Both the position numbers and the translations under genes were made by a program. A DNA stretch of 64,000 nt, from positions 64,001 through 128,000 of the forward strand of contig CAVYBH010000015.1 in NCBI GenBank assembly GCA_963766715.1, given 5' to 3'. This document shows positions 1 through 64,000 of this stretch, piece after piece. Each line of letters opens with the position of its first letter. Within the stretch, counting starts at the first letter, position 1. The DNA comes from an uncultured delta proteobacterium (GTDB taxonomy: Bacteria; Myxococcota; Myxococcia; Myxococcales; Anaeromyxobacteraceae). The notes beneath the pieces were generated by a model that was given only the letters and a program-made list of their open reading frames with translations, had not been told where the DNA came from and searched no databases.

Positions 1-444
1 GTTGGGAAGGCCGGTCAGGCTGTCCCGGGTGGCCAGCGCCTCCTCGCGCGCCAAGGACTCGCGGAGGCGCTTCTCCAGCTCGAGGATGCGCGCGCCCACG
101 CCCATTCGCGCCAGCAGCTCCTCGGTCCGGAAGGGCTTCGTCATGTAGTCGTCGGCGCCCAGGTTGAGCCCCTCGACGACGTCGTCCCGCCCGCCCTTGG
201 CGGTGACCAGGATGACGTAGGTGTACCCGGGCCAGCCCGCGTCGCGGATGCGGCGGATGAGCGCGGGCCCGTCCAGGCCAGGCATCATCCAGTCGACGAT
301 GAGCAGGGGAATCGGCTCCTTCTGGAGCAGCTCCCACGCCTCGAGTCCGTCACCGACCGTGACAGGTTCGTACCCGGCGCGACGCAGCTGAGGCTCCAGC
401 ATGCGGCGCAGCAGCAGGTCGTCATCGGCGATCAGGACCTTCAC
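1..444 (-). CDS. Response regulator receiver + diguanylate cyclase (PleD/WspR-like), 3' part outside window
   Basis: Manual translation from GTG at 444: MKVLIADDD...LIVDWMMPGLDG...VILVTAK...ADDYMTKPF...LATRDSLTGLPN, a REC domain followed by the DxLTGLxN start of a GGDEF domain. Confidence 0.85.
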   Translation of the reverse strand, partial: MKVLIADDDLLLRRMLEPQLRRAGYEPVTVGDGLEAWELLQKEPIPLLIVDWMMPGLDGPALIRRIRDAGWPGYTYVILVTAKGGRDDVVEGLNLGADDYMTKPFRTEELLARMGVGARILELEKRLRESLAREEALATRDSLTGLPN

Positions 445-538
445 GGCAGCCCCCCCGGATCGACTGTAGAGCATCCGGGAGCCCACCTCAAAAACGCGGC
501 CCGGCAGGTGGTACGGCGACCTACATCCGGCGCGGGGG

Positions 539-1372
539 TCACCCCGGGTGCGCGCGCGTGAGCCGCCGGTATGCGCCGAGGTGGCGCAGCGCGTCGGCGC
601 GACGCCCCGCCCGCTCCTCGATCCGAGAGGCGTTGAAGTGGGCGTCGGCGAGGCCGGCGTCGGCGAGCAGGGCCTGGTGGTACGCCGCGAGCGCCTCCTC
701 GTCGCGCCCCTGATCCTCGAGGGCGACGCCCAGGTTGAAGGCCGCCACCGGCGCCTGGGCGGCGTCCGCCAGCGCACGCCGGTAGTGCCCTTCCGCGGCG
801 ACGGGGTCCCCGGCCTCGTGCAGGAGACGGCCAAGGTTCAGGTGCGCGCCGGCATGGCCGGCGTCGAGCGCCAGCGCGCCGCGGTAGGCGGCGAGCGCCT
901 CGGACGGGGACGCCTCCTCCAGGTCGCAGCCGCTCGTGAAGAGCGCCCGCGCCTGCTCGACGACCCGGAAGGCCGGTTGGGCGTGCTGGCCTCGAAGCTG
1001 GGTCACCTCGCGCGTTCGCCGTGGACCGTCGAGATCGAGCAGCGTCTGGCCCGTCTCCGGGTTCCATCGCGCGCCGCCGTCCGATGCGACCACCTGGGTC
1101 CCCTCGCTCCCCACCTTCACGGCGCCGAGCGACCGGCCGGCCGGAAGCTGGGACCGGAGGCGCGCCAGCGCGCGGCGGACTCGTGCCGCGGGGAGCCGCG
1201 CCTGGAAGAGCCCGGAGGCGGCCCGCAGGACCGGGAGGTCCTCGAAGGAGAAGCGCAGCTCGTTTCGCGGTCCGCGCCGCGCCGGAACGAGCCCCTCGCG
1301 CGCGAAGCGGCGGACCTCCTCGACGGGCATCCCGAGCATCCGGGCCACGTCCCGCGCGCGGTATCCCCACAT
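539..1372 (-). CDS. MerR-type HTH + tetratricopeptide repeat protein
   Basis: N-terminal YRARDVARMLG...FSFEDL MerR-like HTH; C-terminal TPR motifs (AHLNLGRLL, AAFNLGVAL, ADAHFNA); 12 bp downstream of ku. Confidence 0.8.
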   Translation of the reverse strand: MWGYRARDVARMLGMPVEEVRRFAREGLVPARRGPRNELRFSFEDLPVLRAASGLFQARLPAARVRRALARLRSQLPAGRSLGAVKVGSEGTQVVASDGGARWNPETGQTLLDLDGPRRTREVTQLRGQHAQPAFRVVEQARALFTSGCDLEEASPSEALAAYRGALALDAGHAGAHLNLGRLLHEAGDPVAAEGHYRRALADAAQAPVAAFNLGVALEDQGRDEEALAAYHQALLADAGLADAHFNASRIEERAGRRADALRHLGAYRRLTRAHPG

Positions 1373-1384
1373 CCGCGCGCCCTC

Positions 1385-2263
1385 TCACTTCCGGGAGGTC
1401 GCGCGCGTCGTTCCCTCGCCCTCGCGCCGGGCCCGCTTCGCCGGGCGCCGCTCCTCGGGGGCCGCCGCCGGCGCGGTTCCCGGCCCGGCCTTGGCCGCGG
1501 CGAGGCTCGCCTTCAGCGCGTCGACGAGGTCGATCACCTGGGCCTGCGGCTCGGCGGGGGAGGCCACCTGGATCTGGCCGCCGCCCACCTTCTGCTCGAT
1601 GGCCTCGAGGACCCGCTTCTTCACCGCGTCCTCGTAGTGCTCGGGGTGGAAGGCCGGCGACGACGTCTGCTCGATGAGCTGGAGCGCCAGCTGCACCTCG
1701 GCCTCCTTCGGCTCCGGCGTGTCGACCACGATCTCGTCCAGGCTCCGGACCTCGTCCGGGTAGCAGAGCTGCTGCATCACCAGCCGTCCCGAGCTCGGGC
1801 GGATGAGCACCAGGTACTGCTTCCCGCGCGCGGCGTAGCGGGCGAGCGCCGCCTTGCCCGACTTGTCGAGCGCCTCGGCGAGCAGGCGGTAGGCCTTCGC
1901 GCCGCCCTTGTCCGGGCCGAGGTAGTAGGCCTTGTCGTAGTAGACCGGGTCGACCTGGGAGGCGGGCACGAACTCGGCGATGTCGATGGTCTGCGTGGCG
2001 ATCTCGTCGAGGGCCTTCAGCTCCTCGGACGTGAAGGTCACGTAGCGATCCTTCGCGAACTCGAACCCCTTCACCGTCTCCTCGCGAGGGACGACCTCGC
2101 CGTCCTTGGCGCAGACGTACTGCTGCTTGAGCCGCGAGCCGTCCTTGGCGTGCAGCATGTTGAAGGAGACGGTGGCCGAGGGCTGCGTCGCCGGAAAGAG
2201 CTTCACCGGGATCGAGACCAGGCCAAACGAGATCGTTCCACTGGCAATGGATCGAGGGGCCAT
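1385..2263 (-). CDS. ku: Non-homologous end-joining protein Ku
   Basis: GTISFGLVSIPVKLF, IDIAEFVP, DPVYYDKAYYLGP, VIDLVDALKASL motifs and a basic C-tail. Confidence 0.95.
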   Translation of the reverse strand: MAPRSIASGTISFGLVSIPVKLFPATQPSATVSFNMLHAKDGSRLKQQYVCAKDGEVVPREETVKGFEFAKDRYVTFTSEELKALDEIATQTIDIAEFVPASQVDPVYYDKAYYLGPDKGGAKAYRLLAEALDKSGKAALARYAARGKQYLVLIRPSSGRLVMQQLCYPDEVRSLDEIVVDTPEPKEAEVQLALQLIEQTSSPAFHPEHYEDAVKKRVLEAIEQKVGGGQIQVASPAEPQAQVIDLVDALKASLAAAKAGPGTAPAAAPEERRPAKRARREGEGTTRATSRK

Positions 2264-2293
2264 GCGCCCGCTAATAAGAGGGTCGAGGCGAAC

Positions 2294-4900
2294 GTGCCCG
2301 ACCGGCTGGATCGGTACCGCGAGAAGCGCGACCCACGGCAGACCCCTGAGCCCTTCGGGTCAGCCCGGGACGGCGCCGCCCGCGAGGCGACCCGGCGCCG
2401 CTTCGTCGTCCAGATGCACCGAGCCCGCCAATTACACTGGGATTTCCGGCTCGAGCTGGGCGGCACCCTCCGCAGCTGGGCGGTGCCCAAGGGGCCGTCG
2501 GCGGACCCCCGCGAGCGGCGCCTGGCGGTGGAGGTCGAGGACCATCCGCTCGAGTACGCCGACTTCGAGGGCGTCATCCCGGCAGGAAACTACGGCGCCG
2601 GGGCGGTCATCGTCTGGGATCAGGGCACCTGGGAGCCCGACGGCGATCCGGAGAAGGGGCTCGCGGACGGCAAGCTCGTCTTCCGGCTGCGAGGCCGCAA
2701 GCTTCGCGGGGAGTGGACCCTCGTCCGCACGCGCGGTGACGGGGGCGGGAAGCGGCAGTGGCTCCTCCTGAAGCACCGGGGAGACGCCTTCGTCGACCCC
2801 GAGGGCCGTCATCCCTTCTCGCCGGCGTCCGTGCTCTCCGGACGCACCGTCGAGGAGGTGGGCGCGGGCACGAGCCGCGCCGATGAGGCCGTCGAGGAGG
2901 CCGCTCGCCTCGGCGCACCGGTGCGCCGGATCCCCGTGGAGGACGAGCGCCCCATGCTGGCCACGCAGCGCGACGAGCCCTTCTCGCGGCCGGGCTGGCT
3001 CTTCGAGGTGAAGTACGACGGGTACCGCGCGCTGGCGCGGCGCGAGGGAGGCGCGGTGACGCTCCGCTACCGGAGCGGCGATCTGGCCACCTCCCGCTTC
3101 CCGGAGGTGGCGAAGGCGGTGGGCATGCTCCCGGTCGACGCGACCCTGGACGGGGAGCTGGTCGTGCTCGGTCCGGACGGCCGTCCGTCCTTCCAGGCGC
3201 TGCAGTCCCGCGGCCAGCTCGCCGGGAACGCCGACGCGGCGCGCGCGGCGCTGGAGAATCCGGCCACGCTGCACGTCTTCGACCTCCTCTCGGTGGGGGA
3301 CCGCGACGTGCGGGCCTTGCCGCTGCGGGAGCGGAAGCGGCTTCTCCGGATGGTGGTGCCGGACGAAGGCCCGGTGCAGTTCGCGGATCACGTCGAGGGC
3401 GACGGCCAGGCGCTCTTCCGCGAGGTGTCGTCGCGAGACCTGGAGGGCATCGTGGGGAAGAGAGGCGACTCGACGTACCGGTCCGGACGATCGGAGAGCT
3501 GGGTGAAGATCCGGCGCGACCGCACCGGGGACTTCGTGGTGGTCGGATTCACGTCTCCGCGCGGGAGCCGGTCCGGCTTCGGCGCCCTGCACCTGGCGGC
3601 CTGGCGGGGCGGCGGGCTGACCTACGCCGGGAGCGTGGGCACCGGCTTCTCCGAGCGGGAGCTCGAGGCCCTGCACGCCAGGCTGTCGGCGGCGGCCCGG
3701 CCTGAGCCGGCGTGCGCGGGGGAGGCGCCCAGGGGCCGGGGCAACACCTGGGTCGAGCCGGAGCTGGTCGTGGAGGTCCGATTCAAGGAGTGGACGCAGG
3801 ACGGGCTCCTGCGCCAGCCGGCCTTCCTCCGGGTCCGCGACGACAAGCGGCCCGAGGATGCGCTGCGGGTCGAGGGGGGCGAACCGACAGAGCCGCCGGA
3901 CCCTCCGGCCGCTCCGGAGCCGCCGGACCCCGCCGATGCGGACGCGGCCGCCCGGCAGGTGGAGGTCACGAACCCGGACAAGGTCTTCTTCCCCCAGGAC
4001 GGCCTCACCAAGGGCGACCTGGTCGCCTACTACCGGGCCATCGCGCCGCGGATGCTCCCGTTCCTGAAGGACCGACCGCTCGTCCTCACCCGCTACCCGG
4101 ACGGCATCGACGGCAAGAGCTTCTTCCAGAAGGACGCGCCCAGGTGGCGACCCGGCTGGATCCGGACGGTGCGCGTGCACAGCGAGGAGGCCGACCGCGA
4201 CCTCGACTGCTTCCTCGTCGACGACGAGGAAGGGCTGGCCTGGCTCGCCAACCTCGGGACCATTCCCATCCACGTCTGGTCCAGCCGGGCGGACGACCTG
4301 GGGCGGCCGGACTGGTGCATCGTCGACCTCGATCCCAAGGACGCCCCCTTCGCGCACGTGCTCGAGCTGGCCCTGGGCCTTCACGAGCTGTGCGAGGAGC
4401 TCGGGGTCCCTTCGTACGCGAAGACCACCGGCCAGAAGGGGCTTCACGTGCTCGTCCCGCTCGGGCGGCAGCTCACCCACGAGCAGTCGCGGGCCTTCGC
4501 CGAGTCGCTCGCCCGGACGCTGGAGCTGCGACACCCGGACGTCTCGACCACCGCGCGGTCGCTGGGGGCGCGGGGCGGGAAGGTCTACCTCGACTACCTG
4601 CAGAACGGCCTCGGGAAGACCATCGTCGCGCCCTACTCGGTCCGGCCTCGCCCGGGAGCGCCCGTGTCCGTGCCGCTCCGGTGGATCGAGGTGAATCGCC
4701 GGCTCGATCCCGCCTGGTTCACCATCCGGAACGTGCCGAGGCGCGCCGCCCGGATGCGGACCGACCCGCTCCTGCCGGTGCTCGACGGATCCCCCGACCT
4801 CGCCGGCGCGCTGCAGCGCCTGCGGGAGATCCTCAGCCGAAGCCCGCCACCGGGTGCGGAACGTACGGCTCCTCGAGCGAGGCGACCTCCTCGGGCGTGA
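2294..4900 (+). CDS. ligD: DNA ligase D (3'-phosphoesterase + ATP-dependent ligase + primase/polymerase)
   Basis: GTG start at 2294; YREKRD..TPEP, HWDFRLE, SWAVPKGPS (phosphoesterase); EVKYDGYR, EGIVGKR (ligase); TNPDKVFFP, RYPDG, FFQKD, KTTGQKGLHV, DYLQN (polymerase). Confidence 0.95.
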   Translation: MPDRLDRYREKRDPRQTPEPFGSARDGAAREATRRRFVVQMHRARQLHWDFRLELGGTLRSWAVPKGPSADPRERRLAVEVEDHPLEYADFEGVIPAGNYGAGAVIVWDQGTWEPDGDPEKGLADGKLVFRLRGRKLRGEWTLVRTRGDGGGKRQWLLLKHRGDAFVDPEGRHPFSPASVLSGRTVEEVGAGTSRADEAVEEAARLGAPVRRIPVEDERPMLATQRDEPFSRPGWLFEVKYDGYRALARREGGAVTLRYRSGDLATSRFPEVAKAVGMLPVDATLDGELVVLGPDGRPSFQALQSRGQLAGNADAARAALENPATLHVFDLLSVGDRDVRALPLRERKRLLRMVVPDEGPVQFADHVEGDGQALFREVSSRDLEGIVGKRGDSTYRSGRSESWVKIRRDRTGDFVVVGFTSPRGSRSGFGALHLAAWRGGGLTYAGSVGTGFSERELEALHARLSAAARPEPACAGEAPRGRGNTWVEPELVVEVRFKEWTQDGLLRQPAFLRVRDDKRPEDALRVEGGEPTEPPDPPAAPEPPDPADADAAARQVEVTNPDKVFFPQDGLTKGDLVAYYRAIAPRMLPFLKDRPLVLTRYPDGIDGKSFFQKDAPRWRPGWIRTVRVHSEEADRDLDCFLVDDEEGLAWLANLGTIPIHVWSSRADDLGRPDWCIVDLDPKDAPFAHVLELALGLHELCEELGVPSYAKTTGQKGLHVLVPLGRQLTHEQSRAFAESLARTLELRHPDVSTTARSLGARGGKVYLDYLQNGLGKTIVAPYSVRPRPGAPVSVPLRWIEVNRRLDPAWFTIRNVPRRAARMRTDPLLPVLDGSPDLAGALQRLREILSRSPPPGAERTAPRARRPPRA

Positions 4901-5831
4901 GGCGGACCGAGAGCGCCGCCACCGCGTCCTCCAGGTGGCTGGCCTTCGTGGCGCCGACGATCGGGGCGGTGACCCCGGGCTTGCCGAGCAGCCAGGCCAG
5001 TGCGACCTGGGCGCGGGGGATCCCGCGCTTCTCGGCCACCTGGCCGACGCGGTCGATGACCTGGCGGTCGGCCGCTTCGGTGCGGGCGTAGAGGGTCTTT
5101 CCGAACTGGTCGGTCTCGAGACGCTTCGTGCTCTCGGCCTGCCAGGGGCGGGCGAGCCGTCCCCGGGCGAGCGGGCTCCAGGGGATGACCCCGATGCCCT
5201 CGGACTGGCAGAGCGGCATCATCTCCCGCTCCTCCTCCCGGTAGATCAGGTTGTAGTGGTTCTGCATGGAGACGAAGCGCGCCCATCCGTTCCGGCCGGC
5301 CAGGTAGAGCGCCTTCGCGAACTGCCAGGCGAACATGGACGACGCGCCCAGGTAGCGGACCTTCCCCGACTTCACCAGGTCGTGGAGGGCCTCGAGCGTC
5401 TCCTCGATGGGCGTCTCCGGGTCCCAGCGGTGGATCTGGAACAGGTCGACGTGGTCGGTCCCGAGGCGCCGCAGGCTCTCCTCGGCCTCGAAGAAGATGG
5501 CCTTGCGGGAGAGGCCGCGGCCGTTGGGCTCGTCGCGCATGAGGCCGTGGACCTTCGTGGCGATGACGACCGACTCGCGGCGGACGCTGCCCTTCAGGAA
5601 CCGGCCCAGCACCTCCTCGCTGGCGCCGCTCGAGTAGACGTTGGCGGTGTCGAAGAAGTTGATCCCGAGGTCCAGCGCCTGGCGGAGGAAGGGCTGGCTC
5701 GCCGCCTCGTCGAGCGCCCACGCGTGGCGGCCCGGTTGCAGGGCGCCGGTGGCCGGAGCCCCGTAGGTCATGCAGCCGAGGCAGATGCGGGATACCTGGA
5801 GGCCGGTGTTGCCGAGGCGGGTGTATTCCAT
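4833..5831 (-). CDS. Aldo/keto reductase
   Basis: MEYTRLGNTGLQVSRICLGCMTYG, FFDTANVYS, VIATKV, PWSPLARG; RBS GGAGGAG upstream. Confidence 0.9.
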   Translation of the reverse strand: MEYTRLGNTGLQVSRICLGCMTYGAPATGALQPGRHAWALDEAASQPFLRQALDLGINFFDTANVYSSGASEEVLGRFLKGSVRRESVVIATKVHGLMRDEPNGRGLSRKAIFFEAEESLRRLGTDHVDLFQIHRWDPETPIEETLEALHDLVKSGKVRYLGASSMFAWQFAKALYLAGRNGWARFVSMQNHYNLIYREEEREMMPLCQSEGIGVIPWSPLARGRLARPWQAESTKRLETDQFGKTLYARTEAADRQVIDRVGQVAEKRGIPRAQVALAWLLGKPGVTAPIVGATKASHLEDAVAALSVRLTPEEVASLEEPYVPHPVAGFG

Positions 5832-5887
5832 GGTCTTTCTCCTCCGGGGAGTATGCACCGGGACGTGGGCTGGGTGGGCCAACGCGG

Positions 5888-6817
5888 TCAACGCGCGGCG
5901 CAGCGCTCCTGGACGAAGGCCCGCATCGCGTTCCAGGCTTCCCGGCTCTCGTCGAGCCACGGCAACGTGAGGGGCCAGTCGTGCTGCATCCGCTTGCCCA
6001 CGAGCAGGCGCGCGTCGGTGCCGGCGCGCGTCGCTCGCTCCGCGACGCGCACGGCGTCGTCCAGCAGGATCTCGTCCTCGCCGACGAGCAGGAAGAGCGG
6101 CGGCAACCCGGAGAGATCGGCGAAGAGCGGCGACAGGAGCGGCGTTCTCGGATCGGCGTCACCCACGTAGTAGCTCGCCCACCGGGAAAGGTGGGCACGC
6201 GTGAGCCAGCGATCGGTGCGGCGGTTGCCGTCCACGGACGCACCCGACGCCGAGAGGTCCGTCCACGGAGAGAGCAGGATCGCACCGGCGGGACTGGCTT
6301 CGCCGAGCTCTCGAACCCGGACCAACAGGCTCAGGACCAGTCCGCCGCCGGCCGAGTCGCCGGTGACGAACGTGGGCACTCCGGGGCGCATCGACCGGAG
6401 GTGCTGGTAGGCCAGGAGGACGTCCTCGAGCGCCGCAGGGAATGGGTGCTCCGGCGCGAGACGGTAATCTGGAACGAAGACCTCTGCGTCGAGTCGGTAG
6501 GCGAGCCGGATCGCACGATTTCGGTACGTGGCTGGCGATCCGAAGACGAACCCGCCGCCGTGCAGGTGGAGGACGGTGCAGCTGGGCGATCGGCCGGCGC
6601 GCACCGATTCGACCATCACCGGGCCCGCCCGGTGGTCGTCGAAGGAAACCTGGAGATGTTTGCGCCGGATCGCCTCCCGGCTCACGCTGGCGAAGCGCTC
6701 GAAGCGATCGCGCAAGGTCTGCGGCGGCGTGCTCGCCCGGAAAAGCGTGCTCGTGAAGAGCCCGTAGGCTTCCAGGGAAAACCAGCGCTTCCAGCGACGG
6801 GAGAGTCGGTCGGCCAT
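5888..6817 (-). CDS. Alpha/beta hydrolase (HSL-family esterase/lipase)
   Basis: HGGGF oxyanion motif, DYRLAPEHPFPAA, GDSAGG nucleophile motif. Confidence 0.88.
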   Translation of the reverse strand: MADRLSRRWKRWFSLEAYGLFTSTLFRASTPPQTLRDRFERFASVSREAIRRKHLQVSFDDHRAGPVMVESVRAGRSPSCTVLHLHGGGFVFGSPATYRNRAIRLAYRLDAEVFVPDYRLAPEHPFPAALEDVLLAYQHLRSMRPGVPTFVTGDSAGGGLVLSLLVRVRELGEASPAGAILLSPWTDLSASGASVDGNRRTDRWLTRAHLSRWASYYVGDADPRTPLLSPLFADLSGLPPLFLLVGEDEILLDDAVRVAERATRAGTDARLLVGKRMQHDWPLTLPWLDESREAWNAMRAFVQERCAAR

Positions 6818-6931
6818 GGTCCGATCCACCTGGATGGCGCAATTGACCTTAATGCCGCCCGGCCGCGATTCACGGCGTCGAAACTGCGGGCGCTCGTTGA
6901 ATAAGCAGCTGGCCCGCGACGTTCTGTTTGC

Positions 6932-7588
6932 ATGCGTCGCCTCGCGCTCGTCCTGCTGCTCGCCGCCCCGCTCGCCGCGGCCGCGCAGTACCCCCCACCC
7001 TACGGGTACCCTCCCCCTCCGCCACCCCCTCCCGTGCGCGCCGCGCCGTACTACCCGCCTCCTCCACCGCCCGTGTACGTCGCGCCCCGGCCTCCTCCGC
7101 TGAGCCCCTTCTACTTCAATCTCGGGCTCGGCTACGGCGTCGAGACCTGGTACGCGCCCTACGGCTACGGCAGCTACGCCAGTCTCGGGGGGCTCGCCTA
7201 CCACGTCGAGGCCGGGCCGCGACTGGCGCCGCAGCTCCTGCTGGGGTTCGACCTGTCCGGCGTCACCACCTTCGGGAACGACCCGTACGGCGGAAGCAAC
7301 GGCGTGACCGTGATCGACTACGACGCCGTGGCCACCCTCTTCCCCTTCGTGCACGGCTTCTTCCTGCGCGGGGGCGGAGGGCTATCCACGCTCTCGTCGG
7401 TGTCGCCGTACGGAGTCGGGGTCACCTATTTCGGCGGCAACCTGCTCCTCGGCGCCGGCTGGGCGTTCCCGATGATGCTGCCCCTCCACCTCACGCTGGG
7501 TGTCGACTACACGCACCAGTTCTTCGGCGCGGTGGACGTGAACAGCCTGAACACCTGGATGATGCGGCTCGGGTTCGGGATTTACTGA
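6932..7588 (+). CDS. Secreted Pro-rich protein with probable outer-membrane beta-barrel
   Basis: Signal peptide, poly-Pro/Tyr linker, alternating aromatic/Gly strands, C-terminal RLGFGIY. Confidence 0.65.
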   Translation: MRRLALVLLLAAPLAAAAQYPPPYGYPPPPPPPPVRAAPYYPPPPPPVYVAPRPPPLSPFYFNLGLGYGVETWYAPYGYGSYASLGGLAYHVEAGPRLAPQLLLGFDLSGVTTFGNDPYGGSNGVTVIDYDAVATLFPFVHGFFLRGGGGLSTLSSVSPYGVGVTYFGGNLLLGAGWAFPMMLPLHLTLGVDYTHQFFGAVDVNSLNTWMMRLGFGIY

Positions 7589-7593
7589 CGACG

Positions 7594-8007
7594 TCAGGCG
7601 CCCGGGTACCGGAACTCGATGGGCACCCCCACGTCGGGGTGGAGGCTGCGCGCGACCGGGCAGGTCCTGGCGATCTCCTCGAGGCGGGCGCGCTGCTCGG
7701 GTAGCACCTCGCGCGGCATGTCGATGACCAGGACGAGCTCCCCGATGCGGCGCGGCGGCGGCGTCATGCGCTTCTCCACCCTCGCACCGGCGTCGCCCCA
7801 GGTGAGCCCCTCGCGCTTGGCCACGAGCGCCATCGTGCTGAGGGCGCAGGATGCGAGCGCGGCGCCGACGAGGTCGGTGGGCGAGAAGCTCGACCCGTCC
7901 CCGCCGTTGTCGACCGGGGGCACGGTCGAGATGACCATTCCAGACGGTCCATGGGTCAGCTTGCAGGACAGGCCTGCGAGGGCAGCGGTCATCGGTACAC
8001 CAGCCAT
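7594..8007 (-). CDS. OsmC family protein
   Basis: DNGGDGSSFSPTDLVGAALASC...CPVARSL two-Cys OsmC signature. Confidence 0.9.
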   Translation of the reverse strand: MAGVPMTAALAGLSCKLTHGPSGMVISTVPPVDNGGDGSSFSPTDLVGAALASCALSTMALVAKREGLTWGDAGARVEKRMTPPPRRIGELVLVIDMPREVLPEQRARLEEIARTCPVARSLHPDVGVPIEFRYPGA

Positions 8008-8149
8008 GGGAACCTCCAGATCTCCAGCTTAACCGAGCACCTCGCATCCGTCTTCGAAGCCCTGGACGTGTGGTCTCCCGGGCATCCTGATTACCCGGAG
8101 GCCTCTTGCGTGCAGTCATCGGCCCCGCTGCGACTCCGTGCCAGACGGA

Positions 8150-8506
8150 TCACGGCCGCCGCAGCGCCCACACGTAGACGGCGATATTGACTCCCACCAC
8201 CGCGACCGCAAGAGCGACCCCCACCGCCGGCGAGAACGCCTCCGGGTACACGATCGGCACGACGTAGTGCTCGACGAACCCACCGCGGTAGCCCTGCTCG
8301 CCACCGAGCGCGCGGAGCCGATTCTCCAGGGGCGTGAGCGGGCAGATCCAGCCCCGGTACTCGACGGCGACTCCGTAGGCGGCACAGGGCAGGTGCAGGA
8401 ACGCCATCCAGCGCCGCCACCGGACGGCGATTCCCCCCAGCACGACGAACAGGATGAAGCCGAGGTGCGCGAGCAGCACGAGGTCGGCGAGGGCGCGAGA
8501 GACCAT
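8150..8506 (-). CDS. DUF2784 membrane protein
   Basis: HLGFILFVVLGG, CPLTPLENRLR, GFVEHY motifs. Confidence 0.85.
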   Translation of the reverse strand: MVSRALADLVLLAHLGFILFVVLGGIAVRWRRWMAFLHLPCAAYGVAVEYRGWICPLTPLENRLRALGGEQGYRGGFVEHYVVPIVYPEAFSPAVGVALAVAVVGVNIAVYVWALRRP

Positions 8507-8522
8507 GGGCCGAGCCGCGGTG

Positions 8523-9251
8523 CTACGGCGCGCGCCGCATCGGGACGAACCGGACCGGCTCCAGCCGCCGCTCGACCGGGCCTCCTGGCGTCTTGGTCAC
8601 GACCACGAGCTCCTGGAAACCCGTGGCGGGCCCCTTCGGGTAGACGACGCGACCGCCCTCGCGAAGCTGGTCCCAGAGCGGCCGCGGAATCTCCGCCACG
8701 GCGCAGCTGATGACGATGGCGTCGAACGGTGCGGCCTCCGGCCAGCCCGCGAAGCCGTCCCCGTGCCTCAGGTGGACGTTGCGGTAGCCGAGTCGCGCCA
8801 GCGTGGCGACGCTCCGGGCGTGAAGCTCCGCTTCCAGCTCGATCCCGTAGACGTCGGCCGCGAGAACCGACAGCACCGCTGCCGCGTACCCCGACCCGGA
8901 TCCCACCTCGAGGACGCGGTCGGTCCCGCGCAGTTCCAGGGCCTCCACCATGTAGGCCACGACGAACGGCTGGCTGATGGTCTGCCCGCGCCCGATGGGC
9001 AGTGGTCCGTCCTCGTAGGCGCTGGCCCGCACGTTCTCCGGGACGAACTCGTGCCGAGGGACCGTCCTCATCGCCGCCAGGACGAACGGGTCCCGGATGC
9101 CCCTGGCCACGAGCTGCTGCTCGACCATCGCGCGCCTCGCCCTCTCCTGGGCGGTGGACCGTGCCCCCGCAGGGGGCGTCTCGACCGCCGGTGCCAGGCC
9201 TGCCGCGAGCACGACGGCCCAGCCCAGGGTGGCGAGGACGGAAGCGGTCAC
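8523..9251 (-). CDS. pcm: Protein-L-isoaspartate O-methyltransferase with N-terminal hydrophobic leader
   Basis: VPRHEFVP, AYEDGPLPIGRGQTISQP, LEVGSGSGY, APFDAI, VRFVPM; start at GTG 9251 is inferred. Confidence 0.9.
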   Translation of the reverse strand: MTASVLATLGWAVVLAAGLAPAVETPPAGARSTAQERARRAMVEQQLVARGIRDPFVLAAMRTVPRHEFVPENVRASAYEDGPLPIGRGQTISQPFVVAYMVEALELRGTDRVLEVGSGSGYAAAVLSVLAADVYGIELEAELHARSVATLARLGYRNVHLRHGDGFAGWPEAAPFDAIVISCAVAEIPRPLWDQLREGGRVVYPKGPATGFQELVVVTKTPGGPVERRLEPVRFVPMRRAP

Positions 9252-9296
9252 CCCCCCATCGTACGCCGTGTCCGTCCCCTCCGTACGCTGTTCCAC

Positions 9297-10737
9297 ATGA
9301 AGACCACCGCCCGCCTCCCGTTCGAGAAGATTCGCTTCGACCACCCCTTCCGCACCCACCTGGTCGTGACCCTCGACGCCCCCCACGTGGAGTGGGAGTC
9401 GCGCCGCCCGCCCGTCTGCGTCATCCCCGTCATCGACGTCTCCGGCTCCATGGCCGGCCCCAAGCTCGACCGCGCCAAGAAGTCGGTCCAGAAGCTCGTC
9501 GACCACCTCGCCCCGGGCGACTTCTGCGGCGTCGTCACCTTCACCGACCACGTCGAGGTGGTCTCGCCCCCCGTCCAGATGACCCAGGGGCGGAAGGACG
9601 TGCTGAAGACCGCCGTCGAGCGGCTCACCGACCAGGGCTCCACGAACCTCGCCGGCGGCATGCTGGAGGGGCTGCGGCTCGCGAACGGCGCCCAGCTCCC
9701 CGACGGCATGCTCGTCCGCGTGATCCTCTTCACCGACGGCCATGCCAACGTGGGCGTCGCCACCCAGGGCACCGAGCTGCTGCCGCTGCTCGAGAAGAAC
9801 CTCGGCCGCGCCAGCCTGTCGGCCTTCGGCTACGGCGCCGACGCCGACCAGGAGCTGCTCCGCGACCTCTCCACCCGCGGAAAGGGCAACTACGCCTTCG
9901 TGGCCGGCCCCGACGACGCCATGACCGCCTTCGCCCGCGAGCTGGGCGGCCTGCTCTCGACGTACGCCCAGGACCTCCGGCTCGTGATCCGGCCGCTGGG
10001 CGGCCACCTGGTGACGGGCGTCGTCTCCGACGTCGACTCCGAGCCGACCGGCTCGGGCGTCACCATCCGCATCCCCGACATCCTCGCCGACGAGACGCGC
10101 CACGTGGTCGTCTCGGTCGAGCTGGCCGCGGTCGCCTCGCCGTCGGGCGAGGTTCCCGCCTTCGAGGTCGAGGGCAGCTACGCCGTCGTCGGGCAGGAGT
10201 CGCTGGTGGTGCGGGAGAAATTCTCGCTCCAGGCGGGCGCGGAGCGGGTGGTGGCCGGTGCAGAGCAGGCTCGCCCCGACCACGCCCTCGACGTCGTCGT
10301 CGCCCAGGCCGAGCTCGTCCGCGCCCAGATCGAGGCCGAGGAGCTGGCCCGCCGGGGGCAGCACGACCTGGCCCACCAGCGGGTCTTCGTCCTCTTCCAG
10401 CAGTTCTCGGACCGCGGCCACCCCGCCGTGGCGAACGCCGCGCGGGAGGTCGCGCGGTCCATGCAGGATTCGGAGGCCTTCCAGGGCAGCACGGCCTACC
10501 GGTCGAGCATGCGCAAGGGCATGAGCCGCCGGAACGTGGTCTCCATGGAGGGCGACGGCCGACGCGACGCTCAAGTCGATGGGGCTCGCGCAGCCGACCG
10601 AGGCCCAGGAGTCGATGGACCGGCGCTTCAAGTCGGGAGAGCCGAAGACGCCGGCGGCCCCGAAGCCGCGCACGCCCCGCAGCGGGACGTCGAGGAGCCC
10701 GGGCCCGGTGAAGCCGACGCGCGCGCGGCGCTGGTGA
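9297..10737 (+). CDS. von Willebrand factor A domain protein (frameshift near 10560)
   Basis: DVSGSM MIDAS motif, GSTNLAGG, ILFTDG; likely C-terminus in another frame ending at TGA 10735-10737. Confidence 0.8.
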
Positions 10738-10750
10738 TCCCGAAACGAGA

Positions 10751-10778
10751 GGAGGCGGCGCCGATCGGCGTCGCCTCC
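10751..10778. terminator. Hairpin between convergent genes, probable terminator
   Basis: GGAGGCGGCGCC-GATC-GGCGTCGCCTCC, 12-bp stem with one G-U pair; homologous hairpin at 58435-58460. Confidence 0.65.
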
Positions 10779-10816
10779 CTGCTTCGGGCCCCCGCCCGCA
10801 CTTCGAACTCGTTGCG

Positions 10817-11238
10817 CTAGCGCCTTGCGCTTGGCGTCGACTTCCTTGGCCAGCTCCTCGATCTTCGGGCTCGGCGACCTTGGCGCCCTCGGCGGCCTTC
10901 TCGTCGGTGGGCTTGCCGGTCATGTGCGCGGCGCCGGGCGCCCAGCCCGGGGTGACCGTCGCGGCCAGGTCCTTCGCCGACCGGTTGAACGCGCCGGTGA
11001 CGCCGCCGACCATGGTCTTCGCCGTCAGGTACAGGCCGATGAAGGGGAGGAACACCACCATGAGGCCGCCGAGCACCGGCATCAGCGCCAGCGCCGCCGC
11101 CGTGTTCACCTTCACGTAGTGCTCCGAAGACTTGCCGGGCAGCCGCTCGCCGTCGCGCGCGATGGGGAAGATCTCCCAGTTGCTCTTGGAGAGGTAGTAG
11201 CCACCGGGAACCGCGCTGCCGCCGTTGATCGTCTTCAT
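10817..11238 (-). CDS. Small membrane protein of unknown function, copy 1 (frameshift near 10865)
   Basis: MKTINGGSAVPGGYYLSKSNWEIF...ALMPVLGGLMVVFLPFIGL; RBS AAAGGGAG; near-identical copy at 58499-58914. Confidence 0.8.
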
Positions 11239-11381
11239 TTGGTTTCTCCCTTTCTGAAGACGACTCTGCTCCTTCCCGCGACCCTTCGATATTGGGCGCA
11301 ATACCCAGCCCGCCGAGTACGAATCCCGTCCTCCCCACCGGAAAACTCCCGACCCCGGATGGGTGCCGCGCGCTCCCGCGC

Positions 11382-11437
11382 TTCCCGACCGATTCCCGAC
11401 CGATTCCCGGGTCGATTGCTTCGGGTCAATTACCCGA
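11382..11437. promoter_or_regulatory. Candidate regulator binding sites upstream of actP
   Basis: TTCCCGACCGA x2.5 (11382-11409) and palindrome TCGGGT-CAATT-ACCCGA (11421-11437) just before TTGACG. Confidence 0.4.
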
Positions 11438-11523
11438 GGATTGACGCCATTTTGGCCGATCTTCCCGATTCGTTTTGCTAGGCTGCGACGCCTTTTTCCC
11501 CCAACCGGCCCCGGGAGAATCGA

Positions 11524-13516
11524 ATGAGCAGCGAGGTGTACCAGCGGATCCGTTCCAACCCCACCTTCGACGAACTGGTGAAGCGCCGCAGCCGCTTCGC
11601 CTGGACGCTCGCCGCCATCGTCCTCGTCGGCTTCTACGGCTTCGTCATGGTCGTGGCCTTCGCGCCGGGCGTGATCGGCCAGCGCGTCTCCCCGGGATCG
11701 ACGCTGACCGTCGGCGTCGCCGCCGGGCTGGTCATGTTCGTGGGCTTCTGGGCGCTCACCGCGCTCTACGTCCGTCGCGCCAACACCGAGTTCGACCGGC
11801 TGACCGCACAGATCGTGAAGGACGCGACCCAGCCCGCGCCTCCCTCCGGGAAGAAGATCGGCGCCGTGGTCCTCGCGCTGCTCGCCCCGTGGGCCGCCGA
11901 GGCGGCTGGCCCGGCCATGGAGGGCGCCACCGCCAAGCAGCCCATCAACGTCTACGCCATCGGGATGTTCGTCCTGTTCGTGGCGCTCACCATGGGCATC
12001 ACCTACTGGGCCTCGCGCCGGACCCGGACCGCCACCGACTTCTACACGGCCGGTGGAGGCATCACCGGCTTCCAGAACGGCCTCGCCATCGCCGGCGACT
12101 ACATGTCGGCCGCCACCCTGCTCGGCCTCACCGCCATGACGTACACGCAGGGCTTCGACGGCTACATGTACATGATCGCCTTCTTCGTGGGCTGGCCGGT
12201 CATCCTCTTCCTGATGGCCGAGCGGCTTCGGAACCTGGGGCGCTTCACCTTCGCCGACATCACGTCCTACCGGCTCGACCAGGGGAAGGTCCGCACCATG
12301 GCGGCCATCTCCTCGCTCACGGTGGTGATCTTCTACCTCATCGCCCAGATGGTCGGAGCCGGGCAGCTCATCAAGCTGCTCTTCGGCCTCGACTACCCCA
12401 TCGCCATCGTGATCGTCGGGACGCTCATGATGGTCTACGTGATCTTCGGCGGCATGGTGGCCACGACCTGGGTGCAGATCATCAAGGCCTGCATGCTCCT
12501 CGCCGGCGGCACGCTCGTCATGATCCTGGCCATGAGCCGCTTCGGCTTCTCCTACGCGACGCTGGTGGAGCGCGCGACCACGGTGCACAAGAACGGGTGG
12601 CGCCTGATGGCCCCGGGCCCGCTGCTGGCCGACCCGGTGAACGCCATCTCGCTGGGCATGGGGCTCATGTTCGGGACCGCCGGCCTTCCCCACATCCTGA
12701 TGCGCTTCTTCACCGTGAGCAACGCCAAGGAGGCGCGCAAGTCGGTCCTCTTCGCCTCGGGCTTCGTGGCCTACTTCTTCAACGTCATCTTCCTCATGGG
12801 GCTCTCGGCGGTCCTCATCGTCGGCCTCGACCCGGCCTTCTTCGAGGGCGGCCAGCTCGGCGGCAAGCTCGTCGGCGGCGGGAACATGGTCGCCATGCAC
12901 CTCGCCAAGGCCGTGGGCGGCAACCTGCTGCTCGGGTTCCTCGCCGCGGTGGCCTTCGCCACCATCCTGGCCGTGGTCTCGGGCCTGGCGCTGGCCGGCG
13001 CGTCGGCCATCTCGCACGACCTCTACGCGCGCGTGATCAAGAAGGGCACCGCCACCGAGGAGGCGGAGATCCGCGTCTCCAAGTTCGCCACCATCGGCCT
13101 CGGCATCATCGCCATCGCGCTCGGGAATCCTCTTCGAGAAGCAGAACGTGGCCTTCATGGTCGGCCTCGCCTTCGGCGTCGCCGCGGCGGCCAACTTCCC
13201 GGTCCTCATCCTCTCCATGTACTGGAAGGGGCTCAGCACCCGGGGCGCGCTCGCCGGCGGCTACTCGGGCCTCTTCTCGGCGGTGATCTTCGTCGTCCTC
13301 TCCAAGTCGGTCTGGGTGGCCGTGCTCGGGAACCCGAAGCCCATCTTCCCCTACGATCAGCCTGCCCTCTTCGCGATGCCGATCGCCTTCCTGGCCGCCT
13401 TCGTCTTCTCGAAGACCGACCACTCGGCGCGGGCCAAGGCGGAGGCGGAGGCGTTCGAGGACCAGTACGTCCGCGCCCAGACCGGCTTCGGCGCGTCCGG
13501 GGCGAGCAAGCACTGA
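11524..13516 (+). CDS. actP: DUF485 (YjcH) fused to cation/acetate symporter ActP (frameshift near 13125)
   Basis: N-terminal YjcH-like segment ([23 protein letters not shown]), then [41 protein letters not shown]-terminus in ORF 13148-13516. Confidence 0.9.
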
Positions 13517-13531
13517 TCGGGGGCCCGCGCC

Positions 13532-15322
13532 TCACAGCCGGTGGTGGTAGGCGGCCATGTCCTGCCAGGCCTTCACCACCCGGAACGACTCCTTGAGGCG
13601 GGTCCGCTCGACGGGCGAGAGCGCGGAGAGCGCCACCTCGTCCGGGGGCGGCCCGCCCTCGGCGAGCGTGCGGAGCTGCAGCCGCAGGCGCAGGCCGGAG
13701 AGGAAGCGGTAGGCCTCGGAGACGTTGTCGCGCAGGTCGGGCGCCATGCGCCCGGCCCGCTCGGCCGCCTCGAGCCGGTCGAGGGTGCCGCGCGCCCGGG
13801 AGCCGATCTCGAGCGCGTAGCACCGCGCCAGGAAGACGATGGGCGAGATGCCCTGCTTCTTGAGATCCACCACGGAGGACGCGCCCCGCAGCCGCAGGAG
13901 CAGCATCTGCGGGGGCGTGAAGCGGATCGCCTCCTGGGCCATGGCGCGCAGGAAGAGCGGCTCCGACGCCGCCACGGCCATCTCCGCCTGGAGCGGCTCC
14001 ACGTCGAGCTTGCCCATGACCCGGCGGTGGTCGAAGAAGATGGCCGCCTCGAGGAGCGACTGCGGGCGCGGGTCGCGAATCCAGCCGGCGAAGCGCTCGC
14101 GCCACTCGCCCAGCGTGCCGTTCCAGTTCCGCGCCATGTAGCCGCCCGGGCACACCGGGAAGCCGGCCCGCTCGAGGTCGGCGTTCACCTTCTCCGCGAA
14201 GGCCTGGAACCAGGAGCGGTCGTTCCCCGCCGCGTCGGCGAAGACGAGCGCGTTGTCCTGGTCGGTGAGCAGCGTCTGCTCCATCCGCCCCTCCGACCCC
14301 AGCGCCAGCCAGGCGTAGGGCGCGGGAGGCGGCCCCAGATCCGCCTCCGCCCAGCGGACGATCGGGCGGAGCAGCGCGTCGTTCAGGCGCGCCACGAGCT
14401 GCGCGATGATCACCGGATCGAGCCGCGCGGCCAGCAGGCCCGCGACCATCTCGGCGACCCGGGCGCCGTGGCCCGCCAGCCCCTCGCGCGACGCGATGCG
14501 CTCCACGTTCCGCACCGCCGCCACCGGGCCCTGCGCGGTCGCGCGCATGAGGTCGGTGGAGGTCACCACCCCGACCACCTCTCCGTCCCTCATCAGCGGG
14601 AGGTGGTGGCGGTTCCCGTCGAGGAGCGCCATCCACGCCTCGTACACGGGGGTGCTCGCGGGGAGCGTCCAGAGCGGGCGGGTCGCCACCTCGGACACGG
14701 GCGTCTCGCCCCCGATGCCCTCGGCCACCACCCGGTTGCGCAGGTCCCGATCGGTCAGGATCCCCGGGGGATCCCCGCGGACGAGCACCGACGAGATCCC
14801 GTGGTCCCGCATGGCGCGAGCGGTCTCGACCAGCGTGGCCGTCGCCTCCATCCAGACCGGCGGGCCCGCGGCGAGCCGGCCCACCTCGCCCGAGAGATCG
14901 GGCTGGAAGCTGGCCACCGGCGAGAGCTCCAGGCTCGAGCGCAGCCGCTCGCCCAGCCCGGCGGCGAAGTGCCCGGCGAACCGCGGCTCCTCGGCGAGCT
15001 CCCGGAACACCGCGGCCGGCAGCGCGCAGGCCACGAGGTCGTCCTCCACCACGACGTCGAAGGAGGCCTTCCCGGTGAGCAGCGAGGTGTAGCCGAAGGT
15101 CTCGCCCTCCTCGAGCACCTGGACCGTCTGGCCGTGCCGCTCGAGCCGGACCGAGCCCGAGAGGATGACGTACAGGTCGTGGAGAGGCTCCCCGTCGGCC
15201 CGGACGAGCCAGGTCCCGGCGGGGAAGCGGCGCTCGGTCAGCTGGCGCGCCGCGGCGTCGAAGACCGTGCGCGGCAGGAGGTCGAAAGGCGGGGTCGCCC
15301 GCAGGAAGTCGATGGGGTCCAC
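13532..15322 (-). CDS. cNMP-binding/CBS/DUF294 nucleotidyltransferase-like protein
   Basis: [18 protein letters not shown] (CBS), [37 protein letters not shown]; typical actP neighbour. Confidence 0.88.
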
Positions 15323-15351
15323 GGCGAGGCCGACCCCGAAGGTAGCACGCG

Positions 15352-15738
15352 CTACGGCTTCCGCTTCTTCTGCATCTCGTCCCAGACAGGACGGAAGTCG
15401 TAGGCCGGGTAGAACTCGGTCCGGTAGGCGCCCCACCCGGCGTTCTCGATGGCCAGGTTCACGTCCCGGAGCCGGTCGGGGGGCACGCGCAGGGTCACCA
15501 CCTGGCCGATGCCCATGACCACGTACCAGCTCACCACCTCGATGCCGGCGGGCGGGAACTTCTCGTACCAGCCGTTCTTCGTGAGCTGGGCGTTCAGCTC
15601 GGGGAGCGGCCGGGACTGGTCGTGGCGAAGGAAGATGGTGAGGAGGATGGCGTCGCCGGGCGGCCGGGCCGGTTCCGCGGCGACGGCGGGCACGGACAGG
15701 GCGACGGCGAGCGCAGCGGCGACGAGGGCACGGGGCAC
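15352..15738 (-). CDS. Secreted hypothetical protein
   Basis: Signal peptide, GGAGG RBS, normal codon usage; FPPAGIEVVSWYVVMGIGQVVTL. Confidence 0.7.
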   Translation of the reverse strand: MPRALVAAALAVALSVPAVAAEPARPPGDAILLTIFLRHDQSRPLPELNAQLTKNGWYEKFPPAGIEVVSWYVVMGIGQVVTLRVPPDRLRDVNLAIENAGWGAYRTEFYPAYDFRPVWDEMQKKRKP

Positions 15739-15839
15739 GGGAACCTCCGCGATTCCGGGAGAGCGGCCGAGGGATTCGACGGGTCCCGGGACTTCGGTGG
15801 AGGAAGCCTAGCGGGGGCCAGGAGCGGCCTCCACCCCCG

Positions 15840-17132
<1,293 letters not shown>

Positions 17133-17137
17133 GCCGC

Positions 17138-18634
<1,497 letters not shown>

Positions 18635-18659
18635 GTGAAACCCCTTCCGCCTGTTGCCG

Positions 18660-19924
18660 CTAGTGAATCGCCGCCATGCGCTGCCAGAGCCGCGCCGCCT
18701 CGCGCCGGGAGGCCTGGGTGATCTCCACCAGGTCGCCGGAGACGAGCCGCCCGTCCTCTACCACGACCCGCCCGTTCACGACGACGTGCCGGACGCCCCG
18801 CCCGTCCCGCACGACCACGTCCCCGAGCGCACCCGGGGTGAGCGGCCTGCGCGGCCGCCTCGAAGCGCTGGGCCACGAGCGCGTTCCCCGCCGCGAGCCG
18901 GCCCGCGGCCCGGTCGTCGCCGTGGAGCGGCGGCCAGGCGGAAGAGCGCCGCCTCCTCCACCGCCATGTCGGCGTGCCAGCCGTCGGTGCCGAGCGCCAC
19001 CCGGCGGCCGTAGCGCAGCGCGCCCGGGTAGCCCACCTTGTTCCCCTCGTTCGATCGGGGATTCTGCACCAGCCAGAGCCCGGCCTCGTTCACGAGGGCG
19101 ACCTCCTCGGGCGAGAGATGCACCCCGTGCGCCAGGATGGAGCCGGGCGGCAGGGCGTCGAGGGCGAGCAGGCGCTCGAGCGGTCCGGGCGTGCCGCGGG
19201 CGCGGGCGTCGGCCACGTCGGCGAGGTCCTCCGCCACGTGGACGTGGACCACGGTGCCCAGGTCCCTGGCCACGCGCCCGGCCTCGCGGATCGTCTCGTC
19301 GGAGACGGTGAAGCTCGCGTGCAGGCCGACCAGGCCGCGGAGCGTCGGCGTGGGGGCGAGGCGCCGGCACTCGGCCAGGCCCCGCCGCGCCTCCTCGATT
19401 CCCCCGTTCCGCTCGGTGGCGCCGTAGCAGAGGAGCGCGCGCACGCCCAGCTCGTCGCAGGCCTCCGCGAGAACCGCGAGGGATCCCTCGATGAAGGCCG
19501 GTGACTCCTGGTGATCGACGAGCGAGGTCGTCCCGGCGAGGAGCGCGCGGGCGACGGCGTCCCGGGCGGACGCCCGCAGGCTGTCCGCGTCGAGGGCCCG
19601 GTCGAGCCGCCACCAGACCCGCTCCAGGATCTGGAGGAAGCTCCCGGGGGGCGGGACCGGGGGCGGCATCCCGTAGGAGGCGAGCCCGCTGTAGAGGTGC
19701 GTGTGGGCGCAGACGTTCCCGGGGACGATGTCGGCGCCGGTGGCGTCGAGGGTCCGCGCGCCCGGGGCGGCCGCGGCGGTCACCCGGCCGCCGGTGACCG
19801 CGACCGACCTGCCGGAACAATCGGGCCCGATGAGGAGGGGAGCGCTCAGGCGGGGTCCTTCGCGACGATGGATTGGACCCGGCGCACGGTGTCGCAGTAT
19901 CAGGGGAAGGACGGGCACATTCAA
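18660..19924 (-). CDS. ssnA: SsnA-like amidohydrolase (frameshifts near 18935 and 18835; start uncertain)
   Basis: [54 protein letters not shown]. Confidence 0.75.
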
Positions 19925-19959
19925 GCGACGGCGGGCCCGTCCTGACCGGGAGGACGTGG

Positions 19960-21366
19960 ATGGCGGCGACCTGGATTCGCGGCGGCACGGTGGTCACCGA
20001 GGACGGGCGGAAGCGGGCCGATCTGCTGCTCCGGGACGGCGTCGTGGCCGCGGCCGGCGACGCGCTCGACGTGCCGTCCGGCGCGGAGGTCGTCGAGGCA
20101 GGGCGGCTGCTTCGTCATGCCCGGCGGGATCGACCCGCACACCCACATGCAGCTGCCCACCATGGGCACGGTCGTCGCCGACGACTTCCTGAGCGGTACC
20201 GGCGCCGCGGCGGCCGGGGGCACCACCACCATCCTCGACTTCGTCGGCCCCGAGCGGGGGCAGTCCCCGGTGGAGGCGCTCGCGCGGTGGCAGGCCTGGG
20301 CGGCGCGCTGCACGGTGGACTACGGCTTCCACATGACGGTGTCGTGGTGGGGCCCGGGCTTCGCCGCCGAGATGGCGCCGCTCGTCCGCACCCACGGCGT
20401 GGCCAGCTTCAAGTTCTTCCTCGCCTACAAGGGCGGCCTCATGCTCTCCGACGAGCAGATCGTCGAGGGGTTCCTGCGCTGCAAGGAACTCGGCGCGCTC
20501 GCCCAGGTTCACGCCGAGAACGGGGAGCTCATCGCCTACCTCCAGGCGAAGCTCCTCGCGGCGGGCAAGACCGCGCCCGCGGCCCACGCCCTCTCCCGTC
20601 CGCCGGAGCTGGAGGGCGAGGCCACGCTCCGCGCCATCACCATGGCCGAGACCGTCGACGTGCCGCTCTACGTGGTCCACGTCTCCGCGGCGCAGGCGGC
20701 CGACGCCATCGGGGGCGCCCGCCGGCGCGGGGTGAAGGTGGTGGGCGAGACGCTGCCCGGTTTCCTCGCCATCGACGACTCGGTCTATTCGTCCGCCGAC
20801 TTCGACCAGGCGGCCGGCCACGTGATGAGCCCGCCCTACCGCCCGGTCGGGCCACCAGGAGGCGCTCTGGAAGGCCATCGGGTCGGGCGCGCTCAGCGTC
20901 ACCGGAACCGATCACTGCTGCTTCACGAAGGCCCAGAAGCGCGCCGGGCTCGAGCGGTTCACGCTCATCCCGAACGGCTGCGGCGGGGTCGAGGACCGGC
21001 TGCACGTGCTCTGGCACCTGGGCGTGAACGGGGGGCGGCTCACCCCCGAGCAGTTCGTCTCGCTCACCTCCGCGAACGCCGCCCGGGTCTTCAACCTCTG
21101 GCCCAGGAAGGGCTCGCTCTCCGTGGGCGCGGACGCCGACGTCATCGTCCTCGACCCCGAGAGGACGAAGACGCTCTCGGCCCGCACGCAGCACCAGCGG
21201 ACTGACTTCTCGGTCTGGGAGGGGCGCGACGTGAAGGGGGTGGTCGTCCACACCTTCTCGCGCGGCCGCCACCTCTGGGCCGACGGGGACCTGCGCGCCG
21301 AGGCCGGCTGGGGCCGCTTCCTCCCCCGCCCGCCCTTCGGTCGCGGTCTACCAGGGCACGGTCTAG
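19960..21366 (+). CDS. hydA: Dihydropyrimidinase / D-hydantoinase (frameshifts near 20105, 20850, 21340)
   Basis: [45 protein letters not shown] across three frames. Confidence 0.9.
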
Positions 21367-21371
21367 GACGG

Positions 21372-23021
21372 TCAGGCCGCGCGCGGGCTGGTCGAGCGTG
21401 CGGCCGGGGAAGACCCGGGGGACGACGAGTCGACCGTGGTCGAGCACCGCCTCGCCGTGGATCCAGACCACGTCGATCCCGTCGGGCCGGACGAGCGGCG
21501 ACGCGTAGTCGTTCCGCTCCCGCACCCGCTCCGGGTCGAAGAGCACGAGCGACGCGTCGGCGCCCGGGCGCAGCGTGGGGTCGGGCAGCCGCAGGAAGCG
21601 GCACGGGAGCGTCGACATCCGCCACACCATCTGCTCGAGGGGAATGCCCATCTCCCGGGCCATGCGCAGCGCCTTCGGGAAGGCGCCGAGGGCGCGGGGG
21701 TGCGGCTTCTGCCCCGGCCCGGGCATGAGGCCGTCGGTGCAGATGGCCATGGTGGGGCGGCGGAAGAATCGCTCCACCGTGGCCTCGTTCCCGTAGTGGG
21801 TGATGATGGCGACCTCGCCCTCGTTCTCGAGGAAGAAGTCGAACACCGCCTCGAAGGCCGCGATCGGAGTCGAGGTCGGTCGCGCCGGCCGCCCGCGCCA
21901 CGTCGCCGAGCCGCTTGCCGAGCCAGGAGTCGCCCACCCCGGCCTTCACGCCGGCGATCTGGATCCCCTGCAGGCCCGCCGCAGAAGTGGACGAAGTTGT
22001 CCCAGCTGGTGGTGTCGTGGCGCATCCGGTCGGCGATGCGCCGCCGCCACTCCGGGTCGTCCAGCCGGGCCAGGAACTCGGCGCGGGCGCCGGCTCGCGC
22101 TTCCGGGGGGAAGATGGCGTCCCCGGTCGTGGAACCGGCCGTGTAGGGGTACATGTTCTCCATCGTGGGGATGGAGGCGGCGGCGTCGGCGAGCATGTCC
22201 TCGAGCTCGCCGATGCGATCGTAGTTCGTGGCGCCGGCGATCTTGGAGTGCTCGTTGCAGTACGCGCCGCCCCCGTCGATGGCCGCCTCGAGCACCTCCT
22301 TCAGGCTGCCCACGATGGCGTCGCTCTCGGAGCGCAGGTGGGGGAAGAGCGCGCCCGGCTTCACCTGGTTGAAGGCGCGGACGAGCGCGGTGAGCTCGCG
22401 CTGGTCCGAGTAGACGGCGGGGTTGTAGACGAGGCCGGTGGAGAGCCCCAGCGTGGCCGGCGCCTCCCGCCGGACCACCTCCGCCATGGCCGCCACCTCG
22501 CCGTCGCTGGCGACGCGGGCCAGGTTCTCCATCACCACCCGCCGCACCGCCGAGTGGCCCAGGTAGAGCCCCATGTCGGTGACCGAACGGCCGCGGTGCC
22601 AGGCCAGGAACTCGGCCACCGACGACCAGGACCAGGGCCCGTCGATGGCGCCGTCGAGCGGCCGGAGCTGGGCGGCGTACTGGGAGCGCTGGGCCTCGAC
22701 GACCGGCGCGGGGGACAGGCCGTCCACGCCGCAGATGCGCTTCGTCACCCCGCCCAGGATGGCGAGCTCGCAGGCCCGGGGAAGGCCGCTCTCGCCCGGC
22801 GCCGTGCCGCCCAGCGCACCGTGGTTGTGGGTGTCGACGAAGCCGGGCGCGATCACCCGCCCCTTCGCCTCCACCACCCGGTCGGCCGACGCGGCGTCCG
22901 AGCGGGGCACGGAGCCCATCCGGACGATGACGTCGCCGTCCACCAGCACGTCGCCCGCGACCGGCGGGCTCGCGCCGTCGCCGTTCACGATGCGTGCGTC
23001 GCGGACGAGCCAGCGGCTCAC
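21372..23021 (-). CDS. N-acyl-D-amino-acid deacylase family amidohydrolase (frameshifted near 21970 and 21860)
   Basis: PGFVDTHNH, GLSTGLVY, HLRSE, YPYTAGST, TDG, HPRALGAFP, GADASLVLFDP. Confidence 0.8.
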   Translation of the reverse strand: MSRWLVRDARIVNGDGASPPVAGDVLVDGDVIVRMGSVPRSDAASADRVVEAKGRVIAPGFVDTHNHGALGGTAPGESGLPRACELAILGGVTKRICGVDGLSPAPVVEAQRSQYAAQLRPLDGAIDGPWSWSSVAEFLAWHRGRSVTDMGLYLGHSAVRRVVMENLARVASDGEVAAMAEVVRREAPATLGLSTGLVYNPAVYSDQRELTALVRAFNQVKPGALFPHLRSESDAIVGSLKEVLEAAIDGGGAYCNEHSKIAGATNYDRIGELEDMLADAAASIPTMENMYPYTAGSTTGDAIFPPEARAGARAEFLARLDDPEWRRRIADRMRHDTTSWDNFVHFCGGPAGDPDRRREGRGGRLLARQAARRRGAGGRRDRPRLRSRPSRRCSTSSSRTRARSPSSPTTGTRPRWSDSSAAPPWPSAPTASCPGRGRSRTPAPSAPSRRRCAWPGRWAFPSSRWCGGCRRSRAASCGCPTPRCARAPTRRSCSSTRSGCGSGTTTRRRSSGPTGSTWSGSTARRCSTTVDSSSPGSSPAARSTSPRAA

Positions 23022-24250
23022 TCGGCGAGCTCGCGCACCAGCCGCAGGAGGACGTCGCCTCCGGCCTGGATGTCCTGGGGCGAGGTGAACTCCTCGACGT
23101 TGTGGCTCACGCCCCGGACGCTGGGGACGAAGATCATGCAGGACGGGCAGATGGCCGCCAGGATCTGCGCGTCGTGGCCGGCGCCGGAGGGCAGCCGCCG
23201 GACCTTGTGACCGAGCTCGCGGGCGATGGCCTCGACGCGGGCGACCAGCTCGGGCGCGAAGGCGACCGGCTCGAAGCGGGCCAGCGAGCGGCGGGAGATC
23301 CCCACGCCCTCGGCGGCGGCCGCCTCCTCGGCGAACGCGAAGACGCGCCGCTCGGCGTCCTTCAGGAGCGCCTCGTCGGTGTTGCGGAGGTCCACCGTCA
23401 TGACCACCCGGCTCGCCACCACGTTGACCAGGTTCGGGAACATCGTGAGCGCGCCCACCGTGGCCACCTGGTGGCCGCCCATCTCCTTCGCCACCCGCCG
23501 CGCGAAGGTGGCGATCTCGGCCGCCACCAGCCCGGCGTCGTGGCGCAGCCGCATGGGCGTGGTGCCGGCGTGGTTCGACTGGCCGGTGAGGGTGACCTCG
23601 GTCCAGGAGATGCCCTGCACCCCCTCCACCGCACCGATGGTGAAGCCCTCGGCCTCCAGCACCGGGCCCTGCTCGACGTGGAGCTCCACGTAGGCGTGGA
23701 CGCCCCCCTTCGCCCCCACCGGCGCGGTCCCGGCGTAGCCGATCCGGGCCAGGTCGGCGCCCACGGTCGTGCCGTCGATCCCCACCGTGGCGAGCGCCTT
23801 CTCGAGCGGGAGCGCGCCCGCGTAGACGAGGCTCCCCATCATGTCGGGCTGGAAGCGGCTGCCCTCCTCGTTGGTGAAGAAGGCCACCGCCAGCGGGCGC
23901 CGGGTGACGATCTTCGCGTCCTCGAGCCTCGCGATCACCTCGAGCCCGGCGAGGACGCCCAGGTTGCCGTCGTAGCGCCCCCCGGTCCGCACCGTGTCGA
24001 TGTGGCTGCCCATCATCACGGGAGGCCCGCCCTCGCGCCCCTTGCGGACGCCGACGACGTTCCCGATGCCGTCGACCGTCACCGCGAGCCCGAGCTCGCG
24101 CATCCAGCCGGTGACGAGGTCGCGACCCTGCCTGTCCGCGTCGGTGAGCGCGAGCCGCGCGACCCCGCCGCCGGGGATGGCGCCCACCTGCCCGAGTGCG
24201 GCGATCCGCCTCGAGAGCCGCTCGCCGTCGATCCGAAGGTCGTCCTTCAC
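23018..24250 (-). CDS. M20 Zn-dependent carbamoylase (HyuC/AllC/beta-ureidopropionase family)
   Basis: GSHIDTV..GGRYDG, NEEGSRF, ELHVEQGPVL, NHAGTTPM, SGAGHDA, SHN. Confidence 0.92.
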   Translation of the reverse strand: MKDDLRIDGERLSRRIAALGQVGAIPGGGVARLALTDADRQGRDLVTGWMRELGLAVTVDGIGNVVGVRKGREGGPPVMMGSHIDTVRTGGRYDGNLGVLAGLEVIARLEDAKIVTRRPLAVAFFTNEEGSRFQPDMMGSLVYAGALPLEKALATVGIDGTTVGADLARIGYAGTAPVGAKGGVHAYVELHVEQGPVLEAEGFTIGAVEGVQGISWTEVTLTGQSNHAGTTPMRLRHDAGLVAAEIATFARRVAKEMGGHQVATVGALTMFPNLVNVVASRVVMTVDLRNTDEALLKDAERRVFAFAEEAAAAEGVGISRRSLARFEPVAFAPELVARVEAIARELGHKVRRLPSGAGHDAQILAAICPSCMIFVPSVRGVSHNVEEFTSPQDIQAGGDVLLRLVRELAE

Positions 24251-24269
24251 GTGGCCTCCCTCCCGCCCG

Positions 24270-26920
24270 TCAGTGCCACTCTCCCCGCTCCGCGTCGGGG
24301 AGCCGTCCCACGTTGATGGCCCGCGCTGCGGGCGAGTCCTTCATGGGCAGGCGCGTGCGGCGAACGCCGTCGAAGGCCTGCAGCGCCCCGGCCACCGCGC
24401 CGGCGGTGGGAACGAGGCCGATCTCGCCGACCCCCTTCGCGCCGAACGGACCCTCCGGCTCGGGATCCTCGACCAGGATGACCTCGACCGCCGGCATGTG
24501 CTGGGCGCGCAGGACGCCGATGTCGCGCAGCCGGAAGGTCACCGGCATGCCGTCCTTGCAGGGAAGCTCCTCGGTGAGCGCGTAGCCGAGCCCCATGTGC
24601 ACCGAGCCCTCGATCTGGGCCTCGCACTGCTGGGGGTTGATGGCGCGCCCGACGTCGTGCGCCGCGATGACCCGCTCGAGCTTGCCCGCGCCGTCGAGGA
24701 CCACCACCTGGGTGGCCCAGCCGAACGAGGTGTGGGTCTTGATCTTCCCGTTCTTCGTCTGGCCCGGCGCGGTGGTGTCGTCGATGACGATCTCGCCGCC
24801 GTACTCCCGCCCGGCGAGGTCGGCGAGCGACCTCCCCTGGTCGAGGTCGGCGCGCAGCTTCTTCGCGGCCTCGAGCGCGCCCGCGCCCGGCCAGCAGCGT
24901 GGCGCGCGAGCCGGTGGTCTGGCCGGCCCCGAGCTCGAAGCGGCTGTCGACGCGCGGCACGAAGGTTCCGGCCGGCAGCCCCGTCACCTCGGCGGCGACC
25001 TGGGCCAGGATGGTGAGGAGCCCCTGCCCCATCTCGGTGAAGCCGGCGTAGAGGCCGACCTTGCCGCCGGCCTCCACCACGAGCCGGCACTTCCCGGACT
25101 CGACGGCGCCGTTGCCGATGCCCGAGTTCTTCACGCCGCAGGCGATGCCCACGGCGCGCCCCTGCTTGCGGGCCGCGTAGTAGGCGTCCTTCACGGCCAG
25201 CAGCGTCTTCTCGAGCCCCACCGACTTCTCGAGCACCTGCCCGGTGGTGAAGGTGTCTCCCACGCGCAGGCCGTTGCGGAACCGCATCTCCCAGCCGTCG
25301 ATGCCCACCTTCGCGGCCAGGAGGTCGATGCACCCCTCCATGGCGAAGCTGGTCTGGTTCACGCCGAAGCCGCGCATGGCGCCGCAGGGCGGGTTGTTGG
25401 TGTAGGCCGCGATGGCGTCGACCTTCACTGCGGGTACGCGGTAGGGGCCGCAGGCGTGGCCGGCCGCCCGCTCGAGCACCTTGCCGCCCACCGACGCGTA
25501 GGCGCCCGAATCCCCGAGCAGGTCGATCCGTGCCGCGGTGAGCCGGCCCTCGGCGTCGCACCCCACCGTGTAGCTCATGGTGATGGGGTGGCGCTTCGGG
25601 TGCATCCGGATCGACTGCTCCCGGGTGAGGACGAGGCGCACCGGCCGGCCCGTCAGCCGCGCGAGCAGCGCGGTCTGGGCCTGGATGCTCATGTCCTCCT
25701 TGCCGCCGAAGGCGCCGCCGTTCGGGACGAGCTCGGCGAAGACCTTCTCCTCCGGCTCGCCGAGCACCGACGCCACCTGGCGGCGGTCGTCGAAGATCCC
25801 CTGCCCCTGCGTGTAGAGGTGGAGCCGCCCGTCCGGCATGGGGACCGCGAGCGCGGCCTCCGGCTCGAGGAAGAGGTGCTCGATGCGCTGGGTGGCCCAC
25901 TTGCCGGTGACCACGTGGGCGGAGGCGGCCAGCGCCGCGTCCACGTCGCCGCGCTCGATCTGGGTCGTGGAGAGCACGTTCGCGTGCCGGGGGTTCACCT
26001 GCGGCGCGCCGGGCTTGATCGACTCGGCCGGGTCGAGCACGGCCGGCAGGAGCTGGTACTCCACCTCGACGAGCGCAGCCGCCTCCCGCGCGATGCGGGG
26101 GCTCTCGGCGGCGACGGCGGCGAGCACGTCGCCCACCGCGCGCACCTCCTCGCCCTCGGCCACGAGCACCGGCCAGTCCTTGTAGATGAGGCCCACCCAG
26201 CGGTCGCCCGGCACGTCGCGGGCGGTCGCCACCCGGACCACGCCCGGCAGCGCGCGCGCGCGGGTGGTGTCGATGCGGATCACGCGGGCCCGGGCGTGCG
26301 GGGAGAGGGCCACCGCGCCGTGGAGCATCCCCGGGGACGTCCATGTCGGCGACGAACGGCCGGTCGCCCAGCGCCAGCTCGCCGCCCTGGTAGCGGACCA
26401 GCCGCGCGCCCACGCCGCCGTCGGTGACGAGCTCGGGCATCGAGCCGCCGCGCTTCGCCGACTGGATGAGCAGGACGGCGTCGACGATCTTCACGTAGCC
26501 GGTGCAGCGGCAGAGGTGGCCGTCGAGCCCCTTCGCGATCTCGTCGCGGCCGAGCACCTTGTCCTGGTCGGTGAGCCACTTGATGCGAAGCGTCAACCCG
26601 GGCGTGCAGAACCCGCACTGCAGCCCCGCCGCCACCTGGAAGGCCCGGGCGTAGAGCTGCCGCTCCGCCTCGGCGACGCCTTCCAGCGTCAGGACGGTCT
26701 TTCCCTCGACCTTCTCGGCCGGGACCGAGCAGGAGGTCTTGGGCTTCCCGTCGACGAGCGCCAGGCAGCAGCCGCACTGGCCCTGGGGCGCGCAGGCGTC
26801 CTTGGGGGAGGTGATCTTGAAGGTCTCGCGGAGCAACTCGAGCAGGGACTGCCCGGGGAGGACCTCGGCCTGCCTGGTCTCGCCATTCAGCTGGAAGGAG
26901 ATGGTTTTCAAGAACGACAT
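24270..26920 (-). CDS. Selenium-dependent-type xanthine dehydrogenase/molybdenum hydroxylase, [2Fe-2S] + Mo domains fused (frameshifts near 26335 and 24885)
   Basis: KDACAPQGQCGCC, QCGFCTPG, CRCTGY; GGAFGGKED, HPKRHP, AMRGFG, GQTTGSR, GAKGVGE. Confidence 0.85.
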
Positions 26921-27000
26921 TCTATTCCTTTGGCTCCCTCGACGCCCGCCCGGAAATCGGGGAGAAGGAAGGGCATGTCCTCCGGAGAGGCGAGCTAGCC

Positions 27001-29069
27001 ATGGAACTCATCCCGGTCCCGTTCGGCGTCCTCGCCACCCGCCTGCACCGCGAGCTTTCCGGGAGGCAGGCGGCCTTCGACCTGCCCGCCCGGCAGTTCG
27101 TCCTCGGCGACGCGGCCCGGGACCTGTCGGTGTCCATCCACGGCCACCGGGCCTCGAGCCCGCTCGGCCCCGCGGCGGGCCCGCACACCCAGCTGGCGCA
27201 GAACATCGTCCTGTCCTGGCTGGCCGGCTGCCGGGTCATGGAGCTGAAGACCGTCCAGGTGAAGGACGACCTCGTCATCCCCCGGCCCTGCATCGACATG
27301 CAGACGGTGGGCTTCAACGTCGAGTGGTCGCAGGAGCTGCGGCTCGAGCAGTCGCTCGAGGAGTACGTGAAGGCCTCGATGCTCATCGAGCTCCTGAAGG
27401 CCTCCGGCCTGCTCCCGGGAATGGCGCCCGGGCTTCGGGGACACCGTCTTCGACATGAGCGTCGGCTACGACCTGGCCGGCATCCGGTCGCAGCGGGTGC
27501 AGGCCTTCGTGGCCGGCCTGCTCGACGCGGGGCCCATCGTCGAGCGGCTGCGCGCCCAGATTCCCGCCGAGTGGGCGCACCTGCGCGACCTCCCGTTCCA
27601 GACCCGCATCTCCGACACGCTGACCCTCTCCACCTTCCACGGCTGCCCCCCCGAGGAGATCGAGGGCATCAGCGCCTACCTCCTGCGCGAGCTGGGCCTG
27701 CACGTGGTGGTGAAGCTGAACCCCACGCTGCTCGGCAAGGACGAGCTCCACGCCATCCTCCACGAGCGCCTGGGCTACGACGCGCTCCACGTCCCCGACG
27801 CCGCCTTCGAGAAGGACGCGAAGTGGGAGCAGGTGGTGGGGTTCGTCGAGCGGCTGGGCGCGCTCGCGGTCGAGCAGGATCGCGGCTTCGGCGTGAAGTT
27901 CACGAACACGCTGATCGTGAAGAACCACAAGACCTTCTTCCCGGCCACCGAGAAGGAGATGTACCTCTCCGGCCCGCCCCTGCACGTGCTCGCGATGGCG
28001 CTGGTGCGCCGGTTCCGCGGCGCGTTCGGCGACCGCTACCCGATCTCCTTCTCCGCGGGGATCGAGGCCGCCAACTTCGCCGACGCCACGGCGCTGGGGC
28101 TCCGGCCGGTGAGCGTCTGCACCGACCTCCTGCGCGCGGGCGGCTACGGCCGCGCCCGCCACTACTTCTCCGACCTGCTGCGCCGCATGGACGCGGTGGG
28201 CGCGACCGACGTCGACGGCTTCTCGCTGCGCGCCTACGGCCACGGCGAGGCGGCGCTCGCGACGCTCGGGCTCCCCCCGGAGACGGCCGCGGCCTGTCGC
28301 GCGGCGCTGCAGGAGAAGGGCGACCTCCGGGCGGCGGCGGGCGGGGCCTTCGAGGCCTGGGTCTCCGCGGCGCGGCTCCTCGACACCGAGACCTACGTGG
28401 AGCGCGTGCTCCAGGATCCCCGCTACGCGGCGGCGAGGAACGCCACCCCGCCGAAGAAGGTCGGCTCGTCGCTCACCCTCTTCGACTGCCTCACCTGCGA
28501 CAAGTGCATCCCGGTCTGCCCGAACGACGCCAACTTCGCGCTCGCCATGCCGAAGGGCGCGGTGGTCCTGGAGCGGCTCGTCCCCGGCGCGAAGGGGTTC
28601 ACGCTGGAGGCCGCCGGGGCCACCCCGGTCGAGAAGCCCCACCAGATCGCCAACTTCGCCGACGCCTGCAACGAGTGCGGCCACTGCGACGTGATGTGCC
28701 CGGAGGACGGCGGCCCGTACGTGGTGAAGCCCCGCTTCTTCGGCAGCGTGGAGGCCTGGTCGGCGGCGCCGGCCCGGGACGGCTTCGCGCTCGAGCCGAT
28801 GGACGGCGGCATCCGGATGCACGGCCGCTTCGGCGAGCAGACCTTCGTCGTCGAGAGCGGGAACGGGCTCGCTGCGCTACCAGGGGAAAGACTTTGACCT
28901 CCGGCTCGACGCCGCCGACCCGGTGGGGACCGCCCAGGGACGGGCGACCGGCCCGGTCGACCTGGGATTCCTCAGGATCATGGAGCGGCTGCGCGAGGCG
29001 GTGACCGCTCCCGAGGCCGTGAACTACGTGAGCGCGGCGCTCCCTCGCGCCGGAACGAAGGTAAGCTGA
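27001..29069 (+). CDS. ygfK: YgfK-like Fe-S oxidoreductase, short form (frameshifts near 27440 and 28865)
   Basis: GPAAGPHTQLAQNI, ELKTVQ, PCID, NVEWSQEL, TLSTFHGCPP, KLNPTLLG, EMYLSG; two 4Fe-4S motifs CLTCDKCIPVCP and CNECGHCDVMCP. Confidence 0.8.
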
Positions 29070-29075
29070 GTCGAC

Positions 29076-30493
29076 ATGTCCCCGGGCATCCGCTTCATCC
29101 TCGACGGCCAGGTGCGTGAGCTCGATCACGTCGACCCCACCTTGACCGTGCTCGACTGGCTCCGCGGGCCCGGAGCGCCGGTGCGGGTCGAAGGAAGGCT
29201 GCCGCGAGGGGGACTGCGGCGCCTGCACGGTGGTGCTCGCCGAGCTGCACCGCGGCGAGCTCCGCTACCGGGCGGTGAACGCCTGCATCCTCTTCGTCCC
29301 GGCGCTCGACGGGAAGGCGCTGCTCACGGTGGAGAGCCTGGCCGCCGCCGGGCGAGACGCTCCACCCGGTGCAGAAGGCCATGGTCGACTGCCACGCCTC
29401 CCAGTGCGGCTTCTGCACGCCGGGGTTCGTGATGTCGCTCGTCGCGCTGTACGAGAGCGAGCCGGCGCCGACCCGCACCCGGATCGACGAGGTCCTGGCG
29501 GGGAACCTGTGCCGCTGCACGGGCTACCGGCCCATCGTGGAGGCGGCCGGGCAGGCCTGCCAGGACGGGGGCCGGTCGCGCCTCGCCGAGCACCAGGCGG
29601 CGCTCGCGGCCCAGCTCCGCGGCATCGCCCGCGAGGGCACGCTCGAGCTCGAGCACGAGGGGCGGCGCCTCCTCGCCCCGCGCACGGCCGACGCGCTCGC
29701 CGAGATCGTGCTGCGCCACCCGGGCGCGCACCTGCTCGCCGGCGGCACCGACGTCGGCCTCTGGGTCACCAAGCAGCACCGCCAGCTCGACGCGCTCGTC
29801 TACCTGGGAGCGGTCGAGGAGCTCGCCTCGGTCACCGACACGGGGACGCACGTGGAGGTCGGCGCCGCGGCCACCTACACCGACGCGCTCGCCGTCCTGT
29901 CCGGACGGATCCCGGCGCTGGCGGCGCTCGTGCGGCGCATCGGGTCCCAGCAGATCCGCAACGCGGGCACGCTCGTCGGAAACGTCGCGAACGCTTCGCC
30001 CATCGGGGACACGCTGCCGGCGCTGCTCGCGCTCGGGTCCTCGGTGGTGCTCCGGCACGGCGACGACCGCCGCGAGATCCCCCTCGACGCCTTCTTCCTC
30101 GACTACCGCAAGACCGCGCTCCGGCCCGGCGAGTTCATCGAGCGCGTCCGCATCCCGGTGCCGGAGGCGGGCGTTCGCTTCGGGACCTACAAGGTCTCGA
30201 AGCGGTTCGACCAGGACATCTCGGCCGTCTGCGGCGCCTTCGCCGTGCGGCTGGAGAAGGGGCAGGTGAAGGACGCGCGGCTCTGCTACGGGGGAATGGC
30301 GGCCATCCCGAAGCGCGCGCGCGCCTGCGAGGAGGCGCTTCGCGGCAAGCCCTGGACCGAGGAGACCATCGCGTCGGTCCTCCCGCTCCTCGACGGCGAG
30401 TTCCGCCCGCTCTCCGACATGCGGGCGAGCGCCGCCTACCGCACGCGGGTCGCCCGCAACCTGCTTCGCAAGTTCCAGGCGGAGGCCACGTGA
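29076..30493 (+). CDS. xdhA: Xanthine dehydrogenase small subunit (2Fe-2S + FAD; frameshifts near 29180 and 29355)
   Basis: KEGCREGDCGAC, SQCGFCTPG, GNLCRCTGY, AGGTDVGLW, IRNAGT, KVSKRFDQDISAV. Confidence 0.92.
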
Positions 30494-32880
30494 AGCGCCC
30501 CCGTCGAGCGCGCCCGGCCGTCCACGCGCCGCTGCCCCACGACAGCGCCGAGCGCCACGTCCGCGGCGAGGCCCTCTACGTCGACGACATCCCCGAGCCG
30601 GCGGGCCTCCTGCACGCCTACGTCCGCCTGAGCGAGCGCGCCCACGCGCGGATCACCCGGCTCGAGGTGGGGGCCGCGGCCGCGTCGCCCGGGGTCGCGG
30701 CGGTGATGACCGCCCGGGATCTCCCGGCCGGCAACGACGTCGGCCCGGTGCTTCCGGGCGATCCCATCTTCGCCGACGGCCTCGTCGAGTACTTCGGGCA
30801 GTCGATCTTCGCGGTGGCGGCCGACACGCAGGAGAACGCCCGCCGGGCCGCCCATCGCGCCGAGATCGCCTACGAGGACCTCCCCGCCATCCTCACCGTC
30901 GAGGAGGCGCTGGCGAGGAAGTCCTTCGTGCTCCCCACCGAGGTGCTGCGCCGCGGGAAGCCGGAGGCCGCGCTGGCCCGCGCCCCGCGCCGGCTCGCCG
31001 GGCGGCTCCACATCGGCGGCCAGGATCACTTCTACCTCGAGGGGCAGATCGCGATGGCGGTGCCGCGCGAGGGGGGAGACCTGCTCGTCCACAGCTCGAC
31101 GCAGCACCCCACCGAGGTGCAGCACCTGGTCGCGAAGACCCTGGGCAAGCCGGACAGCCACGTCACCGTCGAGGTCCGCCGGCTGGGCGGGGCCTTCGGC
31201 GGCAAGGAGACCCAGGCGGCGCTCATCGCCTGCATCGCGGCGCTGCTGGCCCAGCGCACCGGCCGCCCGGTGAAGCTGCGGCTCGACCGCGACGACGACA
31301 TGCTGCTCACCGGCAAGCGGCACGACTTCGTCGTCGACTTCGACGTGGGCCACGACGACGCGGGGCGCATCCTCGGCCTCGAGCTCGTGCTGGCCTCGCG
31401 CTGCGGGATCTCGCCCGACCTCTCCGGCGCGGTGAACGACCGCGCCATGCTCACGGCCGACAACTGCTACTGGCTGCCGGACGTCTCCATCACGTCGCAC
31501 CGCTGCAGGACGAACACCGTCTCCAACACCGCCTTCCGGGGCTTCGGCGGCCCGCAGGGGATGATGGCGATCGAGTGGGTGGTCGACGAGGTGGCCCGGG
31601 CGCTCGGCAAGGACCCGCTCGAGGTCCGCAAGCGCAACCTCTACGGGACGACGACGCGCAACACCACGCCCTACGGGATGAAGCTCCACGAGAACCCGAT
31701 GCCGGGGATCATCCGGGCGCTCGAGAAGAGCGCCGGCTACGCCGCCCGGCGCCGGTCGGTGGACGCCTTCAACCGCCAGAGCCCCTTCGCGCGGCGCGGC
31801 CTCGCGCTCACCCCGGTCAAGTTCGGCATCTCCTTCACGGCCACGCAGATGAACCAGGCCGGCGCGCTGGTCCACGTCTACACCGACGGCAGCGTCCAGC
31901 TCACCCACGGCGGGATCGAGATGGGCCAGGGACTGTACGTGAAGGTCGCCCAGGTGGTGGCGGACGAGCTGGGGGTGGGGCTCGACCAGGTCCGCATCAT
32001 GCCCACCAGCACCGAGAAGGTGCCCAACACCTCGCCCACCGCCGCCTCGGCCGGGAGCGACATGAACGGCAAGGCCGCCGAGGCGGCCGCCCGGACCATC
32101 AAGGAGCGCATGGCCCGCGTGGCGGCGGCGCACCTGGGCGGCCGGGCCCGGAGCGCGGTCTTCGCAGGCGGCCGCGTGCGCGTCGGCGAGCGCTCGCTCT
32201 CCTTCCGCGAGGTCGCGGCGCTCGCCCACCGCGAGCGCGTGTCGCTCTCGTCGACCGGCCACTACCGGACGCCGCTCGTGCACTGGGATCGCGAGACGTT
32301 CCGGGGGCGGCCGTTCTACTACTTCTCCTGGGGCGCCGCGGTCTCCGAGGTCGAGATCGACACGCTCACCGGCGAGTACCGGGTGCGCCGGGTCGACATC
32401 CTCCACGACTGCGGCGGCTCCATCAATCCGGCCGTCGACCGGGGGCAGGTCGAGGGCGGATTCGTCCAGGGGATGGGCTGGCTCACCACCGAGGAGCTCT
32501 GGTGGGACGGCGCCGGCCGCCTCGCCACCCACGCCCCCTCGACCTACAAGATCCCGGCCTGCAGCGACGTCCCCGAGGACTTCCGGGTCACGCTCCGGCT
32601 CGAGACCGAGAACGAGCTGCCCACGGTGCGGCGCTCCAAGGCCGTGGGGGAGCCGCCGCTCATGCTCGCCATCTCGGTCTTCCACGCGCTGAAGGACGCG
32701 GTGGCGGCGGCCGGCGGCCACCGGCTGAGCCCGCGCCTCGACGCCCCGGCCACGCCGGAGCGGGTGCTGCTCGCCGTCGACGACCTGCGCGAGCGGCTGG
32801 CGGGGCGGGAACCGAGGCCCGGGTGCCTGCGCGATGACGCACTGGCTGGATGCGCTCGCCGAGCTCTCGGCCCGGGGTGA
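30490..32880 (+). CDS. xdhB: Xanthine dehydrogenase molybdopterin-binding subunit
   Basis: HDSAERHV, QDHFYLEGQ, GGAFGGKETQ, TAFRGFGGPQG, SKAVGEPPLML; GTG start overlaps xdhA stop. Confidence 0.95.
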   Translation: MKRPRRARPAVHAPLPHDSAERHVRGEALYVDDIPEPAGLLHAYVRLSERAHARITRLEVGAAAASPGVAAVMTARDLPAGNDVGPVLPGDPIFADGLVEYFGQSIFAVAADTQENARRAAHRAEIAYEDLPAILTVEEALARKSFVLPTEVLRRGKPEAALARAPRRLAGRLHIGGQDHFYLEGQIAMAVPREGGDLLVHSSTQHPTEVQHLVAKTLGKPDSHVTVEVRRLGGAFGGKETQAALIACIAALLAQRTGRPVKLRLDRDDDMLLTGKRHDFVVDFDVGHDDAGRILGLELVLASRCGISPDLSGAVNDRAMLTADNCYWLPDVSITSHRCRTNTVSNTAFRGFGGPQGMMAIEWVVDEVARALGKDPLEVRKRNLYGTTTRNTTPYGMKLHENPMPGIIRALEKSAGYAARRRSVDAFNRQSPFARRGLALTPVKFGISFTATQMNQAGALVHVYTDGSVQLTHGGIEMGQGLYVKVAQVVADELGVGLDQVRIMPTSTEKVPNTSPTAASAGSDMNGKAAEAAARTIKERMARVAAAHLGGRARSAVFAGGRVRVGERSLSFREVAALAHRERVSLSSTGHYRTPLVHWDRETFRGRPFYYFSWGAAVSEVEIDTLTGEYRVRRVDILHDCGGSINPAVDRGQVEGGFVQGMGWLTTEELWWDGAGRLATHAPSTYKIPACSDVPEDFRVTLRLETENELPTVRRSKAVGEPPLMLAISVFHALKDAVAAAGGHRLSPRLDAPATPERVLLAVDDLRERLAGREPRPGCLRDDALAGCARRALGPG

Positions 32881-33636
32881 GCCCGCGGTCCTCGTCACGG
32901 TGCTGCGCGCCGACGGCTCCACGCCCCGCGAGGCGGGCGCCAAGATGGTGGTCTCGATCGACGGCCGTCCACGGCACGGTCGGCGGGGGACATCTCGAGC
33001 TCCAGGCCATCGGCACGGCCCGGGAGCTCCTCGCGGCCTCCGAGGCCGGCGAGCGCCCCGCCCCGCTCTCCCGCGACTTCGGGCTCGGCCCCAGCCTCGG
33101 CCAGTGCTGCGGGGGCGCGGTCACCCTCCTCTTCGAGGCCGTCCTCCCCGCGCGCTGGCGCGTGGCCCTCTTCGGCGCCGGCCACGTCGGGCGCGCGCTC
33201 GTGAGGGTGCTCGGCGAGCTCCCCTGCCGGGTCGACTGGATCGACTCCCGCGAGGCGGAGTTCCCGGGAGAGGTCCCCGGCAACGTCCGGCCGATCGTCG
33301 CCGAGGCGCCGGCGGACGAGGTCCAGGATCTCGCCGCCGGTTGCGACGTGCTCGTGATGACCCACAGTCACCAGCTGGACCTCCAGGTGGTCGAGGCCGC
33401 GCTGCGCCGCAAGCGACATCCCGTTCCTGGGGCTCATCGGCTCCCGCACCAAGCGGGCGCGGTTCGAGGCCCGGCTCGCCGAGCGCGGCTTCTCCGCCGA
33501 GGACCTGGCCCGGGTGGTGTGCCCGGTCGGGATCCCGGGCGTGGGGGGCAAGCACCCGGCCGAGATCGCGGTCGCGGTCGCCGCCCAGCTGCTCGCGCTG
33601 CGGCGACCGGGAACGCGCCGGCCGCCGGCTCAGTAG
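32834..33636 (+). CDS. xdhC: Xanthine dehydrogenase accessory protein XdhC (frameshifts near 32965 and 33415)
   Basis: GSTPREAGAKM, GTVGGGHLE, LGPSLGQCCGG, FGAGHVG, MTHSH, GLIGS, GKHPAEIA. Confidence 0.9.
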
Positions 33637-34100
33637 CGGATCTTGTCGGCCTTCCGCTCCCACTCGTCGAAGGCGGTGCGCGCCTCGTCCGGCAGCAGCG
33701 GGACCAGCGGAAGGGTCCGCTGCCCGAGGGGACGGGCGACCTCGGCGTAGATCTCGGCGTCGTCGAAGCCGATGCGGGCGGCGTCGGCCCGTCCGTTCCC
33801 GTAGTAGATGCGCCCGATGCGCGCCCAGTAGATGGCGGCCAGGCACATGGGACAGGGCTCGCAGCTCGCGTAGATCTCGCAGCCGGAGAGGTCGTGGGTC
33901 CCGAGCGCGGCGCAGGCGGCGCGGATGGCGACCACCTCGGCGTGGGCCGTGGGGTCGTTCGTCGACGTCACCTGGTTCGCGCCCTCTCCGACGATGCGCC
34001 CCCCGGAGACGACCACCGACCCGAAGGGACCGCCGCGCCCTTCGGCCATGCCCTGCCGGGAGAGCGCGATGGCCCGTCTCATGAAATCCTTCTGGTCCAT
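33630..34100 (-). CDS. Nucleoside/guanine deaminase (cytidine deaminase fold, GuaD-like)
   Basis: GGPFG, NDPTAHAE, SCEPCPMC, AIYWARI, GFDD, C-terminal Tyr. Confidence 0.88.
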   Translation of the reverse strand: MDQKDFMRRAIALSRQGMAEGRGGPFGSVVVSGGRIVGEGANQVTSTNDPTAHAEVVAIRAACAALGTHDLSGCEIYASCEPCPMCLAAIYWARIGRIYYGNGRADAARIGFDDAEIYAEVARPLGQRTLPLVPLLPDEARTAFDEWERKADKIRY

Positions 34101-34118
34101 CGAGCCGTCCCTCCCCTG

Positions 34119-35157
34119 TCAGCCGCGATCGAAGGCGGCCACGAAGCCGTCCAGCCCGTCCACGAGCCGGCGGCGCTCGGCCGGCTCCACGAAGGCCGAC
34201 TCGAGGCTGTTCCTTGCCAGGCGCCAGGCCGCGGCGCCATCCAGACCGAGCGCCTCGACCGACTCGACCAGGTTCTGCTGGACGTAGCCGCCGAAGTAGG
34301 CCGGGTCGTCCGAGTGGACGCTCGCGAGCAGCCCGGCCTCCAGCATGCGCCCGAGCGGGTGGTCCGCCATCCGTCCGAACACGCCCAGGCGGACGTTGGA
34401 GAGCGGGCAGACCGTCAGCGGGATGCGGTCGCGCGCCAGCCGGGCCACGAGCGCCGGGTCCTCGAAGCAGCGCACGCCGTGGTCGATGCGCTCCACGCCG
34501 AGCGCGTCGAGGGCGCCGGCCACGTTGGCGGCAGGCCCCTCCTCGCCGGCGTGGGCCACGGCCCGGAGGCCGAGCTTCCGGGCCCGCGCGAAGACGCGGG
34601 CGAACTTCTCCGGCGGGTGGCCGCGCTCGCTCGAGTCGAGCCCCACGCCGATGAACTGGTCTCTCAGCGGGAGCGCGTCCTCCAGCGTCTCGAGGGCCTC
34701 CCGCTCGCTCAGGTGGCGGAGGAAGCAGAGGAGGAGCACCGCGCTCACGCCGCGCGCCTCGGCCTCCCGGCAGGCCCGGGAGAGGCCGCGGATCACCGTG
34801 GCGATGGGCACGCCGCGGGCGGTGTGGGTCTGGGGGTCGAAGAAGATCTCGGCCCGGACCACGCCCTCCTCCGCCGCGCGGGAGAGGTAGGCCGCGGCCA
34901 GGTCGTGGAAGTCCTGCTCGGTCACGAGCACGCGGGCGGCGGCGTAGTAGCGATCGAGGAAGCGACTGGAGGCCGGTGAACGGGCGGGTGTCCCGCAGGG
35001 CGGCCAGGCCGGCGTCCCCGAGGTCGAGGCCGTTCCGGGCGGCGAGCGCGATCGCGTGCTCGGGCTCGAGCGTTCCCTCCACGTGGACGTGCAGCTCCGC
35101 CTTCGGCATGCCGCGGAGGAAGTCGCCCATCCGCTCCGCGGGAACGTGGGGATGCAT
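34119..35157 (-). CDS. add: Adenine/adenosine deaminase (frameshift near 34960)
   Basis: MPKAELHVHVEGTLEP, EIFFDPQTHT, AHAGEEG, RIDHG, CPLSN, SDDPAYFGGY. Confidence 0.9.
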
Positions 35158-35185
35158 GGTGCTAGTATGCACGGCGGCCCCGTTC

Positions 35186-36599
35186 ATGGAGAAGAAGCCA
35201 CCGCACAGCGACCCGGGCGGACCCTCGCTCCTCATCCGCGACGCCACGCTGGTGGCCACCGTGGACGACCGGCGCCGGGAGATCCCGGGCGGCTCGGTGC
35301 TGGTGCGCGGCAACCGGATCGAGGCCGTGGGCCCGGCCGCCGGCCTGCCCCGGACCGCGGACGAGGTCATCGACGCCCGCGGCCACCTGGTCGTCCCGGG
35401 GCTCGTGAACACCCATCACCACATGTACCAGTCGCTCACCCGGGCGGTCCGCGCCGTGCAGGACGCGGAGCTCTTCTCCTGGCTGCGCGGGCTCTACCCG
35501 ATCTGGGCCCGGCTCACGCCGGAGATGGTCGACGTCTCCACGCGGGTGGCGATGGCCGAGCTCCTCCTCTCCGGCTGCACCACCACGAGCGATCACCTCT
35601 ACGTCTTCCCGAACGGCGTCCGGCTCGACGACAGCATCGAGGCCGCCCGGGCGGCGGGGATGCGCTTCACCGCCACGCGCGGGTCGATGAGCGTCGGCGA
35701 GAGCGACGGCGGGCTGCCGCCGGACTCGCTCGTCGAGCGGCCCGACGACATCCTGGCCGACACGCGCCGGCTCATCGAGCGCTACCACGACCCCTCGCAC
35801 GGCTCGCTGCTCCAGATCGCGGTGGCTCCCTGCTCGCCCTTCTCGGTGAGCCGGGACCTCATGATCGAGTCGGCGCAGCCTGGCCCGCGCCTACGGCGTG
35901 CGGATGCACACCCACCTCGCCGAGAACGACCACGACGTGGCCTACTCCCGCGAGCGGTTCGGGCGGACGCCGGCCGAGTACGCCGAGGACCTGGGCTGGC
36001 TCGGCGACGACGTCTGGCACGCCCACTGCGTGAAGCTCGACGCGACGGGGATCGCCCGCTTCGCGTCCACCGGCACCGGCGTCGCCCATTGCCCGACGAG
36101 CAACATGCGGCTCGCGAGCGGCATCGCACCGATCCCGGCGATGCGGGCGGCGGGCGTCCGGGTCGGGCTCGGCGTGGACGGAAGCGCCAGCAACGACGGG
36201 GCGCAGATGGTGGCCGAGGCCCGCATGGCCATGCTCCTGCAGCGGGTCGGGGCCTCGCTCGCGCCCTTCGGCTGCGACGTCGGCCCGTCGGCCATGAGCG
36301 CCCGCGACGCCCTCGAGCTCGCCACCCGGGGTGGCGCGACGGTGCTCGGGCGCGACGACGTCGGGCACCTGGCTCCCGGGATGTGCGCCGACCTGGCGCT
36401 CTTCGACCTGGGGACGCTCGGCTTCGCCGGCGGGGCCCCGCACGACCCGGTGGGCGCGCTCCTGCTCTGCGCGTCGCCCCAGGCCGCCTACACCATCGTC
36501 GGCGGCCGGGTGCTCGTCCGCCAGGGGCAGCTCACCTCGTTCGAGCTGGCTCCCGTCGTCGAGCGCCACAACCGGCTCGCGGTCGAGCTGGTCCGGTAG
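35186..36599 (+). CDS. 8-oxoguanine deaminase family amidohydrolase (frameshift near 35878)
   Basis: PGLVNTHHHMYQSLTR, SDHLY, APCSPFSVS, HTHLAE, HCPTSNMRLASG, DGSASND. Confidence 0.88.
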
Positions 36600-36611
36600 G
36601 CCGGAAACGAG

Positions 36612-36641
36612 GACGGGGGACCGCTCTCGCGGCCCCCCGTC
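36612..36641. terminator. Hairpin between convergent genes
   Basis: GACGGGGGACCGC-TCTC-GCGGCCCCCCGTC. Confidence 0.6.
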
Positions 36642-36665
36642 GCATTCAGCGTTCGATGCGGCGGG

Positions 36666-37811
36666 CTACTTCCCCGACGGCACCTTTCCCTCGACGCCCT
36701 TCACGTAGAAGTTGACGGCGCCGTTCCACTTGTCGTCGGCGACCACGCCCTTGGCGAGCACTTCCTTGCCGGTGTTGTCGTAGAGCGGTCCCTGGAAAGG
36801 GGCCACCGTGCCGGCCTTCATGCCCTCCCGGGCGGCCTCGACCTTCTTCTTCGTGGAGTCGGGGACGAAGGTCGCGATGCTCACGAACTCCGGCAGCCCC
36901 TCCTTCACGCCCCACTTGGTCGACTCGACCTTCCAGGTCTTGTTGAGGACGTCCCCGATGGCCTTGTCGTAGTAGATGCCCCAGTTCAGCCGGGCGGAGC
37001 CGAGGTGGGCCTTGGGCGCGAAGGCGCTCATGTCCGAGTCCCAGCCGAAGGCGTACTTGCCGTTCTTCTCGGCGGTCTGCAGGACGGCCGTCGAGTCGGT
37101 GTTCTGGAGCAGCACGTCGGCGCCCTGGTTGATGAGCGACTGGGCGGCCTCGGTCTCCTTCGGGGGATCGAACCAGCTGCTCACCCAGACCACCCGGGTC
37201 TTGATCTTGGGGTTCACGCTCTGTGCACCCAGGGTGAAGGCGTTGATGTTGCGGAGCACCTCGGGGATGGGGAACGAGCCCACGAAGCCGATGACGTTGG
37301 TCTTCGTCATCTCGCCGGCCACGATGCCGGCCAGGTAGGCGTCCTCGTAGAAGCGCCCCTCGTAGACGCGGAGGTTGGGCGCCGTCTTGTAGCCGGTGGC
37401 GTGCTCGAAGTAGACGTCCGGGAAGTCCTTGGCCACCTTCTCCATGGAATCGCCGAAGCCGAACGAGGTCGCGAAGATGACCTTGTTCCCCTGGGCGACG
37501 AGGTCGCGGATCACGCGCTCGGCGTCCGGGCCCTCGGGAACCTTCTCGACGTAGGTCGTCTTGATCCGGTCGCCGTACTTCGACTCGGCGTACTTGCGGC
37601 CGAGGTCATGGGCGAAGGTCCAGCCCGCGTCCCCGACCGGGCCGACGTAGACGAACGCCACCTTGAGCGGCTCGGGCTTGGGGGCCGGGGCGGGCGCGGC
37701 GGCGGCGGGCGCCTCCGGCTTCTTGGGCTCTTCCTTGGCGCAGCCGGTCATGCCGGCTGCACCGATCAGGGCGACGAGCCCCAGGTGCTTCAGGAGGGAA
37801 CGACGGTTCAT
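36666..37811 (-). CDS. BMP-family purine/nucleoside ABC transporter substrate-binding lipoprotein
   Basis: NRRSLLK...MTGC leader; YVGPVGDAGW, IFATSFG, PIPEVLRNINAF, WFDP. Confidence 0.92.
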   Translation of the reverse strand: MNRRSLLKHLGLVALIGAAGMTGCAKEEPKKPEAPAAAAPAPAPKPEPLKVAFVYVGPVGDAGWTFAHDLGRKYAESKYGDRIKTTYVEKVPEGPDAERVIRDLVAQGNKVIFATSFGFGDSMEKVAKDFPDVYFEHATGYKTAPNLRVYEGRFYEDAYLAGIVAGEMTKTNVIGFVGSFPIPEVLRNINAFTLGAQSVNPKIKTRVVWVSSWFDPPKETEAAQSLINQGADVLLQNTDSTAVLQTAEKNGKYAFGWDSDMSAFAPKAHLGSARLNWGIYYDKAIGDVLNKTWKVESTKWGVKEGLPEFVSIATFVPDSTKKKVEAAREGMKAGTVAPFQGPLYDNTGKEVLAKGVVADDKWNGAVNFYVKGVEGKVPSGK

Positions 37812-37878
37812 GGATGCGATTCTCCTCGGTGGTTGGGTGGGACGGCGGACGACGCGAAGGTGCTCGACGGAGACCGTT

Positions 37879-38799
37879 TCACAGGCTGGGGAAGAAGGGC
37901 TTGCCGAGGGAGGCCGGCATGTTGAGGCGGATCCAGGCGGGGTTCCGGGAGATGAGCACCAGCACCAGGATGGTGGCCAGGTAGGGGAGCATGCTCATGA
38001 GCTGGGCCGCGACGTCGACGCCCATGCCCTGGAGGTGGAGCTGCAGCATGGTCACGCCGCCGAAGAGATAGGCGCCGAGCAGGAGGCGCGTGGGCCTCCA
38101 GGTGGCGAACACGGTCAGTGCGAGCGCGATCCAGCCGCGCCCCGCCACCATGCCCTCGACCCACAGCGGGGCGTACACCACCGAGAAGTAGGCCCCGGCC
38201 ACCCCGCACAGGGCCCCGCCCGCGACCACGGCGAGGAGCCGGATCCGGCGCACCGGGTAGCCGAGGGCGTGGGCCGACTCCGGCGCCTCCCCGATGGCGC
38301 GCAGCACGAGGCCGGCGCGCGTCCGGTAGAGGAACCAGGCGATGAGGATCGCCCCCAGGGCGGCCAGGTACACCAGCGGGTGCTGCCGGAAGATGGCGGG
38401 GCCCAGGAACGGGAGGTCGCGGAGCCCGGGCACCGAGTAGTCGGCGCGCTCGGTGAGCTTCTTGCCCACGTACTCGATTCCCAGGTAGGCGGACAGGCCG
38501 CCCCCGAAGAGGCTCACGGCCAGCCCGGTCGCGTACTGGTTCGTGTTGAGCCAGATGACGAGCCAGCCGAAGCAGGCCGCGACGAGCGCCCCCGCCCCCG
38601 CCCCGGCCGCGAACCCAATCCAGTCGCTGCCGGTGTGGAAGGAGACGGCGAACCCGGCCAGCGCGGCGACGAGCATCATCCCCTCGGCGCCGAGGTTGAG
38701 GATTCCGGCGCGCTCGTTGATGAGCAGCCCGAGGCCGGCGATGGCGAGCGGGGTCCCGGCGCTGAGCGTGGCCGCGACGAGCAGGGCGAGCTCGTTCAT
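37879..38799 (-). CDS. Nucleoside ABC transporter permease
   Basis: ERAGILNLGAEG, GRGWIALALTVF, LPYLATI, MPASLGKPF. Confidence 0.9.
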   Translation of the reverse strand: MNELALLVAATLSAGTPLAIAGLGLLINERAGILNLGAEGMMLVAALAGFAVSFHTGSDWIGFAAGAGAGALVAACFGWLVIWLNTNQYATGLAVSLFGGGLSAYLGIEYVGKKLTERADYSVPGLRDLPFLGPAIFRQHPLVYLAALGAILIAWFLYRTRAGLVLRAIGEAPESAHALGYPVRRIRLLAVVAGGALCGVAGAYFSVVYAPLWVEGMVAGRGWIALALTVFATWRPTRLLLGAYLFGGVTMLQLHLQGMGVDVAAQLMSMLPYLATILVLVLISRNPAWIRLNMPASLGKPFFPSL

Positions 38800-39870
38800 G
38801 CGGTCCTCCGCCAGCGGAGCCGGTAGAGGATCAGCGTGTCGCAGGCGAGCAGCGAGAAGAGCAGCACGCCCTGGAACACGCCCGACAGCGCGGAGGGCAG
38901 CCCGATGCGCGACTGGGCGAGCTCGCCCCCGATGAGGAACATGGAGAGCAGGAAGCTCGCCAGCACGCACCCGACCGGGTGGAGCCGCCCGACGAAGGCC
39001 ACGATGATGGCGGTGAACCCGTACCCGGACGCCACGTAGGGCGTCGAGCTGGCCCATGGGGCCGCACACCTCGAAGGCGCCGGCCACCCCGGCGAGCGCC
39101 CCGGAGACGAGCAGCGTGGTCCAGAGCGCCGAGCGCCCGGAGAAGCCCGCGTAGCGGGCGGCGGCCGGGGCCGGCCCCCCGACCTGGAGCTTGAAGCCCT
39201 GGAGCATCCGGAACAGGAAGGCCCACATCGCGACCGCCGCGAGGAGCGCCGCCACGAACCCCACGTGGAGCCGCATGCCCTGGAGGATCCGCGGCAGCTC
39301 GGTGGCCCGGGAGAAGTTGACGGTCTGCGGGAAGTTGAAGCCGTCCGGGTTCTTCCAGGGACCGAACACCAGGTAGCTGAGCAGGAGGTTCGCGACGTAC
39401 ACGAGCATCAGGCTGACGAGGATCTCGCTCGCGTGGAACCGGTCGCGCAGGAAGGCGACGAGGGACGCCCAGAACGCGCCGCCGATGGCCCCGGCCAGGA
39501 TCGCGAGCGGGAAGAAGACCCAGGGCGACATGGCGATCCCGGCGTTCGTGACCGTGAGCGCCAGCCAGCCGCTGGTGATGGCGCCGAGCAGGTACTGCCC
39601 CTCCGCGCCGATGTTCCAGACGTTGGACCGGTAGCAGAGCGCGAGCCCCAGCGAGATGAGGATGAGCGGCGTGGCCTTCAGGCCGAGCTCGGTCAGGGCC
39701 CGCGTCCCGTTGAACGGCTCCACCAGGAAGACCGACAGGCTGCGGACCGGGTCCTTGCCGAGGGCCGCGAAGAGCAGCCCGGCGACCAGCACCGTGAAGA
39801 GGAGCGCCACGACCGGCGAGAGCACGCTCATCCAGGGCGAGGGGGCGGTGCGGGCCTCGAGCTCGATCAC
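38796..39870 (-). CDS. Nucleoside ABC transporter permease (frameshift near 39040)
   Basis: [38 protein letters not shown]. Confidence 0.88.
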
Positions 39871-41396
39871 GCCGCGCCCCCGCTGGCCACGGCCGGCTCG
39901 GCGGGCCACAGCCCGCTCATCCACTCGCCGATGAGCTCCCGGGTGGCGACGTGGGTGGAGATGGACGGGGAGATGCGTCCCTTGGAGATGACGTGGAGCC
40001 GGTCGGTGACCTCGAAGAGCTCCTCGAGCTCCTCCGACACCACGAGCACGGCGCAGCCGGCGTCGCGGAGCGCCACGAGCTCGGCCCGGATCTGGGCGCT
40101 GGCGCCGACGTCCACGCCCCAGGTCGGCTGGGCGACGACGAGCACCCGGGGCACGGCGTCGATCTCGCGGCCCACGATGTACTTCTGGAGGTTCCCGCCG
40201 GAGAGGCTGCGCGCCACCGCACCGGGACCCGACGTCTTCACGCCGAACCGCTCGATGATGCCCGCCGCCTGCCTCCGCAGCGCGCCGCGGTCGATCCATC
40301 CCAGGGCCCGCAGCGATTCACGCCGCGTGAGCAGCAGGTTGATGGAGAGCGTGAGGGTGGGCACCGCCCCGCGCCCGAGCCGCTCCTCCGGGACGAAGTG
40401 GAGCCCCTTCCGCCGCCGCTCCCCGGCCGACATCCGCCCGATGCTCGCGCCGAAGAGCTGGACCGCGGCTGCGGGGGCGCGCGGGTCCTCGCCCGAGACG
40501 GCGGCCAGGAGCTCCTGCTGGCCGTTCCCGGACACGCCGGCGATCCCCACGATCTCGCCCTCGTGCAGGTCGAGGGAGATCCCGTCCAGCGTGACGCCGA
40601 AGCGATCGATCCGCGGCAGGTGCAGGTCGCTTATCCGGAGCGCCAGCTTGCCCGGGTTCGGCGCGCGCAGCTCCAGCCGCGGCGGCGCGCTTCCGATCAT
40701 GAGCCGGGAGAGGCTGGCGGTGGTCTCGACCATGGGGTCGCAGGTGCCGGTGACCTTGCCGGCCCGGAGCGCCGTGCACTGGTGGCAGAGGCTGCGGATC
40801 TCGTCGAGCTTGTGGCTGATGTAGAGGATCGAGCAGCCGGTGGACGCGAGCTTCCGGAGCATCACGAAGAGCCGGTCGACCGCCTGGGGCGTGAGCACCG
40901 AGGTGGGCTCGTCGAGGATGAGCAGCTTCGGATCGGTGAGCAGGGCGCGGACGATCTCGACCCGCTGCCGCTCGCCGACCGAGAGGGTGTGGACGGGGCG
41001 TCCGGGGTCGAGCTCGAGGCCGTACTCGGCGGCCTTCCGCTGCATCCGGACGGTCATCTGCGGAAGCGATTCCTCCCGGCCCAGCCCGAGCCAGACGTTC
41101 TCGGCCACGGTGAGCGTGTCGAAGAGGGAGAAGTGCTGGAACACCATGGCGATGCCGAGGGCGCGCGCCTCGTGCGGCGAGCGGACGTGGACCTCCTCGC
41201 CGTTCCACCGGATGACGCCCGCGTCCGGCCGGACCGCGCCGTAGATCACCTTCATCAGGGTGGACTTGCCCGCGCCGTTCTCCCCCAGGACCGAGTGGAT
41301 CTCGCCGGGCTGGACCGTGAGCGACACGTCGTCGTTCGCGACGAGCGACCCGTAGCGCTTCGTGATGTGTTCCAGCTGCAGCCTGGGAGGTGTCAC
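39867..41396 (-). CDS. Nucleoside ABC transporter ATP-binding protein (two ATPase halves; start uncertain)
   Basis: [33 protein letters not shown]. Confidence 0.92.
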
Positions 41397-41491
41397 CGGT
41401 TCGAGTCCCTCGCCGCCGACGCGGAAGGTCGGCATACTAACCGGGCGAAGCACGCGCCGGATCTGGTCGATTCCGGAAATCGGAGACCCCC

Positions 41492-41977
41492 ATGACGCAC
41501 CCGGACGACGAGGCCATGCTGCGGAAGTCGTTCGACGTCGCGCGCCGCGCCCTCGATCACGGAAACCACCCGTTCGGCGCGATCCTGGTCGATCGTGGCG
41601 GCAACGTGCTCATCGAGTCGGAGAACGGCTACCTTCCCTCGCGCGACATGACCGCCCATGCGGAACGCCTGCTCGCGACGCGCGCGTCCACGGCCTACCG
41701 CCCCGGATTCCTGGCGTCCTGCACCCTCTACTCCTCGGCCGAGCCTTGCGCGATGTGTGCCGGCGCGGCGTACTGGGCCGGGATCGGGCGCGTGGTGTAC
41801 GGGCTCTCCGAGCGCCGGCTGAAGGAGATCACCGGGAATCACCCGGAGAATCCGACCCTCGACGTGCCCTGCCGGGTGGTGCTCGAAGGGGGCCAGCGGC
41901 GCGTGGAAGTGGTGGGGCCGCTCCTCGAGGAGGAGGGCGCGGCGCTCCACCTCTCGGCCTGGGCGCCTCGCTCCTGA
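41492..41977 (+). CDS. Nucleoside deaminase (cytidine deaminase fold)
   Basis: [20 protein letters not shown]. Confidence 0.88.
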
Positions 41978-42175
41978 TCGCCAGCGGGGACGTCGGGCGG
42001 CGGCATGACTCCCCGCGTCAACCCGCATGCCGGAGAGGTCCCTCCGGGTCCGTCCTGCTCGCCCTTCGCGCAACCGGATGCACGGTTCACGGGCAGTCGA
42101 TGATCGCGCTTGTCGTCACAATTCGGGCCCTGTACAGAGTGTGCCTTCTCGACCACCCGGAGGGCTCACACCGCC

Positions 42176-43030
42176 ATGAACCAGTCGTTCCTTCGCAGGA
42201 CGTTCCCGCTCCTCGCCGCGCTCCTCGTCCTCTTCGTCGCCGCACCGGCCGTCGCCGAGGAGGCGCCGCCTCCGCCGTCGAAGGAGGACTCGTTCTTCAC
42301 CACCACGAACGTCCAGCTGCTCTGGGGCGGCGGCTTCTCCGACGCCCAGCTCGGGTACTACACCAAGACCCAGAGCATGTTCACGCTCACGCTCAACAAC
42401 TACACGCAGTTCAAGTTCGGCGACAGCTTCGCCTTCGTCGACATGTACCAGGGCGACTTCATCAGCCCCGTCACCGGGAACCTCTCCGACGGCAACGCCA
42501 AGATCTACGGCGAGTGGCACCCCCGCCTCCTCGTCAACCAGATGCTCGGCATGAAGGACCCCGTCCTCGGCGTCATCGGCAACTGGGGCGTCGGCGCCGA
42601 GATGAACGTCGGCAGCAACTTCTCCGCCTACCTCGTCGGCCCCAGCGTCGACCTCTTCCTCCCCCTCAACATCTACGTCGGCATGGCCTTCTACTACCGC
42701 TACAGCGCCCTCTGGCTCGCCCCGGGCGTCGGCGGCACCATCTACACCAACACCTGGCAGTTCAGCCCCTACTGGACCGTCCCCTTCTCCATCGGCCCCG
42801 TCCCCTTCCTCTTCACCGGCTTCCTCGACATGTACCAGTACTCCACCGGCGGCGTGGACGTGATGTTCCAGCCCGAGCTCCTCGTCGACGTCCTCGCTCC
42901 CTTCGGCAGCAAGAAGAACACCCTCTTCGTCGGCTGCGAGTGGTACCTCCACTCCTACGTCCTCTTCGACGGCGCTACCCGCCACACCGTCTCCGCTCCC
43001 CAGATCATGGTCCAGTGGAACATCCACTGA
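42176..43030 (+). CDS. Tsx-like outer-membrane nucleoside channel
   Basis: Signal peptide; GDSFAFVD, YGEWHPR, FTGFLD, QPELL; amphipathic beta strands; purine transport context. Confidence 0.7.
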   Translation: MNQSFLRRTFPLLAALLVLFVAAPAVAEEAPPPPSKEDSFFTTTNVQLLWGGGFSDAQLGYYTKTQSMFTLTLNNYTQFKFGDSFAFVDMYQGDFISPVTGNLSDGNAKIYGEWHPRLLVNQMLGMKDPVLGVIGNWGVGAEMNVGSNFSAYLVGPSVDLFLPLNIYVGMAFYYRYSALWLAPGVGGTIYTNTWQFSPYWTVPFSIGPVPFLFTGFLDMYQYSTGGVDVMFQPELLVDVLAPFGSKKNTLFVGCEWYLHSYVLFDGATRHTVSAPQIMVQWNIH

Positions 43031-43046
43031 GACTTCGCCCGTGAGA

Positions 43047-43085
43047 CGACGCGCCGGCGGACCCGAGCGGCTCGCCGGCGCGTCG
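43047..43085 (+). terminator. 13-bp stem hairpin downstream of the Tsx-like gene
   Basis: CGACGCGCCGGCG ... CGCCGGCGCGTCG. Confidence 0.55.
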
Positions 43086-43145
43086 CATGCAGGTCCCTTT
43101 TCCGCTAGATTCCCTGGCTCGAATCCCCCGACGAGGAGATCCCAC

Positions 43146-44144
43146 ATGCGGAAGATGCTGCTCGGCCTCCTGGCCTCCCTCCTGGTGCTCAACGTCGCCG
43201 CCGCGGCGCCGAAGTCGAAGGTGCGCATCGCGCTGATCGTGGAGTCGACGGTCGACGACAAGGGCTGGTGCCAGGCCATGCACGACGCCATCACGTCCGT
43301 GCAGAAGAAGTACGGGCCGGGGCTCGTCGAGTACGGGTACAGCGAGAAGATGAAGCCGGTGGACGCCGGGTCGGCCGCGCGCCAGTACGCGTCCAAGGGC
43401 TTCGACGTCATCATCGCGCACGGCGCCCAGTACAAGAACCTGATCCTCGAGATGGCCGAGGAGTTCCCCAAGACCACCTTCGTCTTCGGGACCAGCGCCG
43501 AGGTCGGGCCGAAGAACGTCTTCACGTACATGCCGCAGAGCGAGGAGACCGGATACCTGAACGGGCTCATCGCCGGCGCGGTCACGAAGACCAACGTGGT
43601 GGGGCTGGTGGGCCCGGTCGACGGCGGCGACGCCGCCCGGTACGACCGGGGCTTCGTCCTGGGCGTGAAGGCCGCGAACCCGAAGGCCGACGTCAAGGTG
43701 GCCCACACCGGGAGCTTCGGCGACTTCGTGAAGGCCGGAGAGCTGGCGCAGACCCAGATCAAGGCGGGCGCCGACGTCCTCACCGGCTCGTCCCAGCAGG
43801 CGCTCGGCGCGCTGCGCGCGGTGGCCGCCTACAAGGAGAAGAAGCTCTGGTGGGTCGGACAGGACCTCGCCCAGCTCAAGATGCCCGAGTCGGCGTGGGT
43901 CATCGCCGCCTCGAGCTACAACTACGCGCCGGTCATCGAGAGCATCGTCGACCGCCGGCAGGCCGGCATCCTCGGGGGCGAGAACATCCCCCTCAACTTC
44001 GCCAACGGCGGCTTCGTCTTCGAGTTCAACCCCGCGGTGGGTCCGCCGGTCGTGACGAAGGAGCTCCGGGACCGGGTCGAGGCCGCCAGGGCCGCCCTCG
44101 CCTCGGGCAAGCTCACGCTCGACTGGAAGAGCATCAAGTTCTGA
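43146..44144 (+). CDS. BMP-family ABC transporter substrate-binding protein
   Basis: Signal peptide; DDKGWCQAM, DVIIAHGAQY, GYLNG, GADVL; RBS GAGGAG. Confidence 0.88.
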   Translation: MRKMLLGLLASLLVLNVAAAAPKSKVRIALIVESTVDDKGWCQAMHDAITSVQKKYGPGLVEYGYSEKMKPVDAGSAARQYASKGFDVIIAHGAQYKNLILEMAEEFPKTTFVFGTSAEVGPKNVFTYMPQSEETGYLNGLIAGAVTKTNVVGLVGPVDGGDAARYDRGFVLGVKAANPKADVKVAHTGSFGDFVKAGELAQTQIKAGADVLTGSSQQALGALRAVAAYKEKKLWWVGQDLAQLKMPESAWVIAASSYNYAPVIESIVDRRQAGILGGENIPLNFANGGFVFEFNPAVGPPVVTKELRDRVEAARAALASGKLTLDWKSIKF

Positions 44145-44166
44145 GGGCCTGGCCCCTGGAACACGC

Positions 44167-45688
44167 ATGAATCGAGCCGATCCGCGAGCTCGCGCTCGAG
44201 GGGATCACCAAGCGCTTCCCGGGCGTGCTGGCCTGCAACCGGGTCTCGCTCGAGGTTCGCCGCGGAGAGGCGCTGGCGCTCGTCGGGGAGAACGGCGCCG
44301 GCAAGTCCACGCTGATGAACATCCTCGCCGGGCTCTACCAGCCCGACGAGGGGCGCATCCTGGTGAACGGCGAGCCGGTCCACTTCACCTCCCCCGCCGA
44401 CGCCTTCGATCGCGGCATCGGGATGGTGCACCAGAACTTCATGCTGGTCCCCAGCATGACGGTGGCCGAGAACGTGGCCCTCGGCATGAAGACCCTCCAC
44501 CGGGGCTTCCGGCTCGACGTGAAGGAGGCGCGGCGGCGGGTCCTCGAGGTCTCGGCCCACCACGAGCTGCCGGTGAACCCGGACGCCCCGGTCTGGCAGC
44601 TCTCGGTCGGGGAGCAGCAGCGGGTCGAGCTGGTGAAGACGCTGTGCCTGGGCGCTCGCCTGCTCATCCTGGACGAGCCCACCTCCGCGCTGACGCCGCA
44701 GGAGACCGACGATCTCCTCGAGCGGCTCGCGCGGATGATGGCCGAGCTGTCGATCATCTTCATCAGCCACAAGCTGAACGAGGTGAAGGCCCTCTCCGAC
44801 CGGGTGACCATCCTCCGTCACGGCGAGGTGGTCTTCCACGGCAGCACGGTGGACCACTCCACCTCCGAGCTGGCCGCCCTGATGACGGGGCGCGACGTGA
44901 TCCAGCCGCGCAACGAGCATTCCGGCGCGCCGGGCAAGGAGATCCTCTCCGTGCGGGACCTCCGGGTCCGCGGCGATCGCGGCCACCTGGCGCTCGACGG
45001 CCTCGACCTGGACGTGCGGGCCGGCGAGATCCTGGGCCTGGCCGGGGTCTCCGGCAACGGGCAGCGCGAGCTGGCCGACGCGCTCGCCGGGCTCCGCCCC
45101 GTCGAGTCCGGCTCGATCCGCCTCGACGGCGCCGAGATCTCCGGATCCTCCCCGCGCGCCATCATCGACAAGGGCATGGGCTACGTCCCCGAGGATCGGC
45201 ACCACGAGGGGATCGTCCCGTCCTTCTCGGTGGAGGAGAACCTGGTCCTGAAGGACTTCGCCTCCCCGCGCTTCAGCCGCGGCGGCTTCCTGCGGCTCGG
45301 GGACATCCACCGGAACGCCGACGAGCTGCGCACGCGCTTCGACATCCGCTGCTCCTCCACCTCGGCGGCGGCGGGCACCCTCTCGGGCGGGAACATCCAG
45401 AAGGTCATCCTGGCGCGCGAGCTGGTCCGCGGGCCCAAGGCGCTGGTGGCGGTCTACCCGACGCGCGGCGTGGACATGGGCGCCGCCGAGTTCATCCACG
45501 GGCAGCTCCTCGCCCTGCGCCGGAGCTCGGTCGGCATCCTCCTCGTCTCGGAGGAGCTCGAGGAGATCATGAACCTCTCCGACCGGATCGCCGTCATCTA
45601 CAAGGGGCGCATCCTGGAGGTGCTCGCCTCCCGCGACGCCACCCGGCAGAAGCTCGGGCTCCTCATGGCCGGGGTGCCCCTTGGGTAG
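44167..45688 (+). CDS. ABC transporter ATP-binding protein (frameshift near 44180)
   Basis: [36 protein letters not shown]. Confidence 0.9.
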
Positions 45689-46804
45689 GCGCTTCCGGAT
45701 GCTCTACGCGGGCGGGGTGATCGCGGTGGCCGCCCTCGCGGCCGCCTCGCTCGTGGCGCTCGTGCTCGCGGCCATCGGCGCGAGCCCCTGGGCCACCTTC
45801 GGCGTCATCCTCACCGGACCGCTCCAGGATCTCTTCGGCGTGACCGAGATCCTGGTCCGCGCCGTGCCGCTCACCCTGGTGGCGCTGGGCGTCGCCATCT
45901 CCTTCCGGAGCGGCATCCTCAACATCGGCGCGGAGGGGCAGATCCTGGTGGGGATCCTCTGCGCCACCGGCGTGGCGCTGTGGCTTCCGCAGTGGCCCCG
46001 CGTCGGCGCTCCTGCCGCTCTGCCTCGCCGCCGGCGCCGTGGGCGGCGCGCTCTGGGGCGGGATCGCCGGCGTGCTGCGCGCGAAGCTCGACGTGAACGA
46101 GATCCTGAGCACGGTGATGCTCAACTACATCGCCGCGCAGCTCTACACCTTCATGCTCCGCGGGCCGCTCATCGATCCGGCCGAGATGATGACCGGGTCG
46201 GGCACCCCGCAATCGATGCGGCTCGCGCGTGCGGCCTGGCTCGATCGCCTGGTTCCGGGGACGAGGCTCCACACCGGGCTCGTGATCGCGCTCGTCCTGG
46301 CCGCCCTCGTCTGGGTGCTCCTCTGGCGGACCACGGCGGGCTTCCGGATGCGGGCCTCCGGCGCGGGGAGCAAGGCCGCCCGCTACGCCGGCATCCCCGT
46401 CGAGCGATCGCTCGTCGTCGCCATGCTCCTCGCCGGCGGCTTCGCCGGGCTGGCCGGCGCCATCGAGGTGCTCGGCGTGCACCACCGGGCCATCGAGAAC
46501 ATCTCCTCCGGGTACGGGTTCGCCGCGATCGTGGTGGCCCTCTTCGGCGGGCTCCACCCTGCCGGCATCGTGCCCGCCGCGGTCTTCTTCGGGCTGCTCC
46601 TCGTGGGCGCGGACATGACGCAGCGCTCGGCCGGCGTCCCGGCCAACATGGTGCTCGTGCTCCAGGGCGCCATCATCCTGGCCATCGTCTCGGCCCGGAT
46701 GTACGTCGACAATCCCGTACACCCGGCAGCGGGCCGCGCGCTTCCTCGAGCGCTTCCTGCCCGGGAGGTCCGCCGGCGGCGCGGCCGGGGAGCCCGGGCC
46801 ATGA
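45681..46804 (+). CDS. ABC transporter permease (frameshifts near 46005 and 46720)
   Basis: LNIGAEGQ, NEILSTVMLNY, AARYAG, GYGFAAIVVALFG. Confidence 0.82.
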
Positions 46805-47748
46805 CGCTCCAGCAGATGGCCTACGACATCCTCTCGCTCGGCGTCCCCTTCTCGGTGGCCCTGCTGCTCGCCGCGCTGGGCGAGATGTTCAACCAGCGCG
46901 CGGGGGTCTTCAACCTGGGGTGCGAGGGCATCATGAGCATGGGGGCCTTCGTCGGCTTCCTGCCCGCGTACCTGGCCCGCTCCGGCTCGCTGGGGCCCTG
47001 GGCCGACCTGCTCGGATTCGCGCTCGCGGCGCTGGCCGGCGTGCTCCTCGGGCTGCTCTTCGGGCTCGTGACCGTCACCTTCCGCGCCCCGCAGGGCATC
47101 GCCGGCATCGGCCTCGCCATGCTCGGCACCGGCGTCGCCGGCACGCTGTTCCGCCACTACGTCGGCGGCGTGACGGGCGTGGAGGGCGTGGCCGCGATGC
47201 CGATCCCGTGGCTCTCGCGCATCCCCTTCCTGGGCGGCGTCCTCTTCCACCACAACCCGGTGGTCTACGTCGCCTTCCTCCTGGTCCCGGCGAGCTGGTA
47301 CCTGCTCTACCGCACCTCCTGGGGGCTCCGGGTCCGGGCGGTGGGCACGCATCCCCGCGCGGCGGACACCATGGGGATCGACGTGAACCGGGTGCGCTAC
47401 CAGGCGCTCATGCTGGGCGGGGCCATGGGCGCCATGGGCGGCGCCTACCTGGCCCTGTGCCAGGCCAAGATGTTCGCCGACGACCTGGTGGCGGGGCGAG
47501 GGTTCATCGCGGTGGCGCTCGTCTACTTCGGCCGGTGGAGCCCCTGGGGCGTCGCCGGCGGCGCGCTGCTCTTCAGCCTCGCCCAGTCCCTGCAGCTCTC
47601 CCTCCAGGTCTGGGGGATCAAGTTCCCGTACGAGTTCGCCGTGATGCTCCCGTACGTCCTCGTGATCGTCGTGCTGGCGCTGGCCCGGTCCCGGACGCTC
47701 GGCCCCACGGCGCTCGGGAAGGCGTTCAACCGGGAGATGCGGATCTGA
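46801..47748 (+). CDS. ABC transporter permease
   Basis: QRAGVFNLGCEG, GRGFIAVALVYFG, LPYVL, PTALGKAF. Confidence 0.88.
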   Translation: MTLQQMAYDILSLGVPFSVALLLAALGEMFNQRAGVFNLGCEGIMSMGAFVGFLPAYLARSGSLGPWADLLGFALAALAGVLLGLLFGLVTVTFRAPQGIAGIGLAMLGTGVAGTLFRHYVGGVTGVEGVAAMPIPWLSRIPFLGGVLFHHNPVVYVAFLLVPASWYLLYRTSWGLRVRAVGTHPRAADTMGIDVNRVRYQALMLGGAMGAMGGAYLALCQAKMFADDLVAGRGFIAVALVYFGRWSPWGVAGGALLFSLAQSLQLSLQVWGIKFPYEFAVMLPYVLVIVVLALARSRTLGPTALGKAFNREMRI

Positions 47749-49408
47749 AGCCCGCCTGGAACATCGGCGCGAGCCCGACCACCAGCGCGCAGCCGATGAC
47801 GTTGTACCAGAGGTAGCCCACGTTCCCGAAGGCGGCGAGCGCCAGCACCGCGGCCTCGCCGGCGAGCGTGGCGGCGAGCGCGGCGCGCCCCTGGACGCGC
47901 GCGAGGAAGAAGCCCACCAGGAAGACGCCGAGCATGGGCCCGTAGAAGAGCGAGCCCACCACGTTCACCGCCTGGATGAGGTTGTCGAGGAGCGACGCGA
48001 ACCCCGCGAAGCCCACCGCGACCGCGCCCCACGCGGCGGTCGCGATCCGGGCCACGCGGAGCGTCTGGGCGTCGGTCGCGCCGGGGTGGCGCGGCTTGTA
48101 GAAGTCGACCACGGTGGTGGCGCCGAGCGACGAGAGCGCCGCCGAGTTCGCCGACATGGCCGCCGAGAGGATCACCGCCACGAGGAGCCCGACGAGGCCC
48201 CGGGGAAAGTGATCGAGCACGAACCGGAGGAAGATGAAGTCGGAGTCCTTCCGGTCGGCTCCGGGCAGGGTTCGCGTGGCGAGCGACCCGAACTCCTTGC
48301 GGATCGATTCCATCCGCGATTCCTGCACCCGCACCTCGGCCCTCGCCGCGGCGCTCTCGGCCGGCGCCGCCGACGGCGCGAGCATCCGATCGATGGCCAC
48401 GCGCTTCTCCGCGAAGGCAGCCCCGTAGGCGGTCTCGAGGCGCGCCACGTCGGCGCCGCTCCGCTCCCGGACCCCCTCGAGCGTGGCCCGGTCGAAGAAG
48501 AGCGGCGGCGGGCTCAGCTGGTAGAAGACGAAGACCATGACCCCGATGAAGAGGATGAAGAACTGCATCGGGACCTTCAGGAAGCCGTTCATGAGCAGGC
48601 CGAGCCGGCTCTGCGAGAGCGGCCCGCCCGCCAGGTAGCGTTGCACCTGCGACTGGTCGGTGCCGAAGTAGGCGAGCTGGACGAAGAGCCCGCCGAGCAG
48701 CCCGGACCAGAGCGTGTAGCGCGTGTCGACGCGCGCCGAGAGGTCGACGGCGTGGAGCTTGCCGAGCGCGCCGGCGAGCTCGATGCCCTGGCCCAGCGAG
48801 ACGCCGCTCGGGAAGCTCGCCACCGCGGTGACGAGCGCCGCGAGCAGCCCCACGAAGATGACCACCATCTGCGCGGACTGCGTCCGGCTCACCGCCCGGC
48901 TGCCGCCCGCCACGGTGTAGGCGATGGTGATGCCGCCGAGCAGGAGGTTCGTCCAGCCCGCCGGCCAGCCCAGCACCGCAGAGAGCACCAGCGCCGGCGC
49001 GTAGATGGCGAGCCCGGAGGCGAGGCCGCGCGAGACCAGGAAGAGCAGCGCCACGAACTGGCGCGTCCGGCGATCGAAGCGCCTCTCGAGGTACTCGTAG
49101 GCCGTGTAGACGTTCAGGCGGTGGTAGATGGGCAGGAAGACCACCGACAGGATCACCATCGCGACGGGCAGCCCGAAGTAGAACTGCACGAAGCCCACGC
49201 CGTCCACGTAGGCCTGGCCGGGAACCGACAGGAAGGTGATGGCGCTCGCCTGGGTGGCGATCACCGAGAGCCCGATGGTCCACCAGCGCAGGTCGGCCCC
49301 GGCGCGCAGGTAGGCGTCGGTGGTGTGGACGCGGCGGCTCCTCCAGGAGCCGTAGGCCACGATCCCGGCGAGGGTGAGGGCGAGCACCGCCCAGTCGAGG
49401 CCGCTCAC
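47726..49408 (-). CDS. Sodium:solute symporter
   Basis: LDWAVL, ATQASAITFLSVPG, AYEYLERRF, YFGTDQSQVQRYL, ILSAAMS. Confidence 0.92.
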   Translation of the reverse strand: MSGLDWAVLALTLAGIVAYGSWRSRRVHTTDAYLRAGADLRWWTIGLSVIATQASAITFLSVPGQAYVDGVGFVQFYFGLPVAMVILSVVFLPIYHRLNVYTAYEYLERRFDRRTRQFVALLFLVSRGLASGLAIYAPALVLSAVLGWPAGWTNLLLGGITIAYTVAGGSRAVSRTQSAQMVVIFVGLLAALVTAVASFPSGVSLGQGIELAGALGKLHAVDLSARVDTRYTLWSGLLGGLFVQLAYFGTDQSQVQRYLAGGPLSQSRLGLLMNGFLKVPMQFFILFIGVMVFVFYQLSPPPLFFDRATLEGVRERSGADVARLETAYGAAFAEKRVAIDRMLAPSAAPAESAAARAEVRVQESRMESIRKEFGSLATRTLPGADRKDSDFIFLRFVLDHFPRGLVGLLVAVILSAAMSANSAALSSLGATTVVDFYKPRHPGATDAQTLRVARIATAAWGAVAVGFAGFASLLDNLIQAVNVVGSLFYGPMLGVFLVGFFLARVQGRAALAATLAGEAAVLALAAFGNVGYLWYNVIGCALVVGLAPMFQAGFRSASPG

Positions 49409-49503
49409 GGGAACGCCCTCGAGAGCAGCCACAGGAGCGCGATCTCCACGGCGAGCGCCGCGAGCACCAGCGCGTACAGGCGCCCCCAGGACCTAGCGGG
49501 CAT
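49405..49503 (-). CDS. 32-aa single-TM microprotein
   Basis: Manual translation MPARSWGRLYALVLAALAVEIALLWLLSRAFP*; overlaps the upstream stop and the symporter start (GTGA). Confidence 0.7.
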   Translation of the reverse strand: MPARSWGRLYALVLAALAVEIALLWLLSRAFP

Positions 49504-51964
49504 GGTCGAGGAGGTTCGCGAAGAGCCGGAAGGCGCCCGGGACGCCGGCGGGGAGCTGCCGGAAGAAGGAGAGCCCCGTGTAGACGAAGACCCCCTTCCC
49601 GTAGGCGCCGACGAGGAGCGCGCCCTTCTGGGGCTTCTCGCCCGGGTCGTGCATCGACAGCGGCGCCGCGTAGCGATCGTCCCAGGTCTCGGCGAAGTAG
49701 AGCCCGCGCTCCTGGACCCAGCCCGCCCAGTCGGCGGCCTCGATCCGGTTGGGCGTCGAGAGCACCGGGCTCGGCGTGGCCGTCACGGCGGCGTCCTCGT
49801 CGGTGACCCGGCCGCGACCGATGGTGAACGGGTAGGGCCCGATGTCGGGCGGCGCGTTCGAGATCCAGTTGTGGGTCAGGTACTGGACGACCACCGTCCC
49901 GCCGCGCTTCACGTAGGCCATGAGCGGGTCGTGCAGGCCCGCCAGCTGCGGCGTCACGTTGAAGGCCCGGATCCCGAAGACGATGGCGTCGAAGCGGTCG
50001 AGGGGCCGGTCGCGAAGCTCCTGGGGCGTGAGCAGCGTGACCGCGTAGCCCGCCTGGCGGAGCGCGTCCGGCACCTCGTCGCCCGGGCCGGGCACGTAGC
50101 CGATCTCGTGGCGCGCGTGGAGCACGTCGACGCGGGTGAGCCTCACCTCGGCGAGCGGCAGCCAGGTCTGGATGGGGATGTGCGCGTGGTCCACGCGTCG
50201 GACGCCGCGGTCGAAGCGCTCCCCGTCCACGGTGGCGACCGCGAGCAGCCGCCCGGTCGCGGCCGTCCTCGGCGGGGTGACCCGGAAGGTCACCTCCGTC
50301 TCGCCCCCCGCGGCGAGCTGGAACGGGAGGCTGGCCGGGGTGAAGGTGAAGCCCTCGGGAACCTCGAGGGTCACGGTCCCGGTCGCGCCGGAGACGCTCC
50401 GGAGCGTCACCGAGAACGGGCGCGGAGCGGCCTCGGGGAAGAGCAGGAGCTCGCCCCGCGGATCGAGCGTGACGCGCGGAAGGACCTCCACCCGCCGGTA
50501 GCGTTCCCCCTGGACCGGGTCCACCCACTTGAAGACGACCGGGCGGCGGACCCGGAGGGTCTCTCCGCCGATGGAGAGGACGAACTCCGCCTCGAGCGGG
50601 GCCGGCTCCTCCGGGATGCCGGCGAGCGCCGGGTCGGCCACCGGGTAGAGCCCCGGCGTGGCCGCCACCTCGAGCCAGGCCGGGTTCGAATAGCGGGCGT
50701 CCCGGGGAACCTGGATGGCCTCCTTCTGCTCGAACGGCACGTTCGACTGGAGCTTGCGCCCCGGCGAGAGGTCCTTCCCCGGAAGCCTGACCTCGACGAG
50801 GTCGATCGCCACCGGCCGCCGCGCCAGCGCGGTGACGGTGACGGGCAAGGACGCGCCTCGGGAGGTGGCCGGCGCCCCGGCCGCGACCTCGGTGAAGATC
50901 CCGGCGCAGGCCAGGATGGCCGCCTCGATCTCCGCCAGCTTCTGCGCCTTCCACGGATTCCCGGGAAGCCGCGCCAGCTCGGCCCGCGCCGCGAGCAGCC
51001 CCGGGATCGCCGCCTCGGGCGTGGCGGCACGGAAGGCGGCGCGCGCCCGGGTGAGCTCGGCGACCAGCCGGGCCGTGCCCGGGACCCGCGTCCAGTCGAG
51101 GGTCAGTCCATCGAACGGCGACGCCTGCATGGGCTCGCCGGCGATCGGCTTGAAGAACTCGAGCACGGGTCCGCGGCGACGAGCGGCCCCGAAGCCCTGG
51201 CTCTTGTGGTTGCTGCGGCTGTCGGCGGCGAGCTCGCCGTAGGAGAGCCCGAGCCACGGGTCGTATCCGCCCACGTCGACGCGGGGGAAGGCGGAGAGCT
51301 CGCTCTCCGTGGCGCCCCAGCCCGCGGTCTGGTTCCAGACCACCCGCCTCGCCTTCCAGGCTCCGAGTCGCCGGTGCTCGGCATCGGGCATGTAGGCGGG
51401 GTCGGCGGCGAGCGCGAAGGCGTCGGCCGCGAGCTTCGCCGATGCGATGTGGTGACCGTGGGTGTCGAGCCCGTCGAGCGGGAAGCGGGTGATGACCACG
51501 TCGGGGCGCAGGCGCCGGATGGCGAGGACCACGTCGGCCAGCACCGCGTCCCGGCCCCAGATGGCGAGCGACTCCTCGGCGCTCTTCGAGTAGCCGAAGT
51601 CGCGAGCGCGGGTGAAGAGCTGCTCGGCGCCGTCCTGGGCGCGGGCCGCCAGCAGCTCCTGGGTGCGGATGAGCCCGAGGCCTGGACCGAGGTCGGGGCC
51701 GATGAGGTTCTGTCCGCCGTCCCCGCGGGTGATCGACAGGTAGCCCGCTCCGAGCAGCTTCCCGTTCGCCAGGTAGGCGAGGAGCCGCGTGTTCTCGTCG
51801 TCGGGGTGGGCCGCCACGAAGAGCACGTTGCCCACCACGAGGAGCCGATCGAGCTGCCGCTCGAGCCGCGCGGCGTCCGGCTGGGGGGGGCGCAAGGGCG
51901 GCGCCGCGACGGCTGTGGAGGCGAGCAGGAGGGCGGCCATGGCGGCAGGAGGGGTTCGGGGCAT
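49493..51964 (-). CDS. Secreted PIG-L/LmbE-family deacetylase/amidase with C-terminal Ig-like and GATase-like domains
   Basis: Signal peptide; AAHPDDEN, TRGDGGQN, ARDFGYSK, HGHH, RSNHKSQG; C-terminal WVQERGLYF, FFRQLPAGVPGA. Confidence 0.88.
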   Translation of the reverse strand: MPRTPPAAMAALLLASTAVAAPPLRPPQPDAARLERQLDRLLVVGNVLFVAAHPDDENTRLLAYLANGKLLGAGYLSITRGDGGQNLIGPDLGPGLGLIRTQELLAARAQDGAEQLFTRARDFGYSKSAEESLAIWGRDAVLADVVLAIRRLRPDVVITRFPLDGLDTHGHHIASAKLAADAFALAADPAYMPDAEHRRLGAWKARRVVWNQTAGWGATESELSAFPRVDVGGYDPWLGLSYGELAADSRSNHKSQGFGAARRRGPVLEFFKPIAGEPMQASPFDGLTLDWTRVPGTARLVAELTRARAAFRAATPEAAIPGLLAARAELARLPGNPWKAQKLAEIEAAILACAGIFTEVAAGAPATSRGASLPVTVTALARRPVAIDLVEVRLPGKDLSPGRKLQSNVPFEQKEAIQVPRDARYSNPAWLEVAATPGLYPVADPALAGIPEEPAPLEAEFVLSIGGETLRVRRPVVFKWVDPVQGERYRRVEVLPRVTLDPRGELLLFPEAAPRPFSVTLRSVSGATGTVTLEVPEGFTFTPASLPFQLAAGGETEVTFRVTPPRTAATGRLLAVATVDGERFDRGVRRVDHAHIPIQTWLPLAEVRLTRVDVLHARHEIGYVPGPGDEVPDALRQAGYAVTLLTPQELRDRPLDRFDAIVFGIRAFNVTPQLAGLHDPLMAYVKRGGTVVVQYLTHNWISNAPPDIGPYPFTIGRGRVTDEDAAVTATPSPVLSTPNRIEAADWAGWVQERGLYFAETWDDRYAAPLSMHDPGEKPQKGALLVGAYGKGVFVYTGLSFFRQLPAGVPGAFRLFANLLDHAR

Positions 51965-52007
51965 TTGGTGGGAAGCACGCGGCCTTGCGGTTAGCTTCCT
52001 TGTCTAA

Positions 52008-53611
52008 ATGAACATGGACTTCTTTGCCTCGTTCATCGACGGGGCAAGCGCCGCCACGGACTTGCTGCCCGCGAGGCCTCTCGACGAGGCGGCCTGGGCG
52101 GCGGCCGCCCGGCGAGCCAGCGGCCGGGGCCTGGCCCCCGGGCTGCTCGCCGAGATCCGGCGGCAATCCGCCGCGCTTCCCCCCTCGCCCGCCCGGGAAC
52201 GCAGCCTGGAATCGCTCTCCCGGCCGGACGCCACGGTCGTCGTGACCGGCCAGCAGGTGGGGCTCTTCCTCGGGCCGCTCTACACCCTGCACAAGGCGGC
52301 GACGGTGGTGGCCCGCGCCCGGATGGTCGAGCGGCTCACCGGCCTGCCCTGCGTCCCGGTGTTCTGGCTCCAGACCGAGGACCACGACTGGGCCGAGATC
52401 GCGACCGCCGAGGTCCTCGTCCCGGCAGGTCGCCAGGTGCTGGCGCTCCCGCCGGAGTCCCCGCAGGCGGCGCGCCTCTCCCTCTCCCACCGCACCCTGC
52501 CCGCGGAGGTGGAAGGACTCGTCTCGAGGCTGACGGAGCTCCTCGAGCCCCTGCCCTTCGCGGCCGAGGTGACGGGGCTCCTCGGGCGCCACTACCGCGC
52601 CGGCGCCGCGCCTGGCGCCGCCTTCGCCGGGGTCCTGGCCGAGCTCTTCTCCCGCGAGGGGCTCGTCGTCCTCGATCCCCGGACGCCCGCGATCTCCCGC
52701 CTGGCGGCGCCCGTGCTGCGGCGAGCCGTCGTCGAGCACGCCGAGATCGGGGCGCTCCTCGGCGCCCGGGCGGCCGAGCTCGCCGCGCGGCACTTCGCCG
52801 AGCAGGTGCATACCCGCGGCGAGACCTCGCTCGCCTTCTTCCATCCGCGCGGGCCGGGCGGTCCGCGCTACCGGCTGGTGGGCGACGGGGCGGGGTATTC
52901 CACCCCGGAGGGGCCGGTCTCGCGCGCCGCCCTGCTCGGGCAACTCGAGCAGGACCCGCTCTGGTTCAGCACCTCCGCGCTCCTGCGGCCGCTCGTGCAG
53001 GACACGCTCCTCCCCACGGCCGCCTACGTCGGCGGCCCGGCCGAGTGCACCTACTTCGCCCAGCTCCCGCCCCTCTACGCGCGCTTCGGTCTCGAGCTGC
53101 CCATGATCGCGCCGCGCGCCCGGCTGCGGCTGGTCGTTCCGAAGGCGCGCCGCGAGCTCGAGCGGCTCGGGCTGCGGACCGCCGACACCGACCGGCCGCG
53201 CGACGTGCTGCTCCAGGAGCTCGTCGCCCGCCCGCCCGACCTGCCTCCCGGGGACGCGCTGCGCGAGCGTCTGCTCGGCTCGCTCGAGCGCGAGCTCTCG
53301 GCCCTCTCTCCGGCGCTCGCCGCCCTCGACCCCCTGCTCGAGCGGAACGTCGCGGCGGACCGCGGGACCACGCCACCTTCGCGGTGGGCCGGCTCGTCGC
53401 CGGGGTGGAGCGGGCGCTCGCCAGGAAGGACGAGGTGACCGTGAAGCGGCTCGATCGGCTGCTCGAGGCGCTCCGCCCGTCCGGCAAGCCGCAGGAGCGG
53501 GTCTACGCCTTCCCGGCGCTCGCGGCGCGCGCCGGCTGCCGCGTGCTCGTCGACGCCATCGTCGCCGCGGCCGAGCCCCTCTCCCCCGCGGTGAGGGACG
53601 TGAACCTGTGA
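52008..53611 (+). CDS. bshC: Bacillithiol biosynthesis cysteine-adding enzyme BshC (frameshift near 53360)
   Basis: VVTGQQVGLFLGPLYTLHKA, PVFWLQTEDHDWAE, LRPLVQDTLLP, YVGGPAE..YFAQ, KPQERV. Confidence 0.92.
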
Positions 53612-54781
53612 AGGCGCTGCGCATCGGCATCGCCTGCTTCCCGACGGTGGGCGGCAGCGGCGTGGTCGCCTCCGAGCTCGCCACCCACCTCGGTCGGCGC
53701 GGCCACCAGGTCCACGTCTTCTCCTCGAAGGTCCCGTTCCGCCTGGCCCGGGGGGAGCCGCGCGTCGAGGTGCACGTCGTCGATCCGCAGCGGCGCCCGC
53801 CCCTGGAGAACGACGCGTACTCGCACGCGCTCGCGGGCGCCATGGCGGAGGTGGCGGTCACGGGCGGGCTCGACGTCCTGCACGTGCACTACGCCCTGCC
53901 CCACGCGCCCAGCGCGCTGGCCGCGCGCCAGATCGTCCAGGCCGGCGGGCGGAGGGCCCCGCGGCTCGTCACCACCCTCCACGGCACCGACGTGACGAAC
54001 GTCGGGGAGGACCCGGCGCTGCGGATGGTCACCCGCCACGCCGTGCTGTCGAGCGACGTCGTGACCACGCCCTCCGCCTGGCTGCGGGAGGCGGCCCTCG
54101 GGAACCTCGAGCTTCCTGCCGGCACGCGGATCGAGGTGGTCCCGAACTTCGTCGACCTGGAGGCCTTCCACCCCTCGCCGGACCGCCCGGACCTGCGCGC
54201 GCTGTTCCCGCGGGAGCGATGGGACGGCGCGGAGCGTCCCGGCGTCCTGCTGCACGCCTCGAACTTCCGGAAGCTGAAGCGGGTCGGCGACGCGGTGACC
54301 GCCCTCGCGGAGTTGGTCCGGACCCGTCCCGCGGTGCTCGTGCTGGTCGGGCGACGGCCCCGAGCGGGCGAGCGTCGAGGAGCTGGCCGCGTCCCTCGGG
54401 CTCTCCGGCCGCGTCGCCTTCCTGGGGGAGCGCCCCGATCTCGGGCCGCTCTTCTCCCAGGCCGACCTCTTCCTGCTCCCCAGCGATCAGGAGAGCTTCG
54501 GGCTCGCTGCGCTCGAGGCGCTCGCGTCGGGCGTTCCCGTGGTGGCGAGCCGCGTGGGTGGGCTCCCCGAGGTCGTGGTCGACGGCACGACCGGCCTGCT
54601 GGTCCCGCCCCACGCGCCCCACGCCCTCGCGGCCGCCGTCCTGGAGCTCCTGGGCGACGAGCCGCGCCGGACGGCCATGGGGCGGGCGGCGCGCGAGGAC
54701 GCGGCCACCCGCTTCCGGCCGGAGCCGGTGGTGGATCGCTACGAGGCGATCTACCGCGAGGCCGCCGAGCGCTGGGACTGA
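53608..54781 (+). CDS. bshA: N-acetyl-alpha-D-glucosaminyl L-malate synthase BshA (frameshift near 54355)
   Basis: IGIACFPTVGGSGVVASEL, LHVHYALPHA, TTLHGTDVT, HASNFRKLKR, ESFGLAALEA. Confidence 0.92.
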
Positions 54782-54782
54782 G

Positions 54783-55634
54783 CTACTTCTTCCAGTCGGC
54801 GATGGCCTTCGCGATGTCGTCGGCGAGCGGGAAGCTCTGCGACTTCTTCCCGAGCTCCTGGCTGCGCTCGGCCACCTTCACGGCCTCCGCCTTCTTGCCC
54901 GAGGCGGCGAGCAGCTGCGCCTTCACCCACAGGTTGTACCACTCCTCCTTCAGGCCGATGGACCGGTCGACGAGCTGCATCGCGAGCGCCGGCTCGGTCT
55001 TCGACTCGAGCAGGTAGCGGGCCGCGTTCGCGTAGGGGCGCCAGTCGTCGGACTTCAGGGACTGGATGGCGGAGAGCACGGCCGCGCGGGTGGCGACCTC
55101 GAACTTCACTCCCACGCGGAGCGTGTCCCACTCGAGCGCGAGCGTGCCGCCGTCGTCGTTGAAGTCGAGGATCTCGAACGCCAGGTGCTCGCGCGCCGGG
55201 ATGGCCGTCGCCGTGGCCGGGACGCGCAGGAGGTCGTTCTCCGGCTTGTAGTCGTAGGCGCCCCAGAGCTTCGTGTCCTTGTTGAGGATGAAGGTCCAGC
55301 CGGCCTTGGTGGGCAGCAGGAAGAGGCAGTAGGTGCCCGCCGGGACGGCCTTCCCGCCGATGGTGGCCGCGGTCGAGAGCGTGAGCTTCGAGCACTCGTT
55401 GGCGCCGGCCCGCCACACCTCGTCGAAGGGAACGACGTCGCCCCAGATCTTCCGCCCCTTCACGGCCGGGCTCGAGTAGGTGACGGTGACGTCGGTGAGC
55501 CCGACCGTCTGCTTCACCGTCGCGTTCGGGCTGGGCTTCGGGAGCACGAGCTTGGGCGGCTCCTGGGCCGCCGTGCTTCCGCAGACGAGGGCTCCGGCGA
55601 GGGCGACGAGGGCGAGGCGGGAAGGAGCGTTCAT
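54783..55634 (-). CDS. DUF2911 domain protein with C-terminal TPR-like region
   Basis: Signal peptide; PSPNATVKQTVG, YSSPAVKGR, VWRAGANE, AGTYCLF, WGAYDY. Confidence 0.88.
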   Translation of the reverse strand: MNAPSRLALVALAGALVCGSTAAQEPPKLVLPKPSPNATVKQTVGLTDVTVTYSSPAVKGRKIWGDVVPFDEVWRAGANECSKLTLSTAATIGGKAVPAGTYCLFLLPTKAGWTFILNKDTKLWGAYDYKPENDLLRVPATATAIPAREHLAFEILDFNDDGGTLALEWDTLRVGVKFEVATRAAVLSAIQSLKSDDWRPYANAARYLLESKTEPALAMQLVDRSIGLKEEWYNLWVKAQLLAASGKKAEAVKVAERSQELGKKSQSFPLADDIAKAIADWKK

Positions 55635-55724
55635 TCGTTCTCCGGGGTTGGGGTCGGCTGGCGCGGCGCAGACATAAGCGGCTCGCGGACCGACTTCAGT
55701 CCTTCCCGCCTCGAGGCCTGGCGG

Positions 55725-58373
55725 TCAGCGGGGCGGCGCCGCGGGCGCCACGGCCACCATCGGGATGTCGCCGAGGTCGACGGGCGCATCCGGCCGGGCC
55801 CGTGCGGTGACGGTGACGGGCGAGTAGCCCAGGGCCGCGGCGCTGACCTGGTGGTCGCCCTCGGACGTGATCCGCGTGAAACGGCCGGTCGCGCCGACCC
55901 CGTAGCGGCGGGAGGCGGTCCCGTCGACGAGGACGCGCGCCCGCGTCAGCGCCTTCCCGGTGGCGGCGTCGACGAGGCGGCCGGTCACCGTGCACGCCGG
56001 CGAGAGCAGGACCTCGACCGCCTTCGACTCCCCTGCCCCGGCCGAGACCTGCGCGTCCCCCACCCGGCCGTCGGCGGTCTTCACGTGAAGCGCGATCTGA
56101 CCCGGGGCGACGTCGTCGAGGTCGAAGGTGGCGTTCGCGAACTGCTGCTCCGAGGAGCCTCCGGGCAGGAAGGTGCGCTGGCTCACCGTGACGCCGAAGG
56201 ACTCCGGCGCGGGCTCGCCCAGGAGCCGCCCGTGGAGGCTCGCCGCGGGCTGGAGCTGGATCAACGCGTCGGCGACGGGCGGGGTGACCGTGGCGCTGCC
56301 CGTCCGCCCGCCGATTCGCGCGTTCACCTGGACCGGTGCGGACGCGGCGGACGACAGCGAGAAGGCGCCCTCCGGGTCGGTCTGGGTGGCCTGGAAACCC
56401 GAACCGGGCGAGCCGATCCAGACGGCGGCGCCGATGGCCGGGGCCGCGCCCGGCTCGAGCACGTGACCCGACACCGTCGGCGGGGGGTCGGCGGGAAGGA
56501 CCAGGTTCGCCAGGACGCGCTGACCCGCCGCGAGCTGGACCGTGGCGAGCGCGGCGGGGCGACCCGCGAAGCGGAACGTGCCGCCGGGCCGGATGGCGTG
56601 GACCCCGTAGGAACCGGGCGCCAGGGCGAGGAGATAGGCCCCGTTCGCGTCGGACGTGATCTGGCGCGCCTCGCCCGGTCGGGGCGGTCCGCTCCCGGTG
56701 GTGGTCCACACCATCGCGCCGGGCACCGGGTCTCCCACGGCGTCGAGGACCGCGCCCGAGACCACTCCGCCCTCCGAGAGGACCAGGTCGACGCTGGTGG
56801 TCTCTCCTTCCTCGACCGCGACCACGTTCACCGCGGCGGGCGACCCGAGGTCGCGGCGACCGCTCACGCGGAGCTGGCCTGGCGTGACCCCCTCGATCCG
56901 GAACCGGCCGCTCGAGTCGGTCCGGGCGGCGACCGCGGCGGCCTGGCCTGCGGCTCCTCCGCCTCCTGCGCCCCCGCCCCAGGCCCCGGGCCCGGCGCCC
57001 CGGCCCCACGGACCGTCGGCCGCGACCAGCGCCCCGCTCACCGGGAGCCCCTCCGTGTCGGTCACCGTTCCCTCCAGGACCGACGGCGGGACGAGCGTGA
57101 CGTCGAGGCGGAAGCGATCGCCTTGGCGGAGGTTCACTGCCGGGACCTGGGCGTTCCCGTGGCCGGTCGCGGAGATTGAGACCGCGTGGAGGCCCGGCAG
57201 GAGCCCCGTGAGCTCGTAGCTCCCGTCGGCCCGGGACGTCGTCCGGGCCGGATTCGCCGCGTCGCCCTGGAAGGCGACGGAGACCGACGCTCCTCGAACG
57301 GGACCCTTCGCCGAGCCGACGACTCCGGAGATCGAGGCCGCGGGCCCGAGCGCGATCTCGACGCCGCGCACGGTGGCTCCAGCGGCCACGGGGAGGACCC
57401 TGCCGGCCGAGCCGGTCTCGGCCCCGTGCCGGGCGAAGGCGCGGTGAAGCCCCGGCTCGACGTCGGCCGCAAACCCGCCGCCCGGCCCCGCCTCGACGAC
57501 CACCGGCTCTCCCGCCCCCATCACGGTGACCGTCGCCCCCGGCGCCGGCCGGCCGTCCCGCGTGACCGTTCCCTCGACGGTTCCGGCCGCCCCGAGGTCG
57601 ATGCGAAGCTCGGAGCCGTGCGGCACCGCCACGTCGTGCCGGTGACCGGCCGCGTGCCCCTCTGCGCGCGCCTCCACCTCGAAGCGCCCCGGCTGCAGGC
57701 CGGCGATGCGGAACTCCCCGCGCTCGTTCGAACTCGCGGTGGCGCGCTCCTCCGGAGGGAGCTCGAGCCTTCGCAGCCCGGCGCCGCGCCGGACGGGCGT
57801 GGCCACCACGGTCGCGAAGGGCACGGGTTCGCCGCCCTTCCTCTCGACCGTGCGGCCAGCCAGGGTGGCCGCCGCGGCGAGCTTCAGCTCGACGGGGGTC
57901 CTGGGCTCCCCGGCGGGCCGGACCGCCTCCACGAAGCCTCGCGCGAGACCCGGCGCCGACGCGACGACCAGGTACGATCCCGCGGCAGCCGCGAGGAAGA
58001 CGGTCCCGTCGGGCCCGCTCTGTCCCGCGCCCGCCGGCCTCCATCCCGCCGCACCGGGCGCATCCGCCCGATTGTAGAGCCGGATCTCGGCGCCCGGGAC
58101 GGGGCCGCCGGTGGCGCTCACCAGGACCTGGAATCCCCCGTCCTCGGTCGGGTTCCCGGGGGCGGCGATGGCCGGATCCGGAATCTTCCCTGCCGCAGGG
58201 TCCGCCGTCCTGGCCACGGCGGCGGCGGGCGAACCCGGCTCGGATGCCGGCGTCCTGGCCCCCGGACCGTGGTGGCCCGTCGCCAGGAAGTACCCGGCGA
58301 GCACGAGCGCCACGACGACGACCGCGACCGCGAGGATCGGCAACGCTTTCCGGGTGCGCATCCGGCGTAGCAA
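55725..58373 (-). CDS. Membrane-anchored protein with multiple carboxypeptidase regulatory-like (Cna-B-type) repeats
   Basis: N-terminal TM; repeated G.V...G.PV.GA.V and TD..G.F.I.GL.PG motifs. Confidence 0.8.
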   Translation of the reverse strand: MLRRMRTRKALPILAVAVVVVALVLAGYFLATGHHGPGARTPASEPGSPAAAVARTADPAAGKIPDPAIAAPGNPTEDGGFQVLVSATGGPVPGAEIRLYNRADAPGAAGWRPAGAGQSGPDGTVFLAAAAGSYLVVASAPGLARGFVEAVRPAGEPRTPVELKLAAAATLAGRTVERKGGEPVPFATVVATPVRRGAGLRRLELPPEERATASSNERGEFRIAGLQPGRFEVEARAEGHAAGHRHDVAVPHGSELRIDLGAAGTVEGTVTRDGRPAPGATVTVMGAGEPVVVEAGPGGGFAADVEPGLHRAFARHGAETGSAGRVLPVAAGATVRGVEIALGPAASISGVVGSAKGPVRGASVSVAFQGDAANPARTTSRADGSYELTGLLPGLHAVSISATGHGNAQVPAVNLRQGDRFRLDVTLVPPSVLEGTVTDTEGLPVSGALVAADGPWGRGAGPGAWGGGAGGGGAAGQAAAVAARTDSSGRFRIEGVTPGQLRVSGRRDLGSPAAVNVVAVEEGETTSVDLVLSEGGVVSGAVLDAVGDPVPGAMVWTTTGSGPPRPGEARQITSDANGAYLLALAPGSYGVHAIRPGGTFRFAGRPAALATVQLAAGQRVLANLVLPADPPPTVSGHVLEPGAAPAIGAAVWIGSPGSGFQATQTDPEGAFSLSSAASAPVQVNARIGGRTGSATVTPPVADALIQLQPAASLHGRLLGEPAPESFGVTVSQRTFLPGGSSEQQFANATFDLDDVAPGQIALHVKTADGRVGDAQVSAGAGESKAVEVLLSPACTVTGRLVDAATGKALTRARVLVDGTASRRYGVGATGRFTRITSEGDHQVSAAALGYSPVTVTARARPDAPVDLGDIPMVAVAPAAPPR

Positions 58374-58434
58374 ACACCAAGGCGCCGGAGAAGGACCCCG
58401 GGTTCATGCTTCTTCACACGCGAGGAAACGAAGA

Positions 58435-58460
58435 GAGGCGACGCCGTTGGGCGCCGCCTC
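58435..58460 (-). terminator. Intrinsic terminator-like hairpin of repeat copy 2
   Basis: Minus strand GAGGCGGCGCC-CAAC-GGCGTCGCCTC followed by TCTTCGTTT. Confidence 0.65.
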
Positions 58461-58498
58461 CCTACTTCGGGCCCCCGCCCGCTCTGCAATCCCTTGGG

Positions 58499-58914
58499 CT
58501 ACTCCTTGCGCTTCGCCTCGATCTCCTTCTTCAGCGACTCCAGCGCCGCTTCCCCGGCCTTCGACTCCTCCACCTTCTCGTCGGTGGCCTTCCCGGTGAA
58601 GTGCGCGGCGCCGGGCGCCCAGCCCGGGGTGACCGTCGCGGCCAGGTCCTTCGCCGACCGGTTGAAAGCGCCGGTGACGCCGCCGACCATGGTCTTCGCC
58701 GTCAGGTACAGGCCGATGAAGGGGAGGAACACCACCATGAGGCCGCCGAGCACCGGCATCAGCGCCAGCGCCGCCGCCGTGTTCACCTTCACGTAGTGCT
58801 CCGAAGACTTGCCGGGCAGCCGCTCGCCGTCGCGCGCGATGGGAAGATCTCCCAGTTGCTCTTGGAGAGGTAGTAGCCACCGGGAACCGCGCTGCCGCCG
58901 TTGATCGTCTTCAT
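58499..58914 (-). CDS. Small membrane protein of unknown function, copy 2 (1-bp deletion near 58842)
   Basis: Same MKTINGGSAVPGGYY... sequence as 10817-11238 with a different C-terminal tail. Confidence 0.8.
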
Positions 58915-59175
58915 TTGGTATCTCCCTTTCTGAAGACGACTCTGCTCCTTCCCGCGCTCCTTCGATATTGGGAGCAATACCCAGCCCGCCGAGTACGAAT
59001 CCCGATCTCCCCTCCGGAAAACTCCCCAACCCGGATGGGTGCAATCGCCTGCCCGCTTCCCGGGCGCGCGCTGCATTCGCGTCGGGCGTTCCGCGTCCAG
59101 GGAAGCGGAAACGACCGGGATCCTCGTTGCCGCGCACTGGAAGGCCCGGCCCGCTCGTTGCAGTCGGGTCACGGT

Positions 59176-59514
59176 GTGAAACTCATCCAGGCGATCGTGA
59201 GACCGTTCAAGCTGGACCAGGTGACCCAGGAACTCCACGAGGTGGGCGTCGCGGGCCTCACCGTCTCGGAGGTGAAGGGTTACGGCCGGCAACTCGGGCA
59301 CAAGGAGCTCTATCGCGGCGCGGAATACGCGATCGAGTTCAATCCGAAGGTGATGCTCGAGGTGGCCGTTCCCGACGAGCTCGCCACCCGGGTCGTCGAC
59401 GCGCTGGTTCGCGCCTCGCAGACCGGCAGCATCGGCGACGGGAAGATCTTCGTCGTGCCGCTCGAGGAGGCGGTCCGGGTGCGGAGCGCCGAGCGAGGAG
59501 ACACGGCGCTCTAG
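59176..59514 (+). CDS. glnB: P-II nitrogen regulatory protein (GlnB/GlnK family)
   Basis: MKLIQAIVRPFKL, VKGYGRQ, YRGAEY, TGSIGDGKIFV; 112 aa; glnB versus glnK cannot be resolved from sequence. Confidence 0.9.
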   Translation: MKLIQAIVRPFKLDQVTQELHEVGVAGLTVSEVKGYGRQLGHKELYRGAEYAIEFNPKVMLEVAVPDELATRVVDALVRASQTGSIGDGKIFVVPLEEAVRVRSAERGDTAL

Positions 59515-59571
59515 AGGGCGCGTCGCGAGCAGCCGGCGTACCTCCGGAGCGTCGGGGTGCACCGATCGCGG

Positions 59572-59823
59572 TCAGGTCGTCGCGCTCACGTGGCGCAGGA
59601 GCGCACGCTCGTAGGCGAGCCGCAGGGCCTCGCGGAAGAGCTGGTAGCGCTCGCGCTCGTGGAGCCGCTTGCAGAGTCGGAGGATCTCGCCGACCTCGGC
59701 GGCGAAGCGCTCCGAGATCTCCTCCCGCCGCGATTCGACGACGTCCTCCTGCATCTGCAGGCCGAAGAACGAGAACAGGGTGGGCAGGTCTCTCGTCTGG
59801 ATCGCTCGAATGGCTCGTCCCAT
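59572..59823 (-). CDS. Small hypothetical protein
   Basis: MGRAIRAIQTRDL...; AGGAGG RBS upstream. Confidence 0.55.
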   Translation of the reverse strand: MGRAIRAIQTRDLPTLFSFFGLQMQEDVVESRREEISERFAAEVGEILRLCKRLHERERYQLFREALRLAYERALLRHVSATT

Positions 59824-60075
59824 GGCTGCCTCCTGGGAGGACCGTTGCGCATTTCGTGCCAGGCGGCCGGCGGCGCGGAACTCCTTGAAGTGACGCGGTT
59901 CGTGGCCTCCTTCACCCCGGCGCGCCCCGCGGCCGCCCCTCCGCCGGCGCCCGGGTTCCAGCCCGGCTGCTCGGATCGGGGGCACCCGTTGGTGGATTGC
60001 AGGGGGCGTCGGCGGAGGCGGATCATGGACCCCGCTCCGGAGACCTGCGCCGGCCGGGGCCGGGGGAGGCGCACG

Positions 60076-61678
60076 ATGAACGTCCTTCTGGTCTGTCCGG
60101 AATACCCGGACACGTTCTGGTCCTTCAAGCACGCCCTTCGATTCTCTCCAAGGGGGCCGGGCAGCCTCCGCTGGGTCTCCTGACGGTCGCCGCCCTCCTC
60201 CCCGCCGGCTGGAAGAAGCGGCTCGTCGACCTCAACGTCCGGCCCCTCACCTCCGAGGATCTGGCCTGGGCGGACCAGGTCTTCCTGGGCGGCATGGCGA
60301 TCCAGGCCGACTCGGCCCGGAAGGTGATCGCGCGCTGCAACGAGGCGGGGGTCCCGGTGGTCGCCGGAGGCCCGCTCTTCACCGCCCGTCACCACGAGTT
60401 CACGGGGGTGGACCACTTCGTCCTGAACGAGGCGGAGCTGACCCTTCCGCCCTTCCTCGAGGACCTCCGCCACGGACGGGCGAAGCCGCTCTACACGGCC
60501 ACCGGATGGGCGGACCTGACCACCACGCCCATGCCGATGTGGGAGCTCGTCGATCCGCGGGACTACGCCACCCTGAACATCCAGTACTCGCGCGGCTGCC
60601 CCTACGACTGCGAGTTCTGCGACATCACCGTCCTCTTCGGCCACGCGCCGCGCACCAAGTCGGCCGACCAGGTGATCGCCGAGATGGAGGCCGTCCTCCG
60701 GACCGGGTGGCGGGGCCACCTGTTCTTCGTCGACGACAACTTCATCGGGAACCGGGCCAAGCTGAAGAAGGAGGTCCTTCCCCGGATCATCGGCTGGATG
60801 GAGGAGCACGGGCACCCGTTCTCCCTGGGCACGGAGGCGTCCCTCAACCTCTCCGACGACCCGGAACTGCTGGAGATGATGGCGCGGGCGGGCTTCGAGG
60901 AGGTCTTCGTCGGGATCGAGACCCCGAACGTGGAGAGCCTGGAGGAGTGCAAGAAGACCCCGAACCGGAACCGCGACCTCCTCGCGAGCGTCCGCACCCT
61001 CCAGCGGTCGGGGCTCCAGGTCCAGGCCGGGTTCATCGTCGGGTTCGACAGCGACCCTCCGCTCGTCTTCGACGACCTGATCCGGTTCATCGAGGAGAGC
61101 GGGATCGTGGTCGCCATGGTCGGGCTCCTGAACGCCCCCATCAACTCGCGGCTGCACCAGCGCCTGGGAAAGGAGAACCGGCTGCTCCACTCCTTCTCGG
61201 GGAACAACACCGACTTCTCGATGAACTTCGTTCCCCGGATGGACCTGGACGCGCTCCTGGGCGGGTACAAGCGGGTCGTGGCGACCCTCTATTCACCCAG
61301 GGCGTACTACCGGAGGGTGAAGGGCTTCCTCCAGGGCCACCGAGCCGCCCGGGCGCCACCACGCGCCCGTCGGGATCGCCCAGGTCCGGGCGCTCCTGCG
61401 TCGATGCTGCTCCTGGGCGTGGTGGAGAGGGGCGTCTCGACTACTGGAAGCTCTTCTTCTGGTCCCTCCTTCGCCGCCCGCGGCAGTTCTCGACGGCGAT
61501 CACGCTCTCCGTCTATGGATTTCACTTCCGCCGGGTGTTCGAGCTCCACGGGCAGGGGGCCGGACCCGGGACGACTGATTCCGCTGACGGTTCGCCGGAG
61601 CCCGGTTATGCCGCCCCGGTCGAACTCCTTCGAGGCCCCGGGGGCACATGCCGACGATCGTCTACGAAGCCGTGCTGA
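60076..61678 (+). CDS. B12-binding radical SAM protein, DUF4070 type (frameshifts near 60145 and 61340-61430; end uncertain)
   Basis: YPDTFWSF, PPLGLLTVAA, VAGGP, SRGCPYDCEFCDI, FFVDDNFIGN, GFIVGFDSD. Confidence 0.88.
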
Positions 61679-62121
61679 TGCGCGACTACCTGGTGGACCA
61701 GGCCCCGGCGCTCACCGGCGAGGAGGTCTGGACCTACCTCGCCGTCCTCACGCGGCTGGCGTCGTTCGACGGCGTGACCCGGGACGAGGTGCGGTTCATC
61801 GGGCGCGCGGCGGCGTCCCTGGGGCTCCCGCCCGACGCCGCCCGCAACGCCCACCGGATCGTCGTCGATCGGGCGATCCCCACGGAGAAGCTGGTCGAGC
61901 GCATCGCGGACCCGGGGCTGCGGCTCTGCCTCCTGCGCGACGCCTATCGCCTGGCCGCCGCCGACGAGCGATTCACCGAGTCCGAGCTCGGCGAGCTCGA
62001 GCGGATCGCGCGCGCGCTGGCGATCTCCTCCGACACCGCGGCCGGGGTCCGGAACGTGGCCCAGGAGGAGGCGCGGCTGCAGCGCGAGTTCGCCAGGCTG
62101 GTGCGGGAAGCCCGCGCCTGA
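61648..62121 (+). CDS. TerB-like helical protein
   Basis: LASFDGVTRDE and LAAADERFTESE resemble duplicated TerB motifs. Confidence 0.6.
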   Translation: MPTIVYEAVLMRDYLVDQAPALTGEEVWTYLAVLTRLASFDGVTRDEVRFIGRAAASLGLPPDAARNAHRIVVDRAIPTEKLVERIADPGLRLCLLRDAYRLAAADERFTESELGELERIARALAISSDTAAGVRNVAQEEARLQREFARLVREARA

Positions 62122-62124
62122 GGG

Positions 62125-62661
62125 CTACTTCGCCCGGGACGGCAGCCTGAGGGTCTCGCCCGCCACCATGAACCGGCCCCGGCCCTGGTGGTGGAGCGTC
62201 CTCGGCTCCTTCCGCGAGTGGTCCACCCAGGCCTTCACGACCTCCAGGACGAACAGGCAGTACCTTGCGACCATCCGGGTGTCGACGACCTTGCACTCGA
62301 GGCTGGCGTAGCACTCGTCGAGGAGGGGAGCGCGGACCTGGGAGGCTGGCGCGGCCGTGAGCCCGATCGTCCGGAGCTTGTCGCCCTTCCGCCCGGACGT
62401 GTTCCCGCACCGCACGACCTTCGAGGCCAGCTCCACGGTGGGGATGTTGATGACGCACTCCCTGGACGATCGGAGCAGCCCGAAGGAGAAGTTCCGGTTG
62501 CTCACCACGCAGGCCAGGAGCGGGGGCTCGAACTCGAGCATCGTCTGCCAGGACATGGCCATGACGTTCGTCCGGCCGCGGAAGGCGGTGGTGACCAGCG
62601 TGACGGGCCCGGGCTCGAGAAGGCCGTAGACCTTCGACAGCGGAAACGATCGCTTGGCCAC
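62125..62661 (-). CDS. Flavin reductase family protein
   Basis: LLEPGPVTLVTT, NVMAMSW, ECVINIP, CGNTSG, SLECKV, TLHHQG. Confidence 0.88.
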   Translation of the reverse strand: MAKRSFPLSKVYGLLEPGPVTLVTTAFRGRTNVMAMSWQTMLEFEPPLLACVVSNRNFSFGLLRSSRECVINIPTVELASKVVRCGNTSGRKGDKLRTIGLTAAPASQVRAPLLDECYASLECKVVDTRMVARYCLFVLEVVKAWVDHSRKEPRTLHHQGRGRFMVAGETLRLPSRAK

Positions 62662-62766
62662 GGCGCACCCCCCTGGAGGAGTCGGCGCAGTCACCGATCG
62701 CTTACGCCCCGCCTCGGCCGTGCCGCGCGGAGCCCCGGCCGGCATCTTCGGCGGCGGAGGTGGCCG

Positions 62767-63037
62767 ATGCCACGATGGGTGATCGAGCGGGACATCGCAG
62801 GACTCGGAAAGCTGTCCCCGGGGAGTTGAAGGCCGCCTCGCAGAAGTCGTGCGCGGTCCTGAACGAGCTGGGGCCGAGATCCAGTGGATCCAGAGCTACG
62901 TCACCGACGACAAGATGTACTGCGTGTACGTCGCGCCCGACGAGGCGACGGTCCGGAAGCACGCCGAGATGGGCGGCTTCCCCGCCAACAGGGTGTCGCG
63001 CGTGCGGACGACGATCGACCCGACCACGGCGGAGTAG
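62767..63037 (+). CDS. DUF4242 protein (frameshifted)
   Basis: MPRWVIERDI...SQKSCAVL...IQWIQSYVTDDKMYCVYVAP...HAEMGGFPAN. Confidence 0.8.
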
Positions 63038-63043
63038 GGTCGC

Positions 63044-64000
63044 CTACGTCAGCTCGAAGGTGAGCTCGCCGAGCCTGGCCAGGCTGCAGGCGAGCTTGTC
63101 GCCGGCCTTCAGCCAGACCCGCTTGTCGGGCGGCTTCCCCTGGATGACGCCCTCGGGCGTGCCGGTGAAGATGATGTCCCCGGGCTCGAGGGTGAGGATG
63201 CGGGAGATGTAGCTCACCATCTGCCGGCTATTGAAGATGAAGTCGCTCGTGTGGGACGACTGCCGTGTCTCGCCGTTCACCCGGCACTCGATGGCGAGAT
63301 CGTCCGGGTCGACCTGGTCGGCGGTCACGAGATACGGACCGAGCGGCGCGAACTGGTCCGGCGTCTTGCCCGGCAGCCACTGGCCGCCGGTCTCGAACTG
63401 GAGATCGCGCGCGGTGAAGTCGTTGCCGGTGCAGTAGCCGGCCACGTGGGTCAGGGCGTCCGCCTCCGTCACCCGCTTCGCCTGGCGCCCCATGACGATG
63501 ACGAGCTCGACCTCGTAGTCGAAGTTCTTCGCGACGTCGACGGGCAGCTGGATGGTCCCGCGGTGGGCGTTCAGCGTGTTGTTGAACTTGGCGAAGAGCA
63601 CCGGCTGCTTCGGGATGGGCTGCTTCACCTCCTCGGCGTGCTTCTTGTAGTTCAGGCCGACGCAGACGATCTTGCCCGGCCGGCTCACGAGCGGCCCGTA
63701 GCGGATGGCGCTCTCCGCGATCAGGGCCTTCTTCGCCGCCGGCGACCTCGCTGCCGCCGCCACCAGCGCCTCGAGCCTGGGGCCGTCCTCGTTCTGGAGC
63801 AGCTCGTCCATCGTGGTGGGCGCGGCCATCCGGAGGAGCGCCGCGGCCTGCTTCACGTCCAGGACCCCGGCTTCTGTCTTCACCCCGAGGCGAAGCTCGT
63901 CTCCCTGCCGGAAGGTGAGGAGCGTGAGGCCGCGCGCCATGCCTTTCGGTCCACGCGGAGGGGGCGCCTTCTCGGCTGCCCGGGCCTCGCCCGCGCCCGT
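63044..64000 (-). CDS. Fumarylacetoacetate hydrolase family protein (frame open to window edge; ATG at 63940 is an alternative start)
   Basis: KIVCVGLNY, DYEVEL, NDFTARD, GK, LEPGDIIFTGTPEG. Confidence 0.88.
   Translation of the reverse strand, partial: TGAGEARAAEKAPPPRGPKGMARGLTLLTFRQGDELRLGVKTEAGVLDVKQAAALLRMAAPTTMDELLQNEDGPRLEALVAAAARSPAAKKALIAESAIRYGPLVSRPGKIVCVGLNYKKHAEEVKQPIPKQPVLFAKFNNTLNAHRGTIQLPVDVAKNFDYEVELVIVMGRQAKRVTEADALTHVAGYCTGNDFTARDLQFETGGQWLPGKTPDQFAPLGPYLVTADQVDPDDLAIECRVNGETRQSSHTSDFIFNSRQMVSYISRILTLEPGDIIFTGTPEGVIQGKPPDKRVWLKAGDKLACSLARLGELTFELT

Follow-up and report, generated by a model that had tools for sequence, protein, structure and literature searches.

Why are the bacillithiol synthesis genes bshC and bshA flanked on one side by genes for an LmbE-type enzyme with a signal-peptide-like N-terminus, a 32-aa membrane peptide and a sodium:solute symporter, and on the other by a gene for a DUF2911 protein? 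The reading we favor, at a probability of about 0.45, is that these four neighbors constitute an envelope module tied to the bsh genes, which would act extracytoplasmically to hydrolyze a bacillithiol-type compound and would re-import glucosamine-malate (GlcN-malate) for BshC. The module is genetically linked to the bacillithiol synthesis genes, both by co-occurrence and by repeated physical linkage. In the window, i.e. the whole 64,000-nucleotide stretch that was analyzed, the relevant features are as follows:

47726..49408, minus strand: sodium:solute symporter (SSS), 560 aa from a GTG at 49408; the longest ORF starts at 49432 (47726..49432)
49405..49503, minus strand: single-helix membrane peptide of 32 aa, predicted to be an accessory subunit of the symporter
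49493..51964, minus strand: 823-aa PIG-L/LmbE-type zinc hydrolase (PF02585 and PF10633)
51965..52007, no strand: divergent intergenic region, 43 bp
52008..53611, plus strand: bshC, in two frames as assembled (TIGR03998; break near 53351-53362)
53608..54781, plus strand: bshA, in two frames as assembled (TIGR03999; extra base in the GGG run 54348-54350)
54783..55634, minus strand: DUF2911 protein (PF11138), convergent on bshA

Gene positions, overlaps and family assignments agree with the first-pass annotation of this DNA. The minus-strand genes form the overlapping trio that it described: the stop of the LmbE gene overlaps the ATG of the 32-aa peptide by 11 nt, and the peptide stop shares a GTGA with the GTG start of the symporter. 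Because of the latter overlap, 49408 is the more likely symporter start, in agreement with the MSxLDW with which its homologs begin. The bshC stop and the bshA start are likewise joined by a GTGA. The divergent spacing of 43 bp between the trio and bshC-bshA is also as reported; this sequence displays only patchy conservation among four relatives, and an alignment of five relatives revealed no clear shared operator. At the far end, 54781 is the last base of bshA and 54783 the first of the DUF2911 stop codon, which corresponds to the 1-bp distance claimed. What the first-pass annotation missed is that, as assembled, neither bshC nor bshA forms a single open frame.

Judging by profile positions, both genes are split over two frames in the assembly. 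TIGR03998 positions 4-451 are matched by bshC in frame 52008-53438 (324.9 bits; cut-off 265.8) and positions 457-520 in another frame ending at 53611. TIGR03999 positions 2-232 are matched by bshA in 53608-54340 (234.1 bits) and positions 236-374 in frame 54299-54781 (146.2 bits), each piece taken singly lying below the cut-off of 273.7 bits. Two frameshifted genes in one cluster might signify real pseudogenes, the cluster decaying in the source organism, and it is in line with such decay that BshC, the enzyme and DUF2911 are all absent from nine further genomes in this family, one of them 99% complete and belonging to the same genus. We consider this highly improbable. Outside the breaks, both halves of bshC and bshA score as good family members, and frame switches are frequent throughout the 4.2-Mb genome: a scan found about 1284 frameshift-like switches (0.31/kb, 81% of them shifting +1) versus 4 switches in 279 kb of 16 control loci (0.014/kb). 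At the genomic rate, about one chance switch is expected in the 2.8 kb of bshC-bshA. Moreover, two bases at the bshC break are absent from both spanning contigs at >=95% identity, which come from two runs, and one base at the bshA break (54348) is absent from one contig of about 90% identity; no public contig spans the bshA break at >=95% identity, and no public run contains more than 0.23 of the window's sampled words. The length of homopolymers near the switches is about that at random places (3.04 versus 2.96) and so does not account for the type of error. The frameshifts in both genes are probably assembly errors, and the pathway genes are therefore probably intact in the organism.

The 823-aa protein belongs to the PIG-L superfamily, matching PF02585 over residues 48-182 with 53.5 bits (cut-off 28.2), and it also matches NPCBM_assoc (PF10633). 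Its signal-peptide-like N-terminus and catalytic domain are followed by beta-sandwich middle domains and a C-terminal alpha/beta domain. Residues H53-P54-D55-D56, H169 and H172 are invariant in 47 of 47 sequences, and the D56-H172 spacer of 116 residues lies inside the range of 97-148 residues that PMC4101496 gives for the HXDD + H metal-binding motif of LmbE-like proteins. With this catalytic motif intact, the enzyme looks active. The predicted structure (pLDDT 90.3, pTM 0.88) suggests a Rossmann-like alpha/beta LmbE fold, and Foldseek matched it to MshB (1q7t_B, 2.1e-8), BshB BC1534 (2ixd_B, 7.7e-7, TMt 0.71) and TT1542 (1uan_B, 1.0e-6), with chitobiose deacetylase also among the matches. 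Against solved structures, a single-protein sequence search of the enzyme gave no matches and a profile search gave only weak PIG-L ones. The only NCBIfam matches were to Mca (TIGR03446, 34.2 bits; cut-off 277) and MshB (TIGR03445, 28.6 bits; cut-off 224), neither reaching the curated cut-off, while orthologous enzymes of two other genomes, G070 and G148, score 21.5 and 25.5 bits with BshB1 (TIGR04001; cut-off 182.5). By these profile scores, the catalytic domain has no specific BshB- or Bca-like character. Export of the enzyme is predicted from a crude N-terminal hydrophobicity count, the basis used for DUF2911 as well: a hydrophobic 10-mer precedes HPDDE by a median of 45 residues in all 65 family members. 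The model has low confidence over residues 1-23.

For the C-terminal domain of the enzyme, searches gave no more than leads, namely ThuA and LBP_M, both scoring <0.9, and a weak Glyco_hydro_42M match (E 0.092). Together with NPCBM_assoc and the match to chitobiose deacetylase, these glycan-enzyme-like middle and C-terminal domains would suit a module serving another amino sugar or glycopeptide, for instance chitin oligomers or cell-wall fragments, its proximity to bsh genes then reflecting shared precursor supply or joint transfer. The distribution of the module, described below, bears on this alternative.

The carrier is a member of the SSS family by both profiles used (PF00474, 128.7 bits, cut-off 22.8; TIGR00813, 225.4 bits, cut-off 184). 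The solved chains closest to it are SMVT (1.1e-43), NIS, SMCT1 and SiaT (5.2e-38), with vSGLT behind (3.3e-28); in such sequence comparisons it is closer to carboxylate/anion carriers (SMVT, SMCT1, SiaT) than to glucose carriers. In the peptide encoded upstream of it, W6, Y10 and L17 are kept by all 19 sequences compared, which come from loci of Myxococcota type and of Bacteroidota, and in at least 56 of 76 loci a small ORF with the peptide motif directly precedes the symporter. Modeling the two as a complex gave a score of 0.74, the best of three controls scoring 0.00 (the mark for this score is attained by 116 of 157 solved complexes versus 2 of 215 mismatched pairs), with contact agreement between runs of at least 93% and a partner pLDDT of at least 80. 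Contacts of the peptide were predicted on symporter residues 71-89, 210-223 and 268-283; it is a predicted accessory subunit that would bind the carrier. Small accessory subunits occur in other SSS carriers, namely MAP17 with SGLT2 and the small partners of ActP- and PanF-type carriers. What the present pair shares with these is an SSS carrier that has a single-helix peptide encoded alongside or bound to it.

The fourth member of the module matches PF11138 (DUF2911) with 167.9 bits (cut-off 27). Its model (pLDDT 89.6) comprises a beta domain (residues 37-180) and six helices (182-282) that make up a TPR-like C-terminal tail. Export is predicted from its signal-peptide-like N-terminus, and the crude hydrophobicity count found an N-terminal hydrophobic segment in 35 of 40 DUF2911 proteins. 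No match in PDB was obtained by sequence, and an atlas search and Foldseek, the latter without a match at E<=0.001, picked up the TPR tail only, so that the beta domain was assigned to no fold.

To what extent do these genes follow bacillithiol synthesis in other genomes? Phylogenetic profiling of the PIG-L/SSS/DUF2911 set against bshA/bshC gave a positive result in the Myxococcota and Verrucomicrobiota samples, and in this respect the earlier interpretation of a thiol-linked module stands. In counts where related genomes are not independent, 33 of the 151 Myxococcota genomes have BshC, 32 have the enzyme and 31 have both, DUF2911 being present in exactly those 31; expressed otherwise, BshC is found in 31 of 32 enzyme-bearing versus 2 of 119 enzyme-less genomes. 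The sole enzyme-only genome (G093) has BshA at a contig edge right upstream of the enzyme. According to coordinates, the enzyme and BshC genes lie on one contig and <=5 kb apart in 29 of the 31 genomes. Among 151 Verrucomicrobiota, BshA scores above the curated cut-off in all seven enzyme-bearing genomes versus one of 144 others (G423), and in Planctomycetota a BshC-like match accompanies 15 of 16 genomes with an enzyme-like match versus 65 of 135 others. BshC also scores above cut-off in each of four further genomes whose enzyme is unlinked. The exceptions are two genomes with bsh-type genes and no module (G125 and G127) and one with an enzyme-like match and no BshC-like match (G633).

The genes occur in three orders: divergent, as in the window; DUF2911-bshC-(bshB)-bshA-enzyme-SSS (L092-L094); and DUF2911-enzyme-SSS-256-aa ORF-small PIG-L-bshA (six of seven Verrucomicrobiota loci). 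TIGR03998 (BshC) has no match in the seven enzyme-bearing Verrucomicrobiota genomes; the phylum was considered as a counter-example and then dropped, BshA, a small PIG-L and a 256-aa GQQ/HDSDHD protein being encoded beside the module. The latter has no Pfam match, and its likeness to BshC is weak (BLASTP E 0.054; hhalign E 0.003, probability 10%), so no identity is claimed for it.

The LmbE-peptide-symporter-DUF2911 set is a widespread conserved module that tracks bacillithiol genes. In Myxococcota and Verrucomicrobiota, bsh and module genes share one cluster, so that some of the co-occurrence may stem from joint transfer and loss. The Bacteroidota module is located apart from bsh genes, bshC or bshA appearing only in six Myxococcota-type loci of 80. 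BshC is near-universal there (193 of 201 genomes, 138 of the BshC-bearing ones without the enzyme), which makes co-occurrence in that phylum uninformative. This separation, and the presence of an exported M14 carboxypeptidase and a gamma-glutamyltranspeptidase next to the module in Chitinophagales, could point to another substrate class, as could the glycan-enzyme-like domains. However, in two phyla where bsh genes are patchy or rare, the module is restricted to bsh-bearing genomes, and its linkage to those genes takes three gene orders. Were it a general sugar scavenger, many genomes lacking bsh genes should carry it, yet it was found in none of the 116 Myxococcota and 143 Verrucomicrobiota genomes without them. 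Another amino sugar or a glycopeptide as the substrate is therefore unlikely in our view.

The link to bacillithiol raises the question of the deacetylase BshB, which the first-pass annotation had reported missing. This holds for the present genome and its three nearest cluster-bearing relatives, but not as a general trait. In the whole assembly, which is 84.6% complete, no second PIG-L domain was found (one match in total), and BshB1 (TIGR04001) has no match at E<=0.001 here and none in G070; G080 and G095 have only weak matches of about 50 bits (cut-off 182.5) elsewhere in the genome. In all four genomes bshC abuts bshA. By contrast, a small PIG-L gene directly follows bshC in at least 18 of 31 Myxococcota clusters, and the one tested is a true BshB1 (292.3 bits), so that the big enzyme adds to BshB and is not its usual replacement.

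In the lineage of the window, the 823-aa enzyme might itself perform the BshB step as a GlcNAc-malate deacetylase, either staying unexported or acting extracytoplasmically, in which case the symporter would bring the product back. The retention of abutting bshA and bshC in genomes poor in BshB1 matches would fit, as would the fully kept catalytic motif. Nevertheless, signal-peptide-like N-termini are kept in this lineage also, an unrelated deacetylase could have taken over the step, and the coexistence of the big enzyme with a small PIG-L, both in those Myxococcota clusters and in six of seven Verrucomicrobiota loci, indicates that the two are not redundant in general. We regard a BshB role as quite unlikely. 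The absence of bshB in this lineage fits a second source of GlcN-malate.

Under the favored reading of an envelope module acting on a bacillithiol-type compound, the exported enzyme would hydrolyze bacillithiol, its disulfide, S-conjugates or GlcNAc-malate, releasing GlcN-malate; the symporter with its predicted peptide subunit would carry this anionic sugar acid inward, and BshC would re-add cysteine to it. Conjugate cleavage and GlcNAc-malate deacetylation may be considered side by side, as both fit the present evidence equally. The loop alone leaves deacetylation of the BshA product unexplained in a lineage without bshB. A bolder version, which we consider doubtful, is a periplasmic cycle in diderm bacillithiol users: the thiol, disulfide or conjugates would reach the periplasm by putative export, the enzyme would split off cysteine or the acetyl group, and the peptide-assisted symporter would recapture GlcN-malate, this loop or the bacillithiol debris of neighbors being the only source of BshC substrate in bshB-less lineages.

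The bacillithiol S-conjugate amidase Bca/BshB2 and the mycothiol S-conjugate amidase Mca are among the closest known counterparts, sharing with the enzyme the thiol-pathway setting and a PIG-L/LmbE zinc hydrolase domain that carries HXDD+H. According to PMC5790435, they release the amino-sugar core for re-use, acting on intracellular conjugates, and the Cys S-conjugate products are exported. These proteins are small (about 220-290 aa), whereas the window enzyme has 823 aa, a signal-peptide-like N-terminus, about three extra domains and a dedicated symporter, and scores far below the Mca family cut-off. BshB1 and MshB appear to share its fold, judging by the model, and its metal and base residues, but their HxxH is HPDH, compared with HGHH in the window enzyme; BshB1 differs further in that the enzyme has no TIGR04001 match at E<=0.001 and a true BshB1 coexists with it in relatives. 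A functional analogy may be drawn with periplasmic gamma-glutamyltranspeptidase and glutathione salvage, in which extracytoplasmic cleavage of a thiol cofactor is followed by uptake of the fragments, although the enzyme family and the cleaved bond are unrelated. According to the 2018 review PMC5790435, E. coli exports glutathione to its periplasm, whereas no such process is established for bacillithiol; whether cells export or import bacillithiol or its disulfide in the first place is described there as unclear. That question now gains concrete candidate genes, testable in culturable Bacteroidota. A full-text search, to which subscription-only papers were out of reach, found no paper on the module. 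If the favored reading is true, there would be a periplasmic branch of bacillithiol metabolism, a first function for DUF2911 neighbors and a new small subunit of SSS carriers; PMC6282198 argues that, among the low-molecular-weight thiols of bacteria, those of the bacillithiol type are the most widespread.

Beyond the DUF2911 gene, the 903-aa ORF at 55696-58407 on the minus strand is an Arg/Gly-rich reading in the wrong frame; on the same strand, 55725-58373 is the real gene.

The bacillithiol synthesis genes bshC (cysteine-adding step) and bshA lie beside a module composed of an 823-aa PIG-L/LmbE protein with a signal-peptide-like N-terminus (the enzyme), a 32-aa peptide, a sodium:solute symporter and a DUF2911 protein. 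Because the G+C content of the region is approximately 72-77%, it contains many spurious ORFs, and the real genes were picked by family scans together with a codon-position frame scan:

47726-49408, minus strand, sodium:solute symporter
49405-49503, minus strand, 32-aa ORF
49493-51964, minus strand, 823-aa PIG-L/LmbE protein
from 52008, plus strand, bshC
53608 to 54781, plus strand, bshA
54783-55634, minus strand, DUF2911 protein

The enzyme stop codon and the peptide ATG lie in an 11-nt overlap, the peptide stop and a GTG start of the symporter share a GTGA, as do the bshC stop and the bshA start, and the divergent gap between enzyme and bshC is 43 bp. The overlapping minus-strand genes and the divergent gap described in the first-pass annotation match both ORF coordinates and sequence. 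The DUF2911 gene is preceded, also on the minus strand, by a gene for an 882-aa protein with seven CarboxypepD_reg repeats (55725-58373), which is not conserved in the other loci examined. A Bmp/PnrA-type ABC transporter (binding protein, ATPase and permease; 43041-47748, plus strand) is convergent with the symporter gene, and its permease gene displays a frameshift-like switch at 46008.

The annotation overlooked that bshC and bshA each span two frames. In the family scan, BshC model positions 4-451 are in one frame and 457-520 in another, and BshA positions 2-232 and 236-374 are likewise in different frames. An unlikely rival reading is that both are true pseudogenes. A Viterbi frame scan trained on the long ORFs of the genome of the window, G000, counting same-strand switches without a nearby stop codon, found 1284 frameshift-like switches in 4.2 Mb (0.31 per kb; +1 shift in 81%), compared with 4 in 279 kb from 16 high-G+C loci of other genomes (0.014 per kb), a roughly 20-fold difference. 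Fourteen fall in the window (10864, 13127, 20098, 20849, 24887, 26327, 27434, 33413, 34960, 35878, 39037, 46008, 53364 and 54349). Two public contigs, from two runs, span the bshC break at 95% identity or more; both are shorter by two bases at 53351-53362, which puts the gene back in frame. In bshA, a contig about 90% identical to the window is missing a base at 54348. These are comparison contigs, the highest share of the window's sampled words in any public run being 0.23. Given the genome-wide switch rate and the contigs without the extra bases at both sites, the two breaks are most likely assembly errors rather than gene decay. Split genes or apparent pseudogenes anywhere in G000 carry the same frameshift caveat.

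We analyzed the co-occurrence of the module with bacillithiol genes as raw genome counts, in which kin genomes are counted separately and are not independent. Of 151 Myxococcota genomes, 33 carry BshC and 32 the enzyme; 31 carry both, and it is these 31 and no others that also have DUF2911. In 29 of them the coordinates place enzyme and bshC within 5 kb on one contig. One genome (G093) has the enzyme without BshC, with BshA at a contig edge beside the enzyme, and the module is missing from two others that do have bsh-type genes (G125 and G127). BshC, the enzyme and DUF2911 are all absent from nine other genomes of the window's own family, and therefore the cluster behaves as an accessory island. 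In Verrucomicrobiota (151 genomes), the enzyme occurs in seven, and BshA above the curated cut-off in eight, namely, the same seven and G423. In six of the seven loci the genes all point one way, starting with DUF2911, the enzyme and the symporter and continuing with a 256-aa ORF, a small PIG-L gene and bshA. The 256-aa protein is conserved, carries the motifs GQQPCGF and HDSDHD and occupies the place expected for bshC (L081:6383-7153, minus; L084:12873-13649, plus; L086:5951-6721, minus; L087:12956-13744, plus), and its likeness to BshC is weak in the comparisons made. In Planctomycetota, 16 genomes have an enzyme-like match, a close orthologue in only two of them; a BshC-like match accompanies it in 15 of these 16, versus 65 of the 135 others. 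Fourteen genomes (within G509-G635) encode more distant relatives of the enzyme (31-45% identity over matched parts, open frames of 779-1208 aa), which may represent a sister family with another role. The Bacteroidota comparison has little power: of 201 genomes, 193 have BshC and 55 the enzyme, which is absent from all eight BshC-negative genomes.

The best-supported reading is that the module constitutes an extracytoplasmic branch of bacillithiol metabolism. An exported LmbE-type hydrolase would act on a compound of the bacillithiol type, and the symporter, together with its peptide, would return glucosamine-malate to BshC. That the module is limited to bsh-bearing genomes is consistent with a product usable only by BshC-bearing cells. 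The reaction could be either amide cleavage (Bca-like) or deacetylation (BshB-like). A less likely rival is that the enzyme is itself the BshB of the window's lineage. A small PIG-L gene directly follows bshC in at least 18 of 31 Myxococcota clusters (among 150 of 199 matches), and that of G148 is a true BshB1 (292.3 bits, cut-off 182.5). In G000, and in the closest relatives that carry the cluster (G070, G080 and G095), bshC abuts bshA and the profile search found no BshB1; the big enzyme is the sole PIG-L protein of G000 and G070, and G080 and G095 each encode one more elsewhere in the genome, at 50 bits. The enzymes of this bshB-less lineage retain signal-peptide-like N-termini.

In the predicted enzyme structure (pLDDT 90.3, pTM 0.88), the N-terminal residues 1-23 are of low confidence; an alpha/beta domain then runs to about residue 290, followed by a helical linker, beta-sandwich domains that reach about residue 610, and an alpha/beta domain at the C-terminus. 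In Foldseek, the modelled first domain matches MshB, LnmX, chitobiose deacetylase, BshB BC1534 and TT1542. Its invariant HXDD+H motif agrees with the definition in the review PMC4101496, a text that nowhere uses 'signal peptide', 'periplasm' or 'secreted'. The nearest solved relatives of the symporter are SMVT, NIS, SMCT1 and SiaT, not glucose carriers. In at least 56 of 76 loci the symporter is immediately preceded by a small ORF in which a hydrophobic helix comes after a W-x3-Y motif; W6, Y10 and L17 do not vary among 19 sequences. Complex prediction, fed with our own alignments, supports binding of the peptide to the symporter: the score is 0.74 (best of three controls, 0.00), a level that 116 of the 157 solved complexes and 2 of the 215 mismatched pairs attain in a calibration that is only rough, with at least 93% contact agreement between runs and partner pLDDT of at least 80. 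The DUF2911 model (pLDDT 89.6) has a beta domain and a TPR-like tail, with structural relatives for the tail only.

Relatives of the enzyme number thousands of full-length proteins (810-875 aa), whose names go no further than 'LmbE family' or 'PIG-L family deacetylase'; of 8000 candidates scored, 7924 reach E<=0.001. In the genome collection, about 11000 stored stretches match the enzyme. We kept 80 loci, mostly from Bacteroidota, the rest from Myxococcota, with one each labelled Opitutaceae and Planctomycetota. In 63 of the 80 the symporter follows the enzyme in the same orientation, no more than 3.2 kb downstream; of the 62 loci whose sequence continues for 2.5 kb or more past the enzyme, 55 have it. 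DUF2911 is present in 40. Across the 80 loci, bshC or bshA is found in six, all Myxococcota-type. Another less likely rival is that the module substrate is a different glycan or glycopeptide. Full-text searches retrieved no paper on the module. In 22 Chitinophagales loci, the gene immediately preceding the enzyme, in the same orientation, encodes an exported Peptidase_M14 protein of about 846 aa. A gamma-glutamyltranspeptidase lies no more than 6 kb away in 17 loci, and a DUF1572/DinB protein no more than 7 kb away in nine loci (examples of these neighbours: L071:5238-7778, L026:5433-7973, L027:3549-5264, L036:2113-2688). In many Chitinophagaceae loci, the interval separating the enzyme from the W-x3-Y peptide holds a gene for a second conserved small membrane protein of about 55 aa (e.g. 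L023:10432-10608, L047:3195-3371, L071:10443-10619).
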